DNA from: an uncultured Gemmatimonadales bacterium | GTDB taxonomy: Bacteria > Gemmatimonadota > Gemmatimonadetes > Gemmatimonadales > GWC2-71-9 | Direction: 5' to 3' | Length of the DNA: 64,000 nt | Assembly (NCBI GenBank): GCA_963828735.1 | Contig: CAWHFW010000005.1 | Location: 960,001-1,024,000, forward strand | Notes under the pieces: model-generated | What the model was told of the DNA's origin: nothing | What the model saw: the letters and a program-made list of their open reading frames with translations, nothing else | Databases searched by the model: none | Shown: one piece after another, positions 1-64,000 of the stretch | Numbering within the stretch: the stretch's first letter is position 1 | Layout of the letters: each line of letters begins with the position of its first letter | Position numbers and translations under genes: made by a program

Positions 1-2
1 AC

Positions 3-866
3 AACCCGCACCGTCTCCGTACGACGCATCAGGTGGTGCGCCCGCTTTGGAAAGCGATCGTCGAGGGCGCCAGCCGCATCATCTGTCCCAGTGAGATCCT
101 GGAGGGCCTGGTGCTCGACCAGCGCCCGGTTCCACACAAGACGACGGTCATCCCGAACGGCCTGCAGGTCGGCCCGTATACCCCGCGCGCGCTGAGCCCG
201 CGGGTGCTGATGGTCACACGCATGCTCGAGCGAAAGGGAGTACAGTACGTCCTTGAGGCCGTGGCCGAGTCGCCGATCGGCGCCGAGGTGAACATCGTCG
301 GTGACGGGCCGTATCTTCCCGAGCTCCGTCGCCGCGCCGAGGCACTGCGCTCGCCGGTCAACTTCTGGGGCTGGGTGGACAATCGGTCGCCCGAGCTGCG
401 CAACATCTACGAGTCGTCCGGGATCTTCGTCCTTCCCTCCGAGGCGGAGAACTTCCCGATCGTGCTCCTCGAAGCGATGGCCGCCGGGCTGGCGATCATC
501 ACGACCGAGGGCACGGGCTGCGCCGAGGTCGTCGGCGACGCGGGCATACTCGTCCCGGTGCGCGACTCGCGCGCGATCGCCAGCGCCCTCAAGCGCCTCG
601 TGAACGACCCGCAGCTGCGCCAGAGCCTCGGCGCGGCTGCCCGCCGGAGAATCGAGGACAACTTCACCTGGGGCGCGGTAGCCCGCCGCTACGTGGAGGA
701 GTATCAGCGGCACGCGGCGCGCGAGGTGGCACATCCGGTGGCGCCGCTGGGAGCCGGCACCGGGCCGTCGCGACACTCCCCCCAGGAGCTGGTCGCGGTG
801 TCGGGGGAGCAATCACGAGCCGCCGCGGGCGGCATGCGCTCGGAGCCTCCGAGGAGAGCGTCCTAG
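3..866 (+). CDS. Glycosyltransferase family 4 (GT-B), 5'-truncated by the window edge
   Basis: RKGV and ENFPIVLLEAMAAG motifs; frame is open back to position 3. Confidence 0.9.
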   Translation, partial: NPHRLRTTHQVVRPLWKAIVEGASRIICPSEILEGLVLDQRPVPHKTTVIPNGLQVGPYTPRALSPRVLMVTRMLERKGVQYVLEAVAESPIGAEVNIVGDGPYLPELRRRAEALRSPVNFWGWVDNRSPELRNIYESSGIFVLPSEAENFPIVLLEAMAAGLAIITTEGTGCAEVVGDAGILVPVRDSRAIASALKRLVNDPQLRQSLGAAARRRIEDNFTWGAVARRYVEEYQRHAAREVAHPVAPLGAGTGPSRHSPQELVAVSGEQSRAAAGGMRSEPPRRAS

Positions 867-905
867 GTCCGACGGCGCCCGCGAGCCCAGCCTCGCCCGG
901 TGACT

Positions 906-942
906 GCGAGGGGGGCATGCCCACAAGGCATGCCCCCTTCGC
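906..942. terminator. GC-rich hairpin between convergent genes
   Basis: gcgaggggggcatgcc-cacaa-ggcatgcccccttcgc. Confidence 0.6.
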
Positions 943-986
943 CGCTTACATGACCCGAAGTCTCGCGCCTCGGGGCGGTGCGGGAC

Positions 987-1400
987 CTAGACGGGATCGA
1001 GGAACCGCTCCCGCACCTCTGGCGCCGGGAGCAAGCAGCTCGGCGCGTCGCTCAGTCGGTGCCGGTGCCGGGCCACCAGGTCGTATGCGGCGTCGCGCAC
1101 GGGCCGAGGCAGGACCGCCATGACCCGCGCCAGGTGGAACCACCCTCCCAGGTACGCCGCCACTCGAAGCGCCGCATCCGAGCGCGTGAAGACCCGTTCC
1201 GCGCGTGCGCCGTCCGCCGGGTCCACCCACACGACGGAGTCCACCTCGGCCAGCTCGGGATGGCGCGCGCGGGTCTCGGCCCCGAACCTTCCCTGCAGCG
1301 CCGCGAACCTGAGCGTGCGACGACGGTCGTGTCGCAACACGAGCTGGACGCTCTCGGCGCAGAAGCCGCAGGTGCCGTCGTACAGCAGGATCGGAGACAC
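987..1400 (-). CDS. DCC1-like (DUF393) thiol-disulfide oxidoreductase
   Basis: N-terminal LYDGTCGFC; RSDAAL; RDAAYDLVARHR. Confidence 0.9.
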   Translation of the reverse strand: MSPILLYDGTCGFCAESVQLVLRHDRRRTLRFAALQGRFGAETRARHPELAEVDSVVWVDPADGARAERVFTRSDAALRVAAYLGGWFHLARVMAVLPRPVRDAAYDLVARHRHRLSDAPSCLLPAPEVRERFLDPV

Positions 1401-1402
1401 GG

Positions 1403-2251
1403 CTAGCTCTTGAAGGTGTCGCAGTCCTCGGGACGTCCTGACTCGAACCCCCGTCGGAACCAGCTGGCCCGCTGCTCGGACGAACCGTGCGTGAAGCCCT
1501 CGGGTGACACGCCCTGGCCCGACATCTTCTGGATCCGGTCGTCGCCGACCGCTGCGGCGGCCTGAAGGCCTTCGTCGACGTCGCCGGGGTCGAGGATGTC
1601 ACGCTGTTGCGTCTCGTGGCCCCATACCCCCGCGTAGCAATCCGCCTGGAGCTCGAGGCGCACGGAGAGCTGGTTCGCCGCTTCCGGGTTCCGCTGCTGC
1701 GCCTCGCGCACCTGGGCCTCGGTACCGAGGAGGCGCTGCACGTGGTGGCCGAGCTCGTGGGCGAGCACGTACGCCTGGGCGAAGTCACCGGGCGCACCGA
1801 AGCGCTGCTTCAGCTCGTCGTAGAAGCCGAGATCGATGTAGACGCGCTCATCGCCCGGACAGTAGAAGGGGCCGGTCGCCGCCTGGGCAAAGCCGCAGGC
1901 CGACTGGATCGCATCCCGGAAGAGCACCAGCTTGGCATGCTCGTACGTGTGGCCTCTGGCCTGAAAGAGTCCGGCCCAGGTGGCCTGGGCATCATCGAGC
2001 ACGAACGAGACGAACTGCACCTCCTTCTCCTCCTCCGGGCTGCTCGTCACGGGGCCTGCCGCGCTCGGCTCGCCCGCCGCCCCACCGTCCGCGCCCAGCA
2101 AGGCGAAGAAGTTCTGCTTGAAGATCAGACTGAGCACGAGCAGGACGGCCGCGCCTCCCAGCCCAATGCGCATGCCCCCGCCGCCAAACCCACCACTGCT
2201 CCCCCGGCGGTCCTCCAGATCGCTGCTGCGCCCACCCGGTGTCCACCGCAT
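1403..2251 (-). CDS. Neutral zinc metallopeptidase, YpfJ-like
   Basis: GPFYCPGD, LAHELGHH, ELQADC, THGS; start MRW with GGAGG RBS. Confidence 0.92.
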   Translation of the reverse strand: MRWTPGGRSSDLEDRRGSSGGFGGGGMRIGLGGAAVLLVLSLIFKQNFFALLGADGGAAGEPSAAGPVTSSPEEEKEVQFVSFVLDDAQATWAGLFQARGHTYEHAKLVLFRDAIQSACGFAQAATGPFYCPGDERVYIDLGFYDELKQRFGAPGDFAQAYVLAHELGHHVQRLLGTEAQVREAQQRNPEAANQLSVRLELQADCYAGVWGHETQQRDILDPGDVDEGLQAAAAVGDDRIQKMSGQGVSPEGFTHGSSEQRASWFRRGFESGRPEDCDTFKS

Positions 2252-2401
2252 GAGGCCTCCCTCGTGTGAATTCGGAAGATAGCGCCCGGCGTTAGGGCCG
2301 GATGTGGGGAGGAACACGCACGGGAGAGCGGTCGGAGGGTCGAGAGTTGGTGGGTTGGTGGGGCAGAATCCCCCGCTTCGTTCGGTGGGGCCGCGATCTC
2401 A

Positions 2402-3097
2402 CTACGTTCGCCCCTCCGCCCGTCCGTCCCATCGCCCGAGCGACGGACCGTCCGTTCGCCCCACTTGCCGTCGCGCCTGCGGCTCGATCCCGACCTCGCG
2501 GGCTTTTCGCCGGAAGCCGCGGCCGTGGTCCACGGGCAGCCCCGTCTCCGCCTGCCACTGATGCACCATCTCGTGCAGCACCGTGTGCTCCACCTCCGAC
2601 CACGGATGACGAACGATGTGGCGGCGGCTGATGGCGATCTCGGTCGGAAGGCCGGTACGGAGATCCACCGCGAGCTCCCCGAGGCGCGTGCGCATCCGCC
2701 CCGACAACCGGATCGGGATGGCGCCCAGCTGACCGCCGAAGTACTCGACATTGAGTCGCTCGTGCACCGACGCGAGACGTTGCAACAGCGCGAGGTCGCC
2801 GGGTCGTGGGCGCTCCCGTTGCCGCTCGACCCGCGACGCCGGCGCAGCGTACAGCTCGACCGGGAAGCCGAGGAACTCGCGCTCGGCGAGTCGGCGCATC
2901 GCGCGGGGAAGCCGTGGATTCAGGAAACGGACGATCGCCCGGAGGACGCGGTCGGGCGCGCTGGCATAGCCTTGATGCAGGCGGAGTTCCCGCCGGGTGG
3001 TCAGGGAGACCATCACGGTACGGTTGGTGTGGGTGCGGATGCCGGCGACGTCGCGAAGGCCCAGAAGCTTCAGGCGGTGGGCGAGCAGATCGTTCAC
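2402..3097 (-). CDS. SprT-like zinc metalloprotease
   Basis: LNVEYFGG, TVLHEMVH, DHGRGF. Confidence 0.85.
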   Translation of the reverse strand: MNDLLAHRLKLLGLRDVAGIRTHTNRTVMVSLTTRRELRLHQGYASAPDRVLRAIVRFLNPRLPRAMRRLAEREFLGFPVELYAAPASRVERQRERPRPGDLALLQRLASVHERLNVEYFGGQLGAIPIRLSGRMRTRLGELAVDLRTGLPTEIAISRRHIVRHPWSEVEHTVLHEMVHQWQAETGLPVDHGRGFRRKAREVGIEPQARRQVGRTDGPSLGRWDGRAEGRT

Positions 3098-3098
3098 C

Positions 3099-3971
3099 TC
3101 ACAGCCCCTGATCTCCTCCCGCCACGGACACCGCGACGCGCGGCGATCCCTGACGGGCGAACGAGTAGACGTCGGACGCGAGAAACCGTTGGGCGCCGGC
3201 CTCCCAGCGATAGTGACGGATGTGCACGGCGCGGACGTCTACCTTGACCAGGTTGAACACCGACGGCCGGCCGCCACGGGTCCGGAAGCTGTGCGTGCCG
3301 GAGGTGCTCACGGTGAGGGCGCCATCGATCTGGCCGGCGCCCTCGTGGTGATCATGGCCGCAGAGCACCACGTCGGCGCCGCTCGCCATCAGCCGCCGAT
3401 ACGCGGAGCGCCAGTTGGCGAGCCCCATCCGACGGGAATGCGCGCCGCGAAGGATGTTGTGATGAAAGGTGAGGATCCGTACCGCGTCGGCCGGCGCTTG
3501 CGCGAAGATGCCGCCGACGCGCGTGGTCTCGGAGGCCGGAAGATGGCCCTTCACGGCCACGTCGTTCAGGTTCCAGGTGAGCGATCCGAACGCCACCCCG
3601 TAGCTGCTGAGCGCGCCGGCGATGATCGCCCCGGGGATCTCGAGCACCGGCGTGAGCTCGCCGAAGTACCGCGCGTACTTCGCATACTTCCGCTCCTGGC
3701 CCGCCAGGCCGAGCGGGCTCCGCCACCACTCGATGTCGTGATTCCCTGGGATGACGAGCACGGGCGCGTGTTGCCGCAGCCGCTGCAGGAAGGCGTGTGC
3801 CGCCTGAAACTCCCCGTGCCGGGCGCGCTGGCTCACGTCGCCGGACACCACGGTGGCCGCCGCCCCAAGTGTCGGCAGGAAGGCCTCGAGCGCCTCGATC
3901 TGCGCGAGGTCGGCATAGCCGCCGAAATGAAGATCGGAAAGATGGGCGATGCTGATCGAGGGGTCGCTCAT
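3099..3971 (-). CDS. Calcineurin-like metallophosphoesterase
   Basis: DLH, GD, GNHD, HH and GHDH motifs. Confidence 0.9.
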   Translation of the reverse strand: MSDPSISIAHLSDLHFGGYADLAQIEALEAFLPTLGAAATVVSGDVSQRARHGEFQAAHAFLQRLRQHAPVLVIPGNHDIEWWRSPLGLAGQERKYAKYARYFGELTPVLEIPGAIIAGALSSYGVAFGSLTWNLNDVAVKGHLPASETTRVGGIFAQAPADAVRILTFHHNILRGAHSRRMGLANWRSAYRRLMASGADVVLCGHDHHEGAGQIDGALTVSTSGTHSFRTRGGRPSVFNLVKVDVRAVHIRHYRWEAGAQRFLASDVYSFARQGSPRVAVSVAGGDQGL

Positions 3972-4158
3972 GCGGAAAAGCTAAATGATACGGGTAAGCG
4001 CGCGAAGGGCGTGCCGTCCCGTGGTCCCGCGGCCTATGGCAGCATCCGGGGTCGTGAGCGCGTGGCATGACCCAACGGTCCGTGTAGCACGCCAGCCACA
4101 AGACAGGCATCGGCTCCCCGACCGGGGCCTCCAGGCAGGCCCGTGGCCCTAGGTGTCA

Positions 4159-4175
4159 CTGGCCTACCGCTTGCT
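4159..4175 (+). promoter_or_regulatory. Putative sigma54 (-24/-12) promoter
   Basis: CTGGCCTACCGCTTGCT: GG-N10-GC spacing with TGGC and TTGCT boxes, about 105 nt before the small ORF. Confidence 0.5.
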
Positions 4176-4279
4176 TTACCCCCAAGTTCTCTCACCCGAT
4201 CACAACCCAGGTCCAGGCAAGGCGTGGCGACGCCCCATGCGTCCCAGCGATGCCCGGCTCAGCGCAGCATGGAGGCGGC

Positions 4280-4405
4280 ATGGCGACCAGCAGTACCTGT
4301 GTGCGCTTGCGCGAGAGAGCCGAGGCTTCTGCGACGGATCCGGCACAGTCGCCCGTTCTGATCGTCACGCGCGGTGCGCGCGTCGGCGTCGAGGCAGGCG
4401 CATGA
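4280..4405 (+). CDS. 41-aa small ORF (MATSSTCVRLRERAEASATDPAQSPVLIVTRGARVGVEAGA), candidate substrate or leader peptide
   Basis: GGAGG 4 nt before ATG; TGA overlaps the next ATG (ATGA). Confidence 0.55.
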   Translation: MATSSTCVRLRERAEASATDPAQSPVLIVTRGARVGVEAGA

Positions 4406-5775
4406 CCGGAATCCTCGACGCGCCGTCCGTGGCCATCGGCACCGCTACGCCAACGCTCGTCGCAAGCCTGGCGAGCCTCGACGCCCCGATTGTCTACGTT
4501 CGCAACGCGCCGTTCCCTGGCGCACTCGTCACCCTGCCGCTCCGCTCGGCGGAGCGGGCCCTGACGCTCGCCGGACCGCGGGACGTAGTCTGCCTGCCGA
4601 TCGAGCCGGATCCGCTCTTCGTCGCGCTTTTGGCCGAGCTGGGACTCGGGCCCGACCGGTCGCGCATCGTCGTTCCGCGAGGCGAGCCGACCGCGCTCAT
4701 CGGCCCCCGTTTTCTGGCCGATCGGGAGGCCGTCGAACGGATCGCCGCGCTGCTCCCGGCGACCGGCACAGTCTGGCTCGCACCGGGGGGACTCTCGCAT
4801 CCCGATGATGCGCGTCTGGCGGCCGCCATCGCAGCCGCGCGGGGGGCCCCGGTCCGCATTCTCGGCGGCGACCCTGGGTTGGTCGCGCGCATCGACCACA
4901 AGCCCGTCGTTCGAGAGGCGGCCATCGCGCTCGGCATCCCGGTAGCGGAAGGCACCGTGGTCACGCTGTCGCTCGACGCCGATGGTCGGCCCATCGACCT
5001 CGCGCCGTTGCATCAGGCTATCCGCGCAGTGGCAGGCGAAGGCAGGGCCATCGTCCGCGGCGCCCACGGCTCCAGCGGAGATGCGGTCTTCACGGCCGGC
5101 CCGGAGGGCCTCACGGGCGACACGCTGCACGCGTTCGAGTCGAGCCGGCCCCAGTCCGTGTACCTGGTCGAGCAACTCCTGACCATCCGGACCTCGCCGA
5201 ACGTCCAGATGTTCATCGATCCGGCCGGGGCGGCAGTCTGTGTGGGCGTCGCGGACCAGCTCCTCACGGCGGGTCTCGCCCATCATGGCAACGCCTACCC
5301 GAGCGAGGCGCGAACGGCGGCGGCCATGGTGGCCGCTTCGATGCGGATGGCCGAATGGCTGTCGCAGCAAGGGTATCGCGGCGTGTTCGGACTCGACTTC
5401 GTCGAATACGAGGACGACTATGCGCGCCCACGCTGGATCCTCGCCGAGATCAACCCGCGCTTCAACGGGTCCACCCAGCCGGCGGCGATGTTGGAGCGGC
5501 TCAACCGCCTACGGGGCGCCGCCGGTCAGACGCCGATCGCTGCCTTCGCGGGCGGTGTGCTGCCGACGCGCGCGCGCACGGTTCGCGAGCTGCTGCAGCG
5601 CCTCGGGTCCCGGCGCTACGACCGCGCCTCGGGGTCGGGCGTCGTGCCGTTCCATACGGCGGGTCTATCCGACGGCGTGTACGGTCTCACGGTCTTCGCT
5701 CCATCCCGCGCGGATGCGATCAAGGCATTCAAGGAGCTCGAGGCCGAAGAGACCGCGGCTGCCAATGGCGGCTGA
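4402..5775 (+). CDS. ATP-grasp peptide ligase, PGM1-like (pre-ATP-grasp plus ATP-grasp)
   Basis: LAGPRDVVCLP..PDP, SPNVQ, DQLL..HHGN.YP, GVFGLDF, EINPRFNGST. Confidence 0.75.
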   Translation: MTGILDAPSVAIGTATPTLVASLASLDAPIVYVRNAPFPGALVTLPLRSAERALTLAGPRDVVCLPIEPDPLFVALLAELGLGPDRSRIVVPRGEPTALIGPRFLADREAVERIAALLPATGTVWLAPGGLSHPDDARLAAAIAAARGAPVRILGGDPGLVARIDHKPVVREAAIALGIPVAEGTVVTLSLDADGRPIDLAPLHQAIRAVAGEGRAIVRGAHGSSGDAVFTAGPEGLTGDTLHAFESSRPQSVYLVEQLLTIRTSPNVQMFIDPAGAAVCVGVADQLLTAGLAHHGNAYPSEARTAAAMVAASMRMAEWLSQQGYRGVFGLDFVEYEDDYARPRWILAEINPRFNGSTQPAAMLERLNRLRGAAGQTPIAAFAGGVLPTRARTVRELLQRLGSRRYDRASGSGVVPFHTAGLSDGVYGLTVFAPSRADAIKAFKELEAEETAAANGG

Positions 5776-5850
5776 CCCGCAGGGCTCGTCGCCCGCTGGC
5801 CTGGGACAAGATGCCTGAACTCCGCCGCGGAGTCTGCCTCGCGCGTTGCG

Positions 5851-7225
5851 TCACCACACGACGCGCACTCGATAGGTCAGCGTCGCTTCGCCCTTCGCGG
5901 GGACTTTGACGCGGAAACGCGTGATGGTGGATGAAAGCTTCTCGGCCGGTACGCTGCTCTGCAGCACGCTCCACTCGCCACCCCGCTCCTCCCGCACGTC
6001 CACAGTGACCGCGCTGTCGCCGGCGTTCCGGACCGTCACCCGATAGTCCGCGGTGGCCTGGGTCCGCCAGCCTGCCTTGGTGCTGTCGCGACGCGTCACG
6101 TAGCTGGTCTGCACCCGGCGCGCGGTCAGATCGAAGGCGGCGCCGGCCGGCAGCCGGACGTCTTCGCCTGCCGGCGTGTGGTCCATCGCGGCTTCGCCCA
6201 CGAGCTGCGCGCGGCCGCTGCTGTCGGCCTGGAACAGCCGGACGATGCCGCCTGGGAGCGGTCGGTCGCCGAACTCGGTCTTCCGCGGCCGCTTGAGGGT
6301 GTAGAAGATCTCGACGGCAACCTCGGTCTCGTCACCCTCCTGCGGCAGCATTCCCCACCACGGCACCTGACCACGCACGACGTAGGAGCGCTCGTACTTC
6401 ACTTGCGCGGGCTCGAACAGCGCGATCGTGCTGGTGAGGCCGGGCAGCAGCGTCGTACGGCCCGGGAGCGAATAGAGGTGGAACTCGCCTACGCGCTGCT
6501 CGCTGGCGGTGGCCACCTTGTCGTAGGCCTCCGCAGCCATCGCGCGCGCCCGGAGCGGAACGGGCGGAGGCGCGGCGGGCTCCGCGCGCCCGACCGCGCC
6601 GGCCAGAAGCTGCAGCTCCGCGTCCTCGGCGCGGAGCGTCTGGCTCTCGACGACCGCGCTGCCCGTCACTCGCGCATCGGCGCCGCCGAGCACCACCTGG
6701 TAGCTCGCCTGCCACGCGGCGCCCGCCGTGAAGTAGCCGAGCCGGAGCTCCTTCTGGGCCCGTTCGCTCTCGAGGCGAAGCGTCGCCGCGGGGTCCGCCA
6801 CGACGACGTCGCCCGGGATACAGCGCCGCCCCCGGCATCGTGAAGCTCACGGTACCGTCGGGAAGCTGGAGCCGGAGCGGATCCACGCCGAGGACCAGCG
6901 CGCTGATGGTGTCCTTCGACTCCGGCAGGCGGAACACGACGCGCCGGCCCACCGACCGACGCAACACGCTGGCCTCGTCCACCGCGCCATCGTACGTGAG
7001 GGCCCCGATGGTGACGGCGGAGTCGAGTGAGAACAGCGAAGCCGGGTCGAGGGTCCCGAGCGCGATGCGCTGGGTGCTCGCACCCTTCGGCACCGCCACG
7101 CCGACCGTCCGGCGCACGAGCACCCGTCCATCGTTGTAGATCGTGAGAGAGGTCTGCGCCTCGAGTGCCCCTGGGAGCGCCGAGGCCAGCAGCACGAAGA
7201 GGCCGGCCGCGCGTGCGGTGGTCAT
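5851..7225 (-). CDS. DUF4139-type secreted protein with one frameshift near 6812
   Basis: Signal peptide plus SLTIYNDG in one frame, C-terminal half (..LTYRVRVVW) in another; removing 1 nt at tat-ccc-ggg-c-gac joins them. Confidence 0.75.
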
Positions 7226-7515
7226 TTCGGGAGAAACTCCATGGCGGCGCGGCTCGCGACCCGCCGCACGATGATGTAAGTGGCGAGGACCGCGACGGCT
7301 CCGTAGAGCCTCGACATCGGATCGCCTGGAAGTCGGAACGCGACGTACGCAGCCATCAGCGCCGTCGCCGCGAGGGAGATGCGATTGGCCAGCCGTGTTG
7401 CACGCTGCTGCCGCTCGGCGCGGCAGTCGGGGCAGAGCTCCCCCCAGGGAAGACCCGCGACCCGGCGTTCACATTTGGCGCAGGGGACTTCAGGCAACCC
7501 GCCGGGCAACCGCAT
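7222..7515 (-). CDS. Small membrane protein with CxxC..CxxC zinc ribbon and 2 TM helices
   Basis: CAKC, CPDC, two hydrophobic stretches; overlaps both neighbours. Confidence 0.65.
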   Translation of the reverse strand: MRLPGGLPEVPCAKCERRVAGLPWGELCPDCRAERQQRATRLANRISLAATALMAAYVAFRLPGDPMSRLYGAVAVLATYIIVRRVASRAAMEFLPK

Positions 7516-8506
7516 GCCCGAATTCCTCCGTGGAGGCCGTGCCACCGAGGTCGCGGGTGCGGATGTTGTCGCGCACGATCGTGTCGGCCACGGCGTCGCG
7601 GATCCGCTGCGCGCGCTCGAGCTCGCCCAGGTGATCGAGCATCATGGCCGCGGCGAGCATCTGGGCGGAGGGGTTGGCGATTCCCTTCCCCGCGATGTCC
7701 GGGGCGCTCCCGTGCACCGCCTCGAAGATCGCCGCCTTGGTGCCGATGTTGGCCCCCGGCGCGAGGCCGAGCCCGCCGACGAGGCCCGAGACCTCGTCGC
7801 TCAGGATGTCGCCGAACATGTTCGTCGTGACCATGACATCGAACTGCTCGGGGCGCATCACCAGCTGCATGGCCGTGTTGTCTACGATCATGTCGTTCGA
7901 CTCCACGCGGCCCTCGTACTCCTTGGCGACCGCGCGGCCCACCTCGAGAAAAAGCCCGCTCACCATCTTGAGGATGTTGGCCTTGTGGACGATCGTGACC
8001 TTCTTCCGCCCGTGCTTGAGCGCGTACTCGAACGCGTAGCGCGCGATCCGCTCGCAGCCGGCACGGGTGACGATGGCCATCGATTCGCCGACGGCGCGCG
8101 GGTCGTCCCCGACCTGAACGAAATGCTCGACGCCGATGTAGAGACCCTCGAGGTTCTCGCGCACCAGCACGATGTCCACGTTCTCGAACCGGCCCCCCGG
8201 CACGATGGTGCGCGCGGGCCGTACGTTGGCGAAGAGCTCGAACTCCTTCCGGAGCCCGACGTTCACCGAGCGGAAGCCCGTGCCCACGGGTGTGGTGAGC
8301 GGTCCCTTGAGGGCGACGTGGTTTTTCCGAATGCTTTCGACCGTGGCATCCGGCAGGGGCGTGCCGGTGGCCTCGACCGCCGCCACGCCGGCGAGCTCCT
8401 CATCCCAGTTGAACTTCAGGCCCGCGGACTCGAGCACATGCACGGTCTGGGCGGTGATCTCGGGCCCGATGCCGTCCCCGGGAATCAGCGTCGCGTCGTA
8501 GGTCAT
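7490..8506 (-). CDS. Isocitrate/isopropylmalate dehydrogenase family, probably NAD-dependent IDH
   Basis: GDGIGPE, RENLEG, HKANI, NMFGDILSD, EAVHGSAPDIAG. Confidence 0.93.
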   Translation of the reverse strand: MTYDATLIPGDGIGPEITAQTVHVLESAGLKFNWDEELAGVAAVEATGTPLPDATVESIRKNHVALKGPLTTPVGTGFRSVNVGLRKEFELFANVRPARTIVPGGRFENVDIVLVRENLEGLYIGVEHFVQVGDDPRAVGESMAIVTRAGCERIARYAFEYALKHGRKKVTIVHKANILKMVSGLFLEVGRAVAKEYEGRVESNDMIVDNTAMQLVMRPEQFDVMVTTNMFGDILSDEVSGLVGGLGLAPGANIGTKAAIFEAVHGSAPDIAGKGIANPSAQMLAAAMMLDHLGELERAQRIRDAVADTIVRDNIRTRDLGGTASTEEFGHAVARRVA

Positions 8507-9126
8507 TGGTCCAGCGGAAGCACCGCGGCCAGCGCGCTCGCGAGCGCGGCGCTCGGGGTGGCGCCGGTGGCCACCGGCACGCTGCGCCAGAGAATGCGAC
8601 CGGACCGCGCGTCCGCCGCCACCAGCGACAGCTCGGCACGGACCTGGCCGCTGGGCTCGCGCCCGAAGCCGAGGGCGGCGGGTACGAAGACGATGCGGCC
8701 GTTCACCATCGCCGTGAGGTTCCGCAGTGAGGCCCGTAGCTGATCGGGCACTTCCTTGAGCTTCGGCGAGCGGAGCATCGCCTGGCCCATCCCGTCGGGA
8801 TCATCCACGAGCCCGGCCGCCCGGCGCGCGAGCTTCCGAAGCCGCGGCGGCAGCACCCACTTTACCTCGGGGGCGCGCTCGGTCAGGGCGCCCCCGATGA
8901 GCGAGTCCGCCCACGTGAGCGTGGCGCGGTGATCGCGATACTTGGCGAAGAGCGTATCGGACTCGAAGGCGGGGTCGATGGCCACGAGCGTGATCGGCAT
9001 GACCGTCACCTCCTGGCCGCCGAGCGATTGAGTCGGCACGGGTGGTGGCGGTGGCACCTGCTGACCGGCGAGCGGCAGGGCGAACAGGAGCGCGAGCACG
9101 GTTGTGACGAGGAGGGTGCGGGGCAC
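8503..9126 (-). CDS. Hypothetical secreted protein
   Basis: Signal peptide LAG/QQ; 4-nt overlap with the IDH gene. Confidence 0.7.
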   Translation of the reverse strand: MPRTLLVTTVLALLFALPLAGQQVPPPPPVPTQSLGGQEVTVMPITLVAIDPAFESDTLFAKYRDHRATLTWADSLIGGALTERAPEVKWVLPPRLRKLARRAAGLVDDPDGMGQAMLRSPKLKEVPDQLRASLRNLTAMVNGRIVFVPAALGFGREPSGQVRAELSLVAADARSGRILWRSVPVATGATPSAALASALAAVLPLDQ

Positions 9127-9174
9127 GGCGGGAAAGTAATGGGGGGAGGGAGTGGGACAAAGACTGTCGGCACC

Positions 9175-10041
9175 CTACTCCAGCGACAACCCCCCGTCCA
9201 CCACGATCGTCTGCCCCGTGATGTGCCGTGCCGACTCCGAGCACAGGAACGAGATGACGTGCGCCACATCGTCCGGATCCGCCACCCGCCCGAGTACTGA
9301 GCTCTTCTGCGCGCGCTCGATCACTTCGGCCGGCAGCATCGCCATGCGCTCGGTCCGGATGAAACCCGGGGCCACGGCATTCACGTTGACGTTGGCGGGG
9401 CCGAGCTCGACGGCGGCGGCGCGCGTGAGGCCCAACAGCGCGGCCTTGCTCGCCGCATAGTTGGCCACCCCGAACCCCGGCCGTTCCGCCTGGTGCGCGC
9501 TGACGCTCACGATCTTCCCGAAGTGCTGCCCGCGAAAGATCGGCGCGACCGAGCGAATGCAGTTGAACGCTCCGGTCACGTTGGTCTCGAGGACCTCGTT
9601 CCAGGCGTCCTCGCTCAGGCGCCAGAGCGCGCCGTCGCTCGCGATCCCCGCATTATTCACCAGGAAGTGCACGCCGCCGAGCCGTTGCTTGGCCTCGAGG
9701 ATGAAGTGGTCCACCGAGTCCCGGTTGCGCACGTCGCACTTCATCGCGAGCACGCCGACGCCCATGGCGGTGAGCGCGGCCTCGGTCAGGAGGGCCTGCT
9801 CGCTCACGTCGCGGCCCGGCATGTTCACGAAGCAGAAGGCGACGTGGCAGCCGAGCTTCCCGAACTCGATCGCGATGTGGCGGCCGAGGCCGGTGGCCCC
9901 GCCCGTCACGACCGCGACCTTCCCCCGCCAGCCCTTGCGGATCGGCTGGGGTTGCGGCTCCTCGAGCGCGGCTCCGCTTCCCTCCGGGCTCTCGTACTCC
10001 CACGAGGGCCGGTGGCCGAAGCCGAAGGATGGCAATGGCAT
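9175..10041 (-). CDS. SDR oxidoreductase, FabG-like
   Basis: TGGATGLG, NNAG, YAASK, VAPGFI. Confidence 0.9.
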   Translation of the reverse strand: MPLPSFGFGHRPSWEYESPEGSGAALEEPQPQPIRKGWRGKVAVVTGGATGLGRHIAIEFGKLGCHVAFCFVNMPGRDVSEQALLTEAALTAMGVGVLAMKCDVRNRDSVDHFILEAKQRLGGVHFLVNNAGIASDGALWRLSEDAWNEVLETNVTGAFNCIRSVAPIFRGQHFGKIVSVSAHQAERPGFGVANYAASKAALLGLTRAAAVELGPANVNVNAVAPGFIRTERMAMLPAEVIERAQKSSVLGRVADPDDVAHVISFLCSESARHITGQTIVVDGGLSLE

Positions 10042-10126
10042 GGGCTTCGAAAGTACGGCCCGCCCTTGGGGACGGCAAGGCGGTCGGCACCCTGGTCCGG
10101 ACCGAGGGCAGGCTATTAATTGACAT

Positions 10127-12163
10127 ATGCTTCGAAACCTCACGTGGCTCCTGGTGGCCCTGGCGGGCGCCACCGGGTGGGGGACCCTGGCACTGCATCG
10201 CGGCGAGACCGTCAGCGCCGCCTGGCTCGTCCTCGCCGCCGTCTCCACCTACCTCATCGCCTTCCGCTTCTATAGCCGTTTCCTCGCCGACCGGGTGTTC
10301 GGCCTCAACGACCGGCGCGCCACGCCGGCCGAGCGGCTGGCCAACGGACGGGACTACGTGCCAACTTCGCGGTGGGTCCTGTTCGGTCACCACTTCGCGG
10401 CCATCGCGGGCGCCGGGCCCCTGGTCGGACCGGTGCTCGCGGCGCAGTTCGGCTACCTGCCCGGAACGATCTGGATCGTGGTCGGGGTGGTGCTCGCCGG
10501 GGCAGTGCAGGACTTCGTCATTCTGTTCGGCTCGATGCGGCGGGACGGCAAGTCGCTTGGCCAGATGGCCAAGGAGGAGACCGGGCCGATCACCGGGGTC
10601 CTCGCCATGGTCGCGGTGCTCGCGATCATGGTCATTCTCCTCGCGGTGCTCGCGCTCGTGGTGGTGAACGCGCTCAAGGACAGTCCATGGGGTGTGTTCA
10701 CCATCCTGTGCACCATGCCGATCGCCATCCTGATGGGCTTCTGGATGAAGGTGTGGCGGCCGGGCCGGACGCTCGAGGCGTCGGCCGCGGGCGTAGTGCT
10801 GCTGCTGCTCGCGCTCGTGGGCGGCCGCTACGTAGCCGCGTCGGCGACGCTGGCGCCGCTGTTCACCTGGTCGGGGATCACCATCGCCTACACGGTGATC
10901 GGCTACGGCTTCGTGGCGAGCGTGCTCCCGGTGTGGATGCTGCTCTGCCCGCGGGACTACCTCTCGACGTTCATGAAGATCGGGACGATCCTCCTGCTGG
11001 CGCTGGGCATCCTGATCGCGCTGCCACCGCTCCGGATGCCGGCGGTGACGCCTTTCATCGATGGGACCGGGCCGGTGTTCGCCGGCAAGCTGTTCCCGTT
11101 CGCGTTCATCACCATCGCCTGCGGCGCCATCAGCGGGTTCCACGCGCTGGTGTCCTCCGGCACGACGCCGAAGATGCTGACCCGAGAGAGCGACGCTCGT
11201 CTCATCGGGTACGGTGGGATGCTCATGGAGTCGTTCGTCGCGGTCATGGCGCTCTGCGCGGCCACGCTGCTCGATCCCGGCGTCTACTTCGCCATCAACG
11301 CACCCCTGGCGACGCTGGGTGGAACGCCGGAGTCCGCCGCCGCCGTGATCCGCGGTTGGGGGTTCACGATCACCCCGGACCAGATCACCGGTCTCGCCAA
11401 GGAGGTCGGCGAACAGACGCTGCTGGGGCGCGCGGGCGGCGCGCCCTCGCTCGCGGTGGGCATGGCGCACATCCTGAGCGGGGCTTTCGGCCAGGGGCTG
11501 ATGGCCCTCTGGTACCACTTCGCCATCATGTTCGAGGCCTTGTTCATCCTGACCACGGTGGACACCGGAACCCGCGTGGGGCGGTTCATGCTGCAGGAGC
11601 TGGTGGGTCACGTCTGGGAGCCGCTCGGCCGGACGTCGTGGTATCCGAGCACCATCCTCGCGTCGGCGACGGTCGTGGCCGGCTGGGGCTATTTCCTCGT
11701 GCAGGGCGTGCACGATCCGCTCGGCGGGATCAACTCGCTGTGGCCCTTGTTCGGTATCAGCAACCAGCTCCTCGCCGCCGTGGCCCTGTGCGTCGGGACC
11801 ACGATCCTCGTCAAGGGAGGCAAGGCGCGTTATGCCTGGGTGACGCTGGCGCCGCTGGCCTGGGTGCTGACCGTGACGCTGACCGCCGGCTGGCAGAAAG
11901 TGTTTGCCGCGGACCCGCGCCTCGGCTTCCTGTCGCACGCGGCGCGCACGATTGACCAGGTGGCTGCCGGATCGCTCGATGCGACGCGTGGGGCACGCGT
12001 CATCTTCAATGACCGGCTCGACGCCGTCGTGGCGATCGCCTTCATGACGGTGACGGTCCTGGTGGTCGCCGCGTCGGCGCGAGAGTGGATCCTCGTCCTC
12101 ACCCGGCGCCGCCCCGCCACCGCCAAGGAATCGCCGTTCGTGGAGACCGCGTATGTGGGCTAG
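10127..12163 (+). CDS. cstA: Carbon starvation protein CstA (peptide/pyruvate transporter)
   Basis: GHHFAAIAGAGP, PRDYLSTF, ACGAISGFH, GGAPSLAVG, LWPLFG. Confidence 0.96.
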   Translation: MLRNLTWLLVALAGATGWGTLALHRGETVSAAWLVLAAVSTYLIAFRFYSRFLADRVFGLNDRRATPAERLANGRDYVPTSRWVLFGHHFAAIAGAGPLVGPVLAAQFGYLPGTIWIVVGVVLAGAVQDFVILFGSMRRDGKSLGQMAKEETGPITGVLAMVAVLAIMVILLAVLALVVVNALKDSPWGVFTILCTMPIAILMGFWMKVWRPGRTLEASAAGVVLLLLALVGGRYVAASATLAPLFTWSGITIAYTVIGYGFVASVLPVWMLLCPRDYLSTFMKIGTILLLALGILIALPPLRMPAVTPFIDGTGPVFAGKLFPFAFITIACGAISGFHALVSSGTTPKMLTRESDARLIGYGGMLMESFVAVMALCAATLLDPGVYFAINAPLATLGGTPESAAAVIRGWGFTITPDQITGLAKEVGEQTLLGRAGGAPSLAVGMAHILSGAFGQGLMALWYHFAIMFEALFILTTVDTGTRVGRFMLQELVGHVWEPLGRTSWYPSTILASATVVAGWGYFLVQGVHDPLGGINSLWPLFGISNQLLAAVALCVGTTILVKGGKARYAWVTLAPLAWVLTVTLTAGWQKVFAADPRLGFLSHAARTIDQVAAGSLDATRGARVIFNDRLDAVVAIAFMTVTVLVVAASAREWILVLTRRRPATAKESPFVETAYVG

Positions 12164-12335
12164 GGTGGAGGAGCTGCTGCGGGTCGTGCGGCGTATCTCG
12201 GGCATGCCGGATTACGCGGCATACGTCGAGCACGTGCAGCGGTGTCATCCCGAGCGGCCGGTCCCGAGTCCTCGGGAGTTCTACGACGACTATCTGCGCG
12301 CCCGCTACGAACGCGGACCGACCCGGTGCTGCTAG
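12153..12335 (+). CDS. ybdD: YbdD/YjiX family small protein (CstA partner)
   Basis: GMPDY..YVEH...HP, C-terminal RCC; overlaps cstA. Confidence 0.9.
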   Translation: MWARVEELLRVVRRISGMPDYAAYVEHVQRCHPERPVPSPREFYDDYLRARYERGPTRCC

Positions 12336-12374
12336 GGTCGTTCTGAGGACTGAGACGTTACGGTGAGTGACACA

Positions 12375-12405
12375 AAGGGGGCATGCGCCAACGCATGCCC
12401 CCTTC
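12375..12405. terminator. Hairpin between convergent genes
   Basis: aagggggcatgcg-ccaa-cgcatgcccccttc. Confidence 0.65.
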
Positions 12406-12428
12406 GTTCTTGCACCGGCCGCCCGCGC

Positions 12429-13352
12429 TCAGCGACTCGAGCTGGGCGCCGGTTCTCCCAGCTCGGCCACCCACGCCGTGAGCCACTTCCCGGTACGACT
12501 GATCACCGAGGAGCTGTCGCTGCCGAGAAAATCGAGATCGGCGTGCCGCAGGCTCGGGTCGTCATACACGCCTCGCGCCCGCGCCGCCGCGCGAGCGTCG
12601 AGCAACGCCTGCATGCTCTCCTTGGTGCCGATCCAGAGCAGTCCGTCGGAGGCTCGAATGGCGTACCGCTTGGGCAAGCCGAAGCTGTCGGGCGCGGCGT
12701 AAACCCTGGAAAGGAGCGGAATGAGGGCGGGATCCGTGGAGTAGGAGAGCAGCGTCAGGTAGCGGACCTTGAATTCCGCGCTGTCCGCCGAGAGGAAGCG
12801 CGCCGAGAGCGAGTCCTTCGCGCCCGCGCCGAGCCGGCCGAGCACCCACGCGTCGCCGTGGTCGTAGTTCTTCGACTGCAGCCGGCCTAGGATGTCGGCC
12901 AGGACGGCGGAATCGCCCTGCACCGCGCGGCGCCGCTCGAGGACGATCGCCTGCAGCGACGGCGTGACGTCCTCGGGGCGGAGGCCGGGGTTCCGGGGGA
13001 ACGGGTTGTCCTCCGCGCCTTCGATCTGCTCGCGGAACCGGCGTGCCGTGTCGGCATAGGCGGCGTTCCTGAGCTCGGCCAGGCGGGTGAGGGCGACGAG
13101 GCCGGCGTTCCAATCGCCGTCGCCGTTCATGGCCCTGCGCGCGATGCGCCAGAGCTGTCCCGGATTCCGGAGCCCCTGGATCCGCACCACCGTATCGGCG
13201 CGCGGCGTGCCGGCCCGGAGCGCCTCGTGCAGCTCCGAATACGTCGCCCGGCCGGGCACGCCCACCCGGATCTGCACCTGCGCCTCCGCCGCCGAGGTCA
13301 CTCCGAGCAGGAGTGCCGTGAGCGCGGTCGCTTTCCCCAAACCGATCGTCAT
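12429..13352 (-). CDS. Hypothetical secreted helical protein
   Basis: Signal peptide ending AEA/Q; GGAG RBS; ATGA overlap with the MFS gene. Confidence 0.7.
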   Translation of the reverse strand: MTIGLGKATALTALLLGVTSAAEAQVQIRVGVPGRATYSELHEALRAGTPRADTVVRIQGLRNPGQLWRIARRAMNGDGDWNAGLVALTRLAELRNAAYADTARRFREQIEGAEDNPFPRNPGLRPEDVTPSLQAIVLERRRAVQGDSAVLADILGRLQSKNYDHGDAWVLGRLGAGAKDSLSARFLSADSAEFKVRYLTLLSYSTDPALIPLLSRVYAAPDSFGLPKRYAIRASDGLLWIGTKESMQALLDARAAARARGVYDDPSLRHADLDFLGSDSSSVISRTGKWLTAWVAELGEPAPSSSR

Positions 13353-14596
13353 GCCGGTTGTTTCTCCCGAATCCGTGTTGACGCGCCGAGCCACAGGACC
13401 ACCGCCGCCGCCATACCGGCCGCGCTCGCGACCAGGGCGGCGGGTCCGCTCACCGATTGATAGAGCCACCCGAACAACAGCCCGGCCGGCAAGGCGGCCG
13501 CGCCGGTCAGTGCATGATACAGGCCGAAGCCCCGGCCGGTCCGCACCGGGGAAAGGCGAGCCACCATGGACCGTTCGGCGGATTCCGTGAGGCCGGCGAC
13601 CAGGCCCAGCGCCAGGAAGGTGACCACGGCCGCGGACGGTCCGAGGGACAGACCGAGCGCGCCGACCACGCCGGCGAACACCAACCCGCCGGCCGCCACG
13701 GTGGCCCTCGGCCCGAGAAGGTCCGAGAGCCAGCCGCCCGGATACGAGCTCGCGCTCCGCACCACGTGAAGGCCGGCCCAGACGAGCGGCACCAGTGCCA
13801 CGGCCAGGCCGGCGTCCTGAAGCCGGAGCAGGAGCAGCGTTTCCGGCACGCGGCAAAAGGTCAGCGCGGTGAGCGCAAGCACCGGCGGCCAGAACACGCG
13901 GCTTCCCGCATCGATCGGGGCGGCGGCCGCCGGGCGTGCCGGCGCGACGGCGGGCACCCGGGTGCCGCGAAGCACGGCCGCGAGCAGCAGGAAGGCGACC
14001 ACGCCCGGGACCACGCTCCACTCGATGACCCGCCGCACCTCCACGCCCCGGGAAAGGAAGTACCAGGCGGCGAGGCTGCCGATGACCGCGCCGAGATGGT
14101 CGGCGCCGCGGTGGAAGCCGAACGCGCGTCCGCGAAGCTCGGGCGGCGTCACGCCGGCGATGAGCGCGTCGCGCGGCGGAGTGCGGATTCCCTTGCCCAC
14201 CCGGTCGATGACCCGGAATCCGACCACCTGCCATGCCGCGTTCGCGACGGCGATCAGCGGACGGACGAGCACTGCGGTCAGGTAGCCCACGAGGATGAGG
14301 GGACCCCGCCAGCGCGGGCGATCGGCGAGGCGTCCGCTCACCACCTTGAGGACCGCTGAGGTCAGGTCCGCCGCGCCGTCGAGAAGGCCGAGGAGCGCGG
14401 CGCCGCCGCCGAGCGTCCCGGTCACGAAGGCGGGCAGCAGGGGGTAGACCATCTCGCTGGCGAAATCGTTGAACAGCGAGACGAGCGAAAGGCCCTTCAC
14501 CGCGGGGGGGACGGCCGAAATCTCCCCCGGTGGTGGCAGGGTCCGGGGCGGCGCCGTCACAGGGCGATGGGACAGGGCATCGCTGGAAGGTAGCAT
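13349..14596 (-). CDS. MFS transporter (start uncertain)
   Basis: SLFNDFASEM, GRLADR, DRVGKGIRTPPRDA, RGRAFG; many TM helices. Confidence 0.9.
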   Translation of the reverse strand: MLPSSDALSHRPVTAPPRTLPPPGEISAVPPAVKGLSLVSLFNDFASEMVYPLLPAFVTGTLGGGAALLGLLDGAADLTSAVLKVVSGRLADRPRWRGPLILVGYLTAVLVRPLIAVANAAWQVVGFRVIDRVGKGIRTPPRDALIAGVTPPELRGRAFGFHRGADHLGAVIGSLAAWYFLSRGVEVRRVIEWSVVPGVVAFLLLAAVLRGTRVPAVAPARPAAAAPIDAGSRVFWPPVLALTALTFCRVPETLLLLRLQDAGLAVALVPLVWAGLHVVRSASSYPGGWLSDLLGPRATVAAGGLVFAGVVGALGLSLGPSAAVVTFLALGLVAGLTESAERSMVARLSPVRTGRGFGLYHALTGAAALPAGLLFGWLYQSVSGPAALVASAAGMAAAVVLWLGASTRIREKQPA

Positions 14597-14611
14597 GTAT
14601 GTTACGGCCCC

Positions 14612-15643
14612 ATGTGCTCCGATTCCGTCCGGTTTCACGAGTCCAACCTGTGGTCGACGCCCATCCGGGACCTGGGGCTGACCATCGCCGGCACCCGCCT
14701 CGAGCCGATCCTCGGTGAGTTCGAGGGCGAGCTCCGGGCCGCCGGCCTCACCCGCGTCCGCCCCAGCTTCTACCTCTCGACGGAGTGGGGCGTGCCGTTC
14801 GAGACGGTGGCCATCGCCATCCCCTTCTACCTCGCGCAGCCGGACCTCACCGCTCTGCACGCCGAGCGCGTGGGGCACGTCGAGGGATTCGACCGGGCCG
14901 ACATCCTGCGCTACCTCCGCCACGAGATGGGCCACGTCATCAACTACGCCTACCGGCTGTACGACGAGGAGGAATGGGTCAAGCAGTTCGGATCGATCAC
15001 CCAGCCGTACGGCGAGGAATACCGGCCCGAGCCGTTCAGCCGGCGCTACGTGCGGCACCTGCCGGGGTGGTACGCGCAGAAGCACCCCGACGAGGACTGG
15101 TCGGAGACGTTCGCGGTCTGGATGACGCCGGGGCTCGACTGGCGGAAGGAATACGGCGGGTGGCCGGTGGCCGCGGCCAAGCTGGCCTACTGCGATCGCG
15201 CGATGACGGCGATCCGCGAGCGCGAGCCGGTCGTGACCGCCGCCGATCTGGACGAGGATGTCGGCGACATCGAGTACTCGCTGGGCCAGTACTATGGCGA
15301 CGATCCGGAGGCACGCGCCGACATGCCGCCCGGGCTCGATGGTGCCTTGCTCGCGATCTTCGAGGACCTGCGGTCGGAGACCGGCCTGTCACTGGACGAG
15401 CCGCTCGCCCCCGCCGACGCGCTCATCCGGCGGCTCGAGTCCGAGCTCATGGCCAACGTCTTCCGATGGACGGGGCACTTTCCCGAGCGCACGCGGGTGC
15501 TGCTGCGCTTCCTGGCCGAGCGCGCCGGGCACCTGCAGCAGGGCTACGCGCGAACGCGGGAGACCTCGGCGATCGTGGCGCTCACGACACTGGTGACGGG
15601 ATTGGCGATGAACTACGTGCAGCGGGGCTCCTACCTGCCGTAG
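14612..15643 (+). CDS. Putative zinc-binding metallopeptidase (Peptidase_Mx-like)
   Basis: LRHEMGH and YAQKHPDEDWSETFA. Confidence 0.8.
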   Translation: MCSDSVRFHESNLWSTPIRDLGLTIAGTRLEPILGEFEGELRAAGLTRVRPSFYLSTEWGVPFETVAIAIPFYLAQPDLTALHAERVGHVEGFDRADILRYLRHEMGHVINYAYRLYDEEEWVKQFGSITQPYGEEYRPEPFSRRYVRHLPGWYAQKHPDEDWSETFAVWMTPGLDWRKEYGGWPVAAAKLAYCDRAMTAIREREPVVTAADLDEDVGDIEYSLGQYYGDDPEARADMPPGLDGALLAIFEDLRSETGLSLDEPLAPADALIRRLESELMANVFRWTGHFPERTRVLLRFLAERAGHLQQGYARTRETSAIVALTTLVTGLAMNYVQRGSYLP

Positions 15644-15661
15644 GCCCGCGTCGACGACGGG

Positions 15662-16651
15662 CTACCTCCGTTTCTTCTCGAAGCGCTCCGCGGCCAGGTT
15701 CACGATCCGCTCGATCGTGCGCGGGTAGTCGAGCCCGCTGGCGCCGGCCGCCATGGCGAACTCACTGGTCTTCTCCAGATAGCAGCTGGCGTTGACTTCG
15801 AGGACGTAGATGTCGCCCGTCTCGGTCAGCCGCAGGTCCACACGCCCATAGTCCTTGACGCGCAGCGCGCGGTAGGCGTCGACCGCCACCTTCTGGAGCC
15901 GCGCGCGGAGCTCGTCGGGCAGGGTCGCGATCACCGACTTGGTGCCCTTGTACTCCTTGCTCTTCTCGTCCCACTTGGCCTTGCTGTCCATGACCTTGGG
16001 GACGCCCTCCGGGAAGCCGGTGAAGTCCACCTCGATCGGCGGCAACGCCTTGGGCTGCGCGTTGCCGAGCACGCCCACGTAGAACTCGCGCCCGTCGATG
16101 TACTCCTCCGCCAGCGCCGAGTCCTCCAGCTCCTTGTGGATCGCGGCCACCCGCTCCATCAGCGCCGCCGCGTCGTGCACCAGCGACTTGCCGCCGATGC
16201 CGAGCGACGCGTCCGACCGCAGTGGCTTCACGAACAGCGGCATGCGGAGGTTGCCGCCGGTCTCGAAGCTGGCCTGGCGGGAGAAGATGGCGTAGCGCGG
16301 ATAGAGGATGTCCTCGAAGGCGAGCAGCTTCTTGGTGAGGCCCTTGTCCTGGCTGAGGTACAGCTCGCCGGGGCCGCTGCCGGTGTACCGCAGGCCCAGC
16401 AGCTCCAGCAGTCCGGTGACGGGAATGTCGCCGAAGACGTTGTCGCCGAACATCTCCATCAGGTTGAACACGAGCTCGGGCTTTCGGCGCGAGAGCCCCG
16501 CGATGAGGCGCTTGACGTCGCCGTGGACGCCGAGCACCGAGACCCGGTGCCCGAGGCGCCGGAGCGTGCGCGCCACCTGGGGCACGACCGGGTCGTACTC
16601 CTTGGAGTTCTCGTCTTCGCTGTCGAGGTAGGTCAGCACGGTGATCTTCAC
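15662..16651 (-). CDS. D-Ala-D-Ala ligase-like ATP-grasp enzyme
   Basis: YTGSG, QDK, FVKP, EEYIDGRE, YGRVDLR, LEVN; GTG start with GGAGG. Confidence 0.85.
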   Translation of the reverse strand: MKITVLTYLDSEDENSKEYDPVVPQVARTLRRLGHRVSVLGVHGDVKRLIAGLSRRKPELVFNLMEMFGDNVFGDIPVTGLLELLGLRYTGSGPGELYLSQDKGLTKKLLAFEDILYPRYAIFSRQASFETGGNLRMPLFVKPLRSDASLGIGGKSLVHDAAALMERVAAIHKELEDSALAEEYIDGREFYVGVLGNAQPKALPPIEVDFTGFPEGVPKVMDSKAKWDEKSKEYKGTKSVIATLPDELRARLQKVAVDAYRALRVKDYGRVDLRLTETGDIYVLEVNASCYLEKTSEFAMAAGASGLDYPRTIERIVNLAAERFEKKRR

Positions 16652-16661
16652 AGAGCCTCCC

Positions 16662-18275
16662 TTACTCCGCGAGGTCCATTCCCCATCGCGCGAGCGACAC
16701 GGGAATCCCGCCATAGCCGAGCAGGGCGTCGTGAAACGTCCTCGGATCGTAGTCGCCACCCGAGGCCTCGCGGTAGGCCTCGCGGAGGCGCAGCACCTCC
16801 CGGCGGCCGACCGCATAGCACAGCTGATACGTGGGCCACGCGCAGTAGCGCCGCACTTCGGCCTCGGCGCTGCGCCGCTCGATCGGCAGGTGCTCGACCA
16901 TGTAGTCCACCGCCTCGCTCGGCGTCATGCCGCGCGTGTGGAGGCCGACGTCGAGCACGATCCGGATGGCGCGCCAGAGCAGGTTCACGAGCTGGAAGAG
17001 CCGCTCCTCGGGCGTACGGTAGTATCCCATCTCGCCGGCGAGCTGCTCGCAGTAGAGCGCCCACCCTTCCACCATGACCGGCGTCCACAGATGGCGACGG
17101 ACCTCCGAGCGCAGGCCCTGCGCCGTGACGAGCTGGAGGTGGTGCCCCGGATACGCCTCGTGCACCACCATCGCCGCGATGGCGTGGCGGCAGTGCCCGC
17201 GCCGCTGTTGCGCCGCCGCCTCGTCCGGCAGCGACGGGTCGGGCGGCGTGACGTAGAAGCGCCCGCGGGGCGCCCCAAGATAGATCGGCGGAGGCTCGTA
17301 GGCCGCGAAGGGCACCAGCGCCGTGAGAAAGGACGGCGTGGCGACGATGTCCACCGGCGCCTCCGGAATCGCGGCCAGATCTCGCTCCGCCACGAACGCG
17401 CGCGCGCGGCCGAGCTCACCCCGGTACGTGTCCAGGATGGCGTCCGTCGCCGGCGCGTCGTTCCGGAGCTCGTCCACCACCTCGCGCCAGGGCCGCGGGC
17501 TCAGCTCGGAGGCCAGCGCCGCGATCTGCGCGGTGGTTTCCTCCTGGAGATGGAGCCCGTACCGCCAGAGCTCGGGCGCGCCGGACACGACCGCGTGCTC
17601 GAAGTGGAGCCGCCGCGCGAACTGTTCCTCGCCGATGGCGAACGCATGCGGATCGGCGCTGGGCTCGATCTCGTCGCGGAGCGCCGTGCCGCAGCGCTTG
17701 AGCGCCTCGAGGGCCGCGCCCGCCGCCGCGTTGAGCTCGTCCCGGAGGCCCGGCGCGTCCGCGCCCAGGGTGGCGGCCAGCTGCACGATCAGCTCGCCGC
17801 CGCCGCCGAGCATGGCGAGCGCGGAATCCACGAATACCGATGGCGGTGCTTCCAGTGTGGCCCGCGCCGCGTCGAGAAACCCGGGGACCGCGCGGAGCCG
17901 CTCGAGCCCCGCGGGCGCACGCCCACCCGCCGCCTCGCCGGTGCGGGAGAGCACGGCGTAGAGACCCTGGAACAGGTGATTGACCCAGAACACCGGATTC
18001 CGTTCGTGGGGTCGCTCGTGCTCCAGCCGGAAGATGCCGCCTCGGATCTCGCCAAGCAGCGCGGTCCGGTCGATCTCGTCCTGCAGGTCGTCCACCTCGA
18101 GCTCTTCCACCGCACCCGCCACTGAGCGCAGCGCCGCGACGTGCGCGCGCACCGCGGCATCGTCGAACTGGCCCAGCCGGCCGTCGTGCGACACCAGCCC
18201 GGCGGCGCTCCCGGCGGCGGGATCGAAGTGGTACTTGAGATCCAGGTACGATCGGCAGAGCTCGTTGATGGACAT
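16662..18275 (-). CDS. DUF885 family protein (putative metallopeptidase)
   Basis: HEAYPGHHLQ, EGWALY, DVGLH, EVRRY. Confidence 0.9.
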   Translation of the reverse strand: MSINELCRSYLDLKYHFDPAAGSAAGLVSHDGRLGQFDDAAVRAHVAALRSVAGAVEELEVDDLQDEIDRTALLGEIRGGIFRLEHERPHERNPVFWVNHLFQGLYAVLSRTGEAAGGRAPAGLERLRAVPGFLDAARATLEAPPSVFVDSALAMLGGGGELIVQLAATLGADAPGLRDELNAAAGAALEALKRCGTALRDEIEPSADPHAFAIGEEQFARRLHFEHAVVSGAPELWRYGLHLQEETTAQIAALASELSPRPWREVVDELRNDAPATDAILDTYRGELGRARAFVAERDLAAIPEAPVDIVATPSFLTALVPFAAYEPPPIYLGAPRGRFYVTPPDPSLPDEAAAQQRRGHCRHAIAAMVVHEAYPGHHLQLVTAQGLRSEVRRHLWTPVMVEGWALYCEQLAGEMGYYRTPEERLFQLVNLLWRAIRIVLDVGLHTRGMTPSEAVDYMVEHLPIERRSAEAEVRRYCAWPTYQLCYAVGRREVLRLREAYREASGGDYDPRTFHDALLGYGGIPVSLARWGMDLAE

Positions 18276-18285
18276 GGGCTCGGCG

Positions 18286-19272
18286 TCAGGCCGACGGCGA
18301 GGCGGTCAGCTCGGAATGGTCGCCCAGCGACGCACTGCCGGCGAGCCCTTCGGCGACGACCCCGTTCCCGATCATCGCGCCGTCGAGATGCACCCGGGTG
18401 AGCCGCGCATCGCGCCCCACGATGGTGTTCCGAAGCCGGCTGTCCACGATCGTCGCCCCTTCCTCGAGCGAGACGTTCGGCCCGATCTCGCTCCGCTCGA
18501 TCCTCACGCCGTCCTCGATGTACACGGGGTCGTGGATGGTGACCCCGGGGAACTCGCGCCGCCGGGCCGACCCCTTCCGGAGCAGGATCTCGTTCGTCTC
18601 GAGCAAGGTGTCGAGCTTGCCGCAGTCGTACCAGCCGCCCACCTCGGCGGTGAGGATGCGCTTGCCGTGCTCGATCATCCACTGGAACGCGTCGGTCAGG
18701 AAGTATTCACCCTTGTTCTTGGGGCTCGCCAGCACGTGGTCGATCCCCTGCCACAGGCTGTCCACCGCGCGGATGTAGTAGAGCCCGATGTTGGCGAGCT
18801 TCGAGATCGGCGTCGTGGGCTTCTCGACGATCCTCGTCATGTAGCCCTGGCTGTCGGTGACGACCACGCCGAAGCGCTGATAGTCCTCGACCTCCTTGGC
18901 CCAGATGATGCCGTCGGCGTTCGTGCGGTTGATCAGGGTGAGATCCGCCTCGAAGACGGTGTCCACGAAGATGATCAGCACGGGCTCGCGGACGAAGGGG
19001 CGCGCCAGGTTGACCGCGCCGGCGGTGCCGTCCTGGACTTTCTGCTCGACGAAGCGCGACGGGATCCGGTAGTGCGAACGGGCGTACGCTTCGACCTGCT
19101 CCTTCAGGTGTCCCGTGATGAAGATGAGCTCGCTCACGTCCAGCCCGTCGAGGCGGTCCATCACCCAGTCCATCACCGGCCGTCCCGCCACCTTCAGCAT
19201 CGGCTTGGGGACGAGATGCGTGTGCGGCCGGAGACGGGTGCCCTTCCCGGCGAGCGGGATGATCACTTGCAT
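18286..19272 (-). CDS. Sugar-phosphate nucleotidyltransferase with C-terminal left-handed beta-helix
   Basis: LAGKGTRLRPHT..PKP, GTAGA, WYDCG. Confidence 0.92.
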   Translation of the reverse strand: MQVIIPLAGKGTRLRPHTHLVPKPMLKVAGRPVMDWVMDRLDGLDVSELIFITGHLKEQVEAYARSHYRIPSRFVEQKVQDGTAGAVNLARPFVREPVLIIFVDTVFEADLTLINRTNADGIIWAKEVEDYQRFGVVVTDSQGYMTRIVEKPTTPISKLANIGLYYIRAVDSLWQGIDHVLASPKNKGEYFLTDAFQWMIEHGKRILTAEVGGWYDCGKLDTLLETNEILLRKGSARRREFPGVTIHDPVYIEDGVRIERSEIGPNVSLEEGATIVDSRLRNTIVGRDARLTRVHLDGAMIGNGVVAEGLAGSASLGDHSELTASPSA

Positions 19273-19273
19273 G

Positions 19274-19624
19274 TCAGCCCCTTCCGTAGCGGTCCTGGAG
19301 CCGGACCAGGTCGTCGAGCTCCGGCGTGGATGCCTCGAGCACGTCGCTGTCCACGACGGCCTCGATCTGGTGCACGAGCTTGGCCGGAATGTGCACGCTC
19401 TCGCCGGCCTTGAACGCGCGCGACTCGAGCGCGTCGCCGGGCCGGGTGCGGAGGATCAGCTCGCCCCGGAGCACGTGCATCGTCTCGTCCTTCAGGTTGT
19501 GATACTGGAGGCTCAGCACGTGCCCGGCCTTCACGTGGAGGATCTTGCCCACATAGCGGTCGCTGCGCGCCCAGATGAGCTCGTAGCCCCAGGGTTTCTC
19601 CACTCGGTAAGGCACGTCTGGCAC
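19274..19624 (-). CDS. Cupin protein (mannose-6-phosphate isomerase type II-like)
   Basis: VEKPWG, LSLQYH..KDE, EASTPELDD; GGAGGA RBS. Confidence 0.88.
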   Translation of the reverse strand: MPDVPYRVEKPWGYELIWARSDRYVGKILHVKAGHVLSLQYHNLKDETMHVLRGELILRTRPGDALESRAFKAGESVHIPAKLVHQIEAVVDSDVLEASTPELDDLVRLQDRYGRG

Positions 19625-19761
19625 GGATGATCCTCCTGCGGGCGGGACGACGAACCTTCGCGGCGGAAATATAGGCTCGGCGGGGGCGGCGATGAATGGC
19701 GCCGATCGACGATCAGGAGCCACGGCGACATCACGCGTCGCCGCCGCGACGCGTGATTGGG

Positions 19762-22749
19762 CTAGAACGACGGCTCGAAGCTGAACACCCAGCGGAACGC
19801 GAGCTCGTTGTCGTCCGCGGCGAGATCCTGGGCCAGCTCGGGCCGGTTCACCCACAGGGGAAGATCGAACCGCGTGACGAACCGCGTGTCGCCGATCCGA
19901 TGCTCGGCGCGGATTCCGATGCCCGCGTCGCCCAGGAATCGAACGCGCCCCGAAGCCGGCGCGTCGTCCTCGGATTGAAAGGCGTGGCCCAGGTCGGTGA
20001 ACGCGGCGAGTGCGACCCGCGAGAACAGTCGTGCCTGGGGACGCGCGAGCATCGTCCGCTCGAGCTCCGCGGAGAGCGCGATCAGTCCGCTGGTGGAGAC
20101 CCGTGGGTCGATGCCGCGAAGGCCGCCGCCGCCCGGCTGCTGGTAGTTCATGTCGGCGCCCTCGAGCAGCGAGCCGCGCGAGCGCAGGAACGGGTTGGCG
20201 AGCCGCGCGAGCGGGTCCGAGCCCTGGGCATAGATTTGCCGCTGCTTGGCGGGCAGGTCGTTCCCGCCCGCGAACGCCCCGTACGCGCGCCCTCCCAGGC
20301 TCCAGCGCGCGCCGAGTGAACGGCGAGCGGTACCTTCGATGGTAACCCGTCCATAGAAGGGATCCAGATCGCTCCGACCGCTCGCCGCGAGGCCGTCTCG
20401 GTGATACGCAAGCCCGCCGCTCAGGGTGTTCCGGAAATCCAGGTCCCATTTGCCCGAGCGTGTCGTGAGGCCTCCTGACAGGGTGAGCTCGACCGTGCCC
20501 GCATCGTCGTAATAGCCCCGGTCGAGGTAGCGGAAATCGTCGGGCTGCACCCACTGGAGCGCGATGCCGCCGGTGCGCGTGGGGCCGAACGTCAGGTGCT
20601 CCCGCCGGCTCCGTTCCAACGCGAGCGTGGCCCCGAACCGGCCCTCGACGTTGTAAACGTCGAGCGTCTGCGTGACGTTGGGCGCCCGGAGCATCGTCGG
20701 GTTCCGCAGGCGGAACCAGAAATCCACGTCGTGCACGCCGTCGTCCACACCCCACCCCGTGCTCGCCGTGACCAGGGCGACGTTCTGCTCGAACCGGCCG
20801 AAGTAATCGCTGCGGCTTCGGGCGCCAAGGGTGACGCCGCCCGCGTCGTTGTACCACGCGACGGGCTGGAGGCCGAGCGTCAGCCGGTCACGGCTCACGC
20901 GGGTGCTGAAGTAGCGGTGGAAGTAGACGTCGGGGTCCGCCGACCCCGTGAGCGCCCGGCCGACCGAGACGCCGAGCGGCTTCCGGTTGTTCAGCATGTT
21001 CCAGTCGTGGGAGCGCACCAGCGGGTCGAGCAGGATCTCCCGCGGCTTGGTCCGCGTCGGGATCTCCACCCACTCCCGCTCGGCGAGCCCCTCGGTGCGC
21101 GCGACCGCCGTGTCGCCGGCCGCGATGACCGCGACGTCCTGGGGAAACCGGCCCGGCGACTTCCGCACGACCTCGACGCGCGTGAGATAGCCGTCCGCGT
21201 GGCGGGCCGTCCGGACGTGACCCACCTCGTAGTCGTAGAGCTCGGTGGTGTGGAGCCACTGTGCGAAGAAGGTCGAGAGGTCGCGGTGGGACTCCTCCTC
21301 GGCGACCGCCCGGAACGCCGCCTCATCCACGTGGTGGTACTTCCAGCGCTCGTAGAACGTCTGCAGGATCCGGTGCATCGTCGCGTCGCCGACGATCGCG
21401 CGGAGCTGATGGAAAAACAGCTCGCCACGGGTGTAGATCGCGATATTGTACGAGGTGAAATCGCGATAGTCCTCCCCCACGAGGCTCGGCGGCTCCGAAT
21501 AGTCGTCCAGATCGAGCTGAAGCACTTCGGCTTCGGTCTCGCCGTAGCTCGGCTTCCCCATCGTCTCCCAGAACCAGCTCGTCTGGAAGCTGGTGAATCC
21601 CTCGTCGAGCCAGCCCTCGCGCCACTCGTTGTTGGCCAGCAGCCCCATCGTGTAGTTGTGCCCGGCCTCGTGCACGATGAGCCCCTGATCGGCCGATCCG
21701 TTGTGCACCATCATCGGGAACTCGGTGCCGCCTCCCTCGATCCGATGGACGTTGGTGAGCTGCGGCCACCCGAACGGCCCGTACACCTGGTCGAGCCAGG
21801 CGAGAGCGGTCTGGGTCCGCGTGACGGCGACGCCCCCGCCCCAGCTCTTCTCGTCACCCGGCTGGTAGAGCACATGGATGGCGACGTCGCCATAGTGCCC
21901 GCCCTCGTACCGGTACTGCGGATTGAGCGACATCGCAAAATGGTGCACGCGCTCCGCGTACCATCGGATCCGCTTCCGGCCCGGATCGGCGCCCGTGCAC
22001 GCGTCGGTCGACGGCGTGCTCGCGCCGTAGTAGTCGCGCTGGTACTCGACCGCCCGGTCCGGGGCGCGATTGGCGCGCTCCCACCCCGGGTCTCCACAGA
22101 CCGCGACACCGGTGGCGCCTACCACCTGGTCCTCAGGCACATCGAGATCGACGGTGAACCGCGCGAACTCGCCATAGAACTCGCCGCCGGGATACAGCGG
22201 GTGCTCCTCCCAGCCGTAGCGGTCGTACACGACCACCTTGGGATACCACTGCGCGAAGTCGAATCGCCTGCCCTGCCGGCCCTGGCGGCGCGGGACCGTG
22301 GACGGCCGGGCGTCCCAGCGCAGGTCGACGCTCATCGAGTCGCCCGGCGCCAGCGGCTGCGGCAACGCGAAGCGGACCACCGTGCTGTCCGGGGCGAAGG
22401 GGTAGACCGGCTCGACGGGCTGGCCCATGATCCGCACGTCGCGTACGTGATTGAAGGCGAAGTCCGGATCACGGAGGTCATTGAAGCGGCGCCGTCCCTC
22501 CGCGGAATCGGCGTCGGCCCAGCGCGAGCCCGGGCGGAATGCGTTGAGGTAGAGGTGAAGCGAGAAGCTGGTCAGCGCATCGGGTGACGCGTTGCGATAG
22601 GCGATGCGCTCTCCGCCGGCCAGGACACCCGAAGGCTCATCGAGCCGCGCGGTGATCTCGTAGGCCACGTCCTGCTGCCAGTAGGGAGTCTGGGGCGGCC
22701 GAGGCGCGGCCGGCGCCTGTTGCAAGGCGAGCAACGCAAGGGTGATCAC
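19762..22749 (-). CDS. M1 family aminopeptidase with long beta-rich C-terminal domain
   Basis: YWQQ, AQWYPK, GGTEF, HEAGH-x18-E (WLDEG); ends ..FSFEPSF. Confidence 0.88.
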   Translation of the reverse strand: MITLALLALQQAPAAPRPPQTPYWQQDVAYEITARLDEPSGVLAGGERIAYRNASPDALTSFSLHLYLNAFRPGSRWADADSAEGRRRFNDLRDPDFAFNHVRDVRIMGQPVEPVYPFAPDSTVVRFALPQPLAPGDSMSVDLRWDARPSTVPRRQGRQGRRFDFAQWYPKVVVYDRYGWEEHPLYPGGEFYGEFARFTVDLDVPEDQVVGATGVAVCGDPGWERANRAPDRAVEYQRDYYGASTPSTDACTGADPGRKRIRWYAERVHHFAMSLNPQYRYEGGHYGDVAIHVLYQPGDEKSWGGGVAVTRTQTALAWLDQVYGPFGWPQLTNVHRIEGGGTEFPMMVHNGSADQGLIVHEAGHNYTMGLLANNEWREGWLDEGFTSFQTSWFWETMGKPSYGETEAEVLQLDLDDYSEPPSLVGEDYRDFTSYNIAIYTRGELFFHQLRAIVGDATMHRILQTFYERWKYHHVDEAAFRAVAEEESHRDLSTFFAQWLHTTELYDYEVGHVRTARHADGYLTRVEVVRKSPGRFPQDVAVIAAGDTAVARTEGLAEREWVEIPTRTKPREILLDPLVRSHDWNMLNNRKPLGVSVGRALTGSADPDVYFHRYFSTRVSRDRLTLGLQPVAWYNDAGGVTLGARSRSDYFGRFEQNVALVTASTGWGVDDGVHDVDFWFRLRNPTMLRAPNVTQTLDVYNVEGRFGATLALERSRREHLTFGPTRTGGIALQWVQPDDFRYLDRGYYDDAGTVELTLSGGLTTRSGKWDLDFRNTLSGGLAYHRDGLAASGRSDLDPFYGRVTIEGTARRSLGARWSLGGRAYGAFAGGNDLPAKQRQIYAQGSDPLARLANPFLRSRGSLLEGADMNYQQPGGGGLRGIDPRVSTSGLIALSAELERTMLARPQARLFSRVALAAFTDLGHAFQSEDDAPASGRVRFLGDAGIGIRAEHRIGDTRFVTRFDLPLWVNRPELAQDLAADDNELAFRWVFSFEPSF

Positions 22750-22812
22750 GGACGGCTCGAAGGACGAAGGTGGGCGGAAACATAGGGGGGACCGCCGCCG
22801 CCCCCAAGCAAA

Positions 22813-22834
22813 GGAGCCGGGAGGTCCCGGCTCC
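22813..22834. terminator. Hairpin downstream of the receiver gene
   Basis: ggagccggg-aggt-cccggctcc. Confidence 0.45.
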
Positions 22835-22836
22835 GT

Positions 22837-23277
22837 CTACGACTCGGCTCGCTCGCGGAGGTCGGCCGCCGCGCCTCTGGGCGGTGCGAGGGCCTCGTTC
22901 ACCTTGGCCAGGAGCTCTTTCCGTGTGAAAGGCTTGGCGAGGAACGGGACATCCAGGGTCGTGAGTCCGTATTGGGCCATGACTTCTGCCGGATAGGCCG
23001 ACATGTACAGCAGATGCTGGTCCGGCCACTCGTCCAGGATCTCGCGGGCAAGGGCAACGCCGTCGCCATCGTGGAGCACGATGTCCAGCACGACCAGGTC
23101 GACCCGCCCGCGAGCCTCCCCGAGCACTTCGAGCGCTTCCCGGGTGCCATCGGCCTCCAGCACCCGGAACCCCTCCTCGCTCAGAAGGCGGCTCGCGATG
23201 CAGCGCGCCATCCGGCGGTCGTCCACGATGAGGACCGTCGTCACAACCAGCGGGAACCTGAAATCGAGCGGAGCCAT
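22837..23277 (-). CDS. Stand-alone response regulator receiver
   Basis: LIVDD, VVLD, MSAY, AKPF; GGAGG RBS. Confidence 0.82.
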   Translation of the reverse strand: MAPLDFRFPLVVTTVLIVDDRRMARCIASRLLSEEGFRVLEADGTREALEVLGEARGRVDLVVLDIVLHDGDGVALAREILDEWPDQHLLYMSAYPAEVMAQYGLTTLDVPFLAKPFTRKELLAKVNEALAPPRGAAADLRERAES

Positions 23278-23500
23278 AATTCCCCTCCGTACCATACCGT
23301 ACCGACGAAGTTCAAGTTGACTACCGGGGCGGCGGAAGGTAGTGACGCGTCTCACACACTGTGGATTGACCGGGATCCAAGGTGCGTCGCTCCTGGACTG
23401 AGAAGTCGGGGTCATGCGCGGCGTGCTATGCTCGGCTGCGTCGGCCGTACTCCGTCACGCTCTTGCCGCGTGAGCACAGGAGCGCCAACGGACGGGAGAC

Positions 23501-23947
23501 CTAGGGCTCTTGCCCGGCTTGGTTTGGCAGTTGCTGGCCGAGCGCCCTGCCCGGTGCCGACGGACCGATGAGGGCCTCGACCTGTTTGAGCAAATCCTCG
23601 GGAGAGAATGGCTTGTTGAGCAATGGTCCGGGGAGCGGGCGTATCGTCGGACGGGCATAGCCGGAGACGAAGAGGATGGGAAGAGGAGGATTCAACTGTC
23701 TGAGGCGCCCCGCGAGCGCCACGCCGTCCATCTCGGGCATGCGGATGTCGGTGATGACGAGCCGGAGACGCCCGTGCAGCGCCTCCGCGAGGCGGAACGC
23801 GTCCTTTCCGTTGGCCGCGCTATGGACGGCGTAGCCCTCCTCCGCGAGGGTCCTCGCCATGACGACGAGGATGGTCTCATCGTCGTCCACCACCAGCACG
23901 ACCTGCACGCTTGTCACGCCCCAACTTACGTTCTTGTGGGTTTGCAT
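23501..23947 (-). CDS. Stand-alone response regulator receiver
   Basis: LVVDDD, ITDIRMPEMDG, VSGY, KPF. Confidence 0.88.
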   Translation of the reverse strand: MQTHKNVSWGVTSVQVVLVVDDDETILVVMARTLAEEGYAVHSAANGKDAFRLAEALHGRLRLVITDIRMPEMDGVALAGRLRQLNPPLPILFVSGYARPTIRPLPGPLLNKPFSPEDLLKQVEALIGPSAPGRALGQQLPNQAGQEP

Positions 23948-24034
23948 CGCCAGAGTCGGCGACGGTCGCCATACTGTCCGAACAGGCCGCTGGAACCAGT
24001 GCCGGCCCGGGAGCAGAAATCCCGGGCCTTCTGC

Positions 24035-24235
24035 TCAGGATTGCTGGAACCCGGCTCTCACCGTGCGAACTTCGTCGCCGCCCACGACCGCCGCGTGCAG
24101 ATCCCACGCTGCTTTGGCAACCATCGCGAATTCCGACCCCTTCGGCGTCTGCCCTGACTCGCCCGTGCGGCCCGCATAGATGATGGCCGCCATGATGGCC
24201 ACCACGTCCGTCCGTTCCGTCCGTTCTCCCGTCAT
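24035..24235 (-). CDS. Small hypothetical protein (66 aa)
   Basis: GGAG RBS; MTGERTERTDVVAIMAAIIYAG. Confidence 0.55.
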   Translation of the reverse strand: MTGERTERTDVVAIMAAIIYAGRTGESGQTPKGSEFAMVAKAAWDLHAAVVGGDEVRTVRAGFQQS

Positions 24236-24412
24236 GTGCCGCTCCAAGTCGTTGTATGACGCAAGATAAGCCCCGGTGGCCTCCGCATATGCCGGCCGTC
24301 GATTCGCTGTGCGCCAACTACATGGCCCTGCTAATAGTCCGCCCTGAAACAAATCCGTTGACGAATCGTCTGTAATAGGTAGTTTTTCAGGGACACCAAG
24401 CCTGGAGTGCTC

Positions 24413-24883
24413 ATGTCGGACGCCGATCCCATCAGCCGCCGCCTCCTGCAGCTGCTTTCGGCCGATGGCCGCGCCAGCTACCAGGCCCTCGCCGACGAGG
24501 TCGGGCTCTCGCGGCCCGCGGTCATGGAACGCGTCAAGCGGCTCGAGGAGGGCGGGCACATCCTCGGGTACAGCGCCCGGATCGACCGTGCCAAGGCCGG
24601 GTTTCCGATCACGGCCTTCGTGAACGTCCGCTACCCCGCGTCGGATCACGACGATGCCGAGCGCGCGGTTCGGGGACTCGAGGCCAACCCGAGCGTCCTC
24701 GAATGCCATCATGTGGCGGGCGACGACTGCTACATCCTCAAAGTGGCCGCGCCCTCGCTCGAGGCGCTCGAGCGGATCCTGCGTACGCTCAGGGAGCCGG
24801 GTCTCTCCGCCACCACACGCACCACCATCGTACTCTCGAGCGTGTTCGAGAAGCCGGGCGTCGTGCCCGTGGAGATCGACTGA
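24413..24883 (+). CDS. Lrp/AsnC transcriptional regulator
   Basis: DGRAS..LADEVGLS..V.ERVKRLE; ECHHVAGD. Confidence 0.93.
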   Translation: MSDADPISRRLLQLLSADGRASYQALADEVGLSRPAVMERVKRLEEGGHILGYSARIDRAKAGFPITAFVNVRYPASDHDDAERAVRGLEANPSVLECHHVAGDDCYILKVAAPSLEALERILRTLREPGLSATTRTTIVLSSVFEKPGVVPVEID

Positions 24884-24884
24884 C

Positions 24885-25838
24885 ATGGCCGGACTTCGGG
24901 GCAAGGCGCTCATCGCCTATCTGCTCGTCTGCACGGTGTGGGGCTCGACGTACCTCGCGATCCGGATCGGCGTCGGGCACCTGCCGCCATTCCTCTTCGC
25001 CGGCGTGCGGTTCCTGGTCGCGGGATTACTGCTCGGTGCGATCGCGCTGGCGCTGGGCATTCGCCTCCCCAGGCGCGCGCGGGACTGGCGCACGCTCGCC
25101 ATTACCGGCGTGTTCCTGCTCTGCGGTGCCAACGCGATCGTGGTCTGGTCGGAGCAGTTCGTCCCGTCCGGCATGGCCAGCGTCTTCGTCGCCGCCATGC
25201 CGCTCTGGTCGGCCTTCTTCGATGCGCTCATCCCCGGCGGGAAGACGCCGCTCACCTGGCGCATCGGGGTCGGCCTCGCGCTCGGCTTCCTGGGCAGTGC
25301 GCTGCTCGCCGGCATCACGCCACACGAGATTGCCACGGCGGACCTGCGCGGCCCGGTCGCGCTAACGCTCGGGAGCGCGTCCTGGGCCCTCGGCAGCATC
25401 TACTGGAAGCGGCATCCGACCACGGACGTGAGCCCGTACGCGGCCGCCGCCTCGCAGATGGCGATCGCGGGCGCCCTCCTGTGCGTGTTCGGCCTGGCGA
25501 TCGGGGAAGGGCCGCGATTCCATCTGGATGCCACCGGCCTCGGCGCGATGGCGTATCTGATCGTCTTCGGGTCCATCGTCGGCTACACCGCGTTCGGCTA
25601 TGCGCTCGAGCACGCCTCCGCGACGATCGTCGGCACGTACGCGTACGTGAACCCGGTGGTCGCGGTGATGCTCGGCTGGCTCGTTCTCGCCGAGCCCATC
25701 ACGGGCCGCATGCTCGTGGCGATGGCGCTCATTCTCGGCTCGGTGCTGTGGATCCAGCTCGGCGCCAGGCCCGGGCGGGTCTCCGAGAGGCCGCGGGTCC
25801 GCGCGCTCGAGCGCCGGCGCCCGGCGGACGCGGCATGA
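24885..25838 (+). CDS. EamA/DMT family transporter
   Basis: VWGSTY, PP...AGVRF, YAYVNPVVAV. Confidence 0.92.
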   Translation: MAGLRGKALIAYLLVCTVWGSTYLAIRIGVGHLPPFLFAGVRFLVAGLLLGAIALALGIRLPRRARDWRTLAITGVFLLCGANAIVVWSEQFVPSGMASVFVAAMPLWSAFFDALIPGGKTPLTWRIGVGLALGFLGSALLAGITPHEIATADLRGPVALTLGSASWALGSIYWKRHPTTDVSPYAAAASQMAIAGALLCVFGLAIGEGPRFHLDATGLGAMAYLIVFGSIVGYTAFGYALEHASATIVGTYAYVNPVVAVMLGWLVLAEPITGRMLVAMALILGSVLWIQLGARPGRVSERPRVRALERRRPADAA

Positions 25839-26287
25839 CCGCGGCCGCGACGTCCGCCGATCGTCCCTGGACCTCCGCCGAGGAAGTGGCGGCGCTCGTC
25901 GCGCGCTTCGAGGACTGCACGCTCCCGCACGCGGAGTGGACCCATCGGGCCCACCTGACCGTGGCGCTCTGGTTCGCATCGCATCATCCACCGGCGGTGG
26001 CGCTCGACCTGGTCCGCTCGGGCATCCTGCGCCTCAATACCGCGCACGGCGTACCCACCACGCCGACGCGCGGCTATCACGAGACCATCACGCGCTTCTA
26101 CATGCACGTGGTGACCCATTACCTCCGCCAGCAGGAGCTCGCCGGCGACTGGGCCGAGCGTGCCAACCGCATGGTGGAACGGCTGGGCGCGCGCGACCTC
26201 GCGCTGCGTCACTACTCGGAGCAGAGGCTCAAGTCTCCCGAGGCGCGCGCCGCGTGGATCGAGCCCGATATCCGGCCGCTTCCGTAA
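25835..26287 (+). CDS. Hypothetical protein with His-rich motifs
   Basis: WTHRAHL, GYHETIT; ATGA coupling to the EamA gene. Confidence 0.75.
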   Translation: MTAAATSADRPWTSAEEVAALVARFEDCTLPHAEWTHRAHLTVALWFASHHPPAVALDLVRSGILRLNTAHGVPTTPTRGYHETITRFYMHVVTHYLRQQELAGDWAERANRMVERLGARDLALRHYSEQRLKSPEARAAWIEPDIRPLP

Positions 26288-26326
26288 GGCCGCCATCGGG
26301 CCCGGCCTCGAGGCGGGCCGGAACGG

Positions 26327-26361
26327 GAACGGGGGCCTGCGATCAACGCAGGCCCCCGTTC
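26327..26361. terminator. Bidirectional terminator-like hairpin ending the atp operon
   Basis: gaacgggggcctgcg-atcaa-cgcaggcccccgttc. Confidence 0.7.
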
Positions 26362-26385
26362 GTCTTCAGGCTGACTCGTGCTCGG

Positions 26386-26922
26386 CTACCTGGCCAGCAG
26401 CTGCCTCCGCAGTTTCACCATCCTGCGCCGGACCGAGCCGTCGTGGATGCGCTCGCCGATGCGGACGATGGCGCCGCCCAGCAGCTCCGGGTCCACCGAG
26501 AACGACGGGATGACGTTCTTGCCGAGCTGCTCGCTCAGGGCCTCCGCGATACTGCGTTGGGTGGCCTCATCGGCGGGGCGGGCCAGGGTGACGCCGGCGC
26601 GCACCCGGTCGAGCTTGATGTCGAGGAGCTTGTGGTATTCGGTCGCGATCTCTCGCAGCAGCCCCTGGCGGTTGCGTCGGACGAGCGCCTGGAGGAAGAG
26701 CACGAATTCCCGCCGGACACCCTGAAGCGACGCTGCGAGAAGGCGCGCCTTCTCGGCCTTCGGCACCCGGGGCGACATCAGGACTGCCTGCACCGCTGGT
26801 GTCGTCTCCACCGCGGAGGCCACCGCGTCGATCAGGTCCGCGTACGGGACCGTCTGCCCGCTCCGCTCGCCAAGGTCGAACAGCGTCTCGGCGTAGTTCC
26901 GGGCGATCGTCTCCGACCTCAC
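26386..26922 (-). CDS. atpH: ATP synthase F1 subunit delta
   Basis: IARNYAETL, VDPELLGG, DGSV. Confidence 0.95.
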   Translation of the reverse strand: MRSETIARNYAETLFDLGERSGQTVPYADLIDAVASAVETTPAVQAVLMSPRVPKAEKARLLAASLQGVRREFVLFLQALVRRNRQGLLREIATEYHKLLDIKLDRVRAGVTLARPADEATQRSIAEALSEQLGKNVIPSFSVDPELLGGAIVRIGERIHDGSVRRRMVKLRRQLLAR

Positions 26923-27455
26923 CGCGCCGATTCCAGCGAGGCGAGGTAGTCGCTCACGATCTTCTTGTCGGTCTCGCTGTCGAGCCGCTTGCCGATCAGC
27001 TTCGACGCCGCGGCGAGCGACAGATCCACCGCCTCGCGCCGGAGGTCCGCCACGGCGCGGTCGCGCTCGCTGGTGATCTCACGCCGGGCGCGTTGCAGCA
27101 GATCCTCCTGCTCCTGCTTGGTCTTTTCCATCGCCACCGCCCGCTCCTTCTCCGCGACCTGGCGCGCTTCCACGAGGATCGCGTGGGCCTGCGCCTTGGC
27201 GTCGCCCACGAGCCGCTTGTGCTCCTCCAGCAGCTTGGCCGCCTCGGCCCGGTTCCGCTCGGCCTCCGCGAGCTGCCGCTCGAGCGCCTGCTCCCGCGCC
27301 TCGACCGCGCCGAGTACGGCGGGCCACGCGAACCGCTTGAGGATGGCGAGCAGCAGCAGGAAGACGACGATGGTCCAGAGCATCAGCCCGCCGTCCACGG
27401 TCAACGGACCCGGCGTGTGCTCTTCCTGAAGGGCCAGCAGTGTCACGTGCAGCAT
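26919..27455 (-). CDS. atpF: ATP synthase F0 subunit b
   Basis: WTIVVFLLLL..LKRFAW TM helix plus coiled coil. Confidence 0.95.
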   Translation of the reverse strand: MLHVTLLALQEEHTPGPLTVDGGLMLWTIVVFLLLLAILKRFAWPAVLGAVEAREQALERQLAEAERNRAEAAKLLEEHKRLVGDAKAQAHAILVEARQVAEKERAVAMEKTKQEQEDLLQRARREITSERDRAVADLRREAVDLSLAAASKLIGKRLDSETDKKIVSDYLASLESAR

Positions 27456-27533
27456 GTCGATCTCCGTATCCCCGTGACCTCGCCGCGAACCGGTCCGTCC
27501 CCGACGGACCGGTCCGGCGGCAGGCAGTTCGAG

Positions 27534-27812
27534 CTAGAACGTGATCTTGCCCTGGATCAGGAACGCGATCACGGCGACGAACAGCGCCACGCCTTCGACC
27601 AGCGCCGCGGCGATGATCATGGCCGTCTGGATCCGGGCCGTGGCCTCGGGCTGACGGGCGATGCCCTCGGTAGCGCGGCCGCCGATCTGGCCGATGCCGA
27701 TGCCGGCGCCTACCACGGCCAGGCCGGCCGCGAGACCCGCGCCGATGAGGCCGTAGCCCTTGTCCGCGCCGGCCGCTGCGGCGGCCTGCAACAGGGCGGT
27801 GATGTACAGCAT
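27534..27812 (-). CDS. atpE: ATP synthase F0 subunit c
   Basis: GAGIGIG, ARQPE, ALVEG. Confidence 0.97.
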   Translation of the reverse strand: MLYITALLQAAAAAGADKGYGLIGAGLAAGLAVVGAGIGIGQIGGRATEGIARQPEATARIQTAMIIAAALVEGVALFVAVIAFLIQGKITF

Positions 27813-28019
27813 GTCGTGCTCCCCTTGCGTGAACGGGAGATCGAGAGTCGCTGGCGCGCGCCGTACGTGGATCGCCTCTCCCGGTGCGATCTCGCCACGG
27901 TGACCCGCCTTCGCCCTGGCTTCCGCCGGGCAGCGGGCATCACCCGCCGTTCGGCGGGCTACGGGGTCCGGAGCGGCGCGTGCGCTCGTCGCCCGGACGT
28001 CCTGCGATCCTTCGCCTGC

Positions 28020-28964
28020 CTAGTGCTCCGCCCGCATCAGGCCGATGAACACGCTCGTGAGCAGCGTGAACACGAACGCCTGCAGGAACGCCACGAACAG
28101 CTCGAGCAGCATGACGCCGGTCGCCAGCAGCGAGGCCCCGATCCCCACGGTGTAGCTCTTGAAGAGGAAGGTCAGGCCGATCAGCGCGAGCACCAGCACG
28201 TGTCCCGAGGTCATGTTGGCGAAGAGCCGCACCGCGAGAGCGAACGGCTTGGCCAGCTTGCCGATGAGCTCGATCGGCGTCATCACGGCCAGCAGGAGCA
28301 CCTTGAGCACGCTGCCGCCGATGCCGCCCGGCAGCCCGCTCGGCAGGTAGAAGATGGTCTTCAGGTACCCGGCGGTCCCGAGGGTCCGCATCCCGGTCAC
28401 CTCGATCACGATGAACGCCATCACCGCGAGCGCCGCCGTGACGGCGATGTTGCCGGTCGCGGTGGCACCGCCCGGGAGCAGGCCGAGCAGGTTCATCGCC
28501 AGGATGAAGAAGAACAGGGTCAACAGGTACGGGACGAACCCCTCGCCGTGATGACCCACGTTCGGCAGGATGACCTCCTGCCGGATGTAGAGAGCGGTGG
28601 CCTCCATGGCGCCGGGGAACCCCTTCGCCGGCCGGCCCGCCGCCTCCGCCCGCGCGATGGACCGCGCGCTCAGCACGAACACCAGCGCCACCAGCGTCGC
28701 CGCCAGCAGCATGAACACCAGGTGCTTGGTGGGGGAGAAGTCGAGCGTGAGCCCGCCGATGTGGACCGGGGGGACCCGGGGCAGCTCCACGGTCCCGAGG
28801 AGGGGCAGCTCGATATCGTGCGAGTTCCCGAGGTGATGGGTGATGTCGATCTGCGCAGGGGCGCCCTCGGGCGCGTGCTCCTGCGCCGACGCCGGCCGGG
28901 CGGCCGGCATCGCGAGCCCGAGCAGCATCGCCATCATCACGATCGTACGGACGAATCGCGTCAT
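28020..28964 (-). CDS. atpB: ATP synthase F0 subunit a with N-terminal signal-like extension
   Basis: NLLGLLP, ALAVRLFANM.SGH, LQAFVF.LL. Confidence 0.96.
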   Translation of the reverse strand: MTRFVRTIVMMAMLLGLAMPAARPASAQEHAPEGAPAQIDITHHLGNSHDIELPLLGTVELPRVPPVHIGGLTLDFSPTKHLVFMLLAATLVALVFVLSARSIARAEAAGRPAKGFPGAMEATALYIRQEVILPNVGHHGEGFVPYLLTLFFFILAMNLLGLLPGGATATGNIAVTAALAVMAFIVIEVTGMRTLGTAGYLKTIFYLPSGLPGGIGGSVLKVLLLAVMTPIELIGKLAKPFALAVRLFANMTSGHVLVLALIGLTFLFKSYTVGIGASLLATGVMLLELFVAFLQAFVFTLLTSVFIGLMRAEH

Positions 28965-29329
28965 CACCGATCTTCCCGCGAGTGTTCTCGAAAAGCCGTG
29001 ACCCCCTCGACCGCGAGGAGCGCCACGAGGACTCCCACCATCGCGCCGAGCATCGGCCCGGCACGGCTGCCCATGGCCGGCTGGACGATCAGCCCGGTCA
29101 CGAGAACGGTCGTGAGGCGAGCCAGCATGCCCAGCGTCCACACCGCCATGAACCGGCTGGTCCCGACGCTCTGGATGGCCCACCAGCCGAGCGGCAGCTG
29201 GAGCACTACCCCGACCCCCACCCCCCACCAGTACGCCGCGCGATCGGCCGCGGGTACCAGGCCGGCCAGCGTCGCGGCGGCCACCGCAACCACTCCCACG
29301 CCCGCCAGGTAGCGGCGGCCCAGCGTCAT
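28964..29329 (-). CDS. AtpI-like membrane protein
   Basis: Four TM helices, coupled directly upstream of atpB. Confidence 0.7.
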   Translation of the reverse strand: MTLGRRYLAGVGVVAVAAATLAGLVPAADRAAYWWGVGVGVVLQLPLGWWAIQSVGTSRFMAVWTLGMLARLTTVLVTGLIVQPAMGSRAGPMLGAMVGVLVALLAVEGVTAFREHSREDR

Positions 29330-29562
29330 GCGTCGCCGCCGCCATCCTTGCGGTTGAGCTGACGGATCAGCGAGTACAGGGTGCCGCCGAACCCCAGCAG
29401 CACCGCGGCGATGGTGACGATGCCATTGGCGCCGAGCTTCTTATCGGCCCATTGGCCGACCAGAACGAACACCACCAGACTGACCGCCAGCTGGATCCCC
29501 AATCCGGCGTAGCGCATCGGCCCGGGCTCGTTACCACCGCCATCAGGATCCGGGGCGTTCAC
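29326..29562 (-). CDS. AtpZ/AtpI family protein
   Basis: YAGLGIQLA, GQWADKKLG; first gene of the operon. Confidence 0.85.
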   Translation of the reverse strand: MNAPDPDGGGNEPGPMRYAGLGIQLAVSLVVFVLVGQWADKKLGANGIVTIAAVLLGFGGTLYSLIRQLNRKDGGGDA

Positions 29563-29786
29563 GGCGCAAAGCTACCCGCTTGTGAAATTTGTCGCAAGCT
29601 CGGAAAGAGGCCGGAATTCGCCGCTGCCACCGCTTGCGGGAAGGCCAATATTGCACCGGGGTACCGCGACCGCGACCCTCCTCGGCCCTTTCCTTTTATG
29701 GAGGAGAGAAGCGAAACGATTCTGCCTTGGCTGGCGTCCATCCAATGAGCCGGGTAATCTCCACCAAGCCCTCACTCTGGATCCTG

Positions 29787-30812
<1,026 letters not shown>

Positions 30813-30846
30813 GACCGGGGACCTGGCGGCTCGTCTCCCGGAATGA

Positions 30847-30876
30847 CGAAGGCCCGGCCGATTGGCCGGGCCTTCG
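30847..30876. terminator. Hairpin between convergent genes
   Basis: cgaaggcccggcc-gatt-ggccgggccttcg. Confidence 0.7.
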
Positions 30877-30897
30877 CGTACCTGGATTCGACCTCGA

Positions 30898-31959
30898 TCA
30901 GTTGATCGGCGTCACCAGGTCGTAGAAGACGTCCGCCGACCCCTGATAGAACCCGATGATGTTCTGGAGCGTCTGCTCCTCTTCGGGCGTCAGCGCCTGG
31001 CCGTCGGCGCCGGTGATGACCGGATCGCCGTCGGTCATGTTCACCATGGCGAACACGTCGCCATTCACTTTGACCGTCAGCGTCCCGCCGCTCACGCCGA
31101 AGCTCCCGATCAGGCGGACGTTGCCGTTCGGGCCGCTGATGACGAGATCGAGCGTGATCGTCGTCTCGGTGCTCGAGATGTTGGAGGATGTCGCGGTCCA
31201 GTCGAGCGAGAGGTGCCGAGACGGCACGTCGATATGGTAGTCGAGCGAGATCACCAGCTGCCCGTTGTTGTCGGTGATCGTGTTGTTCAGCTCGAAGTTG
31301 GCAATCGTTCCGCCGTTTGAGGCGAATCCGTCGATGAGGATGACGCCGCCCGTCGCAGTCGCGTGGCCGGACACGTTGTACTCCAGATACACCACGCCGC
31401 CCTCGACGACCTTGATGCCCACGTCGACGTTGCTGGCGGTGCTGTGGTCGGTGAGGTCGACGTAGCCCACCTCGACCAGTGGCTCGACCGGCTGGAGGAG
31501 CACCGGGTCGACCGCGTAGAGCTTGAACCGCACGCCCGAGCTGGGCGCGCCGGAGAGGTCCGAGACGACGTAGGCGTCGGAGCTCACATCCCACACGAAG
31601 GTCTTGCCGGCCAGGTTGGACGGAACCGTAGCAACCATCGCCTGGAGCGCGCCGCGTTGCGGCACGAGGGCGGCGAGCTCGCGGGCGTAGCGGCCGGCGC
31701 CGCCGGTCGCGCCGCGGACCGCGAGCGCCGAGCTCCTCACGACGGTCGACCCGTTCAGCGCAGCCGAGATGTCGCCGCCCAGCATCGCGAAGCTCGACAT
31801 CTGCTCCGTCGAGAAAGCCGCCTCGGCGGCCGACATGTCATCGGTCGTGCCCTGCGGGTCGAATTCGGCAGGGGCGCCGGAGTCCTTGGCGCATCCGGCG
31901 AGCGCCAGGGCGAGAACGGCAGCCACGACCGACCGCCTTGCGATATGCGTGACACGCAT
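30898..31959 (-). CDS. Hypothetical beta-rich lipoprotein
   Basis: Lipobox LAGC; GGAGG RBS. Confidence 0.8.
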   Translation of the reverse strand: MRVTHIARRSVVAAVLALALAGCAKDSGAPAEFDPQGTTDDMSAAEAAFSTEQMSSFAMLGGDISAALNGSTVVRSSALAVRGATGGAGRYARELAALVPQRGALQAMVATVPSNLAGKTFVWDVSSDAYVVSDLSGAPSSGVRFKLYAVDPVLLQPVEPLVEVGYVDLTDHSTASNVDVGIKVVEGGVVYLEYNVSGHATATGGVILIDGFASNGGTIANFELNNTITDNNGQLVISLDYHIDVPSRHLSLDWTATSSNISSTETTITLDLVISGPNGNVRLIGSFGVSGGTLTVKVNGDVFAMVNMTDGDPVITGADGQALTPEEEQTLQNIIGFYQGSADVFYDLVTPIN

Positions 31960-32176
31960 GGGTATCCGCCTCCGTAGGGAGTTCCGAAACTGGTTTTGAA
32001 GCCGTTGGTGCGCTTGGTGTTAACAGCGAACGTCGAATCCTGCAGTGGCCGGCGAGGCGCCGACGGCGGGGAATTGGGCAACCCCCATGCCCGCCACCCG
32101 ACTCGCACGGAGCGCGACCGGTTCGGCATGTTTGGAGTGTTCGGCTGACGGATACTCTGCCAACCACGGTGAAGGA

Positions 32177-32404
32177 ATGATCGGGGTCATCATGGAGGGT
32201 GCGCTGTTCGTCGCGCTGATCGCGACGGTGGCCGCCCTCCTTTTCTATGCCCTGGTGCGATGGACGCTGCTCGGCCTGCGACCAGGGGCTTCGCAGCTGG
32301 CGCGGGACACTCTGTCATCCCCGGGCGCGTCACAGACCGCGCCCGTCGCGGGCTCCATCATGGCAAGGTGCTGTTCCCGCTTTCGCGAAGGAGTTCAGCC
32401 ATGA
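32177..32404 (+). CDS. Small membrane protein, possibly a truncated remnant
   Basis: One TM helix, then a low-complexity tail. Confidence 0.35.
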   Translation: MIGVIMEGALFVALIATVAALLFYALVRWTLLGLRPGASQLARDTLSSPGASQTAPVAGSIMARCCSRFREGVQP

Positions 32405-33171
32405 TCCGCCCCGCGTCTCTCATCGCTACCGCCCTGATCCTCACTCTCCAGGCGTGCGACGCTCGCGCCCCCACGGGCCCCACGACTTCCCTGCCCGGGG
32501 CCACGCCGGTCGATCCCTCCGCCGCGACGGCCGACGTCCGGACGAGCATCAACCCACCGTTCGATCCGTCGAACTTCGTGGCCGCGATCACCAATCCCTA
32601 CCTGCCGATGACTCCGGGCACGCTGTTCCACTACCGGAGCGAGACGCCCGACGGCGTGGAGATCAACCTGGTCCGCGTCACCCGCCAGACGAAGCAGATC
32701 CTCGGCGTGACGGTGACGGTCATCCACGACCAGGTGTTCCTCGACGGGGACCTGACCGAGGACACCTTCGACTGGGAGGCGCAGGATCGGCAGGGGAACG
32801 TCTGGTACTTCGGTGAAGACTCGAAGGAGCTCGAGAACGGCCAGGTGGTGAGCACCGAGGGATCGTGGGAGGCGGGCAAGCAGGGGGCGCATGCGGGTGT
32901 CATCATGTTCGCGCACCCGCAGCTGGGCAAAGCCTACGTGCAGGAGGACGCTCCCGACGTCGCGGAGGACCGGGCCAAGGCCCTGAGCCTCAAGGCCAAG
33001 GTGGACGTCCCGTTCGGCCACTTCCAGAACTGCCTGCACACCCAGGAGTGGACGCTCCTGGAGCACGACCGCGAGCACAAGTTCTATTGTCCGGGCGTCG
33101 GGCTGGTGGAGGAGAGGCATCCGGCCGGCGGGAACATCACCAACGAGCTTGTGGCGATCACGCACTTCTGA
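32401..33171 (+). CDS. Hypothetical lipoprotein
   Basis: Lipobox LQAC; NPYLPM.PG, GNVWYFGE; GGAG RBS. Confidence 0.8.
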   Translation: MIRPASLIATALILTLQACDARAPTGPTTSLPGATPVDPSAATADVRTSINPPFDPSNFVAAITNPYLPMTPGTLFHYRSETPDGVEINLVRVTRQTKQILGVTVTVIHDQVFLDGDLTEDTFDWEAQDRQGNVWYFGEDSKELENGQVVSTEGSWEAGKQGAHAGVIMFAHPQLGKAYVQEDAPDVAEDRAKALSLKAKVDVPFGHFQNCLHTQEWTLLEHDREHKFYCPGVGLVEERHPAGGNITNELVAITHF

Positions 33172-33192
33172 GCGCGGCACATGGTGGCGCTC

Positions 33193-33290
33193 TCACCCCG
33201 AAAGAAGCGAGGGGTCCTGCTTGCTGGTCCGGAACCGTTCCGTCGTTCCGATGCCTGCCGGCAAGATCCCTCGCTTCGCCCGGGATGACA
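33193..33290. repeat. REP/REPIN-like inverted pair
   Basis: tcaccccgaaagaagcgaggggtcct ... agatccctcgcttcgcccgggatgaca, between convergent genes. Confidence 0.65.
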
Positions 33291-33297
33291 CGACAGC

Positions 33298-34976
33298 TCA
33301 CCCCTCTCCCTTCGGCTCGACCGGAAGCCCAGCCTCCTTCCACGCCACCCATCCCCCGATCAACGCTCTCGCCTTCTTCCATCCCGCTCGACGAAGCTCT
33401 CGCGCCACCCGGGCGCTTGTGGCCTCGTCCTTTCACATGCAGTAGAGGACGAGGGTGGCGTTGGGGTCGAGTCGTCGTTCTCGCGCCAGGCGAACCGCGT
33501 CGTCCGGTGGAAAGCGGAGCGCCCCGACGCCGATGCCCGGCTCGTCGCGGTAGCTCCGCTCGGTGCGGACGTCGAGCACGACGATCGGCTCACCCGAACG
33601 GTGGAGGTCGCGGAACTCCTGGATCGAGATCTTCTCCGGCACCGGCGCGGCGTCGGCCGGGCGCGTGGGCGCCGGTGCCGGGCGCGAGGGCGTCACATGC
33701 GTCTGCGTGTCCGCGAGCGACGGGCGCGTGGCCACCGTGGCCGGGACCTCGGACTCACCCCCGGACGGTGGCGCACCCGTCCCCGCGCCCCCGTGGCGCA
33801 GGAGATAGAGCGCGATCCCGCCGCCGTGGATGACGACCGAGAAGAGCACCACCAGGCAGGTGATGGTGAAGAGCTGCTCGGCCCCGGGCACGCCCGCGAA
33901 CACGGGCAACAGCACCAGCAGCAGCGAGCTCAGCCCGCGCGGCCCGAACGTGGCGATGAGGCGGCGGCTCCGGTCGTCTACACCCGACCGGCGAAGCACC
34001 GGGAGGAGCACCAGGGTACGCATCGAGAGGGCCACTGCCGCGAACACGAGCATGCGCCAGTCGCCCGCGAGGGAGAGGCCAGTCCAGATGAGCCCGGTTC
34101 CAAAGGCGACGAACGCGAACAGCAGGAACATCTCCGCTGACGCCTCGCCGTAGTCGGTGAAGCAGTCGCACAGCTCGACGTCGATCGCCGCGATGACGAG
34201 CCCCGCCGCGAACGCCGCCAGGAACCCGCTGCCGCCCACCGCCTCGGCGGCCGCGTACGCCGTGAACGCGACGCCCAGCGCGTAAAGCGATTCGTAGTCC
34301 CGCCGCACGCCCACCTTCTTGCGGACGGTGTCGAGCAGCGTGATGGCCACCCAGCCGGAGAACACGCCGAGCATCGGGCCGAGGAGGAAGAGGCCGACCG
34401 CGTGCCTTCCGATCTCCCACGCGGGCGCCGCGATCCCGGCCCGAAGCAAGAGCATGCACAGCACCACGATCGGGAGCAGGATCGACGTCGTTCATCCCGC
34501 TCTCGAGCCGGAGCGCGAGCTTGGCCGAGGGCAGCACCGCGGGGTGGCGCATGAGGGTCCGCAGCAGGACCGGATCGGTCGAGGCGAGCGCCGCGCCGAG
34601 GAGGGCCGCGGCGGGCCAGCTCAGGTCGAGCAGCAGCCGCGCGAGCGAGCGTGATGAGCGCCGCGGGGAGGAGGGTTCCGGGCCCGAGGATGAGCGCCGC
34701 GAGTTTCCGCTGTTGGCGCACCTGGCCGATGTCCACGCCGATGGCGTCGGTGAACAGCACCAGCACCAGCGCCAGCGTCGCGATGACCTGGAGCATCGGG
34801 GAATCGAGCGTCAGCTCGACCACGCCGAAGCCGGCCGGGCCGAGCGCCGCGCCGACAAGCAGGAAGATCGCGACGAGCGGCAGCCCGGTCCGCTCCACGG
34901 CGCCCGAGAGCAGGGACGAGATGATGATGACGATCCCGACCAGGGCCAGGAGCGCGGTGAAGCCCTCGTGAGTCAT
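33298..34976 (-). CDS. CPA1 (NhaP-like) cation/H+ antiporter fused to a rhodanese domain; in-frame TGA at 33433-33435 (candidate selenocysteine); two 1-nt frameshifts near 34643 and 34483
   Basis: LVLFTDA, ASTDPV, ESGMND, GPRGL across three frames; VVLDVR..LVLYCM-TGA-KDEATSARVA..GGWVAWKEAGLPVE. Confidence 0.8.
33390..33429 (-). other. Candidate bacterial SECIS element
   Basis: Begins 3 nt after UGA: GACGAGGC/GCUUCGUC lower stem, GCGCC/GGCGC upper stem, CGGGU loop. Confidence 0.6.
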
Positions 34977-34977
34977 G

Positions 34978-34990
34978 GGGACAAGTATAC
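34978..34990 (+). repeat. 13-bp direct repeat, copy 1 (contains the -10 TATACT of the minus-strand antiporter)
   Basis: gggacaagtatac, identical to 36591-36603. Confidence 0.7.
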
Positions 34991-35132
34991 CAGGCGGAGG
35001 TTAGCTCGTGTCCTCAGAGAGGCCCTCGTTCACGAAGATGGGCCCAATTCTACTTTGCAGAATTGCGGCTTCTTTCTCCATGAACGCGCTGCCGCGAAGG
35101 AGGTACGCGGAGCCCGATGAGCTCCGGATGCG

Positions 35133-36035
35133 TCAGGGCAGTCCGATGACGCTGCCCACGCCGGCGTAGGTGTACTGTTCCTTCCAGGTCTTCTTGAATC
35201 TGTAGAACGCCGGCTCCCCAGTGCAGTGGCCCGGTGCTACGCGGTCCACCTTGTAGGTGTCGTGGAGGGCGGTCGCGATGCGCGCGATAACCTCGTCCGG
35301 AGCCGCCGGCAGATGGAATCCGCCAACTACCATGTGCACGTGCCGGTCAATGGCGGTTGACGCCTCCACGATCTTCTCGATTCCCGGATGCGAGCACCCA
35401 ACCACCACGACCATCCCTTGTGGCGTCTCCAGGGCCAGTGACAGTTCGCGCAATTCCTTGGTACCAACCGCGTCGGAGACGAGCGAGATGATGTGCACGC
35501 CAGGGGCCACTTCGAGCGTCGAATCGACCGTCACGAATGTACCCTTGGGCCAGGCCGTACCGAATGCGAGAGTGTCCGCGGGATGGCCGTCGTAATATCG
35601 CATCTCCTCGGGCAGCGAGTCTTGTTTCCGGTAGAACGTGCTTGGCAGCGCGCTGCCGAACACGCCGAATGCCTCCTTGGGCGCGTAGATTTTTACCGTC
35701 GGGTTGACGCTCAACAAATAGGTGAGACCCGCCGTGTGGTCGAGGTGGCGATGCGAGATGACGACGAAGTCCAGCTGCTTGAGGTCAACGCCTGCGGCCT
35801 TGACGTTCTGGGCAAAGATCGACGGGTTGTTGCCGGTGTCGAACAGGATGCGCTTCCCGCCGTGCTCGATGAGGGCGGAATACCCCCAGTCCTTTTTCAT
35901 TGTCGGAGACTTCCCAAACGCGTCGTACAGAATGGTGACGCGATTCACCGGGTCCGCCAGGCGCTCGTGCAAGGTGTACCCGCTAAGCAGCAGCACGAGC
36001 GCAAGCGCTGCCATGGAGCCGTGCCGGTAAGACAT
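35133..36035 (-). CDS. MBL-fold metallo-hydrolase, exported
   Basis: ILFDTG, SHRHLDH, GCSHPG, GGFH, GHCTG. Confidence 0.9.
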   Translation of the reverse strand: MSYRHGSMAALALVLLLSGYTLHERLADPVNRVTILYDAFGKSPTMKKDWGYSALIEHGGKRILFDTGNNPSIFAQNVKAAGVDLKQLDFVVISHRHLDHTAGLTYLLSVNPTVKIYAPKEAFGVFGSALPSTFYRKQDSLPEEMRYYDGHPADTLAFGTAWPKGTFVTVDSTLEVAPGVHIISLVSDAVGTKELRELSLALETPQGMVVVVGCSHPGIEKIVEASTAIDRHVHMVVGGFHLPAAPDEVIARIATALHDTYKVDRVAPGHCTGEPAFYRFKKTWKEQYTYAGVGSVIGLP

Positions 36036-36152
36036 TTTCGCCTCCCGTAGCCGATCTCACACACGCCGGATCCGGGAGGCGGTTGCCCCCTCCCGGGTCC
36101 ACCCGTAGGTTTTGTTTCTACACCTGGCAGCGCCTAGGCGCAGCGAGGCAAC

Positions 36153-36413
36153 ATGGACCCACTGTTTTTTCCCACCGCCGTCGTCACCATCCTCATCGCC
36201 GCCATGGGGATATGGGGCGCAGTCAAGATCGCGAAGATTATAGCCCACAGCCGCGTCGGCGGGGACCCTGACACCGCTGCCCATCTCCAAGCGTTGGATC
36301 AGGAGGTGGGGACACTCCGGCAGGAGATGGTCGAGACGCAGGAGCGGCTAGACTTTGCCGAACGGCTGCTGGGGGAGGGACCGAAAACGCGCCGAGTGGA
36401 ACCGCAGCGCTAG
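36153..36413 (+). CDS. Small single-TM coiled-coil protein
   Basis: TM helix plus ETQERLDFAERLL; GAGG RBS. Confidence 0.7.
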   Translation: MDPLFFPTAVVTILIAAMGIWGAVKIAKIIAHSRVGGDPDTAAHLQALDQEVGTLRQEMVETQERLDFAERLLGEGPKTRRVEPQR

Positions 36414-36590
36414 AATTGCGCGCACCAAAATCCCCACTTTCCAACCTGGATGCTGGTCACGCTTTGGAAGGCCATAGAGGCCCTCCGGCGTAGGTCCAGA
36501 ATCTCAATCCGAACCCCGTGAATCGATTTGGCGTAGCATGTTGAGCCGGTAGGAGATACGGGCTTTCCGAAGGTAACGCGCGGTCAGCTT

Positions 36591-36604
36591 GGGACAAGTA
36601 TACT
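36591..36604 (+). promoter_or_regulatory. Direct repeat copy 2 and leaderless -10 of the K+/H+ antiporter gene
   Basis: TATACT 6 nt before ATG, no RBS. Confidence 0.6.
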
Positions 36605-36610
36605 AGACCC

Positions 36611-38092
36611 ATGTCCACGAGCGAGCCGTTCGGCACCGCCCTGCTGCTGGCCACCGCCGGCGCCTTGATGACCGCGAGCGTCCTGTTCAGCCGGGCGTCA
36701 CAGCGGATCGGGGTGCCGATCGCACTGCTGTTCCTCGTGATCGGCATGCTGGCCGGGTCCGAGGGCATCGGCGGGATCGACTTCGACGATTACCGGTTCG
36801 CCTACCGGCTCGGCTCGGTGGCCCTGGCCCTGATCCTGTTCGACGGCGGCCTCAACACCCCGCTCGCGGCGCTCCGCCGCACTTGGGCGCCGGCCTCGGT
36901 GCTGGCGACGGTGGGCGTCGTGCTCACGGCACTGGCGATCGCGGTGCCGGCCCACGCCTGGGGTCTGGCGTGGCCGCAGGCGCTCGTGCTCGGCGGGGTC
37001 GTGTCCTCCACCGACGCCGCGTCGGTGTTCGCCGTGCTGCGCGGGAGCGGACTCCAGCTCAAGCGGCGGGTGGGCACCACCCTCGAGCTCGAGTCGGGAC
37101 TCAACGATCCGGTCGCCGTCATCCTCACGGTCACCCTCACCGCGAACCTGCTCCATCCCGTCGCGGCCGAGCCGGCGCGCGTCGCGGTCGAGGTCGTGCT
37201 GCAGCTCGTGGTGGGTGCGGCGCTCGGGATGGCGATCGGGCGCGGCGGGCGCGAGCTGCTGCGCCGGAATCCGCTCCCGAGCGGCGGACTCTACCCCGCG
37301 CTCACGCTCGCGCTCGCGCTCCTGGCCTATGGGGTCACGACGCTGCTCCACGGCAGCGGCTTCCTGGCGGTCTACCTCGCCGGCATGATCCTGGGCAACG
37401 CGCCCCTTCCCTATCACGCCGGGCTGCTGCGGGTGCACGATGCGCTCGCGTGGCTGGCGCAGATCGGCATGTTCCTCGTGCTCGGCCTGCTCGTGTTTCC
37501 GAGCGGGCTGCTCGAGGTGGCGGGTACCGGGCTGGGCCTGGCGCTGGTGCTCGCGATCGTGGTGCGGCCCGCGATCGTGGCCCTGTGCCTGGCGCCGTTC
37601 CGCTACCCATGGCGGGAGACGGTGTACATCGGCTGGGTCGGGCTGCGCGGCGCGGTGCCGATCGTGCTCGCCACCTATCCGGTGCTGGTCGGGGCCCCGG
37701 GCGCGGATCGGATCTTCCACGTCGTGTTCTTCATCGTCGTGGTGAACGCCCTGGTGCCGGGCGGCACGGTAGCGTGGGCGACGCGGAGGCTCGGCCTCCA
37801 GACCTCCCAGCCGCCGGCCGCGCAGGCGGTGCTGGCGATCGAGTCGCGCCTGCCGCTCGAGGGCGAGCTCCTGTCGTTCTACATCGACGAAGCGCTGGTG
37901 GTGGCGGGGATCCCGCTCGAGGAGCTGGACTTTCCGGATGGATCCTCGGTCATGCTGATCGTGCGCGGGAATCGGCTGGTGCCGCCCAAGGGCTCGACGA
38001 CGCTCGAGCCGGGGGACCACGTCTACCTGGTCACGCAGCCGGAGGACAAGCCGCTCATGCAGCTCATGTTCGGCCGGCCGGAGGAGGAGTAG
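36611..38092 (+). CDS. cvrA: K+/H+ antiporter NhaP2/CvrA with TrkA-C domain
   Basis: LFDGG, STDAA.VF, ESGLNDP, GLRGAVPI. Confidence 0.92.
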   Translation: MSTSEPFGTALLLATAGALMTASVLFSRASQRIGVPIALLFLVIGMLAGSEGIGGIDFDDYRFAYRLGSVALALILFDGGLNTPLAALRRTWAPASVLATVGVVLTALAIAVPAHAWGLAWPQALVLGGVVSSTDAASVFAVLRGSGLQLKRRVGTTLELESGLNDPVAVILTVTLTANLLHPVAAEPARVAVEVVLQLVVGAALGMAIGRGGRELLRRNPLPSGGLYPALTLALALLAYGVTTLLHGSGFLAVYLAGMILGNAPLPYHAGLLRVHDALAWLAQIGMFLVLGLLVFPSGLLEVAGTGLGLALVLAIVVRPAIVALCLAPFRYPWRETVYIGWVGLRGAVPIVLATYPVLVGAPGADRIFHVVFFIVVVNALVPGGTVAWATRRLGLQTSQPPAAQAVLAIESRLPLEGELLSFYIDEALVVAGIPLEELDFPDGSSVMLIVRGNRLVPPKGSTTLEPGDHVYLVTQPEDKPLMQLMFGRPEEE

Positions 38093-38214
38093 CGGGCTGG
38101 ACCGGAGCGAGGCCTGTGCCTCCCGTCACGGCCCGACGACCGTCCCTCGCGCTATTGCAGTGACGTCCCCCGGCCGGCGTCCGCCGCGCCGGGGGCATCA
38201 CGGGCGAGGTACCC

Positions 38215-38742
38215 ATGTCCATCGACTGGCACGAGCTGCTGGTCCCGTCCGTCAGCCTTGCGGAGCTCGTGCTCCGCGGCTCGGCGATGTACCTCTTCAT
38301 CCTCGCCGCGATGCGGCTGTTCCGCCGCGAGGCCGGCGCGCTCGGCACGGCCGATCTCCTCGTCATCGTGCTCGTGGCGGACGCCGCACAGAACGCGATG
38401 GCCGCCGAGTACCACTCGCTCACCGAGGGCGTGGTGCTGGTGGCAACGATCTACGGGTGGAACTACCTGCTCGACTGGCTGGCGTTCCGCTCGCCCGCGG
38501 TCTACCGGCTGCTCAACCAGGCGCCGCTGCCGCTCGTCCGGGACGGGCGGGTCCTCCGGAAGAACATGCGCTCGGAGATGCTCACGCTCGAGGACCTGAT
38601 GGAGCAGCTCCGCGAGCAGGGCGTGGAGCGGGTGGCCGACGTGAAGCGCTGCTTTCTCGAGTCCGACGGGCGGCTGAGCATCATCCGGCGGAAGGACGAC
38701 GACGGCGACCGGCCGCCCGACCGGGAGCGCGCCACCACCTGA
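38215..38742 (+). CDS. DUF421/YetF family membrane protein
   Basis: Three TM helices; LVRDG, LREQG, LESDGRLS. Confidence 0.9.
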   Translation: MSIDWHELLVPSVSLAELVLRGSAMYLFILAAMRLFRREAGALGTADLLVIVLVADAAQNAMAAEYHSLTEGVVLVATIYGWNYLLDWLAFRSPAVYRLLNQAPLPLVRDGRVLRKNMRSEMLTLEDLMEQLREQGVERVADVKRCFLESDGRLSIIRRKDDDGDRPPDRERATT

Positions 38743-38848
38743 GCGGCGCTTGCGGGGCCTCCGGCCCGCCCGCCGGACTGGTTCAGACGCCCGGACGATG
38801 CTAAAGTTTCTACTCCCTCCACCTCCTCATTCGGGTATGCTCGTGGGC

Positions 38849-40825
38849 ATGCTGCGATCCGACCGCTCAAGCGGACTCGCTCGACGCTTCCTCGCGACCG
38901 CGGCACTTTCGCCCGGCCGCGCGGCGCTCGGCCTTGTCCTGGCCACGCTCCTCGCGTGCGGTGGCGACAGCCTGACCGTGCCCGACCAGGGCACGCCCTC
39001 GGCGATCGCCATGGTGCGGGGCGACCGGCAGGACGGCGCGGCCGGCGAGCCGCTGGGCGATTCACTCGTGGTGCGGGTGACGGACCGCTTCGGCGACCCG
39101 GTCGGCGGCGTCGAGGTGGCCTGGACCCCGCAGTCGGGCGGGAGCGTGAGCCCGGCCACGAGCGCCACCTCCGCCGACGGCCGCGCCGCCACCCAGCGCA
39201 TGCTCGGCGAGGCGCTCGGCCCCTACGTCACTACCGCCGCCCTGCCCGCCTCCCAGAGCACGCCCCAGCCGGTGGTGTTCACCGCCACGGGCGTGGACAC
39301 GCGCCTCGTGCTCGCCGTGCCGCTGCCGGCGGTCGTGGCGGCCGGGGTCGTGCTCGACCCCCAGCCGGTGATCCAGCTCCGGGACCTCGAGGGCCACGAC
39401 GTGGCGCAGCAGGGGGTGACGGTCACCGCTCGGCTCGCCGACGGCGGCACGGTGTCCGGCGGTGCCACCGCCGCGAGCGACGCGACGGGCCGGGCGACGT
39501 TCGCCGACCTCGCGATCACCGGCTCGAACGGGAGCCACACCCTCATCTTCACCGCCGACGGCTTCGCCTCGGCCACGGCGACGGTGGCCCTCGGCATCGC
39601 GGCGCCGGGCTCGATGGAGGCCGCCGCGGGCGGCGACCAGTCGACGACGGTGGCGACGGCCGTGGCCGTGGCGCCCGCGGTGCTGGTGCGCGACCAGCAG
39701 GGCAATCCGCTCGCGGGCATTCCGGTGACGTTCGCGGTGACCGGCGGCGGCGGGTCGGTGAGCAAGGCCGTGCCGGTGACGGGCGCCGACGGCGTCGCGA
39801 CCCTGGGCGGGTGGACGCTCGGCCCGCAGGCCGGCGCCAACACGGTCGCGGCGACGATCTCGGGGCTCGAGGTGAGCGGCAGCCCGGTGACGTTCCAGGC
39901 CACCGGCATGCCGGCGGCGGTGGACGCCGCGAAGAGCAGCGTCAGTGCGGCGCCAACGGCCGTCTCCGCGTCGGGCGGGTCGAGCCCGAGCACGATCACG
40001 GTGACCGCGCGCGACGCGCTCGACAACCCGATCCCGGGGCTCGCGGTCACGCTCGCCGCGACCGGCGACGGCGCCGCGCTGACGCAGCCGGACGCGCCCA
40101 CCGGAAGCGACGGCACCGCCACCGGCGCCTTCAGCGCGACCACGCCGGGCGAGCATGTCGTCTCGGCGACGATCGCGGGCGTGCCGGTGACCCAGACCGC
40201 CACGGTGATGGTGTCCGCCGGCGCGCCGAGCGCGGGGCGGAGCCGCGCCACGGTGCCGGCGGGTACCGCGGGCGAGGGCACGACGATCGAGGTCCGGCTC
40301 AAGGACGGGCAGGGCAACGACGTGGCGGGGCAGGCCGGGGCGATCGCGGTGACGGTCTCGGGTGCCAACCCGGCGGGCGCGCTGGACGTGGCGGAGGACG
40401 GCGGCGGCCGCTACACGGCCACGTACACCCCGACCGTGACCGGGACCGACCATGTGGACGTGAAGGTGGCGGGCACCGCGGTCCAGGGCTCGCCGTTCTT
40501 GAGCGCGGTGGAGGCGGGGGCGGCGAACGCGGGCACGTCCATAGCGGTGGTGCCGGCCTGCGTCGAGCAGTTCCGGCTCCCCGCGCGGATCACCATCACG
40601 GCGTTCGACGCGTTCGGCAACCGGCTCAAGCGGGGCGGCGATGCATACCGGATCCAGGTGAACCAGGGTCCCCTGACCACGCCGGAGGACCAGAAGGACG
40701 GCACCTACACGGCGGCGCTCAACCTGCCGATTGGGGTGTTCCGGGTGGACATCACGCTCCAGGGCGCGGCGATCCAGGGGAATCCGTTCCAGATCATCGT
40801 GCCGTACCCGTTCTTCAACTGCTAG
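38849..40825 (+). CDS. Lipoprotein with tandem Ig-like (Big/invasin, filamin-like) domains
   Basis: LLAC lipobox; repeated V.V.D..GNP..G..V.F; G.YTA.Y, GSPF. Confidence 0.85.
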   Translation: MLRSDRSSGLARRFLATAALSPGRAALGLVLATLLACGGDSLTVPDQGTPSAIAMVRGDRQDGAAGEPLGDSLVVRVTDRFGDPVGGVEVAWTPQSGGSVSPATSATSADGRAATQRMLGEALGPYVTTAALPASQSTPQPVVFTATGVDTRLVLAVPLPAVVAAGVVLDPQPVIQLRDLEGHDVAQQGVTVTARLADGGTVSGGATAASDATGRATFADLAITGSNGSHTLIFTADGFASATATVALGIAAPGSMEAAAGGDQSTTVATAVAVAPAVLVRDQQGNPLAGIPVTFAVTGGGGSVSKAVPVTGADGVATLGGWTLGPQAGANTVAATISGLEVSGSPVTFQATGMPAAVDAAKSSVSAAPTAVSASGGSSPSTITVTARDALDNPIPGLAVTLAATGDGAALTQPDAPTGSDGTATGAFSATTPGEHVVSATIAGVPVTQTATVMVSAGAPSAGRSRATVPAGTAGEGTTIEVRLKDGQGNDVAGQAGAIAVTVSGANPAGALDVAEDGGGRYTATYTPTVTGTDHVDVKVAGTAVQGSPFLSAVEAGAANAGTSIAVVPACVEQFRLPARITITAFDAFGNRLKRGGDAYRIQVNQGPLTTPEDQKDGTYTAALNLPIGVFRVDITLQGAAIQGNPFQIIVPYPFFNC

Positions 40826-40869
40826 ATCTCGATTCTTCACCCCGACATCCGCCGGCGCCTCCGACCCGC
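40694..40869 (+). repeat. About 175-bp direct repeat, copy 1 (3' end of the Ig-like gene)
   Basis: Near-identical to 42687-42865. Confidence 0.92.
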
Positions 40870-40920
40870 AACGTCGCGGTGGCAGGCTCGATCCCCGGCG
40901 CGCGCGCAGCGTTCGCGGCT

Positions 40921-41014
40921 GCACGGCTTTAGGAGTGTGCTGCAGAGGTACGAGCCTGCCTGCCGGGTGTGGTTTATGCTGCCGGAGATGCGGTCTAATA
41001 CCAGTTAGCCGGAC
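40921..41014 (+). mobile_element. attI-like integron site, copy A
   Basis: Ends gcggtctaataccaGTTAGCC; homologous to 45861-45949. Confidence 0.55.
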
Positions 41015-41049
41015 GCACCGACATCCCCTTCCACCAGGGAAGAGGCCCG

Positions 41050-41304
41050 ATGCCATTCGATGAGAAGTTGGCGGCACGCATTCGAGCACACCTGAGCAGG
41101 CGTAGAGGGGTAGCTGAACGGAAGATGTTTGGCGGGATCACCTTCATGCTGCAAGGCAACATGTGCTGCGGCGTGCATCGCGATGCTCTGATTGCTCGCC
41201 TCGGCCCTGAGGAGGCCGGTCAAGCCCTCACGGAACCGCACACGCGGGGGTTCGATCTGACCGGGCGTCCGATGAAGGCCTGGGTGCTGGCTGGCTATGA
41301 GTAG
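41050..41304 (+). pseudogene. TfoX/Sxy N-terminal family, C-terminally truncated
   Basis: ERKMFGG, GNMCCG, GRPMKAWV, then an early stop. Confidence 0.7.
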
Positions 41305-41357
41305 GCGACGCGTCGCAAAGAACAAGATCAGCGTACGGAAAACGAGTGAGAGGATCA

Positions 41358-42671
41358 ATGAAAGCTGTGGTTCGCGTCGGTTTAGCAACTCTCGCGCTCC
41401 TCGTTCTATGGGCCGTCGTCGTGTTCGTTGGGACCTCGGAAGGCTGGTGGAAGCACACACTCGCTCCTCGCGGCGACACCGCCGGGTTCATGGACGCCGC
41501 TGCCAAGCTCGTCGATTCCAGCAACACAGGCAACGCTGTGTTCGTCGTAATCGACGATGGCGCTGTCCACGGCGTCCATGCCGTCTCCGTTGGCGAAGCG
41601 GTGGACGTGAATACCGTGTTCCAAACCGCTTCCCTCAGCAAGTGGATCACTGCTTGGGGTGTTATGGCGCTCGTCCAAGAGGGAAAGCTCGATCTGGACG
41701 CACCTGTTAGCACCTACCTGACCCGGTGGGCGCTCCCCAAAAGCAAGTTCGACAACAACAAGGTGACGGTGCGGCGGCTGCTGAGCCACACCGCCGGGCT
41801 CACCGACGGACTCGGCTACGCCGGCTTCGCGCCCAACGCGGCCGTCCAGTCACTGGAAGAATCCCTCAAGCGACCGGCGGATGCGTCTCCCGGGGCCAGC
41901 GGCACTATAGAGGTCGGATACGAGCCCGGGTCCGAGTGGCGGTACTCGGGAGGTGGCTATGCAATCCTTCAGCTCCTGATTGAAGAAGTGACCGGCGAAT
42001 CGTTCGAGGGCTTCATGCAACGCGTCATCTTCCGACCCTTGGGTATGGTTCGGTCGTCATACAGTTGGACACCTGCAGCGGGATCGACACTCGCGACGTT
42101 CTACGATGTTGACTCGAAACCGGCGACTCACTACCGATTTGCGGCCGTTGCGGCCACGTCGCTGTACACGTCGGCGTCCGACCTCACGCGTTTCGTTCAG
42201 GCCCACCTACCGGGAAAGAACGGCGAGCCGATTGGGCGCGGCGTGCTTGGGCCAGCGATCATCAACGAGATGTGGCGGCCGCACGCATCCAAGTTTTCGG
42301 AAGACATCTGGGGCCTTGGAACTATCCTGTACGCCAGCAATAACAAAGGTGGCTTCGTCGTCGGTCATGACGGGGACAACGAGCCTGCGATAAATACCGC
42401 CGCACGTCTCAACCCGGCCACCGGCAACGGCATCGTGATTCTCGAGACCGGTACGCCCCTCCTCGCTACGAGGCTGGCCGGCGAGTGGGTCTTCTGGGAA
42501 ACGGGCAACGTGGACTTCCTCGCGTTCACGATCGCGATCCCGGGGATGCTTCGCCTGATCGGTCTCGGCAGCCTCGTGATCGTGGTGGCTCTGCCAACAA
42601 TCGCTTGGTCGCTTCGACGCAAGCGGAGGGGTCGATCTTTCAATGCCAGCGCTTCTAGGCCTGGCACATAG
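41358..42671 (+). CDS. Serine hydrolase of the beta-lactamase/AmpC-like family, membrane-anchored at both ends
   Basis: FQTASLSK (SxxK), LLSHTAGL, WRYSGGG, GHDG. Confidence 0.9.
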   Translation: MKAVVRVGLATLALLVLWAVVVFVGTSEGWWKHTLAPRGDTAGFMDAAAKLVDSSNTGNAVFVVIDDGAVHGVHAVSVGEAVDVNTVFQTASLSKWITAWGVMALVQEGKLDLDAPVSTYLTRWALPKSKFDNNKVTVRRLLSHTAGLTDGLGYAGFAPNAAVQSLEESLKRPADASPGASGTIEVGYEPGSEWRYSGGGYAILQLLIEEVTGESFEGFMQRVIFRPLGMVRSSYSWTPAAGSTLATFYDVDSKPATHYRFAAVAATSLYTSASDLTRFVQAHLPGKNGEPIGRGVLGPAIINEMWRPHASKFSEDIWGLGTILYASNNKGGFVVGHDGDNEPAINTAARLNPATGNGIVILETGTPLLATRLAGEWVFWETGNVDFLAFTIAIPGMLRLIGLGSLVIVVALPTIAWSLRRKRRGRSFNASASRPGT

Positions 42672-42686
42672 GCAGGCATTCAACCT

Positions 42687-42865
42687 AAGGACGGCACCTA
42701 CACGGCGGCGCTCAACCTGCCGATCGGGGTGTTCCGAGTGGACATCACGCTCCAGGGCGCGGCGATCCAGGGGAATCCGTTCCAGATCATCGTGCCGTAC
42801 CCATTCTTCAACTGCGAGGTTTCGATTCTTCACCCCCAACACATCCGCCGGCACCCCCGACCCGC
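42687..42865 (+). repeat. Direct repeat copy 2 (orphan gene tail)
   Basis: Copy of 40694-40869 with the stop TAG changed to GAG. Confidence 0.92.
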
Positions 42866-42911
42866 TCACGCGGGTCGGTCCTCGTCAGCGGAGCGGGGTA
42901 ATCTGAGCGAC

Positions 42912-43184
42912 ATGGACCCTAGGTCTGACGCACCTCATTTCCGGTTGCCCTACCACCCCGCTATTCTCGACGCCGACTTGCCGCAGGCGCTATCGGGAGA
43001 GCCAAGTGGCCGAGATTGGCCGAGCGGGCGCGGGGTCAGTTACCTGACTGCCGGAGTGGCGGTCGGCTATCTATTGGGTAGAGTAGTTTTCCGGCTCGCC
43101 TTGGCCGGGGCGTCTATTGTTTGCGGTCTGGCGTTGGCTATCCTGAGCGCTGCGTTCGGCAGCGTTATTTCGACACGCCGGTGA
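42912..43184 (+). CDS. Small hypothetical membrane protein
   Basis: TAATCT 7 nt before ATG; hydrophobic C-terminal half. Confidence 0.4.
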   Translation: MDPRSDAPHFRLPYHPAILDADLPQALSGEPSGRDWPSGRGVSYLTAGVAVGYLLGRVVFRLALAGASIVCGLALAILSAAFGSVISTRR

Positions 43185-43385
43185 ACAGGCCCGCGCGGCT
43201 GACACGCGCGGCATGTAGATGGGTACGCAACAACCCTCTGCCGACTAGACCGGGCTAGGATCAGGAAGGAGAATCAAGGCGGGCCCGGGGACTAGCTAGC
43301 CGGAGGCTACGGGCTCGGGACCCGACTCTGCAGTTTTCAAGTCCCGAAGCTCGCGCCCTCCGGGCCTGCTCAAGGGAGGCGAGGC

Positions 43386-45791
43386 ATGGATACGGTACTC
43401 CAAGACCTCCGCCACGCTGTTCGGAGCCTTCGCCGCACTCCAGGGTTCGTCGCTATCGCGATCGTCACACTCGCCCTGGGGATCGGTCTGGCGACCGCGG
43501 TCTTCACGGTGGCTGAGACACTACTCCTGCGTCCGCTCCCCGTTCAGGACCAGGATCGCCTTGTCGTGCTGTGGGGTGAAGCGCGCGACCAGGCTTCCAA
43601 TTATCCCCTTGACCTCGATGACGCCAGTGAGTTCGCCCGGCGAACCCGATCGCTCGAGGGGATCGCGTTCTTCTCCTACTATGGCGCTACGCCCAAGCCA
43701 ATCCGCGACGGCGGCCAGATCTCGCGCCTCTCCCGCGCCCTCGTGTCCGGCACATTCTTCGAGGTGCTTGGCGCGCGGCCCTTGCTCGGCCGAGCGCTGC
43801 AACCGACGGACGACGTCAGCGGCGCAGCGCCGGTGCTGGTGCTGAGCTACCGTGCCTGGCAGCAGCGGTTCGGCGGTGACGCCCACGTCCTCGGGCGACG
43901 GGTCCTGACATACGATGACGGGGTAGCCTATACGATCGTCGGCGTGATGCCTCAGGGACTGGACTTTCCAAAAGGCACCGATTTCTGGGCACCGGTCGTC
44001 CCCTCGACGGCTCCCAAAGAGCTGTACCTCATCGGGCGGCTCGCGCCGGGCGCGACTGCCACCAGCGCCCTGGACGAGTTGACCAGGTTCTTCGGCCGCG
44101 CCGAGGCCTCAGCGTGGCAGCGAGAGTTGCGCGGCGCCGTCGACTCTCTCCCAAGGCTCATTCTGGGCGATACCAGGCCGGCGCTGATCGTCTTCGCCGC
44201 CGCAGCCGGGCTCCTCCTGCTGATCACGTGCATCAACGTCGCCAACCTGCTGCTGGTGCGAGGCCTCGGACGGGTGCGGGAGATCGCCGTACGATCGGCC
44301 CTCGGTGCGGACCGTCCGCGGGTGATCAGCCAACTGTTGACCGAGAACGCGCTCCTCGCCATCGGGGGCGGCGGGCTCGGCCTCGCCGTGGCGTACATGG
44401 CGGTCCGGCTCTTCGTTGCGGTCGCGCCGGCCGGCGTACCCCGCCTCGACGAGATTACCGTGAACGCCGCCGCCCTGGCCGGCGCGGTGGGAATCACCGG
44501 CATCGCGATGCTCGTGTTCGGCCTTGCGCCAGCGGTCATCGCGTCGCGCGTCGAGATAGACCAGGCGCTCCGGTCGGAGGCGCGACAGAGCGCCAGCCGG
44601 CGTTCCCGGCTGGGGACGGAGGCCCTTGTGGCGGGGCAGGTCGCGCTCGCCCTCATCGTCCTTTCGGCGGCGGGACTGATCGCCCGAAGCCTCATCAAGC
44701 TCGAGCGGGCCGAGCTCTCGTTCGAGTCGTCGCAACTCCTCATTGGCGATTTGACACTTCGCTACGAGCAGTACGACGACCCGACGAAGCAGCGAGCGAT
44801 GCTCGAGAGGTTGTTGCCGCGCCTGGAGGCGATCCCGGGTGTGCGTGCTGTCTCACCCGTCGTGGCGGTCCCCTTCTCGGGCGCCGGCGGATGGGACGGC
44901 CACCCCGCGGCCGAAGGACAGTCCGCAGAGGAGGCGGCCGCGAACCCGATGCTCAACATGGAAGTCGTGACGCCGGCTTACTTCGAGACGTTCAGCATAG
45001 CGGTGATCCGCGGGAGGCGCTTCACGGACCAGGATCGCGAGGGTGGTCCCGCTGTCGTGATGGTCAGTCAATCCGCCGCGCGGCACTACTGGCCGGGCGA
45101 GGATCCCATCGGGAAACGCCTGAGCATGGGAGCAGAGTCGGAGTGGACGGGCACCGTGGTCGGGGTTGTCCCGGACACGCGCTACCGCGATCTGCGAAAC
45201 GCCCGCCCGAGCATCTACTTCCCGCTCCGTCAGTCGTTCTTCCCCTACGTGCCCATGACACTGGCCGTCCGCACCAATAGCCCTCCGGCTGAGCTGGTCG
45301 CGCCGATTCGGCGCGTGATCAGCGAGAGCGAGCCTGGGGTCGCGCTGGCGAGCGCCGCACCGTTCGAGACGTTCCTGGCGGGGCCTCTGGCGCAGCCGCG
45401 CCTGAACGCGCTGCTCATCGCCCTGTTCGCGGCTGCCGCGGTCACGCTGGCGGCCGTCGGCCTGTTCGGTGCCGCGGCCGCCATGGTGCGACTGCGTGCA
45501 CGCGAGCTCGGCGTGCGGATGGCACTCGGTGCGAGCACAGGAGATCTACGGTGGATGGTGATGCGGCGCGGTCTCACGATCGCGGTGCTGGGATCGGCGC
45601 TGGGATTACTCGGCGCACTGCTGGCGAATCGTCTGCTGTCGGCCATGCTCTACGAGGTGACTCCGACTGACGTGGCGACGTTCGCAGCGGTCACCGGGTT
45701 CCTCCTGGGTGTCACGACACTCGCGATCCTCATCCCGGCTCAAGCAACTACGCGCATCGATCCCGTCATCGTGCTGCGGGCGGAAGGATAG
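43386..45791 (+). CDS. ADOP family duplicated orphan permease (MacB/FtsX-like)
   Basis: QDLRHAVRSL, LALGIG, CINVANLLL, RE.GVRMALGA, IDP...LRAE. Confidence 0.93.
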   Translation: MDTVLQDLRHAVRSLRRTPGFVAIAIVTLALGIGLATAVFTVAETLLLRPLPVQDQDRLVVLWGEARDQASNYPLDLDDASEFARRTRSLEGIAFFSYYGATPKPIRDGGQISRLSRALVSGTFFEVLGARPLLGRALQPTDDVSGAAPVLVLSYRAWQQRFGGDAHVLGRRVLTYDDGVAYTIVGVMPQGLDFPKGTDFWAPVVPSTAPKELYLIGRLAPGATATSALDELTRFFGRAEASAWQRELRGAVDSLPRLILGDTRPALIVFAAAAGLLLLITCINVANLLLVRGLGRVREIAVRSALGADRPRVISQLLTENALLAIGGGGLGLAVAYMAVRLFVAVAPAGVPRLDEITVNAAALAGAVGITGIAMLVFGLAPAVIASRVEIDQALRSEARQSASRRSRLGTEALVAGQVALALIVLSAAGLIARSLIKLERAELSFESSQLLIGDLTLRYEQYDDPTKQRAMLERLLPRLEAIPGVRAVSPVVAVPFSGAGGWDGHPAAEGQSAEEAAANPMLNMEVVTPAYFETFSIAVIRGRRFTDQDREGGPAVVMVSQSAARHYWPGEDPIGKRLSMGAESEWTGTVVGVVPDTRYRDLRNARPSIYFPLRQSFFPYVPMTLAVRTNSPPAELVAPIRRVISESEPGVALASAAPFETFLAGPLAQPRLNALLIALFAAAAVTLAAVGLFGAAAAMVRLRARELGVRMALGASTGDLRWMVMRRGLTIAVLGSALGLLGALLANRLLSAMLYEVTPTDVATFAAVTGFLLGVTTLAILIPAQATTRIDPVIVLRAEG

Positions 45792-45860
45792 GCGTTGGGA
45801 TCATGATGGACAGCACTCGCCGTACTGGTACCAGGGACACATGGAGGATAGGGAGGTGCT

Positions 45861-45949
45861 GCACCGTCTTAGGAGCGCTGAGGAGAGAAGCGCTGCCTGC
45901 CAGGCGTGGTTTATGCTCGGAGACGCGGTCTAATACCAGATAGGCGGAC
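45861..45949 (+). mobile_element. attI-like integron site, copy B
   Basis: Ends gcggtctaataccaGATAGGC. Confidence 0.55.
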
Positions 45950-45994
45950 CGCGCCACCAACACGGTGTGGGGAAAGAACGGAGGGGCAACAGTC

Positions 45995-46381
45995 ATGCCG
46001 CATACCCAGGGACCGGCCCTTACGTCGGATCAGTGGGAAGCACGAGACTACCGCCAACCGGCGCGCGACCTGGATAGCTGGGCGAAATCTCGCTCGGGCG
46101 CACGTGAGGATGACGCGAGTGAGTACGTGGCCAAGCTGGGTCTCAACGAGACGGGCTCGGTCGTTGTCATGAACCGGGCCCACGACCGCGTCCTGGTCCC
46201 GCCACCCGCCCGCGCCCCATTAGCGGCGTTCGCGCTCGCCGAGCAGCCGTTCGGCTTCACGCTCGCGGACGCCGCGTTAGTGGAGGCCGCCGCGACTCAG
46301 AGTCAGCATCAGGAGGCCGCGGCGGCCTTGCGGGATCTTGGCCAACGGATCCGCGACCTTCTGTCGCCGGCGGCCGCCTAA
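45995..46381 (+). CDS. Hypothetical protein, cassette-like
   Basis: GGAGG RBS; stop TAA lies inside GCCTAAT. Confidence 0.7.
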   Translation: MPHTQGPALTSDQWEARDYRQPARDLDSWAKSRSGAREDDASEYVAKLGLNETGSVVVMNRAHDRVLVPPPARAPLAAFALAEQPFGFTLADAALVEAAATQSQHQEAAAALRDLGQRIRDLLSPAAA

Positions 46382-46430
46382 TCCGCAAATGCAGCCGACA
46401 GGCCGTGGCTGGCCGGCGCCCCGCGCGGGA
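46376..46430 (+). mobile_element. Degenerate attC left half
   Basis: gcctaatccgcaaatgcagccgac. Confidence 0.55.
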
Positions 46431-46454
46431 ATCCGACGACCATGGGGCGAGCCT

Positions 46455-46826
46455 ATGCACTCTTCAGGTCTAGCGGCAGTGGGACGGTGCTTGCTGCTCG
46501 TCACGGCCCTCGGCGCCTGTACCGAGTGGCACGTAGAGGCGGCAAGCCCCAGCGACCTCGTGACCACCGCCCATCCGACGCGCCTTCGCGTCACGCAGAC
46601 GGATAGCACTCGTACCGTGGTCGAGGCCCCTGTCATCGTGGGGGATTCCCTCCGAGGCCAGGTGCAGGGAAGTGCCTGGGCGATCGCCCTTCCGGACATT
46701 GCCGCCGTGGCGGTGCGACGTCCGAGCGATGAGCGCAGCGCAATCCTGGTAGGAGGCGTCCTCGTGGCCGCCGGGACGATCGCGTTCAGCACGGGTAGCG
46801 ACGGCCCGAGCACGCTTCGGAAATGA
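46455..46826 (+). CDS. Small lipoprotein, CTxW paralog 1
   Basis: LGAC-TEW; GDSLRG; C-terminal TM helix. Confidence 0.7.
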   Translation: MHSSGLAAVGRCLLLVTALGACTEWHVEAASPSDLVTTAHPTRLRVTQTDSTRTVVEAPVIVGDSLRGQVQGSAWAIALPDIAAVAVRRPSDERSAILVGGVLVAAGTIAFSTGSDGPSTLRK

Positions 46827-46850
46827 CCGACCGGGTGCCTATTGCTTGGC

Positions 46851-46873
46851 GCCTAACCCGCGCATGCAGCTGA
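46851..46873 (+). mobile_element. Degenerate attC left half
   Basis: GCCTAACccgcgcatgcagctga. Confidence 0.55.
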
Positions 46874-47148
46874 ATCGCAGCCGGGCCCCGGCGGAGCGTG
46901 CCTCCTCAGTCTGAAGCGGCTAACCCCTTTCCGCCACCAGCGCTGCCCGCCCGTCCGAACTGCCGATCCCTCCTGACGTACTCCACCATCGAGGCTGCGA
47001 CCGCCTGGATGCCTCCTCTCCCGGCTTGACTGGCGCTTGAGCGCCCTCCCAGAGCTTCCGGTCACAAGCTCGATGGACACCTCAGGCCGATGATCCATAC
47101 GCCCGGGCGGGAACCGATCCTTCATTCCGAGGCAGACGGGAGCTACCC

Positions 47149-47538
47149 ATGATCAAGTCCGAGACGATGGTGCTCTTGCTGGCTGTGGGCTGGCTGAGTG
47201 CCTGCACGAGCTGGACGATCCAGTCGGCTTCGCCCCAGCAGGTCCTGGCCGAGCACCAGCCCGAGAAAGTTCGGGTTACCCGCGCCGACAGTACGACCGT
47301 CGTCCTGAACCAGCCCGAGATCGCGGGCGACACGCTCTACGGGATCGGGCAATCGCAGGCCTCCGGAGGGCACGCAGACCGAAGCGGCGTGGCTCTGGCG
47401 GACGTGAAGTACGTCGCTATCCGGAAAGGGGATGCGACGAAGACCGTCCTCCTCGGGGTGGGGTCGGCGGCCGTAGGGGTTGGCACCCTGTACTTGATCG
47501 CCGCCCTTGCCTATGCGAATTCGAGTTCTGTATGGTGA
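47149..47538 (+). CDS. Small lipoprotein, CTxW paralog 2
   Basis: LSAC-TSW; GDTLYG; C-terminal TM helix. Confidence 0.75.
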   Translation: MIKSETMVLLLAVGWLSACTSWTIQSASPQQVLAEHQPEKVRVTRADSTTVVLNQPEIAGDTLYGIGQSQASGGHADRSGVALADVKYVAIRKGDATKTVLLGVGSAAVGVGTLYLIAALAYANSSSVW

Positions 47539-47719
47539 GTCGTCGCACCTGGTCGGATTCATGCAGAGGTTCCTCGGGAGGTCTGTGCGAGGCGAACAGC
47601 TCGAGGATGTTGAACGGGGTGACGTGCAGGAGCCGACGGCCCGATCATTCCCGAGCTTCTTTCGGACACCGATCGCCGATGATGATCAGCGGTCCGTAAG
47701 TTGGCGCGGTCGCGAGGAC

Positions 47720-47755
47720 GATGGCCTGCAGCTGACTTGCATTCCGTTAGGCCGC
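47720..47755 (+). mobile_element. attC right half / cassette core site
   Basis: ggcctgcagctgacttgcattccGTTAGGCcgc. Confidence 0.6.
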
Positions 47756-47775
47756 GAGGCTATGTGTCGCTGAAG

Positions 47776-48138
47776 ATGAAGTTAGACCACACGCTGCTCG
47801 CTCTGGCGGTTCTCATGCTCTTTGCCCTGGCGTGTGTGGGGATTAAGGGCGGGATCGATCAGTGGCCGGCATTGCAATCCCTTAGCCAGAAGGTCCAGAG
47901 CGGTGCCCAGCTCGGCTACGGGGTTTTCTCTATACTTGCGGTAGCATCAGGGGCCACCCATGCACGTCGAGCTCGGGTCATTCAGGGGTGTTGGCTCGCG
48001 TGCCTCACGACCGCAGGCGGCTTAGCGCCTAAGGTATGGGGCGGGTTGGGTTGGGGATCTGTACCGGTTGCGGCGGTCGTCACCCTCGCCATCGGCTTCA
48101 GCATACTGTGGTTGTTGCGCCGTGGACTTGCGGCCTAA
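47776..48138 (+). CDS. Four-TM hypothetical protein in a gene cassette
   Basis: Flanked by GTTAGGCCGC (47746) and GCGGCCTAAC (48130-48139), with the stop inside the latter. Confidence 0.7.
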   Translation: MKLDHTLLALAVLMLFALACVGIKGGIDQWPALQSLSQKVQSGAQLGYGVFSILAVASGATHARRARVIQGCWLACLTTAGGLAPKVWGGLGWGSVPVAAVVTLAIGFSILWLLRRGLAA

Positions 48139-48257
48139 CAGCGCACGGGAGGCCTGGCGCGGCGCATCTCGTCCCTGGCGCGGCGGGTCTGGCCTGATTC
48201 GCGCCACGCGGATCCGGCGGCGCGAATCGCGACCGTGGGGCTGGGACCAAGTCGCGG

Positions 48258-48761
48258 CTAGGCGAACGGGTTCTCGTCCGCACTCGGTCCATAGATGGAG
48301 GGGATCGGAACGCCCAGTTCTCGCAGGTACACCGTCAGCTGCCCGCGATGATGGTACCAGTGGTTGAGCATGACCGACCGCAGCATCGCTGCCCGCGTCG
48401 TGGCGAAGAGCTCCCGTTCGCCGTTCGTCAGTCGCCACGTCGCCGTCAGCGCTCCGTCGTCCATACCGCCGAGCACCTGCTTCGCCGTCGCGATGCTCTG
48501 GTCGAGCGCGGGCATGAGCTCCAAGCTGCTCGCCGGGCTGGGGTCTTGCCCAACCTGGGGCGCTCGAGCCGGCGATGCCGAGGCAACGAGCTGGGCGACT
48601 CCGCCGGGCACGATCGCGACATGCAGTGCAAGCTCGCCCAGCGTCCTCGCCTTTTCGTGTGGCCGCCACTCCAGCCGGTCGTCCGGGACTCGTTCGAGGA
48701 CTCGGCGCGTCGTCACCGCTTCATCCTCCAGCTCCCGCAGCATGCCGTCGATCAGTGCCAT
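48258..48761 (-). CDS. DinB family protein
   Basis: WRPH..ARTLGELALH, NHWYHHRGQL. Confidence 0.92.
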   Translation of the reverse strand: MALIDGMLRELEDEAVTTRRVLERVPDDRLEWRPHEKARTLGELALHVAIVPGGVAQLVASASPARAPQVGQDPSPASSLELMPALDQSIATAKQVLGGMDDGALTATWRLTNGERELFATTRAAMLRSVMLNHWYHHRGQLTVYLRELGVPIPSIYGPSADENPFA

Positions 48762-48793
48762 TCAGCTACCCTCCGTCCTCAGTGCACATCGGG

Positions 48794-49243
48794 TTACGGC
48801 TTCTCCACCCGGCGCCGAATCCGGTCGACCAGGAGCGGCCAGCCCTGCGACAGCGCCTCACGATAGCCGTCGGGAAACAGGCCCAGCGCCGTGTGACGGA
48901 GCGCGATCCAAGTCCCGCCGTCGGTCTCCTTGAGCCGGTACTGCAGATTCGACGACACGGCGAACGACATCATCAGCGGTCCCGTGATCTCGAGCAGCGT
49001 GGGTCGCTTGATCGCCTGCACGTGACCCCACAAGTGCCCATTGCCGTCACCGAGGTCGCGGAACCAACGGCCGCCGGGCCAGGGCTCGAGCGTCATCGGC
49101 ATGGGTGTGCCGTTGTGTCCTTCGTTCGAGGGGCCCATCTCCTCGAGCAGCGCCGCAAAGGTCGCGGCGAGGGGCGCGCGAACGTGGGTCTCCTCCGCAA
49201 TGCTGAGCGAGAGGTTATCGATTCCTGGGGCGATCGCGGTCAT
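48794..49243 (-). CDS. SRPBCC (AHSA1-like) protein
   Basis: LEPWPGGRW, LWGHV, GW; coupled to the ArsR gene. Confidence 0.85.
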   Translation of the reverse strand: MTAIAPGIDNLSLSIAEETHVRAPLAATFAALLEEMGPSNEGHNGTPMPMTLEPWPGGRWFRDLGDGNGHLWGHVQAIKRPTLLEITGPLMMSFAVSSNLQYRLKETDGGTWIALRHTALGLFPDGYREALSQGWPLLVDRIRRRVEKP

Positions 49244-49602
49244 GGTTGTCTCCTCTGAGTGCCGTCCCCGTCACTCCGCTTCGATTGCTGCTCGGCGCGT
49301 TCCTTGACTCGGGTGAGCTGCTGGCGCCAGTAGCGCTCGAATCGGCTGGTCCATTCGTGGACCGGTTTGATTGCCTCTGCGTTGGTACGATAGAACGCCT
49401 GGCGGCCGTCGCGCCGCACCTCTACCAGGCCGACCTCCAGAAGCACCCGGAGGTGCTTGGAGACCGACGGTTGCGCCAGCCCCAGCGCCACGACGATGTC
49501 GCCGACGGGGCGCTCGGCGGGCGCGAGGAAGTCCAGGATGTCTCGCCGGCGGGGTTCGGCGACGGCGTTGAAGCTGTCGGAGGTCGTGGCGGCACGAGAC
49601 AT
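49240..49602 (-). CDS. ArsR/SmtB family regulator
   Basis: AVAEPRRRDIL, QPSVSKHLRVL. Confidence 0.92.
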   Translation of the reverse strand: MSRAATTSDSFNAVAEPRRRDILDFLAPAERPVGDIVVALGLAQPSVSKHLRVLLEVGLVEVRRDGRQAFYRTNAEAIKPVHEWTSRFERYWRQQLTRVKERAEQQSKRSDGDGTQRRQP

Positions 49603-49609
49603 GGGTCGA

Positions 49610-49637
49610 ATTATATGTCGATATGGGAATATGTCAA
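49610..49637 (-). promoter_or_regulatory. Consensus sigma70 promoter, leaderless
   Basis: TTGACA-N16-TATAAT, 7 nt before ATG. Confidence 0.85.
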
Positions 49638-49841
49638 TGGGCCAACTCGGGGCGAGGCCTCGTGGTGAAGCGAAGTAACCACTTCACGCCGAGTGGGCGG
49701 GTCGGTTACTGGACTCAGCGAGGGAGATGGGATCGCGCCGGCCTGGCAATAGACGCACGACGCTAGGTATTGGAAGCTGCGGGGCGGCCGAGCCAGCTGC
49801 CCGTGATCATCCCCGGGAACTCCCGGGGAGCGGCGCCAAGC

Positions 49842-50714
49842 TCAACACGAAGGATCGCCGTACTTGAGCTTCAGCGGCTGCCCCAGCTTCTCAGTCAATG
49901 CCTCGAGATCGGGCCTCCCCTCGGGAACCTTCTCGTGCCCCACGCCGCCGGGCTCGATCACCGCCCGCGCGGTCTTGGAGATTCCGAGAAGGATCTTCAC
50001 TCGCCCGCGCATCACCTGCCACTGGTCGGGCGAAACGGCCATCAGGTTCCGCTTGAGGTCCGGCTTGCCCACCACCGCGAAGATCGCCGACAGGAAGCCG
50101 AGCGGCTTGACCGAGATGCCGTCGATCTCGTCGTACAGCACCATGTCCGGGTACTCCACCAGCTTGAAGTGGATCACCCGGCTGTTGTGCACCTCCACGT
50201 GCGGCGCCGAGAGGGTGTCCTGGTAGGTGAACGAGGACGGCGCGTCGCCGGAGTCCGGCCAGGCGATGGTCACGTCGAGCGCGAGCAGCGGCGCGGGCCC
50301 CTCCACGACCTGCCGGAGCACGCCCGGCCCGTAGTCCAGGCTCACGTTCTGGTGGTGCTCGAAGCCCGATCTCGCCGCCTCCGACATCCCCGCATAGGTG
50401 ACACCCGCGGTCTCCATGTGGGCCGTGAACCAGTCAGACTGATCGATGAACAGCCGGGTGACCCCCGGCGCCTCCTGCATGCGCCGGTGCACCAGCTTGA
50501 GCAGCGCCTCTGTCCCGAACCGCATGGACGTGGTCGTGGCCGTGAGGTTGTAGTCGCCGTGGGTGGCCATGGCGTGGAGCATCTCGTCGCGCGTCGCCCG
50601 GTAGGGCTGGGCGCAGGCGGTGGATGCGCTCGCCGGCCGACGGAGGGAAGTGCCCGGCGCCGTGAGCAACGGTACGAGGATCGCCAGCAGGGCGAGTCGG
50701 CGGCGGCCTCGCAT
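49842..50714 (-). CDS. Hypothetical secreted protein
   Basis: Signal peptide MRGRRRLALL; TGATG overlap with the kinase gene. Confidence 0.75.
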   Translation of the reverse strand: MRGRRRLALLAILVPLLTAPGTSLRRPASASTACAQPYRATRDEMLHAMATHGDYNLTATTTSMRFGTEALLKLVHRRMQEAPGVTRLFIDQSDWFTAHMETAGVTYAGMSEAARSGFEHHQNVSLDYGPGVLRQVVEGPAPLLALDVTIAWPDSGDAPSSFTYQDTLSAPHVEVHNSRVIHFKLVEYPDMVLYDEIDGISVKPLGFLSAIFAVVGKPDLKRNLMAVSPDQWQVMRGRVKILLGISKTARAVIEPGGVGHEKVPEGRPDLEALTEKLGQPLKLKYGDPSC

Positions 50715-52351
50715 CAGCGCGGCTCCGGAGCGCCGAGCGCGACCTCGACGCGCGTGGGCCACGAGGTCGGGAAATCGCTGGACGGAGGCGGCCGGGTGGA
50801 ACCCAGGTTGGCCTCCCACCACGCCCGCGCGTCGGCCTGCGTCCAGGGCGACACATCCGCCTCCGCCAGCCGCCGGGACAGCTCTCCGGCGTCGGGTGGC
50901 CGGTCGCCCGGTTCCTTGGCCAGGCACGCGAGGATCACGTCCTCGAGCCGCGGCGGAATCGGGCTGCCCGAGCGGATCGAGGGCGGAATCGGCTCGGCCT
51001 TGAGGTGCCGGGCGATCATCACGACGGCGCTCTCCGCCTCGAACACCCTCACCCCGGTGAGCAGGAAGTAGCCCACGCAGCCGAGCGCGTAGAGATCGAG
51101 CCGGCCGTCCAACGAATCGCCGGTGAGCATTTCCGGCGCCATGTAGGCCGGCGTGCCCGGGGTGAGGCCGGGCGCGCTCAGAAAGGTCTGGGTGTGGCCC
51201 GTGCTCTCGTCGTGCTTGACCAACCCGAAGTCCAGCACCTTGACGAAGTCGTGCTCGAGGCCGAGCCGGCACAGGTGGATGTTGGCGGGCTTGATGTCGC
51301 GATGGACCAGCCCGTGGACGTGCGCCTCCTCGAGCGAGTCACAGGCCTGCCGCAGCAGGTGCACCACCCGGCCGGGAGTCTGCGGGCCGTAGCGGCGCAC
51401 CAGGGTCTCGAGGTCGATCCCGTCGAGCAGCTCCATGACCAGGTAGAACCGTCCGTCGGCGGTCACGCCGAAGTCGTAGAGCTGGATCGTGTGGGGCGAC
51501 CGCAGGCTCGCCGCCGCCTCGGCCTCGCGCCGGAAGCGCTGCACGGCGAGCCGCGACATGCTCGCGCCGTCGTCCAGGGCGCCCTCCGGCCGGATTAGCT
51601 TGATGGCCGCCGGCCGCGCCAGCAGTCGATGATGCGCATGATACACCTCTCCCATGCCGCCCTGGCCGATCAGGTCGCCCAGCCGGTAGCTCCCCATCTC
51701 CCGTGCGCGACGAACCTGACGGCTCATCCTGGCGAGCACCTGAGACGGCACCACGGCGAGCACCGCGCACACGTAGTTGGCGAGGTAGGCCCACACCATC
51801 GCCCCCATCGGCGGAAGCGCCACGCCCCGAAGCCATGCGATGCCGAGGCCCACCGGGTCCATGCTCGCCGCCAGCAGCGAGCCGATCAGGATCTTTCTCG
51901 GGGGCCCCGGTACGATCGACGGATGCAGCAGGACCAGGGCACAGATCCAGGAGAGGCGCCCCCCGAGGATCTGGGTGGGCTGCCACTGGTTGATGACGCC
52001 GAGGGCAAACGCCAGCACCAGCTCGTAACCAAGGCTGAGGTCGACCAGCGTGCCCGGCTGCCTGCAGGAGGGTGCGAACTGGTACACCAGGAGGGAGACC
52101 AGGATGCAGGCCACCGCCAGCGCATCGGCGACCCGCGTCCAGGGCACTACCTGCGTCTCGCTCACGTGGAGTAAGGGGAGAATGAGGTGGTTGACGAGGA
52201 TCGCAGTGAGCCAGAGGGCAACCCACACGATACACGCCACCCGCAACCGGCGGACGCTGTCGTCCAGCAGATCGCCTGAAACCGGGCTGACGAGTGGTGT
52301 CGCCATCGCGCCCGAGGTCTGCAACTCGGGCTGGACCAGCGGAGTGGTCAT
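50714..52351 (-). CDS. Membrane-bound Ser/Thr protein kinase
   Basis: N-terminal TM helices; GQGGMG, AIK, HRDIKPAN, DFG, GTPAYMAPE. Confidence 0.93.
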   Translation of the reverse strand: MTTPLVQPELQTSGAMATPLVSPVSGDLLDDSVRRLRVACIVWVALWLTAILVNHLILPLLHVSETQVVPWTRVADALAVACILVSLLVYQFAPSCRQPGTLVDLSLGYELVLAFALGVINQWQPTQILGGRLSWICALVLLHPSIVPGPPRKILIGSLLAASMDPVGLGIAWLRGVALPPMGAMVWAYLANYVCAVLAVVPSQVLARMSRQVRRAREMGSYRLGDLIGQGGMGEVYHAHHRLLARPAAIKLIRPEGALDDGASMSRLAVQRFRREAEAAASLRSPHTIQLYDFGVTADGRFYLVMELLDGIDLETLVRRYGPQTPGRVVHLLRQACDSLEEAHVHGLVHRDIKPANIHLCRLGLEHDFVKVLDFGLVKHDESTGHTQTFLSAPGLTPGTPAYMAPEMLTGDSLDGRLDLYALGCVGYFLLTGVRVFEAESAVVMIARHLKAEPIPPSIRSGSPIPPRLEDVILACLAKEPGDRPPDAGELSRRLAEADVSPWTQADARAWWEANLGSTRPPPSSDFPTSWPTRVEVALGAPEPR

Positions 52352-52535
52352 GGCAAACGACCTGTTGGGGGGGCAAGACGAATCTGCCTCGCGGTCCACT
52401 CGTTGCCAAGCCCTGAGGTTGCGAGGTGAGTGCCCTATCCAGCCACGGACGTTGGAGACGAGATGTGAGTGTCTGAGCATGGCTGTGTCCTTCAGCGATC
52501 TAATTACCGGCCACTGAGACCCAGCCAGGCTTTAC

Positions 52536-53187
52536 TCACCGGTAGGTGACGCCGAGCAGGAGAGCAAGAAAGCCGGCTCCTCCCAGCGTATCGCCAGTCG
52601 GTCTCCCCGCCAGGTGAAAACGGGCGCCAGCAGAGAGGCCGAGTGGTCCCTCGCCGGGGTGAAACTCGACTCCAGTGCCCAGGTTGAGGCCTGGGGCCAC
52701 GAAATCCTCATTGTCCTGGCGTAACGCATATACCCCTAGCCCGGCAAGGCCGTAGGGACGGAGCGATCCGTTAGGCGACCTTAGTCGCAGCATGGCTGCG
52801 AGGTGCCAAGCCGACTGGTCATAGTCAAATGTGCCGAGACCCTTCACCACCTCGCTCGAGTTCCGGGTGATCGTAGGGCGGCCTACCCCTGCTGGAGCTC
52901 TCGTGGTGATCGTACCCGACTTCCGCGCCAAATCCGAGCTTCCCTCCGCCACCACGGAAGACACTGAGCGCCAGGGCGACTGAGCCGTGGCTAAAGTCAC
53001 TATTATCGACTCCGGTGGCGTAGCCGCCGGAGAGGGCACTGGACCACGAGCTCTGTGCCGGGACCGATTCAGAGAACGTTGCCGCTTGGTGCCCGGGGCC
53101 TGCGGCTGGTGTCGAAGCCTGCGCGCCAGCGCCTCCCGCTGTTGCTGCTAGAACCAGGATGAGCGTGGCCACGGAGCTGAAGCGCAT
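52536..53187 (-). CDS. Outer-membrane beta-barrel protein, frameshift near 52887
   Basis: Signal AGA/Q; GFGAEVGY, RPYGLAGLG, GLNLGTG, terminal LGVTYR. Confidence 0.65.
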
Positions 53188-53424
53188 GGGACTCTCCTCA
53201 ACCGATGGGGACCACTTCGGGGGCACATTGCGGGTGTTGTCGCTCGCCATCGCTTCCTGGTGGGGGCTCAAGTTCGACCGCCGGCGGCCCGGCGAACTCG
53301 TGCTCGTGAAGCCGCGCGTGGCCCGCGAGCCGAGGACACCCTAGGCGTCGCCGCCGCAATCGCCGGGCGTTTGACAACCACGGTTGTCACGCACTCACAC
53401 CGAGCTACGAGCGGTTACAGTTGT

Positions 53425-53793
53425 TCAATCGGGGTTGTAGCCGTTGATGTAGACGAGAGCGGCGATTCCCGCCATCCCAATCACTGCGCCGGACACCAGC
53501 AAAACGGTATTCGTGGTCTTGGGCTGCTTGGTAGCGACCTCTTTTACATCTGTCAGGGCAAAGATGGCTGGCGCATCGCCCTGGCGGCCACTCACGCTGT
53601 CGCCTGTCACCGTTGGATGGGTCAAGTAGACGTGCCCCTGCTGCTCGGTCGTGAGCCGAACGGTCTTCGTGGCGTGTGGGGGATCGGCGAGGGTTTGCGC
53701 TGGCGTGGCCGACTGCACCTGCCAGCCGGTGCACGCCCCAACGTATGCCACGAGAACGAGCAGCGACGCTGCGCGGAAGGCGGGATGACGCAT
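53425..53793 (-). CDS. Small lipoprotein, CTxW paralog 3
   Basis: VGAC-TGW; GDSVSG; C-terminal TM helix; GGAGG RBS. Confidence 0.75.
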   Translation of the reverse strand: MRHPAFRAASLLVLVAYVGACTGWQVQSATPAQTLADPPHATKTVRLTTEQQGHVYLTHPTVTGDSVSGRQGDAPAIFALTDVKEVATKQPKTTNTVLLVSGAVIGMAGIAALVYINGYNPD

Positions 53794-53844
53794 GGCTCCT
53801 CCAATCGAGGGTAACACGAAGCAGGGAGCGGGCGCTCCGCCGTG

Positions 53845-54537
53845 TTAGCGAGTCCGCTCCACAATGAGCTGCCCGCTCCTGGCGCGAACGACTTGCGCAA
53901 AGTCTGATTCATTGGGCGTGAGGTTCTCACCCTCGACGACCACCGTGCCCGTCGCCGCCGCCTCGCGGAAAGCACCCTTGAACCAGGTGGTCTCCATCTG
54001 ACCGGGCACCCTGAACCGTTCGCGCTGCGACGTGGAAAAGAGCTCACCCGACCCTGTCCAGGTGAGCTCCACCTCTACTAGCACCTCCGCGTTGCGGATG
54101 AAGTCGACCGTCGGGATCATTGCCCGCACGCGAGCCTCGTTGAGGCTGTTGTCGGCATCGAAGGCCGCATCGTCGGTCTGGCCGAAGGCGCTCCGCAAGG
54201 TCTCGAACGTGCAATAGTTGAACTGGAACAACGAGACCTCGGCCAGCGGTCCGTCGACCGGCTTGCCGGGGCCCTGTTTCACTGCCTGCTCGGCACTGAA
54301 GACGTGCACGTCGGTCTCCACGCACCCCGACGGATCGATGGCGAAGAAGCCGGCTTCCGCGCTCATCCCCCTGTACTGGACGCGGCTCCGCGTCGGGGAG
54401 GCGGTCCTCGCCAGTACAGGGCGAGCGGCCTCCAACGGGGCCACGGCGCTCGGCGCGCCAGGAGGGGCGGTGTCATCGCTGCAGCCGAGCGTACCCAATA
54501 GCAGCGCGCTCGCGGTGGAGAGTGATCGTGCGTACAT
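53845..54537 (-). CDS. Hypothetical lipoprotein
   Basis: TLGC lipobox; GGAG RBS. Confidence 0.7.
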   Translation of the reverse strand: MYARSLSTASALLLGTLGCSDDTAPPGAPSAVAPLEAARPVLARTASPTRSRVQYRGMSAEAGFFAIDPSGCVETDVHVFSAEQAVKQGPGKPVDGPLAEVSLFQFNYCTFETLRSAFGQTDDAAFDADNSLNEARVRAMIPTVDFIRNAEVLVEVELTWTGSGELFSTSQRERFRVPGQMETTWFKGAFREAAATGTVVVEGENLTPNESDFAQVVRARSGQLIVERTR

Positions 54538-54974
54538 AGAGCACTCCGTTCGGTGGACTACGAGTGGTGACGGTGTAAGGAGGGTGCGTCCGCCGCCGAC
54601 TGGACCGTCCAGCCCCTGCACGTGCTCAGCCTGCCCACAGCGAGCACGAGCACTATCGTCTCAGACTTGATCATGGGGTAGCTCCCGTCCGTCTCGGAGA
54701 AAGGATCGGGATCCCACCCGGGCATATGGATCATCGGAGCCAGGCGTTACCTAGCCGTCCCCTGGCCATTGCGCTGGCGAGACGCCACTGCGCGGGCAGG
54801 CACGCCCGGAAGCTCGGCCACCAGTGTCGCCGCGGTTGGGCAATCGGCCGACAGCCCACGGCGCTGGTACGTCTCCCAATGCCTCGCGCCGCGCTCCCTG
54901 CTGCTCCTAGCGCTCGGCCGCTAGAGCGAGGCGCCAAGCCTTGCCAAACCGACCTCCATAGGCAGATTGCCCGG

Positions 54975-57503
54975 ATGTTCCCCGAAGAACCGACGGCGAT
55001 ATCCGGCGCCCCGGCCCAGCCGGCCTCGCCGTCCGCGCCCGCGCGCTCCCCGCACCCCGACCGCATCGGTCCCTACCGCATCGTCCGCGTCCTCGGCCAA
55101 GGCGGCATGGGCACCGTCTACGAGGCCGAGCAGCTCGAGCCCCTCCGCCGCACCGTCGCCCTCAAGGTGATCCGCCGCGGGATGGACACCGTGGAGGTGC
55201 TCGCGCGGTTCGAGAGCGAGCGGCAGGCGCTCGCGGTGATGGACCATCCCAACATCGCCCGCGCGCTCGAGGCCGGCACCACCGACGAGAGGCTGCCCTA
55301 CTTCGTCATGGAGCTCGTCGCCGGCGAGCCGATCACCGACTACTGCGACCGGCACGGCCTCGATCTCCGCCGGCGGCTCCAGCTCTTCCTCGGCGTCTGC
55401 CGGGGCGTGCAGCACGCGCACCAGAAGGGCGTGATCCACCGGGATCTCAAGCCGAGCAACATCCTGGTCCGGGTGGTCGACGGGCAGCCGGTGCCGACCA
55501 TCATCGACTTCGGCATCGCGAAGGCGGTCGAGCGGACGGCCGACGACGCGGCCTTCACCACCGAGCTGGGCGTGATGGTCGGGACGCCGGCCTACATGAG
55601 CCCGGAGCAGGCGGCGGCGAGCGGCCTCGACATCGACACCCGGGCCGACATCTATAGCCTCGGCATGGTGCTCTACGAGCTGATGACCGGGGTGCTGCCG
55701 TTCGACCACCGCGGCCTCCTGCCCGCGCCGTTCATCGCGCAGTATGTCCTCGGGGCCGCCGACACGCCCACGCCGAGCAACCGGGTCGCGGGCCTCGCGG
55801 CCGACCGGGCGACTCCCGTCGCGGAGCAGCGGGGCACCACGCCCGTCGGCCTCCGCCGGGAGCTTCGGGGCGACCTCGACTGGATCGTGGTGAAAGCGAT
55901 CGAGCGGGACCGGGCCCGCCGCTACGAGACCGCGAACGCCCTGGCGCTCGACCTGGAGCGCCACCTCGAGCACAAGCCGGTCACCGCGCGGCCGCCGACG
56001 CTCGGCTATACCACCGCCAAGTTCGTCCGCCGCCACCGGCTCAGCGTGTCAGTGCTGGCGACGGCTGCTGTCGCTCTCGTGGTGGGCGTCACCGGCATCA
56101 TGCGGGAGCGGGACCGGTCCGCGCAGGAGGCGGCCAAGGCGCGGGGGATCAGCAACTTCCTCGTGGACCTGCTCAAGTCCGCCGACCCATGGCAGGGCGG
56201 CGCGCGTCAGACGACGGTGGTGGACGCGCTCGCGGAAGGGGTCAAGCAGGTGAATGCCGGCAGGATCGCCGATCCGGTCGTCGCGGCCTCGGTCCGGCGC
56301 ACGATCGCGACCGCCTACCAGGGCCTCGGCCGGCTCGCCGAGGCCGAGACGCTCTACCGGGAGACCCTGCGGGAGCGCCTCGCCCGGGCCGGCCCCGCGA
56401 GCGAGGAGACCGCCGAGAGCTGGAACGACCTGGGGATCATGCTCACCTCCCAGGGGAAGCTCGACTCGGCCGAAGTCGCCCTCGGGCGGGCGCTGGAGAT
56501 CCGCCGCGGGCACGGAGGGGCGGACACCGTCATGGCCGGGACCCTGCTCGATCTCTCCGACCTGGCCAACACGAAGGGCGAGGCCGCCCGGGGCGACTCG
56601 CTCGCTCACGAGGCGCTCGCGATCATCCGGCGGGTCGCCGGGGAGCGCGACCTCGCCGTGGCGACGGCCATGGCCCGGGTCCAGTCCACCCAGCTCGGCG
56701 CCGGCGAGCTGGCGAAGGCCGAGTCCACCGGCCGTGCGGCGGCCGCGATGCTGCGCGAGCTCGGCCTCGAACGGCACCCGCAGATGGTGCCGATCCTCAG
56801 CGATCTCAGCATCACCCTGGCCAACCGAGGCGAGCTGACCGAGGCCCTCGCGGTGGCGCACCAGACGGTGGCGCTCGACTCCGCCCTGTTCGGCACCGCG
56901 CACCCCTACCTCGCCACCCATCTCGAGAACCTGGGCTACGTCTACGACCATGCCGGCTTCGGGGACAGCGCGAAGATGATGGTCGAGCAGGTTCTCGCGA
57001 TGCGGCGGGCGCTGCTCCGGGACGACAACCCCGCCATCGGCCGGACCCTCTTCAACCTCGCGTCGCTGGAGCACGACATGGGGTCGTACGCCGCGGCCGA
57101 GCCGCTGTACGAGGAGGCGCTGCTCCGGATGCGGCGGGCCTACGGGCCGGAGCACCCCGACGTGGTCTTCGCGACCGGGTGGCTGGGACGGAACCAGTTC
57201 TACGTCGGCCGCAGGGCCGACTCGGAGCGAAATATTCGGTGGGTCCTGACGGTGACCGATCCGCACGGCGCGGCCTCGCCGATGGATACGGTGCGCTTCG
57301 GCCGGTTTTTGGTGACGATGCTGGTGGACCAGCAGCGGTGGAAGGAGGCCGAGCCGCTCGCGCTCAGGGTCTTCGCGATCCAGGACAGCCTGAAGGACAC
57401 GCTGGCCCGGGTGACGGCGGGCCATCTCGCGACGATCTACGGCGCGACCGGCCAGTCCGAGCAGGCGGCCCGGTACCGCGGGCTGGCGGATGCGCCGCCC
57501 TGA
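54975..57503 (+). CDS. Ser/Thr protein kinase with TM helix and TPR repeats
   Basis: GQGGMG, VALK, HRDLKPSN, DFG, YMSPE; G..HP TPR repeats. Confidence 0.93.
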   Translation: MFPEEPTAISGAPAQPASPSAPARSPHPDRIGPYRIVRVLGQGGMGTVYEAEQLEPLRRTVALKVIRRGMDTVEVLARFESERQALAVMDHPNIARALEAGTTDERLPYFVMELVAGEPITDYCDRHGLDLRRRLQLFLGVCRGVQHAHQKGVIHRDLKPSNILVRVVDGQPVPTIIDFGIAKAVERTADDAAFTTELGVMVGTPAYMSPEQAAASGLDIDTRADIYSLGMVLYELMTGVLPFDHRGLLPAPFIAQYVLGAADTPTPSNRVAGLAADRATPVAEQRGTTPVGLRRELRGDLDWIVVKAIERDRARRYETANALALDLERHLEHKPVTARPPTLGYTTAKFVRRHRLSVSVLATAAVALVVGVTGIMRERDRSAQEAAKARGISNFLVDLLKSADPWQGGARQTTVVDALAEGVKQVNAGRIADPVVAASVRRTIATAYQGLGRLAEAETLYRETLRERLARAGPASEETAESWNDLGIMLTSQGKLDSAEVALGRALEIRRGHGGADTVMAGTLLDLSDLANTKGEAARGDSLAHEALAIIRRVAGERDLAVATAMARVQSTQLGAGELAKAESTGRAAAAMLRELGLERHPQMVPILSDLSITLANRGELTEALAVAHQTVALDSALFGTAHPYLATHLENLGYVYDHAGFGDSAKMMVEQVLAMRRALLRDDNPAIGRTLFNLASLEHDMGSYAAAEPLYEEALLRMRRAYGPEHPDVVFATGWLGRNQFYVGRRADSERNIRWVLTVTDPHGAASPMDTVRFGRFLVTMLVDQQRWKEAEPLALRVFAIQDSLKDTLARVTAGHLATIYGATGQSEQAARYRGLADAPP

Positions 57504-57510
57504 CCCGGGA

Positions 57511-58677
57511 ATGCCATCAGACCAGGTGAGCCTCGCACACGTCGCGACGCCCGCGCTGATCCTCGACATCGAGCGCGTCGAGCGCAATTGCGAGCGAATG
57601 ATCCGCCGCGCTGCCCAGCTCGGCGTCCAGCTCCGGCCCCACATGAAGACCGCCAAGTCCGCCGACGTCGCGCGGCTGGCCACCCGTGAGCGTTCGGTCG
57701 GCATCACCGTGTCCACGGTGGCCGAGATCGAGTACTTCGCCCGCGAAGGCTTCGGCGACATCACGTACGCCGTCGGGATCGCCGCCCACAAGCTCCCTGC
57801 CCTCGCCCGCCTCCAGCGGGAGCATGGCACCCGCATCAGGCTGGTCGCCGACAGCGTGGCATCCGTGACCGAGGTCGCCCGACAGGCGGCTGCGCTCGGT
57901 GAGCGGTTCTCGCTTTTCATCGAGATCGACTGTGGCGGGAAACGCGGCGGCGTTCTCGCCGATGGGCCGGAGCTGCTGCCCATCGCGCAGGTGGTGCAGG
58001 CCTCGCCGATGCTTTCGCTCTCGGGTGTGCTCACCCACGCCGGCCAGAGCTATGATGCGACGAGCGTCGGCGAGGTGCGGGAGATTGCCGAACAGGAGCG
58101 CGCCGCCGTCGTTCAGGCCGCCGATCGACTGCGGGCCGCGGGCATCGAGGTCCCGGATGTGAGCGTAGGCTCCTCGCCCACAGCCATGCACGCGAGCTCG
58201 CTGGCCGGCGTGACCGACATGCGCCCCGGTGTCTACACCCTCTTCGATCTCGCGCAGACCTCGCTCGGCAGTTGTACGGTCGACGACATCGCGGTGTCGG
58301 TCCTGACGACCGTCATCGGTCATAACCCGCGCTCGCGGCGGATGCTGATCGATGCCGGCGCGCTGGCCCTTTCCAAGGACGTGAGCGCCAACCGGCAGGG
58401 CAAGCACATCGGCTTCGGCCTGGTCTGTCCGATGAACGGCGGCCCGCCGCTCGCCGACATGCACGTGGCGGAGGTGAACCAGGAACACGGTCTCATCGGT
58501 GCGGCGGAGTCCTATGAGGTCATGGTCGAGCGTTTTCCGGTGGGAACGCGCCTGAGGGTCGTGCCGAACCACGCCTGCCTCACCGCGGCTCCCTACGACC
58601 GCTACCACCTCGTTCGAGGAGGCAGCACGGAGGTCGTCAGCGTCTGGACCAAGTGCACCGGCTGGGCGTCGTCATGA
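57511..58677 (+). CDS. DSD1-like PLP enzyme (D-serine dehydratase / D-threonine aldolase family)
   Basis: TPAL, RPHMKT, HAGQSY, RPG.Y, QEHG, PNHAC. Confidence 0.9.
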   Translation: MPSDQVSLAHVATPALILDIERVERNCERMIRRAAQLGVQLRPHMKTAKSADVARLATRERSVGITVSTVAEIEYFAREGFGDITYAVGIAAHKLPALARLQREHGTRIRLVADSVASVTEVARQAAALGERFSLFIEIDCGGKRGGVLADGPELLPIAQVVQASPMLSLSGVLTHAGQSYDATSVGEVREIAEQERAAVVQAADRLRAAGIEVPDVSVGSSPTAMHASSLAGVTDMRPGVYTLFDLAQTSLGSCTVDDIAVSVLTTVIGHNPRSRRMLIDAGALALSKDVSANRQGKHIGFGLVCPMNGGPPLADMHVAEVNQEHGLIGAAESYEVMVERFPVGTRLRVVPNHACLTAAPYDRYHLVRGGSTEVVSVWTKCTGWASS

Positions 58678-58704
58678 GCTCCGCTGAAGGGAGACGCCGA
58701 CTCT

Positions 58705-59448
58705 TTATCCGATGGGCAAGCGCCGCCCTCGATGGACCGTGACGGCGGAGCCTTCAGCCAGAAAAGCCGACCGGGGCCTGGGCCCCAGACATTCCGCAAA
58801 GCCTGCCCCATACACCGCCGCCACATCGCAGTCGAGCTCCGCCGCCTCCGCATCCCAGACCCGCCACGCCGGGTGCTCCACCCGGTACTCCTTCGACCCG
58901 CCGTCGCGCTGGACCGTGTAGCCCCAGTAATGCTCGGCGGTGAACGCGGCTTCCGAGCCGGGATCCGGCAGCGCCGGCCGGCCCCGCGTTCTCGCCTCGA
59001 GGCGATGCCAGCCGCCCGCGACGCGCCAGGCGTAGGCCGCCCGGCCCGGCTGCCCGTCCTCGGCGCCGGCCATGTGGAGCTCGTGGCGCATGGGCACGGC
59101 CGCATACGGCTCGTTGTAGCACCAGCGTGCCACGAGGGCGATCGCCCGCCGGGGCACTAGCTCGCGCACGAAGACGACCGCGCGCCGCCACTGGTTGTCC
59201 TCGCCGCGCCGGCGGACATAGAAGCGGAGGTTCACCTCATCGAAGTCCCGGTGGCCGGGAATCGGGATCCCGAGCACCCGCGTGTCCAGGAACCGGAAGC
59301 CGACCACGCTGGCCAGCGTCGCACCGTTCCAGGTGTCGAGCTCCGTGCCAGCCGGGACGAGGGGCGCGAGCAGCGCGGACGGGACCTCGTAGTTGAGCAT
59401 GACGAGGTACCGCCACTCGGCGGTCAGAAACGGATGCGACTCCCCCAT
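58705..59448 (-). CDS. DUF2071/YqjF family protein
   Basis: FLTAEWR.L, EVNLRFYV, EHYWGY, VEHP.W. Confidence 0.88.
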   Translation of the reverse strand: MGESHPFLTAEWRYLVMLNYEVPSALLAPLVPAGTELDTWNGATLASVVGFRFLDTRVLGIPIPGHRDFDEVNLRFYVRRRGEDNQWRRAVVFVRELVPRRAIALVARWCYNEPYAAVPMRHELHMAGAEDGQPGRAAYAWRVAGGWHRLEARTRGRPALPDPGSEAAFTAEHYWGYTVQRDGGSKEYRVEHPAWRVWDAEAAELDCDVAAVYGAGFAECLGPRPRSAFLAEGSAVTVHRGRRLPIG

Positions 59449-59668
59449 GTCAGGCAATCAGAGCCTCGCCCCTGCCTCCTTCAGCAACGCGACGACCTCG
59501 TCCTTCCTCGCCAGCGCGTCCCCTTCATGGAATGCGACTGCCAGGTGCATGCCCTTCGGTGGCTCGGCCTGGTCCAACCTTGACGGACGTAACGACAGTA
59601 CACGATATAGTCACGGCGCGCCGTTCGCGCTCAGGACCAGATTCGACCCCGGTACCCTGGAGGAAACA

Positions 59669-60241
59669 ATGACGACCGCAACTGCCGGACGGGTCGCGGT
59701 ACCCACCTGGCAACTCGACCCCGCGCACTCGAGCATCGAGTTCGCGGTGAAGCACATGATGATGACCACCGTGCGCGGCCGCTTCAAGGACGTGCAGGCG
59801 ACGCTGACGGGAGACCGCGATCACCCGGAGCAGGCGGGGGTCGACGTGATCATCACCGTCGCGAGCATCGATACCGGCGTCGGCGACCGGGACGCGCACC
59901 TGCGTGGCCCCGATTTCTTCCACGCCGAGCACTTCCCTCAGATCACCTTCCACAGCACGCGTATCGACGGGAACCCGCCGAAGCAGGAAGGCGACCGTTT
60001 CGCGCTGGTCGGCGACCTGGTGATCCACGGCATCTCGATGGAGGTGGTGCTCGACTGTGAGTACGAGGGTCGGGGGACCGACCCCTGGGGGAAGACGCGC
60101 GCGGGGTTCAGCTTCAAGACCGAGCTCGACCGCCGGGAGTGGGGGCTCAAGTGGAACCAGACGATCGAGACCGGCGGCGTGCTGGTCGCGAACAAGGTCC
60201 GCGTCGAAGGTGAGGTGCAGTTCGTCAGACAGGAGGAATGA
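59669..60241 (+). CDS. YceI family protein
   Basis: W.LDPAHS, RDAHL..PDFF, DPWG..RAGF; GGAGG RBS. Confidence 0.93.
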   Translation: MTTATAGRVAVPTWQLDPAHSSIEFAVKHMMMTTVRGRFKDVQATLTGDRDHPEQAGVDVIITVASIDTGVGDRDAHLRGPDFFHAEHFPQITFHSTRIDGNPPKQEGDRFALVGDLVIHGISMEVVLDCEYEGRGTDPWGKTRAGFSFKTELDRREWGLKWNQTIETGGVLVANKVRVEGEVQFVRQEE

Positions 60242-60352
60242 AGCCGAGTCGGCGGCCGATGTGCCGACCCGCCTCCGGCGTGAGGCCGGGGGCGGCGGGC
60301 GTGTAATGGGGGATGCAATCGTTCCTCGAGGGCTACCGATCGCTGTGGAGCG

Positions 60353-60695
60353 ATGCGTTGCGTGGTGATTTGCTATGTGGTTGCGGGGTTCGCCGGGGCG
60401 TGCCTAGCTGGCGGGGCGACCTTCCTGCCCGCGTATCTCTTCACCGTGATCCCCGCGCCCTACTTCCACCGCTATGGGAAGCGACCCTGGCTCGCATCGA
60501 CGGTCGCCGGCATCACGGCAGGAGCAACCGGAGCGATCGCCGAGGCCGTGATCGTTCTGGCACGGCAGTCCCTGGTCGACGTCACGACGGTTCTCATCCG
60601 CCGCTGCCTTCGGGCTCACCTGGCTGAAATGGAAGGTCCCTGAGCCGTTCATCGTGGTCGCCGCCGCGTTGATCGGCCTGGCGGCCCGCGGCTGA
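60353..60695 (+). pseudogene. chrA: Chromate transporter C-terminal fragment
   Basis: ATFLPAYLF.VIPAP, GITA.A.GAI, K.KVPEP; no N-terminal half; frameshift near 60598. Confidence 0.7.
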
Positions 60696-60744
60696 TCGGG
60701 CTACGCTGGGCTTGTTGACGCCGCGATGCTTGCCCCTCACACCC

Positions 60745-63004
60745 ATGCCACCGACCGGAAACGTCGTGCGTCGTGCGTTCGTCGCCAGCTCGACCGTCGT
60801 GGTCCTGTGCCTCGCAGGGCCCGGCCGCGTGTCAGGCCAGCAGAGCGTTGGAGGAGCGCGGGCGGACTCGCTGCAAATCCAGGCGATTCGGGTTGTGGAT
60901 CCGGTGCAGCTCGATGGCCATCTGAGCGAGCCCTTCTGGGTGATGGCGGACTCCATCACGGAGTTCCGCCAGCAGGAGCCGGACGAGGGGGTGCTGTCCA
61001 CCGAGCGAACGGTGGTGAAACTCGTACGAGACCGAGACGCACTCTACGTGGGCGTCCGCGCCTATGACTCCGACGTCCGCGGGCTACGGGCGACGCAGCT
61101 CCGCCGGGATGCCGATCTCGAGGTGGACGATTACGTCATGCTGCTTATCGACAGCTTTCACGATCGGCGCAGCGGCTTCGTCTTCCGCACCAACCCGAAC
61201 GGCGCCATGTGGGATGCCCAGTTCAACGGGCTCGATGACGCCAACGAGAACTGGAATGGCATCTGGGACGTCGCCGTCACGCGGGATTCGACCGGATGGA
61301 CCGCAGAGTTCCGCATTCCCTTCCGGACACTGCGATTCCGGGCGGTAAGGGGGGAACTCCTTCGGATTCAACGCACAGCGTTTCATCCGCCGAAAGAACG
61401 AGGTGGCTCTCTGGCGAGGTTGGCGCAGGACCGAGGGCATCTACCGCCTCATCTACGAAGGAGAGGTGACCGGATTTGAGGATCTCCGCCGTGGCAGGGA
61501 TCTCGAGGTCAAGCCCTACGTACTCGGCCGCGCCACGGCCGCTGATCACGACGCGCTCGGGAACGCCCTGCAGAGCGGCGGAGCGGACGGTAAGGCGGGG
61601 GTCGATGCCAAACTTGCCGTCTCGCCCACCGTGACGGCAGATCTCACCGTCAACACCGACTTCGCCCAGGTCGAAGTGGACGAGCAGGTCATCAACCTCA
61701 CTCGATTCCCTACTTTCTTCCCCGAAAAGCGCGATTTCTTCCTCGAGTCCAGCAGTGTCTTCGACTTCGCGACACCCACCCGGGTGCAGCCCTTCTATTC
61801 CCGGCGGATCGGCCTCGGCGACAGTGGGCAGGTCGTGTCCATTCTCGCCGGCGGACGGGTGTACGGGAAGGTTGGTCCGTGGACCCTCGGGCTGCTCGAT
61901 GCTCAGACTGGAGAAGGCGACAGGGCGAACGACCTGGTGGTGAGAGTGAAGCACGATGTGCTGGACCGCTCGTACATCGGTGGGATTGCGACGCAGCGGA
62001 TCACCGCCGGCGGTGACGGTGCGGAACGAGTGGCGGGGCTGGACGTGGACCTGCCGCTGGTAGTCGGCGGACTCAATCTCGAGCCGTCGTTCTGGATCAT
62101 GGGGAGCCAAACACCGGGCACCAAGGGATTCCCAATGGCCTGGCGCTATGGAACGGACTTTCCGAACGACCTCATCGACGCGTTCATCTCGCTGTATCGC
62201 ATCGACGCCGGCTTCAACCCGACACTCGGGTTTGTCCAGCGGACCGGCATCTGGGAGACGACCTCGCATCTCGATATCATGCCCCGCCCTCATCTGCTCG
62301 GCATTCGGCAGCTCGATCTTCTGTTCCCGATCCCCAGCTGGGATATCATCGCGAATGAAGCAGGGTCCATCTTCCGGAGCAGTGACTGGCAGACCGCCAC
62401 ATTTGAATGGCGTCCCCTGGGCGGCGACTTCCAGTCAGGGGCACACTTCGAGATCAACATCCAACGGTTCCTCGATGCACCGGCCGACACCTTCGAGGTC
62501 TTCTCCGGGGCCACGGTCCCGCCCGGTCGGTATTGGTGGACCCGGGGAGAGCTGCAGTACCAGACCTCCCCGAGCCATCCGTTCAGCGTTGGGGCCCTCG
62601 TCAGTTGGGGCGGCTTCTACGATGGCACTGACACTGAGGTCGATGTGCAGGCCGATTGGCGCGGTGGTGGTCACGTCATCCTGGGGACAACACTGTCGCA
62701 GAGCCGAGTGACGTTGCCTTCTGGGCGGTTTACGGCCACGCTGGTGACCGGCCGCACAGAGTACGCCTTCAACACCCGTACGACCTTCCTGGCCTTCGTT
62801 CAATACAACAACGAGGACCAGCGCGTGGATTTCAATCTCCGGTTTCATTGGATACCCAAGATCGGCGATGATCTCTTTGTTGTCTGGAATTCGGGCTACA
62901 CCACCGATCCGGCCGCCCCTCACCGATTCCCCAGCGTTCATACCCTGGGGCGACCACTCAACGGGGCCATCGTGGTGAAGGCCGCTCATCGGTTCGCTCT
63001 GTGA
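60745..63004 (+). CDS. CBM9-like plus DUF5916 outer-membrane protein, frameshift in a G6 run at 61349-61354
   Basis: LDG.L.E..W, GWTAEFRIPF, NTDFAQVE.D, FPEKRDFFLE, FYSRRIG. Confidence 0.8.
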
Positions 63005-63088
63005 CGAAAGGTTGGCAGGGATGAAAATGCTCACGACTCTCGTCTTCGGCGCTCTCGGAGTAGCCGGAATGGCGGGCCGCAAGTCCCG

Positions 63089-63688
63089 GTGAGGCGACGG
63101 CTCAGCCTATGGCGTGCCCTGGCTGGGCTCGAGGCCCGGAGACACGTTGACCCCGTCCGGCTTGTCCTCAGCCAGTGGGGGACCTACTGGATGCTGGACG
63201 ATTCGCTCAAGGCTGTGGCCCGCACTCTTTCAGCGCGCGCGTATGCAGAGGACCAGGCTCAAGCGTGGTCGCTCTACGCTTACACGCATTGGCTCCTGCA
63301 GGATGATTCCGTGGCTCACGCAGCGGCGGATACCGCCCGAGTTCTGCTACAACAACATCTCGCACGGCGGCCGAATGATATGTTCAATGGGGTGATGCTG
63401 GCCCATGCTCTCGCGATCCTCGGGCACCGAGCGGAGGCACTCAGGGAGCTTTCCGTCTTCCGCGACGTGACCAAGCCGGTTCCGGGAACTGCAAGCTGGG
63501 CCGATTGGCTGAACGAGCTAGCTACGGTGGAACAGCTTTCGGGAAATGCTGCCGGCGCGATCGCGTATCTCGATTCGGTTGTTCATCTGCCGGGGTCCGT
63601 CACTCGTGCTTCGCTCCGGATTGATCCGGAGATGGACTGCCTCCGAGATCGGCCCGACTTTCAGCGGCTGGTCTCAAGCAATCACTGA
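63089..63688 (+). pseudogene. TPR-like C-terminal fragment of a larger protein
   Basis: LRIDP..D.LR..P.FQ.L terminal motif; no convincing start. Confidence 0.5.
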
Positions 63689-63784
63689 GACTCACGACTG
63701 CTGACGGCGGGATCCTAAGGTCGAGCCCCGCAGCCGGAGTGACTGCTCGGGGTGCCTTGCGCAGCGACGGAATGGAACGCAGTT

Positions 63785-64000
63785 ATGAGGATCGCCAGCA
63801 GGAGAAAGGGCATCGTGGTACGCATACTGATGGGACACTCCCTCGCGTGGGCCTTGCTGTTTGCCGGGCCGATTCCGGCCCGAGCTCAGGATTCCACCAA
63901 TCATGCTCCCGACCATGCCGTGCATCAGGTTTTCAATCTACCGCGCTTCACCTTCGAGAGCGGAGCCACCGTCCCTAACGTGCGGGTCACCTATGGGACG
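63785..64000 (+). CDS. Alpha/beta hydrolase of the homoserine acetyltransferase-like family, cut by the window edge
   Basis: Signal-like N-terminus then FTFESGATVPNVRVTYGT. Confidence 0.7.
   Translation, partial: MRIASRRKGIVVRILMGHSLAWALLFAGPIPARAQDSTNHAPDHAVHQVFNLPRFTFESGATVPNVRVTYGT

Follow-up and report, generated by a model that had tools for sequence, protein, structure and literature searches.

We found that the minus-strand gene running from 34976 to 33298 of the window (the whole 64,000-nucleotide stretch of Gemmatimonadales DNA analysed here) very likely encodes a single protein of about 558 residues, in which a CPA1 (NhaP-type) cation/proton antiporter is joined by a Pro/Ala-rich linker to a rhodanese domain with an in-frame TGA, the UGA being decoded as selenocysteine by way of a SECIS hairpin. 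Judged from the sequence and its relatives, we give this reading a probability of about 0.85. The table-11 ORF stops at ...LVLYCM-TGA (TGA at 33433-33435, minus strand), and 44 further codons (KDEATS...PKGEG) follow in the same frame up to a second TGA at 33298-33300, as the initial annotation of this DNA had described. That annotation had also taken the continuation for the missing second half of a rhodanese domain, which is borne out by the Pfam Rhodanese match (PF00581; 36.2 bits against a gathering threshold of 22.2): the match covers residues 283-379 of the read-through translation and therefore spans the TGA. The gene also gives matches of 64.7 and 34.8 bits to Pfam Na_H_Exchanger (PF00999). 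It is spread over three reading frames (34976 to ~34647, ~34645 to 34483 and ~34481 to 33298). An intact, near-identical homologue, P0003 (99% identity), has 513 residues before its TGA, which with U and 44 more residues makes 558; together with the Pfam matches, this length shows that the layout first proposed, an antiporter with a linker and a C-x-U rhodanese in about 558 residues, was right.

Table 1. Features of the antiporter-rhodanese gene, in window coordinates
Feature	Position	Strand	Basis and remarks
Whole gene, ~558 aa with both single-base frame changes and the UGA read through	33298..34976	-	Frames, Pfam, P0003 alignment
Segment 1: ATG at 34976, first ~110 antiporter residues	34647..34976	-	108/110 residues identical to P0003; Na_H_Exchanger positions 2-91
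First frame change, one extra base	34644..34648	-	MAFFT alignment and contigs
Segment 2: STDP and ESGMND motifs, one base out of frame relative to segment 1	34483..34643	-	
Second frame change, a single extra base just past the ND motif	34480..34485	-	Alignment and contigs
Segment 3: remaining transmembrane helices, including the FGPRG arginine	33800..34479	-	Na_H_Exchanger positions 163-373 of 375
Pro/Ala/Thr-rich linker, variable in length and sequence	33637..33799	-	Translation; mostly no majority residue in the A2 consensus
Rhodanese domain across the UGA	33331..33621	-	PF00581, AlphaFold model, Foldseek
Putative selenocysteine UGA, motif L-Y-C-M-U (C-x-U)	33433..33435	-	TGA conserved in relatives, Cys in homologues
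Predicted conserved SECIS core	33395..33424	-	Pairing across relatives, low third-position entropy
Extended hairpin of the window copy, 8-bp lower stem around the core	33390..33429	-	Fold; stem not conserved in relatives
True stop codon TGA, without a hairpin downstream	33298..33300	-	Relatives end within a few codons, at TGA, TAG or TAA

The in-frame UGA codon and its hairpin

Every one of the 94 relatives with DNA covering this codon had TGA there (23 genome and 71 metagenome loci); the relatives were gathered with Sec-clade queries, and the count therefore applies to that clade, not to all homologues. The 23 genome loci belong to 22 genomes from two families of the order and to one GTDB genome, and the 71 evaluable metagenome loci remain from 80 that were fetched, the other nine being cut by contig ends. 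Public protein records reflect the same codon: 118 of the 120 best database homologues (64-99% identity) terminate exactly at the UGA with ...YC[A/T/M], an ending also found in at least 58 of the best 150 cluster representatives. The motif reads LYCMU in the window and LYCAU, LYCTU, VYCAU or AYCAU in relatives.

Beyond the TGA, 42 codons are conserved in frame across the relatives, and this downstream frame is free of stops in 94 sequences with identity down to 50%. From codon +14 to codon +42 the encoded residues are retained (G, W and GGW in 23/23, for instance) with a third-position entropy of 1.31 bits, which matches the 1.26 bits found upstream of the TGA. This pattern indicates that the frame downstream of the TGA is under protein-level selection. 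More distant homologues have cysteine in place of the UGA. Seven such proteins were found among the best 150 cluster representatives, with motifs including FCACPNEETS, YCACPAEETS and TCTCPAEESS, and the initial annotation had given YCxC.xE.xSA as the motif of rhodanese homologues at this site. The seven proteins read C-x-C where the UGA-bearing relatives read C-x-U, and both Cys columns are invariant in alignment A4 (70 sequences). Cysteine is the usual counterpart of selenocysteine in homologues. The comparison of homologues that had been suggested for this position thus returned TGA in 94/94 evaluable relatives and Cys further away. In the window's genome rpoB, rpoC, gyrA, SelA and SelD contain no internal stops, and TGA is therefore not a general sense codon here.

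A two-stem hairpin past the UGA had also been described, and the window copy does contain it (33429-33390), opening 3 nt past the UGA with a fold of -25.2 kcal/mol. As a single fold in G+C-rich sequence it is unremarkable (z = -1.25, with 24/200 shuffles as stable), so its significance rests on comparison with relatives. The putative SECIS core starts 9 nt past the UGA and consists of a 3-bp stem (33424-33422 with 33397-33395), then an internal loop, a 5-bp upper stem (33416-33412 with 33406-33402) and the apical loop CGGGU (33411-33407), which lies 21 nt downstream of the UGA and reads CG[G/U]GU, 5 nt, across relatives. The upper stem is paired in 86/86 distinct sequences and includes a compensatory pair that is G-C in 70 of them, A-U in 14 and G-U in two; the observed covariation score was reached by none of 500 shuffles. 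Furthermore, paired cells make up 89.5% of the element as against 14-45% in slid controls, and third-position entropy is 0.33 bits at codons +3 to +12 versus 1.26-1.31 bits in the flanks. The hairpin is therefore present and conserved with covariation, but its 8-bp lower stem, which we considered as a further conserved feature, had to be dropped (only 69% of lower-helix cells paired in 23 sequences). In the available portion of PMC13188914, the bSECIS model asks for a loop 3-9 nt long that has a G in its first two positions, for 4-16 bp in the upper stem and for a spacing of 16-37 nt, and it sets a free-energy constraint; the core fits three of four constraints in a comparison that covered the loop, the 5-bp stem and the 21-nt spacing. 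No match to Rfam models was obtained in the window at gathering thresholds.

The window's genome encodes the selenocysteine machinery. SelA (274 bits), SelB (256 bits, above its cut-off), SelD (371 bits) and a tRNA-Sec gene (selC; 65 bits, anticodon TCA) were recovered, and the genome check suggested in the initial annotation thus found all of selA, selB, selC and selD. SelA is present in 22/22 genomes that carry the gene, compared with 155 of the 201 genomes of the order sample. The gene itself occurs in 14 of 15 sampled genomes of the window's genus, and relatives are encoded on 533 metagenome stretches; the antiporter-Sec-rhodanese family is common in soil Gemmatimonadales. Two short metatranscriptome contigs (run X15) also map to the gene; they may be DNA carry-over and were therefore not counted as evidence of expression.

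Because the UGA is conserved along with the frame and the hairpin that follow it, because homologues form a Cys/Sec pair at this position and because the machinery is at hand, the TGA at 33433-33435 is very probably a selenocysteine codon. Were it instead a genuine stop codon, or the product of a nonsense mutation, the gene would end in half a rhodanese at LYCM, followed by 44 codons of non-coding remnant. Public gene calls do end at the UGA (118 of the 120 examined), but in a remnant the amino acids would not be preserved while synonymous sites vary, nor would one stop-free frame persist in 94 sequences as divergent as these; half of a rhodanese fold would not be conserved, and the read-through domain is modelled with a pLDDT of 94.9. 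We regard this explanation as scarcely credible. Read-through without selenocysteine, in which the hairpin would promote insertion of Trp, Cys or another residue by a near-cognate tRNA or make termination leaky, would likewise be expected to leave a conserved UGA, downstream frame and hairpin. Yet the hairpin fits the three bSECIS constraints compared, the G[G/U] loop motif and the spacing among them, homologues carry Cys exactly at the UGA position, and SelA accompanies the gene in 22/22 genomes, with complete machinery in the window's own; moreover, the closest family on record, itself a selenoprotein, has an LYCAU motif. Such read-through is accordingly a very improbable account of the codon.

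Frame changes in the window copy

At both frame changes, MAFFT alignment places a 1-base gap in 6/6 metagenome relatives. One base is omitted at 34646 by contigs of runs X1, X5 and X6, and one at 34482 or 34484 by contigs of runs X5 and X6; these are short-read contigs of three studies, from related strains that are mostly 90-99% alike, and none spans the whole stretch. The read mapping over the two frameshifts called for by the initial annotation, carried out here with related-strain contigs, thus found the extra bases absent in three studies. Measured against intact P0003, the segments of the window copy are 98%, ~83% and 96-99% identical, and there is no lesion beyond the two extra bases. 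Other genes of the same assembly are affected in a similar way: rpoB has one extra base relative to two congeners, and SelA, which reads as one frame in almost every other genome of the order sample, is broken into three frames by three single-base insertions relative to two congeners. Since rpoB and SelA carry such insertions, we conclude that both frame changes are probably single-base insertion errors of the assembly. On the other hand, rpoC, SelD and gyrA, the last of these on the same contig as the gene, are intact and 21 other window ORFs have full-length Pfam coverage, so indel errors are not dense here.

The alternative is that the family is a genuine selenoprotein of which the window copy is a recent pseudogene, the insertions at ~34646 and ~34482 being real. 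The gene does need three frames, and the full-length neighbouring ORFs together with intact rpoC, gyrA and SelD make local frame errors infrequent. Against this stand the single-base insertions in essential rpoB (one) and in SelA (three), the restriction of the damage to two extra bases in segments otherwise so close to P0003, and the absence of those bases from all six relatives and from the contigs of three studies. We consider a pseudogene unlikely on this evidence. More generally, since essential genes of this assembly carry single-base insertions, any apparent pseudogene in it needs cautious reading.

The antiporter and rhodanese domains

The ion-site motifs of the antiporter lie in segment 2, with STDP at the unwound helix and ESGMND as the ND motif. 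In the A2 alignment (35 sequences), T133, E158, G160, N162 and the FGPRG arginine R346 do not vary, and D134, S159 and D163 hardly do; the corresponding residues of MjNhaP1 are T131/D132, E156, S157 and N160/D161, as given in the available part of PMC4381896. Homology to PaNhaP (4cz8 and 4cza) extends over residues 16-379 with E = 4e-8. Because the STDP, ESGMND and FGPRG motifs are conserved and correspond to ion-site residues of MjNhaP1, the antiporter domain looks functional. The window protein resembles PaNhaP and MjNhaP1 (4cz8, 4cza; PMC4381896, in part) in its Na_H_Exchanger domain and its T-D, E-S-x-x-N-D and Arg motifs and, by homology only, in having 13 helices and a cytoplasmic C-terminus. 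For MjNhaP1, the same part of PMC4381896 reports GFP and PhoA assays that place the C-terminus in the cytoplasm, and activity at pH 8 that is impaired by a C-terminal tag on H13. The archaeal proteins stop after helix 13, whereas the window family adds a linker of ~60 residues and the Sec rhodanese.

The AlphaFold model of the read-through rhodanese domain has a mean pLDDT of 94.9, and Foldseek matched it to Alr3790, 6mxv, TSTD1 and GlpE (TM 0.70-0.76), with a probability of 1.00 to several rhodaneses. In the model a strand (66-70) leads into C71-M72-U73 and a helix begins at 77, so that the Cys follows the strand directly. Gapless alignment to domain 1 of 6mxv puts the Sec on the catalytic Cys position, and alignment to domain 2 of 6mxv and to YnjE gives that position to the preceding Cys, with a two-residue gap; from model and alignments, whether Cys or Sec would occupy the canonical catalytic position is ambiguous. 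The active-site loop, U-K-D-E-A-T-S, is acidic and has neither the sulfurtransferase arginine nor a loop of the basic C-R-x-G-x-R type, which is the type of sulfurtransferases. Because the loop is acidic and without the usual arginine, classical thiosulfate sulfurtransferase activity of the tail appears doubtful. The best structural match, at TM 0.76, is the Alr3790 rhodanese-like domain of Anabaena (2kl3, 3ilm, 3k9r), a structural-genomics target of unknown function whose loop, A-G-D-E-Q-T-S, is likewise acidic and has no Cys or Sec.

Two neighbouring genes were also considered. A conserved neighbour is an NhaP paralogue with a TrkA_C tail, which may be a partner, either as a heterodimer or through division of labour. 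The adjacent upstream MBL-fold gene (35136-36056) was tried as a persulfide-dioxygenase partner and dropped because it has a counterpart in none of 102 related loci.

Known relatives and a possible role of the tail

The best NCBIfam match of the rhodanese is NF041203, rhodanese_LYCAU (79 bits, E = 2e-22; 74.9 bits in the genome search), a match that falls short of the curated cut-off (115 bits) and is confined to positions 35-126 of the 126-position profile. NF041203 is the rhodanese-like selenoprotein 'form 3' (CxU), tabulated in the available portions of PMC13188914 and PMC9312934. The window domain shares with form 3 the rhodanese fold, an LYCAU-type motif and a Sec two residues past the Cys; form 3, however, is a small stand-alone protein, whereas the window domain is the C-terminal tail of a membrane antiporter of ~400 residues. 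Cysteine fusions of the same architecture exist in other phyla: two of the seven Cys-containing homologues, P0164 with 540 aa (Thermomicrobiales or soil metagenome) and P0201 with 534 aa (a Nitriliruptor MAG), are full-length and have C-x-C-P-x-E-x-[ST] at the same place, with Cys instead of Sec, at 38-39% identity, and they are likewise uncharacterised.

Selenoproteins, whether known or predicted, are for the most part soluble redox enzymes. In the available portions of PMC13188914 and PMC9312934, 'antiporter', 'exchanger' and 'Gemmatimon' do not appear, and the former, a 2026 review, has in that portion a handful of transporter-associated selenoprotein candidates and no cation/proton antiporter among them. 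Titles and abstract starts yielded no published antiporter-Sec-rhodanese fusion, which supplementary tables of selenoproteomes could list. The fusion had initially been noted as not recognised from any characterised protein; no description of it was found, but its rhodanese part turns out to be kin to the catalogued NF041203.

The protein would begin with an electroneutral antiporter domain (Na+ or K+/H+), continue through a flexible linker and end in a single-domain rhodanese that probably lies in the cytoplasm. Its UGA would be decoded by SelB and tRNA-Sec, directed by the small SECIS hairpin, giving a Cys-x-Sec active-site motif. The C-x-U pair might form a reversible selenenylsulfide or accept sulfane sulfur, the tail may be attached to the final helix of the mobile six-helix bundle, and the state of the tail domain may tune antiport in response to oxidants or reactive sulfur species. 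From this arrangement we infer that the tail could exert redox or persulfide control of ion exchange. That the Sec-rhodanese tail is a selenium-dependent redox/persulfide switch on the antiporter, coupling pH and K+/Na+ homeostasis to oxidative and reactive-sulfur stress, is a tentative proposal that we hold to be conceivable and, on balance, doubtful. In such a switch the C-x-U pair would cycle between selenol plus thiol, selenenylsulfide and perselenide/persulfide, and the helix bundle would be locked or released. With the UGA located in the tail, the supply of selenium would then also determine whether a full-length, regulated protein or a truncated, unregulated one is made.

Public gene calls cut this family at the UGA (118 of the 120 examined), and the cut is therefore a systematic annotation error. 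The family also offers a lead on redox or sulfur control of ion homeostasis. If our reading is true, these bacteria would have placed selenocysteine in the regulatory tail of a secondary ion transporter.

The in-frame TGA and its conservation

In the window the antiporter-rhodanese gene is spread over three frames, and the Na+/H+ exchanger family (PF00999, Pfam) matches with 34.8 bits in residues 1-111 and with 64.7 bits in the last part. The initial annotation had described a stop after LVLYCM behind which the frame stays open for 44 codons, supplying the missing second half of a rhodanese domain in a protein of about 558 aa. The layout is present as described: read-through adds 44 codons before a second TGA. 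In the read-through translation, Pfam Rhodanese (36.2 bits, cut-off 22.2) matches residues 283-379, which lie on both sides of the first TGA. The length agrees with P0003, an intact database homologue with 99% identity, in which 513 aa precede the TGA.

Features of the antiporter-rhodanese gene and its surroundings (window coordinates)
Feature	Position	Strand	Remark
Antiporter start codon ATG	34976	minus	opens Na+/H+ exchanger family gene, PF00999 (Pfam)
Frame change 1	near 34646	minus	three-frame reading of gene
Frame change 2	near 34482	minus	three-frame reading of gene
In-frame TGA after ...LVLYCM	33433-33435	minus	end of table-11 ORF
3-bp stem of hairpin	33424-33422 with 33397-33395	minus	RNAalifold and pair count
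Internal loop CACAA/GAGA of hairpin	between 3-bp and 5-bp stems	minus	RNAalifold and pair count
Upper 5-bp stem of hairpin	33416-33412 with 33406-33402	minus	RNAalifold and pair count
Apical loop CG[G/U]GU of hairpin		minus	RNAalifold and pair count
Second TGA	33298-33300	minus	end of read-through frame
F-type ATP synthase gene row, subunits a, c, b, delta	26389-29366	minus	full-length Pfam matches
MBL-fold hydrolase, signal-like N-terminus	35136-36056	minus	sits between two antiporter genes
Second CPA1 antiporter with TrkA_C tail	36545-38089	plus	Pfam
YetF/DUF421 match	38164-38739	plus	profile positions 4-71 of 129 only
715-aa protein with Big_1, invasin D3 and filamin repeats	38678-40822	plus	after YetF/DUF421 gene

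Of the 120 top-ranking database homologues, which share 64-99% identity and are labelled mostly Gemmatimonadales or soil metagenome, 118 terminate at ...YC[A/T/M], the exact TGA position; the remaining two are frameshifted or aberrant. We found the gene in 22 genomes of a 201-genome sample of the order: 14 belong to the window's genus (15 other members sampled), four to a second family and the rest to three other genera of the window's own family. When homologues were checked for TGA or Cys, as had been proposed, the codon was TGA in all 22 carriers and in one further GTDB genome (23/23; 22/22 without L031, a locus from the unpublished genome G077). The frame downstream keeps the pattern U-x-[DN]-E-A-T-S-[AT]-R-V-[AV]...G-G-W..W...G-[LM]-P in these 23 loci. 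A metagenome scan with the family alignment gave 80 loci, of which 71 reach the codon and nine end before it at contig ends; TGA stands in 71/71, and since the queries came from the TGA clade, these counts describe that clade only. The TGA is thus conserved and no accident.

Cys also occurs at this position. Cluster representatives were searched exhaustively with HMMER, which gave 3524 matches; among the best 150 at least 58 terminate at x-C-[A/T], while seven carry Cys at the Sec position and read through (for example FCACPNEETS, YCTCPNEETS and TCTCPAEESS). Full-length antiporter-rhodanese fusions account for two of these, with 540 aa (source label Thermomicrobiales or soil metagenome) and 534 aa (source label Nitriliruptor). 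These homologues and the TGA family form the classical Cys/Sec pair, and they show that other phyla have a Cys version of the fusion.

The Sec machinery that the initial annotation wanted confirmed was found in the window's genome: SelA (274 bits), SelB (256 bits, above the cut-off of 242), SelD (371 bits) and a tRNA-Sec (Rfam, 65 bits; ARAGORN call with anticodon TCA). SelA is present in 22/22 gene-carrying genomes versus 155/201 in the order sample, the carriers being kin and not independent. Internal stops are absent from rpoB, rpoC, gyrA, SelA and SelD, and TGA is not a general sense codon in this genome. A second tRNA-Sec-like match (contig 2 of the window's assembly, 315941-316026, plus strand), about 10 kb from SelA, scores 47.3 bits against the Rfam gathering threshold of 47 and may be another long-arm tRNA.

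Selection downstream of the TGA and a candidate SECIS hairpin

Third-codon-position entropy across the 23 genome sequences was 1.26 bits for the 62 codons before the TGA and 1.31 bits for codons +14 to +42, where the amino acids are retained. It was 0.50 bits for codons +1 to +13 and 0.33 bits for codons +3 to +12. This pattern points to protein-level selection that persists beyond the TGA and to RNA-level selection directly 3' of it.

RNAalifold and a separate pair count agreed on a conserved hairpin element. In a covariation set of 92 sequences (86 distinct), all cells of the 5-bp stem are paired; its middle pair is G-C in 70, A-U in 14 and G-U in 2, and the A-U form alters two amino acids jointly (A to T, A to V). 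The covariation score and the number of double changes were reached by 0/500 shuffles, and slid-partner controls paired only 14-45% of cells compared to 89.5% observed. A pairing between columns 30 and 48 (A·A in most sequences, G-C in 16; both sites synonymous) was spotted post hoc and is only a lead. The proposed SECIS stands as a conserved, covarying core; the single-sequence fold of the window hairpin is unremarkable (z = -1.25). The 8-bp lower stem originally seen is present in the window copy and not conserved, with 69% of cells paired across relatives.

According to the available text of PMC13188914, the bacterial SECIS (bSECIS) model has four constraints, the fourth being a free-energy threshold, and our comparison covers the other three: loop and stem size (loop 3-9 nt, upper stem 4-16 bp), a G among the first two nucleotides of the loop, as a rule with G or U after it, and a UGA-to-loop distance of 16-37 nt. 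With a 5-nt loop beginning C-G-[G/U], a 5-bp stem and a distance of 21 nt, the hairpin agrees with these three of the four published constraints.

Frame changes in the window copy

Each frame change is one extra base relative to 6/6 metagenome relatives. Short-read contigs from sequencing runs X1, X5 and X6 have one base fewer at 34646, and those from X5 and X6 one base fewer at 34482 or 34484. The proposed read check was thus answered in part: these contigs, from three different studies, lack the extra bases, but they come from related strains, not demonstrably the window's strain. The same assembly has one extra base in rpoB versus two congeners (contig 2, about 623100-623400) and three in SelA versus congeners (contig 2, 305020-306107), a gene that almost every other genome in the order sample has in one frame. 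We therefore consider both changes assembly artefacts, with a probability of roughly three in four. A very young pseudogene, with both changes real, would fit the intact rpoC, SelD and gyrA of the window's contig and the full-length Pfam coverage of 21 ORFs in the window; given the relatives, the contigs of three studies and the extra bases in rpoB and SelA, we regard it as unlikely. The choice has no effect on the conclusion for the family.

Several extra bases of the assembly lie in CTCG- or CGATC-like contexts and look systematic. A second gyrA/parC-like gene (contig 1, 215795-218229) is in six pieces with two in-frame TGA. P0096 and P0151, public gene calls of the same family, have a broken frame in the linker or rhodanese part, so that indel-affected copies are not unique to the window's assembly. 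Between the frame changes (34483-34643, minus strand) about 9/53 residues differ from P0003, which is 96-99% identical elsewhere; contigs of the three studies carry P0003-type letters and the window version is nearer the family consensus. This tract may vary between strains, with the extra bases at its two edges.

An antiporter with a probable C-x-U rhodanese tail

Over residues 16-379 the membrane part shows homology to PaNhaP (4cz8, 4cza; E = 4e-8). T133, E158, G160, N162 and R346 are invariant in the 35-sequence family alignment and D134, S159 and D163 nearly so, within S-T-D-P, E-S-G-M-N-D and F-G-P-R-G patterns. Their MjNhaP1 counterparts are T131/D132, E156, S157, N160/D161 and R320 (available text of PMC4381896). 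With these ion-site motifs kept, the transport machinery seems intact and would belong to the electroneutral CPA1 type. The same text places the MjNhaP1 C-terminus in the cytoplasm by GFP and PhoA assays and assigns helix 13 to a moving six-helix bundle, where a C-terminal tag impairs activity at pH 8. Homology would place the rhodanese tail in the cytoplasm, attached to a helix whose mobility matters.

The tail model is a single rhodanese domain (pLDDT 94.9), best matched by Alr3790, 6mxv, TSTD1 and GlpE (TM 0.70-0.76); a strand runs up to Y70, C71-M72-U73-K-D-E come next, and a helix begins at A77. Sequence alignment to 6mxv domain 1 puts Sec on the catalytic Cys, and alignment to 6mxv domain 2 and YnjE puts there the Cys before Sec, with a 2-residue gap. 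In either alignment the active-site cradle contains both residues, with one residue between them. Thiosulfate sulfurtransferases typically carry arginine in the active-site loop. The loop of this tail is acidic and without arginine, and we therefore favour redox or sulfane-sulfur sensing over bulk sulfur transfer. As a tentative mechanism, the selenenylsulfide, persulfide or perselenide state of C-x-U might tune the constraint of the tail on the transporter.

A homologue of the TrkA_C-tailed antiporter (57-87% identity) adjoins the Sec gene in 49/102 related loci (L022, L025-L027, L030-L033, L037-L039, L068-L074 and others), many of the remaining loci giving no answer because they end too soon on that side. 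In most of these loci the two genes lie head to head, no more than about 100 bases apart; a few loci have them tail to tail. This conserved adjacency suggests that the two antiporters form a functional pair. The MBL-fold gene has no counterpart in any of the 102 loci and is a lineage-specific insertion; the YetF/DUF421 gene may be truncated or frame-broken.

The best NCBIfam match is NF041203 rhodanese_LYCAU, 'rhodanese-related (seleno)protein', but at 79 bits it falls under the cut-off of 115 (profile positions 35-126). For this family the available text of a 2022 review has the entry 'COG0607 form 2, CxU' (PMC9312934). The words antiporter, exchanger and Gemmatimon are absent from PMC13188914 and PMC9312934 as available, and full-text literature searches, judged by title and abstract start, gave no paper on an antiporter-rhodanese fusion, though supplementary tables could list it. 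What is new is the architecture, in which a catalogued C-x-U rhodanese selenoprotein domain forms the tail of an ion antiporter, a protein that public annotation systematically truncates.
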